From positions 248,001 to 278,906 of the forward strand of contig NW_005201144.1 of the NCBI RefSeq assembly GCF_000372725.1: 30,906 bases of DNA, written 5' to 3'. The number at the start of each line of letters is the position of its first letter. The first letter of the stretch is position 1. The stretch is from Emiliania huxleyi CCMP1516 (taxonomy: Eukaryota). Made by a program: the position numbers and the translations under genes. A model generated the notes under the pieces. That model ran no database searches. It was not told the DNA's origin and saw only the letters and a program-made list of their open reading frames with translations. Positions 1 to 30,906 of the stretch are shown here, piece by piece.

Positions 1-592
1 GCGGTGGCGGCGTGTGTGCGCCGTAGCCATCCACTCTACCCCGCAGAGCACACGAGCTCCCAGCCTCTCAGCTCTCACGGGCCCTGCCGTCAAGAGAAGG
101 CAGAGGAGTTTTTTTGTTTCGCGGCTGTATCGGGAGGGGCGTGACACGACACATCGGCGACACTCTTACTGTTAAATGATAGTACCGTACACGGAGGCAG
201 TGCGCGTTCGGAGGGCCGGCTTGGCGCCTTGGGGTCGCCTCGGAGCGGCCCCGGGGAGGTGGGTGGAGGGCGCAGGACGGGTCGACGCGGGTCGGCGGGT
301 GCACCACACCGCCAACGCGCAACGGGCAGGCCGCGGCTGAAGTCTCGACGAAGATTTGGGAGATCTCAAAGGCGGGACTAGAGACTGAGATCTGCCCTGA
401 AATCTTTAGGCCTCACTCCTCTCGAAAATCTCTAACGGACAGACTAGAGATTTCCATTTGACTGGCTGAGCACAGGAGTCTGCGGACGCGGCTTCGTAAC
501 GTAGTCGGACAAGTGTGAAGTGAGAGCCAACTAGAGTGCGCGCCCCATGTGCCTTGACGATGACCCTGGTCCCATGTGCCTACTTTGCCCGC

Positions 593-1291
593 TCACAGCA
601 AAGCCCGCGCCTTGTGGGCCTCGAAGCGGCGGCGGTACTCCGCCTCCGGAATCCTCGCGTGGCCCTCGTGGCGCTTTTTAGCCTCCTTCAGAGCCCGCTT
701 CTGCTCCGCCGCCTTGAACTGCGAGTAGGCGCGCTCCTCGTCCGACGGCGGCCCGGCGGCCGAGCGCCGGCCGCGTCCCCCCGCTGCGCCAAGCCCCGGG
801 TCCGCGGAGGAGGGGTGGGAGGGGAGGGGCGGCTGCCCCGCGCGGCGGCGCAGCACGAAGCGGTAGACCACCGGGTTGGCATCGCTCGCAGGCCTCGCCT
901 CGTTGACGGGCGCCTCGTACCACCGCTCCACGTCAAAGAGGCCGGAGCTGTCTGCAATCGGAACGCCAGTGCAGCTGTCGCCATCCACAAAGCACCACTC
1001 GTCGAAGCACCACTCTGGCGTCTCGCCCTCGTTGCAGTAGGGTGGCTTCAGCTCGTCCCACGCCCCGCAGCTTCCAAGGCCGTAAGTGAAATCGTATGTG
1101 TAGTCGACAGACCCAAGAGTCACAATGATGCCGTCGCTGCTGTGCCGATGGGGGTAATCACCCCAGCTGGCCAGGCAAGGGCAGGCGGGGTCCCCGGAAG
1201 ACATCGGGGGCGGGATCGGCGGAGTATTCGTGCCCAGCTCCTTTAGGTACCACAGCAGCTTCTCGTCGGCCCAGTTGGTCGTGGAGGGTGG
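593..1291 (-). CDS. Hypothetical protein or terminal exon with a Cys/Trp-rich extracellular-type module and a charged C-terminus; possibly chimeric
   Basis: ORF 593-1204 stays open upstream to the TAG near 1292 (PSTTNWADEKLLWYLKELG...). Pattern CPC..YG.GSC.AWD...PYC.....P.WC...WCFVD...C, followed by unrelated-looking Pro/Arg/Lys-rich sequence. Confidence 0.4.
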   Translation of the reverse strand, partial: PPSTTNWADEKLLWYLKELGTNTPPIPPPMSSGDPACPCLASWGDYPHRHSSDGIIVTLGSVDYTYDFTYGLGSCGAWDELKPPYCNEGETPEWCFDEWCFVDGDSCTGVPIADSSGLFDVERWYEAPVNEARPASDANPVVYRFVLRRRAGQPPLPSHPSSADPGLGAAGGRGRRSAAGPPSDEERAYSQFKAAEQKRALKEAKKRHEGHARIPEAEYRRRFEAHKARALL

Positions 1292-1468
1292 CTAGCTAGA
1301 GGGACGTCCACGCCGCGACTTGATTTTTAGCTGTTTCAAAAGAGCTCTCGAAACCTCGCGAGTGAAGGCGAAGCAACTGTTGCCGGCGACAAACGTAACG
1401 TCGCCCTCACCGAGTTTGATCACTAACTGCACCGAGGAGAGGAGCTGCCGGGCCTCGCGCTCGCGCGC

Positions 1469-1581
1469 ATGCCGTCCTGCCGTGCGGACTTCGAGTGGGG
1501 GCCGCGGCTCGGGACGGGCGCGTACGGCAGCGTCTTTCGCGTGCGTCGCTTTGCGGACGGGCTTCAGTACGTTGTCAAGGA
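1469..1581 (+). pseudogene. Ser/Thr protein kinase N-terminal fragment (subdomains I-II, NEK-like)
   Basis: MPSCRADFEWGPRLGTGAYGSVFRVRRFADGLQYVVKE contains the GxGxYG loop and the VxK lysine, then GAG|gtgg (possible donor). No HRD or DFG exon was seen downstream; repeats follow. Confidence 0.6.
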
Positions 1582-1596
1582 GGTGGCGCGGGCCCC

Positions 1597-1655
1597 CCAA
1601 AAGAATTTACTCTCACGCGGCACACAGGCTCGACACAGGTGCGAACTGGCGCGTG
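1597..1655 (-). repeat. Dispersed repeat, diverged copy of 25880-25942 / 29817-29880
   Basis: aaaagaatttactctcacgcggcacacaggctcgacacaggtgcgaactggcgcg aligns with the reverse complement of 29820-29880 (aaaagaattctcactctcacagcacactggcacgacaagggcgcgga). Confidence 0.55.
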
Positions 1656-1708
1656 CTAGTACTATCACCGGCACTCCCAAAAGAAACCGCACAACCTCGT
1701 ATTTATTT

Positions 1709-1832
1709 CTGAGGGGTGGCCCGTCTACCGTCTACCGGTAGTACCGGTAGACGGTAGACCGTTTGGTAGACGAGTCTACCGCAGTCTACCGGTAGACTGG
1801 TGTCGTAGGTTCATTACGGTCTACCGGTAGAG
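1709..1832. repeat. Cluster of palindromic (G)TCTACCGGTAGA(C) units; probable transposon terminus
   Basis: Multiple TCTACC / GGTAGA half-sites in both orientations. It starts with CTGAGGG, like the TIR element at 26160. Confidence 0.55.
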
Positions 1833-2257
1833 CGTCGACGGCCCGGCCGGGGTCGCCCCGGGCGAGGACGGTGGCATTGGGTCCCACCCACTTCCATCCC
1901 CGGGAGGTCGGGCCCGCTCTCCCTGGTCGACGAGTCGTGCCCGCACCCGCGGCCTCTCTATCGTCCTTGGCTCTATCGGCTGGTACCGCCGGCTCCTCTT
2001 CAGGCTCGCTCGGGGAGGCGTGGCCCTCGTTGTCGAAGGTCGCGGTGATCCGGCTGCCACTGCGACGGGCCTTCCTGTGAGCTCGTACGTCCCGACTCCA
2101 CTCGCAGAGGCCGCGTCAGCTCATCCCTCGCCTCCTCCGACAGCTGACCCCGAGCCCCCCCTGCCGCCCTGGGGCCCCCCTCACCTTCCCCCCCCGTTAT
2201 CGGCGCGGATGTCATCCTGTCAGTCGGCACTGCGCGCTGGCGCCTTCAGCAGAGAGA

Positions 2258-2755
2258 ATGGCTCGCCGCATGCCACTCCTCTCGCGGCTGCGCATTTTCG
2301 AGGACGCTGATGCGTGGCGGAGAATCGGCTTCAACGTATCTGAGGCCGGCGTCGCGCATGTCGGAGGCGTCGACATCGAGTTGGCTGGCGCGGACTGCCG
2401 TGACCCAGCTGGCTGGGAGTTCCGCAGTCGCGAGGGCAGCGGGTCGCGGCTAAAAGTGGACGGCATCTCCACGCGCATGTCGCGCTTCGACGCAATGAGC
2501 CAGACGTGGACGTGGGAGGCGGGGGAGGCGGAGCACTCCAACGCGGCAGTCGGCCTCTACTCGGTGCTGGTGACGGCGGGCGACCTGCAGCGGACGGTGC
2601 AAGCGATGAGCGAGAGCATCTTCGGCCCGCCCGCGCGGCTGCTCGAAAAGTCGCCCTTCTCGCCGAAGCTGTCGATGGCCTTCTTTGAGGCTCACGCCCA
2701 CACACACACACACACACGCACACACACACACACACACACGCACACACACACACAC

Positions 2756-2794
<39 letters not shown>

Positions 2795-2811
2795 CACACA
2801 CGCACACACAC

Positions 2812-2903
<92 letters not shown>

Positions 2904-3300
2904 CCAATGCCTCCCTTCCACGCAGGCTGGCTCGCCGGGCGGCACCGTCGTCGTGGAGGTGCTCGCCCCTCGCACACCGGGCCAAGTCGCCACGCTCCCC
3001 GGTTTCCCGCCCATCGGGGGGGACCCGGATGCGCCGGCGCGGCTCGCGGGCCTGGTGGTGACCGTGCCGTCCCTCGAGCCCGTGGGCGAGCTGCTCGGCG
3101 AGGACGCACTCGGCTACCCGCGACCCGCCGCGCAGGGGCAGGGCCGTGTCCTCGCGCCCCTCAAGCACGCGCGCGTGGGGCTGCGCTCGATGATGGCGTT
3201 CATGACGCCGCCCGACCGGGAGGAGCTCGAGGCAAGGGCCAAGGCTGGCACCTTTGGGAAGGGCCTCGCCGCCCATCTCAGCACTGGGAATACGCTGTGA
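2258..3300 (+). CDS. VOC/glyoxalase-like protein; exons 2258-2689 and 2926-3300
   Basis: A phase-0 GC-AG intron (2690-2925, filled with (CA)n) joins ...MAFFE to AGSPGGTVVVEVLAP... in frame. Motifs WRRIGF, HSNAAVGLYSVLVTAGDLQRT, PARLAGLVVTV and AFMTP resemble bacterial glyoxalase-like proteins (from memory). Confidence 0.75.
2699..2902 (+). repeat. (CA)n microsatellite, intronic
   Basis: About 200 bp of CA with occasional CG. Confidence 0.95.
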
Positions 3301-3755
3301 GCGCGGTGCGAAGTTCGCATTTTGTCATGTTTTTGTGTGGCGCCTGACCCCCTGGCGCCCGAGCGCGGGCGAGGCCCGAGTGTGGAGCGTGCGCGATTTA
3401 TTATTGACATGCGTGCATGTGTAGCATGTGAAGGAAATTGCCGCTCGAGCTGCCCCCCTCCCGCCCCCCTCCCCTGCTGCGCCCCCCCTTGGCTCTCGTC
3501 CTCACCCTATCCGCTCTGCCTGCCCCGCCCTGCGGCCTGCGTTGGGGGTGTCCGCTGTCGCTGTCCGCGCAGCCCGAGCCATGCCTTCCCCTCCCCCCAG
3601 TCCCCTGCCCTATCTGTCCGCAGCGGCCAGCGGCCGACAGGCTCTCGCGCTCCTGCATCGCCCCAAACCGAGCCGTCTCGTAGCCGCGCGTCGTTGCGCA
3701 AAGCGTGCGCTTGCGTGCCTCGTCCGCGAGCGCCCGCGGTACCGACCGTCGCGCT

Positions 3756-5210
3756 TCACACGGCAACTACTTCTGGCCCTTCTTCTTTTTGAAGGCCTTC
3801 TTCTTCTTCCCCGGGGGGGGTGGCAGAGCCAGGCTGCGGCGGGGGCGGCAGCAACGGAGGGGGCGGCGGAGGGGGCGGCGGAGGGGCTGGCGGAGGGGCT
3901 GGCACGCTGTCAACGGAGGGAATAGTGGACGCCGACGCCCCCTCCCCCTCGGCCTCCTCCGCCGTCGCGTAGTCCTCTGCCGAAGGCATGGCGTAGGAGG
4001 AGGAGGCGGAGGAGGCGGCGCTGATTGCCACCTCCGCCAGGACAGCGGAGGGGGGGGAGGGGAGGCCCTCGGCGTACTCGACGGTGATCGGCTCCGATGT
4101 GCGCCCGCTCTCGCCCACGGCGGCGGGGGCGCCAACCTCGTCGGAGAAACCTCCCGCCATCGTCGATGTTGCCGCCGGATCGTCCGCGGTGGGCATGACG
4201 TAGGAGGAGGAGGAGCCTGAAGAGGACGCCGCGCTGGCTGCCGCCGCCTCCTCTTCTTCCGTTTGCCTGGAGTCCTTCTCGTGGGCCTCGATGGGGCCAG
4301 CGTCCGCGATCGCGTCGTCCGCGGTGGGCACCGCCGCCGGCGCATCCTCGATCGCGACGAGGTCCGGGGCTGCCGCCGCCTTCGGGGGCGGGGAAGGACG
4401 GGGGCGGGGGGTGAGGTGTGGTGTGCAGGACTGCGTGCATGGCACGGGGGGGAGGCGCGCCTCGTTTGCCGCTGCGGCTCCGCCCCCCTCCCCGCCGGCG
4501 TCCTCCGTGCGCGACCGCGCCTCGTCCTCCTCTTCCGCCTAGTGTAAGATAGTGTGGTGAGGAGCGACTCTTCGGAACGAAGCAACGCCGTGACCGACGC
4601 CAGGCTCCTCCTCCGCCTTGCGCGCACAAGCGAGTTGCACCTCAGGGTTCTCTTCTCTTCTCTTCTCTTCTCCTCTCCTCTCTCCTCTTCTTCTCTTCTC
4701 CTCATCTCTGCGCCGCCTCGTCGACGGCAACTACCGCCGCTTCACCCCGCTCCTCCTATGCCTTGCGCACCTCGTCGGCCCCGCCCTCGAGGGGCACCAA
4801 CATCTCCGTGACCTCGAGAAAGACCGCCTCCGGGCGGGAACGGGGGGCGAGGTCTCGTGCCGTGAGGTGTGGCGCGGCCCCCCTTGGTTCTTCTAGGCCC
4901 TCCTAGCTCACCGCCCCCTCCCCTCCGCCGCCCTCGCCCCCTGCCTCCCCCGCTAGAGTGCTGTGCATCTTGCGCGCGCGTGCGGTAGTGCCCGCGTGCA
5001 CGTGCGTGTGCGTGGAGTGCGTGTGGCGCGCGCGCTCTACGCATACCTCGTTGGCCGACGCTGCCTCTCCTCCGCCCTCCTCCTTCTCGATCAGCCCCCG
5101 GGTCTCGGAAACAGCGGAGACGTTGGTCTCTCCGTCTCCTCCGCCCTCGTCGTCCGCGACCAGCCCCCGCGCGAACTCGTCTGCCCGCGTCTGCATCTCG
5201 GTCTCCACCT
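3756..5210 (-). pseudogene. Acidic/Pro-rich low-complexity exons, probably the cytoplasmic tail of the LRR gene; contains in-frame stops
   Basis: Exon-like blocks VETEMQTRADEF...ASANE|gtatgc, AVFLEVTEMLVPLEGGADEVRKA*EERG and AAAAPDLVAIEDAP...PEVVAV*. TAG codons near 4903 and 4758 interrupt them. Confidence 0.35.
4648..4702. repeat. (TCTTC/TCTCC)n pentamer microsatellite
   Basis: Tandem pentamers visible directly. Confidence 0.85.
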
Positions 5211-5474
5211 TCCGGAGGGAAGGGGGGGGGGGGGGGGCAATGTGCCCCACGGCCCCTGTGCCCGTGTCCGAACGGGCCTGTGTCCCGGGTTTCACGTGTT
5301 TCCCGTGTGCCCCTGCGCTTGTCCCGGGTGGGATTGAAGANNNNNNNNNNNNNNNNNNNNNNNNNNNNNNNNNNNNNNNNNNNNNNNNNNNNNNNNNNNN
5401 NNNNNNNNNNNNNNNNNNNNNNNNNNNNNNNNNNNNNNNNCGGGGGAAGGGGCGGGGGAAGGGGTCGGGGGGGC

Positions 5475-6938
5475 GCCTCGCTGGCCGCCTCGAGAAGCCC
5501 GGACGCGCCCTCGTCCTCCATGCGGCCAAAGGGATTCGCTCCCCCGAAGCCAAGCATCTTTGTCCCCACAAAACAGCCCAAGAGACCGCCAGCAACGAGG
5601 AGGAGGCCCCAATCCAAAACCAGATCCAAAACAGCAACGAGGGAGAGGGCCTCTGGCGCGGGCGCCGCCGGAGGAGGGGTCGAAGGGGGGGGCTCGGGCG
5701 ACGGGGGGGGCTTTGGGGGCGGCGGCGGCGGGGGCGGTGGTGGCGGGGGCGGTGGCGGGGGTGTCGGCGGCGGGGGTGGCGGCGAGGGCGGTGGCGGTGA
5801 GGGCGGCGGCGACGAGGGCGGTGGCGGCAGGGGTGGCGAGGGCGGTGCGGAGGGCCGGGGCGGCGCTGGAGGGAGCGGCGGCGGTGCCGGAGGGCGGGGC
5901 GGCGCGGGCGGAAACGGCCACGACTGCACCCAGTTGCACACAGTCCCCTTGGCACGGCACGGCTCGGGCAGGTCGTTCGGGAGCGGGCAATCGAAGGAGT
6001 TGCCGTCAGTGCCGGGCGGCCAGTGGTTCCAGAGCACCGCAGGGCGGCCGTCAGTCAGCCTTCCCGGGTCCCAGATGCTGCCGCTCTGTGGGCCGCCTTG
6101 CCACCCCGAGAGAGGGGGGGCGGGCGCCACCGAGGACGGCGGCGGAACCGACGCCGTGCCCACCGACGCCAAGGCTCGGCCAGCCTGGATGCGCGGAGCC
6201 GGCGGCGCGGGCGGCAGCTCGTTAGCCAAGGTGGCGTACCACGAGCTGGCACTGGCGCCCGCCCACCGGCGTTTGTCCGTCAGCTCGCACGTGCCCTTTG
6301 CGGCGATGCGGAGGCCTGTCGCAGGAGGGGTGGAATGAGTGGGGACGGGCACACCTCAGGCACACCTCCAGCACGCCTCAAGCTACCCCCGCCCCAACGC
6401 ACCTATTTTCAAGCCCCCCCCCAGCCCCCCCCCCCCCCCTCTCCCCACAGTGACGAATGATCTCCCTATCCCTATGTACCCCTTCACACACACACACACA
6501 CACACACACATCTCCCTACACATAATTGCTCCGCGTCGGCGCACCGCGAGGGATGGTGCCCGAGAGGAAGTTCTCCGAGAGCTCAAGCGCCTCGAGGCTG
6601 CCCAGCAGCGACAACTCCGGCGGGATGGAGCCCGAGAGCCCGGCGTCCCCGATCTCGAGCTTGCGCAGCTGGGCCAGCTGCGAGATCCACGGCGGCAGCG
6701 TGCCGGAGAGCTTGGTGTCGGAGAGGTCGAGGTCCTGCGGGAGGGGAGAGGGATGTAAGGGGAGTAAGGGGGGGGGGGGGGGGCGGTGGGGCACCACCCA
6801 GGCCGAACAAAGCTGGAGGTGTGTGTGGTGTGTGTGTGTGGGGGGGGGGGGGGGGAAAATGCCCCACCGCGGGCGCGGGCCCCTGGGTTTGTTGCCCCCT
6901 TGGGGGGGGGGGGTGGGGGTGGCCCCGTGGGTGTGTGT

Positions 6939-6974
<36 letters not shown>

Positions 6975-6985
6975 GTGTGTGTGTG

Positions 6986-7072
<87 letters not shown>

Positions 7073-8391
7073 GCGGTGGTGTGGAGGGGGTTGTGTGGGG
7101 GTGGGGTGGTCGGACTCTCCAGATCTCTCGCGCCTGGAGCTCGCTCAGCCTCGAGAGGGAGGGCGGGACGGTGCCGGAGAACGAGTTGTCGTCGAGCTCG
7201 AGCGTCTTCAGCCTGGGTGAGAACTGGGGGAGGCGTGGGGGAGATACGGGGAGATGCGGGGGAGATCTACAACTACTGGAAGCCCACCTCCCCAGCCGCG
7301 AGACCGAATCCATTATCGTCCCCGACATGCGCGTGCTGTCGACCTGCAGCTCGGTTATGGTGCTTCCTACAACCCGAGGCAGAGGGAGGGGTGTGTTGTG
7401 TGTGTGTGGGGGGGGTGCTGCTAGGGCGTGGATAGGGGTTCCAGATCTGGCAACGGATTGAAGTAGCGCTACTGCTGCTGCCCGAGAGAAGCGATGAGCT
7501 CTCGGCTGTATCTGCTCTCGGCCGCGTGTCTCGGCTAGATCTCGGCTGGATCTCGGCTAGATCTCGGCTGGATCTCGCCCATCTCGCTCGGGAGGGTGCC
7601 CGAGATGAGCAAGGGCGTTCTCCGGGAGCCGCCGATGTAGATCCTGTCGAGGCGAGGCAGCTCGAAGATGCTCGCGGGCAGCGTGCCGGAGAGTGAGCTG
7701 TACTTGGCCCGAACCGCGATCAGCTCGCTCATCTTGCTGCCAAAGAGCTCGGGCGGCAGAGTGCCGGTGACGCCGAGGGTGCCTTTGAGGTCGAGGTACC
7801 TGCGTGGTGAGGACACACCCAGCGTCGGGGCGGGAGGATGGTCTTGTGCAGTGAATTCAGAGCACCGTGTGGACACGAGGTACGCATACAGCCGAACCAG
7901 CGGAGCCGAGAGTGCTGGTTGGAATACATTGACACGTATTCCGCTTCTAGTTGGAGGTACTTGAGCGAGGTGAGCTGGCCGAGCTGGACTGGGAGAGTGC
8001 CCTTGAGCCTGCCGATGTGCCGCAGATCCAGCTCCGCGACCTCGTGTGTTGTTTTGTTGCACCTGCGTCGTTGGGAGAGAGCGGGTCAAACCTGTGCACG
8101 GGCACTCTACAGGCTCGCTTGGCGTAGGCGGGGGTACCTGACAAACTCCTTATTGCAGCAATCGATCGAAGGGTCGGGCCACTGCCATCCGACGTCGTAC
8201 CCAACGAACCGTCCGTTCACTTCCTTTGTCCAGTCCTTCCCGTTCAGCGCCTTGTGCACGGCGGCGAGGACCCCGTTGCAGTCGAGAGTCGGCGCGAGCG
8301 CACGGTGCGCCCTCGCCGGAGCCGCCAACGGTGATGCGGCGGCGACGACGGCCGGATTGCCCGACGCTGCCGCGAGCAGCACAACGAGCAT
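5475..8391 (-). CDS. LRR receptor-like type I membrane protein; exons 8391-8138, 8062-7961, 7799-7579, 7366-7288, 7212-7134, 6734-6545, 6315-~5475, continuing into the gap
   Basis: Hydrophobic N-terminus, Cys/Trp cap ([12 protein letters not shown]), plant-type LRRs ([39 protein letters not shown]), NSFDCPLP cap, poly-Pro stalk and TM helix ([19 protein letters not shown]). All junctions keep frame with GT/GC-AG sites. Confidence 0.85.
6932..7070 (-). repeat. (CA)n on the sense strand of an LRR intron
   Basis: (GT)n on the + strand. Confidence 0.95.
7500..7587. repeat. Tandem GATCTCGGCT(A/G) units at an LRR intron 5' end
   Basis: Several ~11-bp units, e.g. tagatctcggctggatctcggctagatctcggctggatctcg. 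Confidence 0.8.
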
Positions 8392-8433
8392 TTCGACCCG
8401 GCGGATGGTACTTTTCGGCGTTTAGACGCAAAG

Positions 8434-10404
8434 GGCAAACCCCGGAAAGTGGGTCAAAAATGACCACCCTCACGTGTAGGCGCGTATCTTAGCTAAGGCT
8501 CGCGCCCTGACGTGTAAGTGCTCATGTGCACCGAGCCCATAGACGCACCTGCATGTGTGGACGCGAGTATTAACTAAGATGAGCGCCCACGCATGAGGAT
8601 GCGCGTCTGCGTCCAGGTAGCCCAGATACCGTCTTCGTGTCTGGGCGCTTATCTTGAGTAAGGCTCGCGCCTACACGTGTAGCTGCGTATCTTGAGATGA
8701 GCGCCAATACTTCACGGCGGCCCCCTCGGGGCGCTTGCGGACGACAAAGAAGGTGCGGCCTCCTCCGTCAAGTCCTCCTCTCGCGCAGGCCGGGGTTGAG
8801 ACACTTGGCCACGGCTGGCTCGACGACCGTCGCCACGTCTTTCCACTCGATGTTGCTGACCGCCATGTGGTCTGAACGCTTCGCTACCCGGCCGCCGCGG
8901 GCACCTCGGCGCCGGCATCATCCTCCGCGGCATCAAGGAGATCCGCCATAAAGCAGCGCCCAGCAAGCCAGGGACAGATGACACAGGCGACTTGAGCGCG
9001 TATCACCCAAAACTATTCACTTTTGAGCGCCATATGCGCAGGTGCGTATGTCAACATACGCGCCTCCACGTGTGAGCGCTCATATTGACTAATATTCGCG
9101 TCTGCATGTGTGGGAGCGTATGCTGACCGCCACGCACCCACGCCGACACCGCGAGTACTAGCTAAGATAGGCGCCACAAGCGTGGGCGCTCATCTCAAGA
9201 TACGCAGCTACACGTGTAGGCGCGAGCCTTACTCAAGATAAGCGCCCAGACACGAAGACGGTATCTGGGCTACCTGGACGCAGACGCGCATCCTCATGCG
9301 TGGGCACTCATCTTAGTTAATACTCGCGTCCACACATGCAGGTGCGTATATGGGCTAATAAATAAATAAATAAAAACGGACACCTCTCTACTGTGAGATG
9401 GGTAAAAAGGAACAGGCCCCCGCCCTTGCGATCTTTGTGCAGGGTTCTTTGTGGGTGTGGTCGGCGACTAGCCGGGGTCGTCCTCCCGATGGGGGACTAG
9501 CACTAGCCGTCTTCCACATGGTCCCTCGGGTCCCTGCTGCTCCTAATCTCTTCGTACATCCTCCTGCTGATCTCCGCAAAGTCCTGCTCCCTCCCTCGTC
9601 TCACCCTGCGCGTCTGCTCCGCCTCACCGTCTTCTGCCCTGCGTCGTCTGGCGACGGGTCCTCCATAGTCGGTCGAAGTCGCCGCCCTCCTCGTGCCTCT
9701 TCCCAACGTTCCCTCGGCGGCCGATGCCGTCTGCTCCGGCTCCCCAGTCCCCGGGTCTGCCCTGCTCTCGTCTGCGCTAGTTTCTGCTTCGTCCTCACCG
9801 GCGTCTCTCCTCTTTCCTCTCCCCTTCTTGTATGCTTTGCACATCGCGTCGATTCCTGTTCGCGTGAGCACCAGCCTGAAGCCCGCCCAGCATCTGAACC
9901 GCTCCCTAAGTCGGAGGAGCATCATCAGTCTCACCCACTTCGCTCTCTGCCCACCGTCTCCGCTCCCTCCCGCTTGAGCCGCCGTCGCGGCCCTCGTTCG
10001 TCCCACTGGCTGTTGGCCTGTTCCCACGTTACCTCCATTATCCCTCCTCCTCCGCGACTCCCTCAAGGCTGGCCGGGCCTCCTTCCACCCAGCGAAGAGC
10101 TTCCTCAGCCACTCGATGTGTTCCTCTCTCTTCATTATGCGCGCCGTAGCCTCATCATTGAGCTGGATCCACCTCTGCACCGCTCCCGTCGCCGCCTCGG
10201 CCACGACTTGCAAGTTCCTCGTGACCCCGGCGCCAAGGTCCCTTCGGCTCTTCTCCGAGAGGTCATCTACCAGTGCTGGCAACACCCCCCGACGTATATG
10301 GGCTCGGTGCACATGAGCACTTACACGTCAGGGCGCGAGCCTTAGCTAAGATACGCGCCTACACGTGTCGGTGGTCATTTTTGACCCACTTTCCGGGGTT
10401 TGCC
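8434..10404. mobile_element. Non-autonomous MULE/Foldback-like DNA transposon with ~270-bp TIRs and a 9-bp TSD
   Basis: 8434-8705 is the reverse complement of 9185-9356 plus 10305-10404. TSD GACGCAAAG at 8425-8433 and 10405-10413. Termini GGCAAAC...GTTTGCC. No transposase seen. Confidence 0.9.
9357..10292 (-). mobile_element. 5'-truncated non-LTR retrotransposon inserted in the right TIR
   Basis: TSD CGTATATGGGCT at 9345-9356 and 10293-10304, (TATT)n 3' tail at 9357-9373, and an ORF open from the 5' junction to the stop at 9503 that resembles ORF 15965-17029. Confidence 0.88.
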
Positions 10405-10619
10405 GACGCAAAGCCACAGGTGCGCCCTCGGGCTTGCCCGCCTCCGGCTCGGCGACGGTGCAGCTCTCACGCCTTCTCGACCACGGGATCGAACAACGAG
10501 CATTTTCGACCGAACACCTTGGCCGCAGGGTTCGGACTTTTTGACAAAAATCCCATGCTTTTCTTTCTTTTAGCACTGGCATGAACACAAAAGGCTTTCG
10601 ATCTCACGATTCCCCCCTC

Positions 10620-12045
10620 TCACTGGCCCGGCGCCCAAGCCTCGATCTTCTTGGGCAGCAGCTGGTTCGACAGGTCCTCTCCGTGGCCTAGGCAACCGGT
10701 CTCGCCCTGGCCCCAGGCAAAGACGGCGCCGTCGGCGGTGATGACGATGCTGTGCACATCTCCCGCCGAGACAGCGATGACGCGCTGGCCAGCAAAGGCC
10801 TCGACCTTCTTGGGCAAGCTGGTCCTGCTCGTCGCCGTGGCCCAGCTTGCCAGAGGCTCCCCAGCCCCAGCTCCAGAGGGCGCCGTCGGCGGTGATGGCG
10901 AGGCTGTGCGACCATCCAGCCGCGACAGCGACGATGCGCTGGCCCGCCAACGCCTCGACCTTCTTGGGCAGCAGCTGCTCCTGCTGGTCGCCGTGGCCCA
11001 GCCTGCCATTGCCTCCTGCGCCCCAGCTCCAGACGGCACCGTCGGCGGTGATGGCGAGGCTGTGCGACCATCCAGCCGCGACAGCGAGGACGCGCTTGCC
11101 AGCCATGGCCTCGACCTTTTTTGGCAGCAGCTGGCGCTGCTCGTCGCCATGGTCGCCGTGGCCCAGCTTGCCACCGGCTCCACCGCCCCAGCTCCAGACG
11201 CTGCCGTCGGCGGCGATGGCGAGGCTGTGGTGGTCTGCAGCCGACACAGCGACGACGCGCTGGTGGGCCAAGGCCTCGACCTTCTTGGGCAACAGCTGGT
11301 ACTGCTGGTCGCCGTGGCCCAACCGGCCAGTGTTTCCAAAGCCCCAGCTCCAGACGGCACCGTCGGCGGTGAGGGCGAGGCTGTGGTACTGCCCAGCTGA
11401 CACGGCGACGACGCGCTGGCCAGCCAAGGCCTCGACCTTCTTTGGCTGAAGCTGCTGCTCCTCGTCGCCGTGGCCCAACCTGCCTAAGCCTCCATAGCCC
11501 CAGCTCCAGACGGCACCGTCGGCGGCGAGGGCGAGGTTATGGTTGTCTCCCACCGTCACACTCACGGCGCGCTCGCCGCCCAGCGTCGACGTAAGGCGGG
11601 TCGGCGTGTTGAGCCGCGTCACTTCCTCGCCGTGCCCAAGGAGGCCTGCGAGGTGCTCCGCAGCGCCGCACGACGAGAGCCGCCCTTCGCCGACGATAAA
11701 AAGGCTGTGCTCAGCGCCTGCGGCCGCCCTCGCCGGCGGGTTGGCCTCACACGTCAGCGCCGAATAGCACAGCCATCGCACGGCGCAGCCCTCGCCCTCT
11801 GGCTGCGCCGGCAGCTCGAAGCCGCGCTCTTGCGCCCACAAGCGGATGCCCTCTACCGCAAGCGAGGCGTGAAAGAGCAGCGAGACGGCCGCGACGCGAG
11901 CGATGTCGGCGGGGTCGCAGCGAGAGAGGGCGCGCACGAGGAGCTCCGAGGGGAGGTCGAGGAGGCGGGCGGGCGGCGGCGTGTCTGGCGAGGGGGCGGT
12001 GGCGGGGGCGGCGGCGAGGCGGCGCGAGCGGCGGCGCGGCGCCGT
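10620..12045 (-). pseudogene. F-box + RCC1-repeat protein, frameshifted
   Basis: F-box-like LLDLPSELLVRAL, then repeated AG..HSLA.TADGAVWSWG.G..GRLGHG RCC1 units. A 2-bp deletion near 10815 (cagcttgccc versus cagctgctgccc in other repeats) moves the last repeat into ORF 10620-11360. The apparent start reads ACG-GCG-CCG at 12045. Confidence 0.85.
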
Positions 12046-12145
12046 CTGGTAGACTTTCTTTTTCCCGAAAGCGCGTGTAGAGAGGCGAGGCGCTGCAGTT
12101 TTTTCTTTTCCTAGTGTCGGCCACATACCTAGGTACATCACGCGA

Positions 12146-12987
12146 ATGCTGAAGCTTTTGATCGAAGTCCCCTCCTTCTCCGACGAGGGCGGGCACACGC
12201 GCTACAAGGTGGCCACCGCCGCCGCCACCGAGGGAGCTGCGCCGACCGTCGCCTTTCGCCGCTTCTCCGAGTTTGAGAAGCTGCACGCTGCGCTCGGCAT
12301 CGCGGTGCCTCTCCCGCCAAGCCGCCACCTCACCGCGTCGCCCAACCGCACCGCAACGCCTCGCCACGCAACACCGCCGCGCCGCAAGCGCGACAGACCA
12401 CCGCCTCACCACCTTTGCACGACATCGCCGTCCTCCGCGCAGGTGCCCTTCCCGGTGGCAAAGACGTACGGCATCAAGGGCGCGAGCGACGCGACCAAGC
12501 GGGAGCGGCGGCACAAGCTGCAGGAGTACCTGCGCCAGACCGCCGCAGCCTTCCCTGCCGACAACCCGCCGCAGGCCCTCCTCACCTTTCTGGGCTTCAA
12601 GCAGCCGACTGGAGCCGCACGCCGCGCGTCAACCGGCGGCGCGGCGGCCGCAGCGGCGAGTGAGGAGGAGTGTCCCAGAAGCTGAATGCGTAGTCTTGTA
12701 TTGCAAGTAGCGCTCAAGAGGACACGTGGTCGGCCGTATTCGACCGGACTCCAGCGGAGCTCCCTCTACTCGTACCCCTCGTGTCCACGCGGTGCTCGGA
12801 AGACCTTGCACGCTCTCGCACTCCCGCGCTGACCCCGGCGTGTTCATGACGCAGCAGGAGTGCAACGAGCGGCGCGACTCGGACGGGTACATCCTCAGCG
12901 GCGCCGGCCTCGCTCAGTTCGCCGCTGCGGTGCCGACGGAGCCGCACGAGGCCCTCCGGACGGATTCATTTCCACACACACACACAC

Positions 12988-13028
<41 letters not shown>

Positions 13029-13033
13029 CACAT

Positions 13034-13115
<82 letters not shown>

Positions 13116-13173
13116 GCACACACACACACACACGCACACGCACGCACACACACGCACACACACACACACACAT

Positions 13174-13211
<38 letters not shown>

Positions 13212-14406
13212 CACCCACGCGCACCGGGCCTTGCACTTTCCATGCCTCGGGGCTTCTGGACGTGGGGTCGCGAGGGTCGCCTGGCCCTTGCCCCACCACT
13301 TTGTGTGGAGAAGTGTACCTTACTTACCTTAGGCCCTCCGCGAGGGCATCAAGCAGGGAGATGCCTTTCTGTGCCAGGCCATGAGAGAGCCACACGAGCC
13401 GTAGTAGTAGCAGAGCTAGCAGTGAGAACACGAGCGCCGCGCGTCCCTGTGCCAGGAGCTGCTCGCAAACACGGCGGAGACCCCCCGAGATGTACCCGAG
13501 ATTACCGGAGATTGCCCGGGATTAGGAGCTGCTCGCGAACAAGGCGACCCNNNNNNNNNNNNNNNNNNNNNNNNNNNNNNNNNNNNNNNNNNNNNNNNNN
13601 NNNNNNNNNNNNNNNNNNNNNNNNNNNNNNNNNNNNNNNNNNNNNNNNNNCCCCCCCCCCCCCCCCACCCCCCCACACAGGTCCGCCCTCCCTCCTCCTC
13701 CTCCTTTCCCTTTCTCTCCTCCCCCCCCCCCCCCCCCCTCTCCTCCCCCCCTCCTCCTCTCCCCGCCCCCCCGCCTCCCCCGCCACACGCCCGCCTCGCG
13801 CCCGCAGGCAACCTGCCGCTGCATCTCGCCTGCATCTTCAACCGGTGCGGCATCGCCTCGCCACCACCGCCACCACCATGATTAATACTAGTGGTAACTG
13901 CTTCTTCTTCTTCTATGATTACCTCTTACTCCCCGCATCACCACCCTCTCCTCAGCCACCCTCATGCCCACAGCACGCCCCCCCTCTCCGCCGCCCCTCC
14001 CGTCCCCACCTCCGCCGCCGTCGCTCCCGCCTTCGCTTCCGCCACCGTCGCCACCGCCCCATCTCCGCCACTCACACCGCTTCACCCACGCGCGCCGGGC
14101 CTTGCACGTTGAAGTGGGACTCCCGTCGTCTAGACGTTGAGTCGCGAGGGCTGCCCGGCCCTCGCCCCCACCTCTAGTTGACCTCGCCCTGCCGCCTCTA
14201 CAAGGTGCGACATCGCCCTCGCGCTGATCGACGCGGGTGCGGACCCGGCGCGCGCCAACGGCTCCGGCGAGCTGCTGCCTTCCAAGCTCGCGCCGGCTGT
14301 GAGCGGCGTCTCTTCACACCTCAGGTTGTGAACAGGCGAGCTGCCTTCCAAGCTCGCGCCCGTCTCGCTGCGCATGAAGGTCCCCGCGCTCGTACCGCCG
14401 GCGTGA
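12146..14406 (+). CDS. PX-domain + ankyrin-repeat protein; exons 12146-12304, 12443-~12655/12667, ~12858-12950, 13333-13377, 13526-gap, 13808-13844, 14205-14266, 14336-14406
   Basis: PX motifs (VAFRRFSEFEKLH, PFP.K, ERRHKLQEYL, LLTFL). The downstream exons splice in frame to ...ALREGIKQGDAFLCQ|ELLANKAT...GNLPLHLACIFNR|CDIALALIDAGADPARANGSG|ELPSKLAP...*, which fits the ankyrin consensus. The PX-ankyrin join is less certain: the PX part could stop at 12685. Confidence 0.72.
12959..13330 (+). mobile_element. 5'-truncated retroelement: (CA)n + core + (CTTAC)n tail, forming a whole intron
   Basis: TSD AGGCCCTCCG at 12949-12958 and 13331-13340. Core 13211-13330 is homologous to 26759-26895. Confidence 0.82.
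14082..14180 (+). mobile_element. Older copy of the same retroelement core near the 3' end of intron 13845-14204
   Basis: tcacccacgcgcgccgggccttgcac...tagacgttgagtcgcgagggctgcccggccctcgcccc matches the cores at 13211 and 26759. Confidence 0.78.
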
Positions 14407-14952
14407 ACGCCCTCGCACGCAGCGCGACGGACGGCGCGTGTCCGTGTGTTGTGGCGGGGTGTGCGGAGTGCCAGTGTCGCGAGTGCGCCCCTACGAGCTG
14501 GGGGATCGCGGATAGGCCGGGCGCCCGGGGCCCGGCGCGGGGCCAGGGGGCGCGGGTTCTCGGCGTGTTGGATCTCTCGCGGGCCTCTCTCGAGCTTCCA
14601 GTTAGTGTGCGTCACATCACCCGCAAGTAAACTCTATAACAAACAGACTATCACGCGGACAGATCTCCCTCTGCGTCTGGCAACGTGTGACACCAACGAC
14701 CAAGATAGTCACAGGCGCACGATGACCCACGTCCCACGCGCCACGGATCGGACGGTCCGAGCTCCCCGACTCAACATGCACACCCGAGCTCTCACAAAAC
14801 ACTTGAGCCGCACTCCGGGCCACGTCAGTGCCAGCCCCGCTCACGGACAGACATGGCGAGGTCCCCACCAGCTGACTGCGGCTCGGCCCAGTGCCGCACA
14901 CACACCCCAAAAGGCAGCGCGCAGGCATGGGGCGGCCGGCGAGGCTCTGTCC

Positions 14953-15429
14953 TCATCGCAGCGCCGAAGACAGGATCTGGATGAAGATCTGGAAGCCGAT
15001 GAGACCGAGGACGATGGTGGCGATCTTCCGCTGTTGCTCCGTGAGCCGGTCGCCGAGGCTGCTGACCGCATCCACAGCCTCCTCGCCTGCCCGCTTTGCG
15101 CCGGCCGCCGTCGACGTCACTGTGGACTTGGCATCGCTCACGGCAATCTTGGCCTTGAACGCGGTTGCACCGCCCTCACTCTCGACGCGTTTGTTGAACT
15201 CAGCCATGAGTCCACCGTCATCAGCGCCGGCGTCGAGGCCGCTCTGCCTCACCACTTCCTCACGACCCAACGCTTCATATCGTGCGCGCCGCTCAGCCTC
15301 GCTCTCGTCGTCACTGCTATCCATCACGACCGGCGCGACACGGTGGCATCGGACCGGCAGAAGGACGGCTCGGGCCGGCAAGACGGATCCGGCCGGCAGA
15401 GCAAAAGGAATCAAGAGCGCCCCTGCCAT
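14953..15429 (-). CDS. 158-aa protein with a likely signal/plastid transit presequence and a C-terminal TM helix
   Basis: MAGALLIPFALP...ARAVLLPVRCHRVAPVVM is a bipartite-like leader, followed by a charged helical core and IATIVLGLIGFQIFIQIL. Confidence 0.65.
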   Translation of the reverse strand: MAGALLIPFALPAGSVLPARAVLLPVRCHRVAPVVMDSSDDESEAERRARYEALGREEVVRQSGLDAGADDGGLMAEFNKRVESEGGATAFKAKIAVSDAKSTVTSTAAGAKRAGEEAVDAVSSLGDRLTEQQRKIATIVLGLIGFQIFIQILSSALR

Positions 15430-15569
15430 TGGGGCGGCGGCGGCCAGAAGAATTTTATTCTGCAGTGCTGGCTGCCCATTTGTGCAGCTAGGTGTCCCAC
15501 TAGCCACCGCGGATGTCTGCCGTGCAAAGCCAGGGGGCTGCGAGGCCTGTTCTCGCGGATTAGGTAAGT

Positions 15570-15943
15570 AGTTAGCGTCGGCTGATGGGTGCTTGTCGCG
15601 CGTGCGCGTATGTGCCTGGGTCGGGGGGGGGGGGGGCGTAGGCCCGCATAGTATGTGGGAGACTCGTGCCGCCGCCCCTGCCACCCCTGTGTCAGTGTGC
15701 CTGTGGTAGGAGAGACTGCCAGCGACAAGCTGGAGGCAGGTCGCTAGACTGAGATGAGACCGCCAGTGGATGTGGGAGTCCACCGCGCACCGCGCTGCGA
15801 GCCTGTCGTGTCCCTTGTCAGGAGCAGGAGAGCCCCACCTGTCCCCCTGATCGTTCTTCCAAAATCCTGCTCGTGCAGGTGGGGACCCTGTCCTCGCCCC
15901 ATCCCTCGTTTGGCGTGTCTGTTTTCTTTCTTTCTTTCTTTCT
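15570..15943 (+). mobile_element. 3' end of a non-LTR retrotransposon with a (TTTC)n tail; 5' boundary uncertain
   Basis: aaaatcctgc..gcaggtggggaccctgtcct..cccatc..gtgtctgtttt(ctt t)n parallels the 3' end of the 9357-10292 element and 17230-17263. Confidence 0.6.
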
Positions 15944-17297
15944 GACCGACGGACGTACGGACACATGTGTAAGAGCGCGCACGAGTGGGTGTGCGAGCAA
16001 TATCGAAAGACAGTGAGGCCAGGATCGCACACGGCAGGGGTGGCGGGACGGTTGTGGAGCGAAGTGGCAGTAGCCAGCCTCAAGCATCGATGGGATAATA
16101 AGATGAGATTACCGGACGAGAACGGGGGGAAGGACAAGCGGGCGACATTTGACGACGTCGGGGATCACAATGTGACGACCAAAACGATCTTGGGGGCCAG
16201 GGTGAGACAACAGGTCGGGGTGCCACACGGGGCACACCACAGGCGTATTCTAGAGGGGGAAAAGAAACGGGGAATGAGGGGCCCCGCCACGAGAAGTGCG
16301 TTCTGGGGATGCAGAGCGTGCAAGGCGGCTAGGGATGAGGCCACAAAAGAGGCGCGCGAGGCAAGGAGGAGACGCGGGGAACTGGGAGACTGGGACGACT
16401 GGAAACAAGAAGACAGTGAGCCACCACAGGCGTCGTTGGCGCACATACTGAGCGGCAGCTGCGCTGGAAATAAGGAAGAGGCGCGTCACTTCATGCGGAA
16501 GCTCGACAAACACACAGCGAGGGCGACAGCAAGAGTTGAACGGGAGGCGCCGGACTCAAAAGACACCGCCACATTCCTGAGACGAGCGAGGGCAGCCTCC
16601 TTAAAGGCGAAAGGGTCTAGATTTGGAGCGCTCGCCGAAGAGGAGTACGACAAAATAGCGCCCGTGATTGCCTGCACGCTACCCGCACTCACGGACTCCA
16701 TACCCGAAAGAAAGAGAAGGGAGCTCGCGGGAGAGGTGACGAGTGAACTACAGGCAGTGGGGAAGGCAGCCTCGATTGCCATACAGACATGGGTGCGAAA
16801 CAACGACAAGACCAAGGCACGGGCAGAGGAACGAGAGAAGAATATAGGGTGGATAAAGCGCCTGTTCACGGCATGGAGGGTGAGCCACACCGAACGTACC
16901 GAGCGAAGAGCCGAGCGGAAGGAGGACGGGGAAGATGACTCCGAGGAGGACGAACCAGTGGAAATCCAGTTGTCAGATGTCACGATGCATCCGAAGGGGA
17001 CCCCAGCGCCGGCATCATCCGTAGCGTAGAGGCACGAGTGTTCGAGAGAGAGTGTGGACCTGAGCAACAACATGACCTGTCTAGGCAAATGATCGGAGTG
17101 GGAGTCAGAAATGTGGTCCTTGCGCGAGGGGAGCTCGATAGACTCGAGGGGCCAGGATACGCCGCGAGGAGGACGGAGTTGCGCCGAAAGGCGAAAGAAG
17201 CCGCGAGAACAAGGGACCGGCAGGCGACCAAAAATCCTTGCAGCTGGGGATCCTGCGCTCCTCAGCACTGCGGGCAGGGACTAAAAAGAAAACATTT
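15944..17297 (+). mobile_element. 5'-truncated non-LTR retrotransposon, C-terminal ORF part (15944-17029) plus 3' region
   Basis: CRAC...SLAHILSGSC resembles the post-RT CCHC finger. The segment LPALTDSIPERKRRELAGEVTSELQAV...IGWIKRLFTAW aligns with LPALVDDLSEKSRRDLGAGVTRNLQVV...IEWLRKLFAGW of ORF 9503-10312. It shares the 3' motif. Confidence 0.75.
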
Positions 17298-17301
17298 AAT
17301 T

Positions 17302-18210
17302 TCACCCGAACCCGTGGTCATGAGTGAAGTGCGAGTACCGCGGGTTCTGCAAGTTGTGCCACCGCAGCCGATCGCCCGGCTGCACGTGCAGCCCGCGCAG
17401 CGTGCGTGTCGGGTAGGCCGCCTCGTTGCCATGCGGGCCGCGCACCCACAGCTGAGGCTTGCGCGGCTGCCCCTTTTGGCGCTTCTTGCCGCGCACGCCC
17501 GCGCAGATCTCGAGCACCACGAAGCCCGGCTGGCCCGACTTGTCGGTGCGCGTGTCCTCCCGCCGCGATCGCTCCTCCTTGCCGCGCCGCTTCTCCGAGA
17601 CGGCGCGGAGGCTGACGGTGCCTGCGGCGATGCCTCGCAGCACCGCCACCGCCTCCGCCTCCGCCGCGCCGCGTGCCTCGCCGCGGTCGCGGTGCTCGCT
17701 GCGCGCGAGGCAGCGCTCCTCGGCGAGCTTCTCCTTGCTCTTGCGCTTACACCGCACCTGGCACAGCACGCGGCACTGCCACGTCGAGACGCCGCCACGC
17801 CTCTGGCGCGTCTCCTGCACGCGCACGCCGGCGACCGCCACGCCGCCCTTGGGGCATGGCGCGCTCGAAAGCGAGCCCGCCAGCGCATCCAGCCCCGCGC
17901 TCGAGGCACGATCCGCCGCGCTGACGTTGTCCCAGCCCTCCCCCTCTTCCTCCCCTCCCCACTCGTCCTCCGCCTCCTCCCAATGCTCGTCCTGGCTGTC
18001 GCGCCCGTCCCACGTCGCGCTGTCGTCGTCCCAGCCGTCGCGGTTTCGCTTGAGACCGACACTTGGCCCGTCTTGCGGTGGCGGTGGCTGCGGTGGTGGT
18101 GGCGGCGGCAGCGGCGGCGGCGGCAGCGGCAGCGGCTGTGGCAGCGGCTTGGCAGAAGCGTCGCATGCGGCTGCCCTTCCCCGCGAGATCTCGCGCTCGA
18201 GCGCCAGCAT
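17302..18210 (-). CDS. Hypothetical protein (Pro-rich, acidic, then basic)
   Basis: 302-aa ORF with plausible composition and no recognised domain. The frame stays open upstream to ~18270. Confidence 0.4.
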   Translation of the reverse strand: MLALEREISRGRAAACDASAKPLPQPLPLPPPPLPPPPPPQPPPPQDGPSVGLKRNRDGWDDDSATWDGRDSQDEHWEEAEDEWGGEEEGEGWDNVSAADRASSAGLDALAGSLSSAPCPKGGVAVAGVRVQETRQRRGGVSTWQCRVLCQVRCKRKSKEKLAEERCLARSEHRDRGEARGAAEAEAVAVLRGIAAGTVSLRAVSEKRRGKEERSRREDTRTDKSGQPGFVVLEICAGVRGKKRQKGQPRKPQLWVRGPHGNEAAYPTRTLRGLHVQPGDRLRWHNLQNPRYSHFTHDHGFG

Positions 18211-19083
18211 GCGCTCGCGCAGGGTGCGGCGGCGGTGGGCGCCCCACGTGGCGGTGTAGCATTGTCCCTAGCCTGACTAGCCCGAGGCCACGCGGCCGGA
18301 CACAAGCCTTCGATGGCGGCCTCGCGCGACATTGAGGCGCTCCGCAACCAGAAGAGAGTACCGGGAGGGCATGCACACGGCGCTGGTACACTGATGCATC
18401 GTAGCTCACGCTACTTGAAATCCTGTGAAGTTGGATTTTGCCGAGCCCCGTCACGCCCCGACGAATCGCGTAGCTAGCGTGTCTATCTCGAGGCGAAGCG
18501 TGTGTGGGTTATCTCTGGCAACCCCGTATCGACACTGGACAACCGGTCGCTTAGCCAGCAGATGACGTCCACCCATGACAATTTGGGCCTGATGGACAGC
18601 ATGGGCGGCCGCGGCCCGCCCCTGCCAGAGGAAGAACACTCTGAGCAAGGATAGGAAGCCCAATGCTGTCATGGTCGTCAGCGCGGGCGGAGTGTCTGCC
18701 TCGGCGCACGACCCGCGGGGCACGTGCGCGCCTCGAGAAGCTCCGCCGCCCCGCCCGGCGCTGCCCACCCGCCTTCGGTGGCACCCGCCGATGCGCAGGA
18801 GGGCCCGGCGCACAACCCCTGGTCAACTCAGGGTCCACAGCACACCCCGTACACACACGCACACGCACAATGGCATCGTGCGCTGGGTCCCACGCCTCGG
18901 AGCTCTACAGCCTACTAAGTTGGGGAGAATTTTACAACAAGAGAAGCGCTCGAATGACGCTCCTTCATTTCGCCGCCCTCGTCCGCCGAGACCTGTGCGT
19001 TCCTCCGACCATCGGGACCGGCCGATGGCACACGCATGGGCCTCGAGCAGCGTCGGCAGATCACTCGCGCTGACCTGTTGAGA

Positions 19084-20342
19084 TCACACGTACATGACCT
19101 CTTTCGAGAGGGCCATCGCGAGCTGGACCATCGCCAGGAAGATGCCGCCGCCCATGACGACGCCAATCACCGCCTTGACGGACAGGAATGCGAACGTGCC
19201 GGCCGTCTTGGGCAGCGCGGAATCCTCGAGCAGAGGCTTGGCGAACACCGCCGTGCCGCCGTGCAGCGCGACGAGCACGAGGGCGCCGTACATCATGCCG
19301 TCTAGCACCTTGTTGCACTCGGTGGTGCCCATGATGGCCTCGGTGACGTTGTGGGTGTCGAAGGTGTAGATGCAGATGTAGATGATCGCGCCAAGCCCGA
19401 AGAAGCGCCGGCCCAGAAACGCGAGGGAGAGCCCGTTGAACGGGGCCTGCTTGCGCGCTTCGGCGAGGTCGGCCTTGAACGCGGCGTCGTCGAACGAGCG
19501 GCCGTGCACGAAGAGGTAGAGAAAGAACTGATCGATCTTGAGGATGGAGGCGAAGGTGAGGAACGCAACGGTGTCGAACTTCCCGCAAGGAACGCGGCCG
19601 TCGTCATGGCGAGAACGGGCGGGAGCACGCAGTTGCGGATGCACGTCACAAATATATACGCGAGCTTGCCGTACGAGGCGCGCCAGCCGAGCGCGGCCTC
19701 GTTCTTCTTCACCCGGTAGTTGAACATGAGCTCCTCGTTGGCCGTCTGATCCATTTGTTTAAGGATTGACTGGGGAAAGATGAAGAGATACACGAGCCCG
19801 ACGATAAAGGCCGCGATGGTGACGCGCCGGTCGTTGAGCGCATCGCACGAGTCGGGGTCGTCGTTGGCGCACTGTATCGCAGCCGAGGCGGCCAGGGCTG
19901 CGCTCAGCGGATCGCCGTTCATGTGCTCCCCTTCTCGCGAGTATTTGCAGTCGAGGCAAAGGCCGCCGACGGTGTGCGACGCCCGGTCAGCCACCTCGCA
20001 GAACATGCCGATCTGGCAGTCGCCGTGGCCCTTGTATGACGTGCAGACCGGCATGGTGATCTCGGTGGTCAAACAGCACATGATGAAGACCTCGAGCAGG
20101 CCCATGACCACCGAGACCCACGGCGCATACATGGCCATCATTGGCGACACACCCGGCTCGGTGGCGAACCACATCGACCACGAATGCAGGCCCCTGAACC
20201 AGGGCGCCGGCCACGGGCCGACCGGCCACTCGGCGCGCAAGGCCGAGTCGGGCGTCTTGGTGATCTTCTCAAAATAGTCGAGCGGCTTGACCTCTACGGC
20301 AACGCCCGTGTGCGATTTGGTCTCGGCCATGGCCCCGGGCAT
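19084..20342 (-). pseudogene. Multi-pass membrane protein with a Cys-rich loop, frameshifted near 19580
   Basis: ORF 19302-20342 is protein-like up to ...TAAFLAG, and ORF 19084-19644 is protein-like from KFDTVAFL.... Several TM segments and a C..DC..G.FC...CLDC...C...C loop are present. Confidence 0.7.
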
Positions 20343-21251
20343 GGCCCTGGGGCGCTGGGCGAAGGGTGTCGGCGCGAGTACACAGTGTTTTCAAGCAACC
20401 GCCTTCTGCACGTGATTTTTTTACGGCGTGTGAACAGGTTTCTCGAGGTTCTCGAGGTGGATATCCTTTTTATTCACATTAACGCAGACCTCGGGCCCGA
20501 AATCGCCAGAGGTTTATTCACAAGATGTCTCCCCGTAGGACCGAGTGACTTCGAGAAGTCACTCTTCAAAGCTTGTGTCATTTTTTTCTCTCTCTTGTGA
20601 ACAACTTGGTATTGCTAAAAATCTCTCTCTCTCTCTCTTGTGTCATCGCGTAGCGGTGCGGAGGCAGCGCCGTATATACATTAGGCTGCACACATGTTTC
20701 CTCGCTCACCCCGTCTCGTTTCCTTTCCGTGTTTCTCTACAGCACCCTCTCGTTTCCTCTCTAGTTTCCCGAGGTGCGAGGAAACTCCGTGGAAATCAGC
20801 TGGTTTGGGCCCAAAATCACTGACAGCCGAATCGGCAAACGACCCTGTTCAGCGGGTTCGAGCGTCACACGTTGGCCGCCGAGGCGGGGGGAGAGTGCCC
20901 GGCGCGGCTTGCAGCGCTCTCCCTCTGGGTGGTGGTGACCGTGGTGGCCGGCACCCTCTCCAACTCTCGGAATTTTAGACCATAAACCTAACCCTTCCCC
21001 TAGACTCTTTTGGTGGGTGTAACCCTAACGCATGCTGAGACCTAGATAGAGAATGAAGGACCATAAACCTATGCAGCATGACTGCAAGGCAGATGCTAAC
21101 TAAAAGCTCGCGGCGCAGCTACGATGCAAAGGCCGGCCCTGACCCTATGCCTTGGTCACTCAGATTTACTAGGATTCACTTGATTTCAGCGTTATCGTTG
21201 AGGAACTGAGGGCCAAAATAAGATGAGCCGGGGTCTCCGGGGTCTCCATGC

Positions 21252-21335
21252 CCTCTCCACCCTCTCCACCCTCTCCACCCCTTCTTCAAGCCCTCCACCC
21301 TCTCCACGCTCTCCACGCTCTCCACGCTCTCCAAC
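21252..21335. repeat. Tandem CTCTCCAC(C/G) 9-mers
   Basis: Directly visible units in two blocks. Confidence 0.8.
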
Positions 21336-21460
21336 ACTCTCTATATAACCACCCCAATCTCGCCTACGCTCCCAAGGTCTCTCGGTCTCCAGACATGGCT
21401 GTCTTTGACACGCAGACATCACGATCAGCATCACACGCCCAAAGTCAATACGAGGAGTAG

Positions 21461-22804
21461 ATCTCTTACTACGTAGTAAAGGCCCTCGTCGGCTTCGAGA
21501 GTGCGCGCGGAGCGAGTGAGTTTGTGATCGCGCTCACCGCCGCAATGCTGGCCGCGTCGCTGCTCGTCGTCCTCTTCAAGACTATCAGCGCCGTCCGCAT
21601 GCCCACCATCCGCCTCTCCTCCTCCGGCCGCCATCCGGTCCTCGAGCTGTCCCCCGAGTGCCACTTCCACGGCTTCATCTCGCACTGCTGGGGGACCGGC
21701 CAGGACCAGACCCACACCGTCGTGCGGCAGCTCCAGCTTCTTCTCCCCGGCGTCCGGATCTGGCTCGACGTCGACAATCTCGAGGACGTGGGCAGGCTCG
21801 AGGAGTCGGTCAGAGACGCGACGACCTTCCTCGTCTTCCTCAGCGCGGGATACTTCAAGAGCTTCAACTGTCGCCGCGAGCTGTACGCTGCGCTAGGCTC
21901 GAACCGGCCCTTCATCCCGATCCAGGAGGCTGACGTCGACAAGGGCGGCGCCTCGATCGAGGCGCTGAAGGCAGAGTGCCGCGAGCACTGCGTCGAGACC
22001 GCCCCGCCGGCCTACCCCTCCTACAGCGGGCCAGGCGAGATGCTCGCGCGCGTGTTTGAGGCGACGATGCCGATTGTGTGGGTGCGGGTGAACGCTTTTC
22101 AGCTCGAGTCGCTCAAGGCTGTCGCGCTGCGCATGTTGCTGCACTCTCCTTACTACGCGAGCCGCCCGGCCGAGCTCGCTGGAGGAGTGATGGTCCCTCG
22201 CCAGCCGGGGCCCTGTGCCTTCAGCGGCCCCGTCACCATCCTCGTGTGCCGCGACAACGAGGGCGCCGTCGGCATTGCAAGTGACCTCAGGACGGCGGCG
22301 AGGGAGGGGCGCGGTTCTACCGCCAGCGCCGAGGCGGTCGCGATCCGCGATGCGGAGGAGGCGCTCGAGGGAGTCAACGCGGCCCCGCTCTCCGGGCACG
22401 TAGTATTTCTGCTCTACCTGAACGATAAGACCTTCCTGGACGCCGGCGGCGCCGTCGCGCGCCTCGTGCAAGCGGCGATGGACCGGCGCATCGCGATCGC
22501 CATGGTCCACGAGCAGGACCCTAGCTTCGGCGGCGTTCCGTTCCGCAACTTTTTCCAGCAGACGCCGCAGGTGCTGCTGCAGCCGCCGTACAAGCTCTTC
22601 GACACGGTGGCGGTGCCGCTCTACCCGGCTCCGGAGCACCGCACCGTGAGCCGCCGCCTCGTTCTGAGCAGCATGGGAGCGGTGCCGTGCGACGCGGGGC
22701 CGCTCCAGCGGCGGTGGGAGCTCCTCCGCCGCCGCATAGCGGTGGCGCGCCTCGTGCGGCGGCGCCCCGCCGAGCCGCGCCAGCAGCCTGTAGTGCAGCC
22801 GTAG
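21461..22804 (+). CDS. TM + TIR (TIR_2-like) domain protein, C-terminal part; N-terminus missing or disrupted
   Basis: TM helix, then FHGFISHCW..GQD, IWLDVDNL, FLVFLSAGYFKSFNCRRELYAA, and a second degenerate module (FLLYLNDKTF...MVHEQD). No ATG lies before the TM helix starts; in-frame TAG at 21458-21460. Confidence 0.8.
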   Translation: MSYYVVKALVGFESARGASEFVIALTAAMLAASLLVVLFKTISAVRMPTIRLSSSGRHPVLELSPECHFHGFISHCWGTGQDQTHTVVRQLQLLLPGVRIWLDVDNLEDVGRLEESVRDATTFLVFLSAGYFKSFNCRRELYAALGSNRPFIPIQEADVDKGGASIEALKAECREHCVETAPPAYPSYSGPGEMLARVFEATMPIVWVRVNAFQLESLKAVALRMLLHSPYYASRPAELAGGVMVPRQPGPCAFSGPVTILVCRDNEGAVGIASDLRTAAREGRGSTASAEAVAIRDAEEALEGVNAAPLSGHVVFLLYLNDKTFLDAGGAVARLVQAAMDRRIAIAMVHEQDPSFGGVPFRNFFQQTPQVLLQPPYKLFDTVAVPLYPAPEHRTVSRRLVLSSMGAVPCDAGPLQRRWELLRRRIAVARLVRRRPAEPRQQPVVQP

Positions 22805-24589
22805 GACGTGTTTGCCTCGCGCGCCCGAGCGTGCGCGCGCCGCGCCGGGATGTAGGTGGCGCCGATGTCCCTGTGCGCACGTTAGTTGCCCTGCCCCAGA
22901 CTTTCGAAAGTTGCGGTGGCCCGGCGAAAGGCCAAATTCGACGAAAGTTGGTATACGTGGCTGGGTTCACAGCGAAGGAGGAAAACGAAGGGAACACTTG
23001 ACGGTCGCGGCCTTCCGACTCGCGCCTCCGCCTCACTGGCACTATTGTAGCCCTAGCCGGTGCGCGTGCAGAGTTTAAGGTCCGGAGTGAAAATTCGAAC
23101 GCGTTCTCTCACGGTGACCAAAAAATGTCCACCTCAGAGGCACCTCCGGAGGCAGGCCGCCGCACGCCGGCGACACAGCTCCAGCTGTCGAACTGACCCG
23201 CAGCTCCTCTCATAGCGGGAACTGTGACAAAAGTTGACTGAGGCGGTTGTCAGGAATCATCATACGGATCACAAGGTGGCTCTCTCATGACGGGAGACCG
23301 CCCGACCACTCCTGGGTGGCACTGCCACCGGTGTCCCTCGACGTCCTGTCGACAGCGTGCCGACAGCGACACAGACCATGTGGGACGCGTCGAGTATCGA
23401 CCTCTACTGCTTACCCAGCCTTCGAGTGTATCCTGGCTGTGGTCCCACACCCACTGGTGTCCATCTCAGAGACCGCAGGAGGTCATGAGGGTCGATGGGA
23501 GTGCCAACCCCACAATGCCTAAAAACCCAGCCCAGTACGCAGTAGTTGCGGGCGGGGCTCGAGCCTCGGGCTACTATTCACGCTACCAGCGCTTGGCCAC
23601 ATTGGCCCTGTGAGGTCGGATCCTTCTCCTCTGTTGATGGTAACACTTGTCTACTCGCTGGAGCCGAGCAGGAGGGCCCGGCGCCTAACCCCTCTGGTCA
23701 ACTCACCCTCTCCACACGCGCCCCGTACGGTAAAGGCTACTGCCGCCGCCCCTCTCGACGCCGCTCCCCTCGCCGCCGGTAGCGACCGCGCCGCCGACGT
23801 CGGTCGCGCTGGACGGCAGCGCGTCCCCAGCCCCGCCGTCGCTCTTCTCGCCGTCGCTCGCCTCACCGCTGGTATTAGGGGCCGCGCTGCCGGTGCCGAG
23901 CGTCACCTGCCTCCACGTCTCTTCCTCTAAGGAGAGGAGAGGCTCGGCGTCCGGATAGCCGTCGTACTCGACCGCATCCACACGAGCCGGCCGCCCGAAC
24001 CCTCCTCCCGCCACGTGATGGTGGCCGACCACCACCCTGCTCGCCGAGGATCTCGACGTGCGTGCCTGTCTCAACGACAGCGTGCCCGGCCAGCCTCGCC
24101 GGCGCGTCCAAGCGCAGCCGCTCCGCCGCGCCTCCTGCGTCTCGGCGGTCCACCAACGACGCCGTCGCTGTCCTCGCCGACGTGACCGTGATCCGGAGGC
24201 GCCCACCCACGCCATTGGATGCAGCCGAGATGCAAAATCCAGAATTACCCCCCTCTTGGACGCGTCCACCCTCCGTCCAATCGAGCCGTCCCCTCTTTTA
24301 CATACATAAACATATGGGCAGTAGATGTCTGGGTATCCATGCGATTAACAACAGCCTATCTACAGCTAATGGCCATCACCAAGCTGCTGCCACACACACG
24401 ACCTCGGTGTAAGGTACCCTCCACAAACAAACAAACACAAGGCAGCCTGTCCCTCACAGTGTCCACAACGCCGGTGGGGTCCCCTCGGATGAGGGGGCTG
24501 GGGCGGCACAACCGTCTTGCCCATTGCCCTCGACGACTGGCAGAGCCGGAGCCAACCGCACCAACCACAGCCCGACCAGTAGCCAGGAA

Positions 24590-25200
24590 ACTACCCCGCT
24601 GGGCGGGGGCCTGGTTGGGTTGTGCGAGGTGCGGCCCTCTCGGAGCCACAAATTGTACAAGTCCATTGACTCCGAGCGCATCTTCTACCCGTCCGACGAC
24701 TCGCTCCTGCCGGGACCCTGGTCGACAGGTACCGAAGGCGGTCGAGCACCAGGACGAGGAGGCGCCGTTCTGGCGTCGCCCGTCCCCAACAACTCTGACA
24801 TCGACATCTTCGTTGGCGGCACGCCTGCAAACGAGACCATCGTCAGCCTCTTCTCGCGCGACGCCTCGTCGGCGGGCGGCCTCTGGGACCTCTCCGACCC
24901 GCTCGGACTGGTGCTGGCAAAGCTCCCGGGAGATCTCCTACTCGCCGGCCTCATGGCGGTTTACACCAAAAACGGCATTTTCGCTTCCCTGTTCATCTTA
25001 CACAGCGTCTCCGCCGCGCCCAAACCTTGGTACTATGCGCTCTACGTTCCAGGGTCTGGTTGGGGCGTCTTTTCCACGTGGGACCTCTGTGCAGCGCACG
25101 GCGCCATCGGGGGCTCGAGGGCGCGCCACAAGAAGTACCGCGACATCCAAGAGGCGCTCGCCCACGTTGGGGGCCTCACGCTACTCTGCGAGCATCCACC
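24590..25200 (+). other. ORF fragment ending in an RNase H1 N-terminal (hybrid-binding, Cauli_VI-like) domain; probable retroelement relic
   Basis: WYYALYVPGSGWGVFSTWDLCAAHGAIGGSRARHKKYRDIQEALAHV (25028-25168) fits YAV..G...G(I/V)(Y/F).TW..C....G...A.(Y/H)K.F....EA. Confidence 0.55.
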
Positions 25201-25309
25201 GTCGCCGCGGCTCCGCCGGCCGCACCGGCGGAGTCGATGCCGAGCGCCGACGCTGCCACCGCTACCGCCGCCGCCTCCTCCGAGGCGTCTCCGCCGCCGC
25301 CGCCAGACG

Positions 25310-25662
25310 AGTCTAGTGCAAGCATCTAGCACCGACGAGCCGGTGGGCGGCACTGGAGCCGGAGGGATCGGGCGGCCAGCAGTAAGCTCTACCGTGCAGC
25401 TCTCGACATACGGCGCGATGAGCGGTGCTGCCTCGAAGGCGTACACCATCCACGGTCCACTCCGAGCCGCAGCTTCCTCGAGTTGCGTGTGCAGCTGGAG
25501 CGTGTTGCACCACGACGCACCGAGGTCGACGTATACGTTGCGCGGGCCACAGCCCGCGAGGGTGTGCGAGTAGGCGAGCGGCGCGAGCGGAAGCATGCTG
25601 CCGGGTCCCCCCCGCAACGCGCGATACGCCGGGCGAGCGGCGTCCCAACTTGGCCCCGCCAA
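25310..25662 (-). pseudogene. FkbM-like SAM-dependent methyltransferase, N-terminal fragment
   Basis: VYVDLGASWCNT (motif I-like) and WMVYAFEAAP. The sequence loses coherence after PPTGSSV at ~25310. Confidence 0.55.
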
Positions 25663-25879
25663 AGCGCCCGCCGCAGCCTTGCCCGGGTCGATTTGTGTTT
25701 CTTTCTTTTCTTTGCGAGAGGGGTTGTAATTTAGGGATTGTATTGTGTAAAATTCTTTTCTTCGGAGCTAAGTGCCTCGCCGTCCTCGCGGGAGTCGCTT
25801 AGGCAGCTCCCGTGGTGTACCTGTGTTAGTGCCAGTGCGCGCAAGTCCCGTGCCCAGTGTCGTGCGAGTTTTCTGGTAA

Positions 25880-25942
25880 AATTCTTTTCTTCGCCAGTCC
25901 GCGCCAGTCCGCGCCCTTGTCGTGCCAGTGTGCTGTGAGAGA
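25880..25942 (+). repeat. Dispersed repeat shared with 29817-29880 and 1597-1655
   Basis: tccgcgcccttgtcgtgccagtgtgctgtgagag is identical at ~25908-25941 and ~29830-29863, flanked by AATTCTTTTCT motifs. Confidence 0.8.
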
Positions 25943-26159
25943 GGCTGTATGTATGTAGGAAGGTGAAGAACAGCCAGGCTCGGACTGGACACCAACGCGG
26001 TATGGGTGGACGCTGTGGACAGATGATGACGACACGCACGAGCGACACACAGACACAAACAAGCTCACAAGACACACAGCCAGCTGGCTGCCACACACCC
26101 TGAGTTGGCGTACCCGAGTACACATAACTCAGGTCCACATTCTTCCTGTCGCCCCCCCC

Positions 26160-27588
<1,429 letters not shown>

Positions 27589-28524
27589 GCCCCCCCCCAG
27601 CACTCCAAGGTGCCAAGAGAACAAACAAGGGCACAACAACACAACAGGCGGACAGGAAGTAACATGTGAGACTTGAGCAGGCTTGCTCCGCCTCTAGCAA
27701 TCTCACCGCTAGCCGCAAGGCATGGGCGAGACCGTGTGTGGGGTCATGTGAGGTGTAGGAGGGTATGAAGCGAACCAGTTTAGACCAGTTTAGACCACTG
27801 CTAAACACGAACCAGATTAGTCCTGTTTACGATAAACTGGGTCTAAACCTGGTATGCCCTAATGCCCTCCTACACCTCACATGACCCCACACACGGTCTC
27901 GCCCATGCCTTGCGGCTAGCGGTGAGATTGCTAGAGGCGGAGCAAGCCTGCTCAAGTCTCACATGTTACTTCCTGTCCGCCTGTTGTGTTGTTGTGCCCT
28001 TGTTTGTTCTCTTGGCACCTTGGAGTGCTGGGGGGGGGCCTGAGGGAGGGTGTAGAGGATGTAGAGTGTAGAGCGCTGTAGAGCTGTANNNNNNNNNNNN
28101 NNNNNNNNNNNNNNNNNNNNNNNNNNNNNNNNNNNNNNNNNNNNNNNNNNNNNNNNNNNNNNNNNNNNNNNNNNNNNNNNNNNNNNNNGTAGAGCTTTTA
28201 AAACAAATTTTACAGAAAAATGGCGTTTTACATCGTTTTAAAAGGGGGGGGATTTTTCCCGGGGGGGATGTAGAGTTTTAAAGTTTTAAAGGGTTTTAAA
28301 GTTTTAAAGTTTTAAAGGGTTTTACATTTTAATTCTTTTACACCTTCCTTTAGGCCCCCCCCCAGCATTCCAAGGTGCCAAGAGAACAAACAAGGGCCCA
28401 ACAACCCAACAGGGGGACAGGAAGTAACATTTGAGACTTGAGCAGGCTTGTTCCGCCTTTAGCAATTTCACCCTTAGCCCCAAGGCATGGGGGAGACCGT
28501 TTTTGGGTTCATTTGAGGTTTAGG

Positions 28525-29700
28525 AGGGTATGAAGCGAACCATTTTAGCCCATTTTAGACCCCTGTTAAACCCGAACCAGATTAGTCCTGTTTACGATAA
28601 ACTGGGTTTAAACCTGGTATGCCTAATGCCCCCCCCCCCCCCCCAGCGCGCACCTCCCCCCCGCCCCAGCTCCCCTCTGTGACGAGAGAGACGCGGCTCT
28701 CAGCGGCACGCGCGAGCGTCAGCGTCCGTGCCTCTTCTCGCGCTGGTCGAGGTTGTGCATGGCAATCTTGACCGTCTCGAGGGTCCATGCGGCCGCGTCG
28801 AGGGACTCCTCCGACAGCTTCGCCGTGTCGACGCTCGGACGAGCACGGCCGGCGTGCTATGCCTTCCTGACGATGAGCGGCGGGCGCTGAGCGATGCGCA
28901 AGTGGGGCTGACAGCCACCGCCGTCAAGGTCATCCGCGAGCAGGTGGCGGCGCGCGCCGCGAGGAAGGATGCTCTTGCCGCCGAGAAGCGCACCGCCGGC
29001 ACCACCGACCCCAGCAAGCTGACTGCAGAGCTTTTGCGCGAGGAGCTGAAGCTGCGGCGCGAGCGCGGCGAGACGATCGACGTGCCGCTGCGTTCAAACA
29101 AGCCCGTGCTACTCGCCGCCCTGGTGCGTGCTCGCGCCGCGGCTCCCGACGTGCCGCGACCCGCCGCCGCCCCCGCAGCAGCCGCGGCGGGTGGCGGTGG
29201 CGAGGCTCTCATCGCACCTACGGATGGCGTGGAGAAGCTGGTCGGGCAGCGCGTCGAAGCCGTGTGGGAGGACAAGGATGGGAGCACGGACTGGTTCCCC
29301 GCCACCATCGTCGCCCATTGGCCGACCAATAGCGAGCACGACCGGCTGCTGATGCACTTCGACGACGGCATGGACGAGATCATCACGCTGCCCGACGACA
29401 CCGTGCGCCTGACCGGCGAGGCTGTTGTTGCGCGGTGCAAGTGTGCCCGGTGTGCTGTCCGGCCCGAGGCAGAGGATGGCGGCTGCACGCTGCCGCTTCC
29501 GCAGCCAGCGCGGCCGCGGCGGCGCTAGCCCAGGGGCGCCCTAAACCGGGTCTGAACCTGGTATGTCTATAATAGGGTCCCCCACCCAGGCCGAGCCCTG
29601 TTTAGACCCAGTTTATCGTAAACCGGACTAATCTGGTTCGTGTTCAGCCGTGGTCTAAACTGGGTCTAAACATGGTCTAAACTGGTTCGCTTGATACCCT
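28525..29700. mobile_element. TIR element with ~90-100-bp TIRs containing GGTCTAAAC repeats; a cleaner left TIR copy lies at 27760-27848
   Basis: agggtatgaagcgaaccagtttagacc...ataaactgggtctaaac is the near reverse complement of 29600-29700. No clean TSD was found. Confidence 0.75.
28728..29528 (+). CDS. TIR-element-borne ORF with SAP/HeH-like and Tudor/Agenet-like domains; probably 5'-truncated
   Basis: SKLTAELLREELKLR...NKPVLLAAL is SAP-like. LVGQRVEAVWEDKDGSTDWFPATIV...MHFDDGMDE is Tudor-like. A CKCARC motif follows. There is no ATG at the start. Confidence 0.6.
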   Translation: MPLLALVEVVHGNLDRLEGPCGRVEGLLRQLRRVDARTSTAGVLCLPDDERRALSDAQVGLTATAVKVIREQVAARAARKDALAAEKRTAGTTDPSKLTAELLREELKLRRERGETIDVPLRSNKPVLLAALVRARAAAPDVPRPAAAPAAAAAGGGGEALIAPTDGVEKLVGQRVEAVWEDKDGSTDWFPATIVAHWPTNSEHDRLLMHFDDGMDEIITLPDDTVRLTGEAVVARCKCARCAVRPEAEDGGCTLPLPQPARPRRR

Positions 29701-29906
29701 TATAGGTGTCTATGTATGGACGCTCTCCTCACAGGCTATTGGCCAAGCCGCTAGCCCTAACTCGCACTCATGGGAGATGTCAGTTCATTGTATGAGTGTA
29801 TAGCGGCTATCTGTACGAATTCTTTTCTCTCCGCGCCCTTGTCGTGCCAGTGTGCTGTGAGAGTGAGAATTCTTTTCTTTTACGCGGGGTGGGGGCGGGC
29901 GGCAAG

Positions 29907-30556
29907 ATGGTCACCATCAACCTGGTACCCTGCTCATCTTCGGAGCACCAGCGCCTGTTCTCCGCGTTTCCCGCTGTCATTGCGCTGCGGACGTGCGCCA
30001 CTCCCGCCAGCAGCCGCGGCGTTCCGTGTCCGATCGCTTGAGCGCTGCCGCCTCTGCCGCAGGATCAAGAACCCGAATCTCTCGAAGAAGGCGGCGTCGC
30101 TGCTCAGGCCTATCCAGAAGGCGTTCGACGGGCACGCGGCGGACTCGCTCTGCATCTTTGCCGCGCGCGGCGGCGGAGAGCACTACGTCGGTGCCGACGC
30201 CAAAATCTCGATTGAAGACTTTTTGGCGGCGAGCTACAACGAGGGAGCGCTGGATCCCGACGGGGTCGTGTACCTCCGCTACGCATTTGACCGCGCCGCC
30301 GCAGTCGAGGCGGGCCTTCCTGACTGGACGCCCGAGATGGGCGCCGATGTGCGTGAGGAGGAACTGCGTCTGAGGCAATTCGCTGCGGCAGCGGGAGCGA
30401 TGGCGGCGGGCGGCGGTGCGGCGGGCGGCGCTGCGGCAGGAAGTGCCGCCGCCGACGCAGCTGCGGCTCCTTTAGTGGGCCATGCGGCGGCAGCGCCACC
30501 GAGAGAGGCACTGGCATCGGCGGCGGCGGTGTCGCCAACGGGGGTTGCTGTGCCGG

Positions 30557-30587
<31 letters not shown>

Positions 30588-30681
30588 ACCGGCACCGGCA
30601 CCGGCACCGGCGGCGGCGCGGCAGTCGGCAGGCTGGAGGGAGGCGGAGATGCGGCGCAAGGTGTGCGAGACTTGGCCCTGA
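29907..30681 (+). CDS. Hypothetical protein; exons 29907-29992 and 30063 onward; weak ATG8/ATG12-like segment and Ala-rich tail
   Basis: A phase-2 GT-AG intron (29993-30062) joins MVTINLVP...IALRT to IKNPNLSKK...DSLCIF...DPDGVVYLRYA. The gene may splice further at aag|gtgtg (~30660). Confidence 0.55.
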
Positions 30682-30705
30682 CCCTGACACCACCAGAGTG
30701 TCCAC

Positions 30706-30761
30706 CAGACCTGTCAGCAGACCTGTCAGCAGACTCTGTCAGCAGACTCTGTCAGCAGACT
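30706..30761. repeat. Tandem CAGAC(T)CTGTCAG units
   Basis: Four 12-13-bp units. Confidence 0.8.
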
Positions 30762-30859
30762 GACCACTCCCCACGCACCCGCCGCCCTCGACCTCTTCCC
30801 TCACCCTCTTGATCTCGTTCTCGCCCACACCCCACACAACCACACAGCCATCCACTCAA

Positions 30860-30906
<47 letters not shown>
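30860..30906 (+). repeat. (CA)n running off the window end
   Basis: Directly visible. Confidence 0.95.

What the first reader, a model, noticed from the sequence alone, without database searches (positions are those of the whole stretch)
12949..13340. An intron that is exactly a non-LTR retroelement insertion, with the TSD supplying both splice sites
Seen: the coding frame ...EPHE|ALREG... is split by 382 bp flanked by the direct repeat AGGCCCTCCG. The left copy gives a GC donor and the right copy gives the AG acceptor, preceded by the pyrimidine-rich (CTTAC)n tail. The insert ((CA)n + core + tail) belongs to the same family as 26333-26892, which has TPRT hallmarks (11-bp TSD, 5' truncation, ORF stop, simple-repeat tail). 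Known: most described intron-generating elements are DNA transposons. Inference: this LINE-like family makes seamless GC-AG introns when it lands sense-oriented at exonic AG|GC/GT sites.
Basis: partly seen in the sequence, partly recalled or inferred. Interest (0 to 1): 0.9.

Follow-up and report, generated by a model that had tools for sequence, protein, structure and literature searches.

The report
Retroelement-made intron in coccolithophore gene
A shortened copy of a repeated mobile element sits in an ankyrin-coding stretch of a marine alga's gene between two copies of a 10-base target, and it is likely spliced out cleanly as a new intron, as related copies likely are in other genes; this is a new family of a known way of gaining introns.

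Summary
Observation confirmed. A 382-nt GC...AG interval (12951-13332) lies between two perfect copies of a 10-mer in a PX-ankyrin gene of Emiliania huxleyi or a close relative. A transcriptome protein reads EPHE-ALREG without a break, and a second DNA haplotype carries the insert's 5' end. The insert belongs to a dispersed family (66 metagenome loci) with variable 5' truncation, 8-13 nt target duplications, a (CCTTA)n tail and a parent ORF of over 800 aa with a SET-like region. No reverse transcriptase was recovered. Older copies end in AG|G far more often than young ones (21 of 37 against 2 of 20). In a DEAH helicase and a BTB gene, removing the copy joins adjacent parts of the domain. Not shown: spliced reads from a strain known to carry the insert, or an empty allele. 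The mechanism is known (insertion at AG|GT-like sites; non-LTR introners are about 5% of classified families). This family was not found in the published E. huxleyi introner lists. Verdict: real, a new member of a known kind, with an unusually clear retro-insertion anatomy.

The parts
12146..12304 (+). Exon 1 of a PX-domain + ankyrin-repeat gene
   Evidence: matches transcriptome protein P0004; Pfam PX and Ank on P0004
12443..12664 (+). Exon 2 (PX domain)
   Evidence: RNA contig of run X14 jumps from exon 1 into this exon (loose end at 12316)
12858..12950 (+). Exon 3, ends ...PTEPHE
   Evidence: tblastn of P0004 residues 127-161, 94%
12949..12958 (+). Left copy of the 10-nt target duplication; holds the exon's last AG and the GC donor
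12951..13332 (+). Predicted 382-nt GC-AG intron; retention would shift the frame (382 is not a multiple of 3)
   Evidence: splicing inferred from P0004
12959..12972 (+). 14-nt head of unknown origin at the 5' junction
   Evidence: best match in 67 loci is 9 nt; covered by the DNA contig of run X1
12973..13209 (+). (CA)n tract, the start of the parent's 3' untranslated region
13210..13314 (+). Family core, older-subfamily type
13315..13330 (+). Short degenerate (CCTTA)n tail; predicted pyrimidine tract and branch region
   Evidence: function inferred
13331..13340 (+). Right copy of the target duplication; acceptor AG and start of exon 4
13333..13377 (+). Exon 4, ALREGIKQGDAFLCQ (first ankyrin repeat)
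13845..14204 (+). Another intron of the same gene, with an older copy of the core near its 3' end (14082-14168) and a border repeat matching at 11 of the first 12 positions; here the left copy reads CG|GT, so the acceptor's A is not part of the repeat
26322..26903 (+). Young copy (1% from the L005 reference): 11-nt duplications at 26322-26332 and 26893-26903, last 90 codons of the parent ORF, (CA)n, core, (CCTTA)n tail; no coding context found

Best explanation
The 382-nt interval is a 5'-truncated copy of a dispersed repeat family lying between two copies of 10 exonic bases; it was likely inserted by target-primed reverse transcription and is likely spliced out without changing the protein. 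The left copy of the duplication offers AG|GC, usable because GC donors are the majority in this alga. The right copy offers the AG, and the element's pyrimidine-rich (CCTTA)n tail lies directly before it and would serve as pyrimidine tract and branch region. Across the family, insertion looks unselective and persistence selective: young copies rarely end at AG|G and older ones mostly do. The likely reason is that copies which can be spliced survive in genes while others are lost. Shown: anatomy, family, truncation series, duplications, age contrast, domain continuity at several loci. Inferred: reverse transcription, splicing of the filled allele, branch-point use, selective retention.
For: P0004 is contiguous across the junction, and the exon model matches it at 173 of 181 residues with no stop. 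A DNA contig of run X1, which differs at 12754 and 12920, covers 12142-12972, including the head. 66 loci carry the core motif. 5' ends fall at different points of one parent sequence: parent positions 2181 (window copy), 2234 (L019), near the stop (L043), and mostly within or after the CA tract. Exact flanking repeats of 8-13 nt occur at L002, L004, L016, L019, L036, L048, L049, L053, L059 and both main window copies. AG|G follows the tail in 21 of 37 older against 2 of 20 young copies, p 6e-4, background 10%. A second rule gives 23 of 26 (L038 set by hand) against 4 of 19. L038 exons map to residues 286-344 and 346-399 of one DEAH helicase chain, with the split codon between. L050 exons map to BTB profile positions 18-44 and 52-93, with 3+3 residues between. 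GC donors are 56-65% and GA about 4% in E. huxleyi.
Against: No RNA contig reached the junction in the two RNA runs laid, and the strain behind P0004 may lack the insert. No empty allele was seen. No reverse transcriptase or endonuclease was found upstream of the parent ORF. All six fully sequenced introns checked in this gene have border repeats of some length, so a repeat alone is weak evidence here. Older copies are also a different subfamily (9 majority differences), so age and target preference are confounded. Of 9 loci with both exons searched, 2 were clearly contiguous, 1 was consistent (L044), 1 hit on one side only (L066) and 5 had no informative hit. The sample is biased to copies with an exact 27-mer and comes mostly from two sample prefixes.
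Confidence: 0.7

Rival explanations
1. The intron is older than the element. An intron with its own exon-derived border repeat already existed here, and the element landed in it and replaced most of it.
For: Every intron checked in this gene has a border repeat. The family lands inside existing introns near the acceptor (L016, L033, L059) and on what reads as an existing acceptor in a sulfatase-like gene (L001 + L014, read by eye as two halves of one site). A 14-nt head is unassigned.
Against: The repeat is perfect, exonic and within the size range seen at young copies (8-11 nt). The tail abuts the right copy. Coding sequence matching P0004, not an intron, lies directly before the left copy. 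Only 14 nt are left over for an older intron.
Confidence: 0.13
2. The insertion is real but not spliced well. The allele is damaged, and P0004 comes from an empty allele.
For: No junction read was seen. Intron retention is common in this species (89% of 535 introns showed reads). Exonic AG|G[CTA] sites are not rare (5 in 519 nt of these exons).
Against: The copy is old (12% from the older-subfamily majority), yet the flanking exons are intact (173 of 181 residues, no stop). Two haplotypes carry it. The same layout recurs in DEAH helicase, BTB, IleRS and XRN genes.
Confidence: 0.07
3. The intron was made by an insertion, but the family is not a LINE proper. It could be a non-autonomous passenger, a Penelope-like element, or RNA-templated filler captured at staggered breaks.
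For: The only parent ORF recovered (813-843 aa, SET-like) has no RT hit and may start at its own ATG. Tandem and repeated 3' ends occur (L004, L014).
Against: One fixed 3' end, a graded 5' truncation series, a simple-repeat tail, variable duplication length and an ORF strand with 69% purines fit non-LTR retrotransposition (established knowledge). No terminal inverted repeat of 9 nt or more was found in 12900-13400.
Confidence: 0.1

Closest known systems
Introners classed as non-LTR retrotransposons (Gozashti et al. 2025, PMC12130899; 14 'non-LTR' rows in Dataset sd07, including Pavlovales sp. CCMP2436 fam1 and Strongylocentrotus fam1 'co-opt both')
   Same: A repeat family whose copies form introns at unrelated sites and take splice sites from the target duplication; one example is in a haptophyte.
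   Different: Here the copies differ widely in length (predicted introns 143-382 nt) because of 5' truncation and CA expansion, duplications are 8-13 nt, and a (CCTTA)n tail abuts the acceptor. No sequence comparison with the published families was possible.
Published E. huxleyi CCMP1516 introner families (three in 2025: fam4, fam11, fam24; five in 2022)
   Same: Same species or near; GT and GC donors.
   Different: Listed as Unknown or LTR, with average lengths of 37-70 nt in the 2022 table and similarly short coordinates in 2025.
Transposon insertion at an AGGT protosplice site (Yenerall and Zhou 2012, PMC3443670) and Florenciella introners that co-opt both sites (Gozashti et al. 2022, PMC9860276)
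   Same: Duplication of an exonic AG|G site gives donor and acceptor and leaves the protein unchanged.
   Different: The donor is GC, probably GA at L066. The review leaves open why such elements are spliced; here the tail is a candidate answer.

Membership tests
Introner (intron-generating mobile element) | Similar sequences form whole introns at several unrelated genes | tested here: met
   Focal intron, L038 (DEAH helicase), L050 (BTB), L044 (IleRS); 18 junctions modelled, some with doubtful frames
Introner (intron-generating mobile element) | The insert is spliced out of the mRNA | tested here: inconclusive
   P0004 is contiguous, but its genomic allele is unknown; RNA contigs did not reach the junction
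Introner (intron-generating mobile element) | Position is intron-less in other alleles or orthologs | tested here: inconclusive
   One informative DNA run, filled (X1); X11 gave no contig at the site; no ortholog DNA obtained
Non-LTR retrotransposon (LINE) | Fixed 3' end with poly(A) or simple-repeat tail | tested here: met
   (CCTTA)n tail in young copies
Non-LTR retrotransposon (LINE) | Variable 5' truncation | tested here: met
Non-LTR retrotransposon (LINE) | Target duplications of variable length | tested here: met
   8-13 nt; a loose automatic search did not separate from its control
Non-LTR retrotransposon (LINE) | Reverse transcriptase and endonuclease in the autonomous parent | tested here: inconclusive
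   ORF is 5'-open in L005 and the contig could not be extended; only a weak SET match
TIR DNA transposon / MITE introner | Terminal inverted repeats and fixed short duplication | tested here: not met
   No inverted pair of 9 nt or more in 12900-13400; in the second copy the 25 longest of 66 pairs are internal CA/GT pairs; duplication length varies
tRNA- or other RNA-derived SINE | Pol III head from a structural RNA | tested here: not met
   No Rfam match in 12900-13400; upstream of the CA tract lies a protein ORF

The most novel reading that the evidence does not exclude
A LINE-like family carrying a SET-like domain has been a steady intron factory in coccolithophores: its (CCTTA)n tail is a ready-made branch and pyrimidine tract, any sense insertion at an exonic G|G site can become an intron, and donors born from duplicated exon sequence in a GC-rich genome help explain this lineage's majority of GC and GA donors.
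Probability: 0.2. Interest if true: 0.75.

Novelty: new member of a known kind. Interest (0 to 1): 0.5.

Why it matters
Most introner families are DNA transposons (about 82%) and about 5% are non-LTR; by my reading of the 14 listed rows, many rest on thin evidence. This family shows the retro-insertion anatomy directly and has both young, mostly non-intronic copies and older intron-like copies. That makes two open questions testable in one genome: whether elements target protosplice sites or are filtered by selection, and why a fresh insert is spliced at all (left open in PMC3443670). Its length variation could also explain why it is absent from published E. huxleyi lists (inference).

Tried and rejected
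No whole genome is held, so no genome-wide count was possible. The core motif had 0 hits in viral contigs. Reads: of 4 runs laid on the upstream flank, X1 was informative, X14 showed only the first splice, and X11 and X12 gave no contig of this gene despite holding its words; a hole proves nothing. No further runs were laid. Search for the parent's RT: no longer protein; near-length hits were the same ORF; representatives gave fragments and SET proteins; viral contigs none; genome contigs one 959-nt fragment in a bacterial MAG; Atlas SET-domain clusters at score 0.90, a lead only. A loose automatic duplication finder overlapped its mismatched-flank control and was dropped. The one search rule has errors seen by eye: false hits at L022 and L051, and misses at about ten older copies such as L009, L036, L044, L049 and L050. 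Its left anchor failed for L046, and its frame choice is doubtful for L028, L041, L054 and L055. A test of whether border repeats starting at AGG are general in this genome was inconclusive: 78 against 64 of 516 pairs, control GAG 106. Exon pieces of L002, L006, L009, L024 and L036 gave no informative family hit, and neither did the left exon of L066. Antisense insertions were not examined. Literature searches with no hit; two searches listed only general papers, which were not read.

Full report
OBSERVATION. The sequence is as described. A 10-mer occurs at 12949-12958 and 13331-13340 and nowhere else in the window. Cutting two bases into each copy gives a 382-nt interval that starts GC and ends AG. 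Of 11 equivalent cut points it is the only GC..AG one, and none is GT..AG. Inside lie 8 nt of the left copy, a 14-nt head of unknown origin, a 237-nt CA tract, a core of about 105 nt and a short CCTTA-like tail. The core matches 26758-26889 at 82% and a third place, 14082-14168, at 77%.

HOST GENE. Exon 2 finds a protein named as Emiliania huxleyi CCMP1516 at 97% and a 244-aa transcriptome protein, P0004, at 93%. P0004 has PX and ankyrin domains and reads PTEPHEALREGIKQ without a break. The exon model of the window agrees with it at 173 of 181 residues, with no stop. An mRNA without the insert therefore exists, but the genomic allele of that strain is unknown. Of 4 runs laid on the upstream flank, a DNA contig of X1, which differs from the window at two listed sites and at its 5' end, covers the flank through the 14-nt head. 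X14 RNA shows only the first splice; X11 and X12 gave nothing at the site. Two haplotypes thus carry the insert, no empty allele was seen, and no junction read was seen. In E. huxleyi 56-65% of donors are GC and about 4% GA, and intron retention is common (PMC4028052, passages).

FAMILY. An exact 27-nt core motif found 66 metagenome loci. I dropped 9 as repeats of another site (L007, L012, L017, L032, L034, L035, L058, L062, L063) and, for each test, copies cut by contig ends. All copies share the 3' core. The 5' ends differ: L005 continues into an 816-aa open ORF, the window's second copy starts 90 codons before its stop, L019 later, L043 near the stop, and most within or after the CA tract. 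Exact flanking repeats of 8-13 nt appear at 11 sites on a strict rule; five further rows of that output are short or partial matches. There are no terminal inverted repeats and no Rfam match. This is the pattern of target-primed reverse transcription (established knowledge). The ORF is multicopy and present in the CCMP1516 annotation, and carries a SET-like region. No RT was recovered in seven searches, so LINE membership stays open.

INTRON MAKING ACROSS THE FAMILY. Copies were split at 4.5% divergence from L005. AG|G follows the tail within 5 nt in 2 of 20 young and 21 of 37 older copies (p 6e-4; background 10%). The rule has errors in both directions, listed under Tried and rejected. A second rule, first AG after the core followed by G within 45 nt, gives 4 of 19 and 23 of 26, with L038 set by hand. 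For 18 modelled junctions the upstream side shows a matching or near-matching G|GC, G|GT or G|GA, and predicted introns are 143-263 nt (L046 failed; frames were chosen by GC3, four doubtful). Independent checks: L038's exons map to adjacent residues 286-344 and 346-399 of DHX8, splitting helicase motif VI (motif name recalled). L050's exons map to adjacent parts of the BTB profile. L044's left exon is IleRS and its right exon the anticodon-binding domain (one search found no PDB hit). L066's right exon is XRN, and its left exon had no hit. Five more pairs gave nothing. In several old copies the two repeat copies differ at one or two sites, as expected once one is exon and one intron.

MECHANISM. 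Likely steps: (1) reverse transcription starts at the tail, often overlapping the target by a base or two (inferred from tails running into the duplications); (2) it stops early, usually in the CA tract; (3) 8-13 target bases are duplicated; (4) if the target is a sense-strand exon with AG|G, or G|G with the A coming from the tail as at 13845-14204, the left copy is a donor and the right an acceptor; (5) the tail supplies pyrimidines and a branch-like word; (6) such copies persist. Steps 2-4 are read from sequence; 1, 5 and 6 are inferred. Targeting cannot be excluded, because older copies are also a distinct subfamily and one young copy with no coding context, L053, has an AG|GC duplication.

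AGAINST. All other introns checked in this gene also have border repeats, and PMC3443670 warns that old introns often do (passages). The family also lands in existing introns (L016, L033, L059) and probably on an existing acceptor (L001 + L014), so some AG|G copies are not gains. For the focal intron these readings need all but 14 nt of an older intron to have vanished. Two earlier AI notes on other genomes judged similar single cases as chance (not tested). The difference here is recurrence and the age contrast.

COMPARISON. Insertion at AGGT making a seamless intron is a textbook model (PMC3443670, passages). Introners that co-opt both sites are described (PMC9860276, passages, section 7 and supplement rows, file cut when stored). 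Non-LTR introners are about 5% of classified families and include a haptophyte (PMC12130899, passages and supplement rows). PMC11282704 (first of five parts and passages) mentions single retrotransposon-derived introns. The E. huxleyi families listed there are short and classed Unknown or LTR. Core motifs had no hit in the 2025 supplements, and searches returned no paper. The library lacks most subscription papers and Repbase was not available, so absence from print is not established.

VERDICT. Real. Most likely a retroelement-made GC-AG intron (0.7) from a family that has done this repeatedly. New member of a known kind; interest 0.5, higher if the genome-wide count is large or the tail is shown to act as the branch site.

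Noticed in passing
window 12305-12442, 12668-12857, 13378-13525, 13845-14204, 14267-14335: The gene's other introns also start with a near copy of the next exon's first bases (10 of 12, 6 of 12, 11 of 12 for the inner 13456-13525 part, 11 of 12, and over 20 nt), with GT, GA and GC donors. A wider test was inconclusive.
   Followed up: partly
L005 1612-4062 (-): The parent ORF (816 aa, 5'-open; cluster of 72 members) has a SET-like region: weak Pfam hit E 0.076, homologs with significant SET hits, Atlas neighbours named SET. A search for non-LTR + SET + Emiliania found no paper.
   Followed up: partly
tails of older copies, e.g. L038, L026, L055: CT[G/A/C]AC words, closer to the usual branch-point consensus (recalled), occur in 12 of 26 older tails and 0 of 19 young tails; this may be drift, subfamily or selection.
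   Followed up: partly
L001 1-180 (-) and L014 1-230 (+): By eye, two halves of one young copy inserted exactly at an existing acceptor, with the element's 3' end repeated three times.
   Followed up: partly
L048 352-486 and L049 267-401: Both downstream exons hit Pfam PCIF1_WW (positions 44-87 and, weakly, 120-150): possibly one gene with two introns from this family.
   Followed up: no
window 12767-12804: A second dispersed repeat inside intron 2, hit by many unrelated contigs.
   Followed up: no
window 26333-26903: The young copy could on paper also be cut out cleanly (GC from the truncated end, AG from the duplication) although no coding frame surrounds it: a caution that such fits arise by chance.
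   Followed up: yes
window 10573-12201 (-), 21461-22801 (+), 28683-29525 (+): Neighbouring ORFs: F-box-like + RCC1 repeats, a TIR_2 domain, a Tudor_5-like domain below its cut-off.
   Followed up: no
L067: A 959-nt contig in a Gammaproteobacteria MAG matches the parent ORF at 91%, most likely algal contamination.
   Followed up: no
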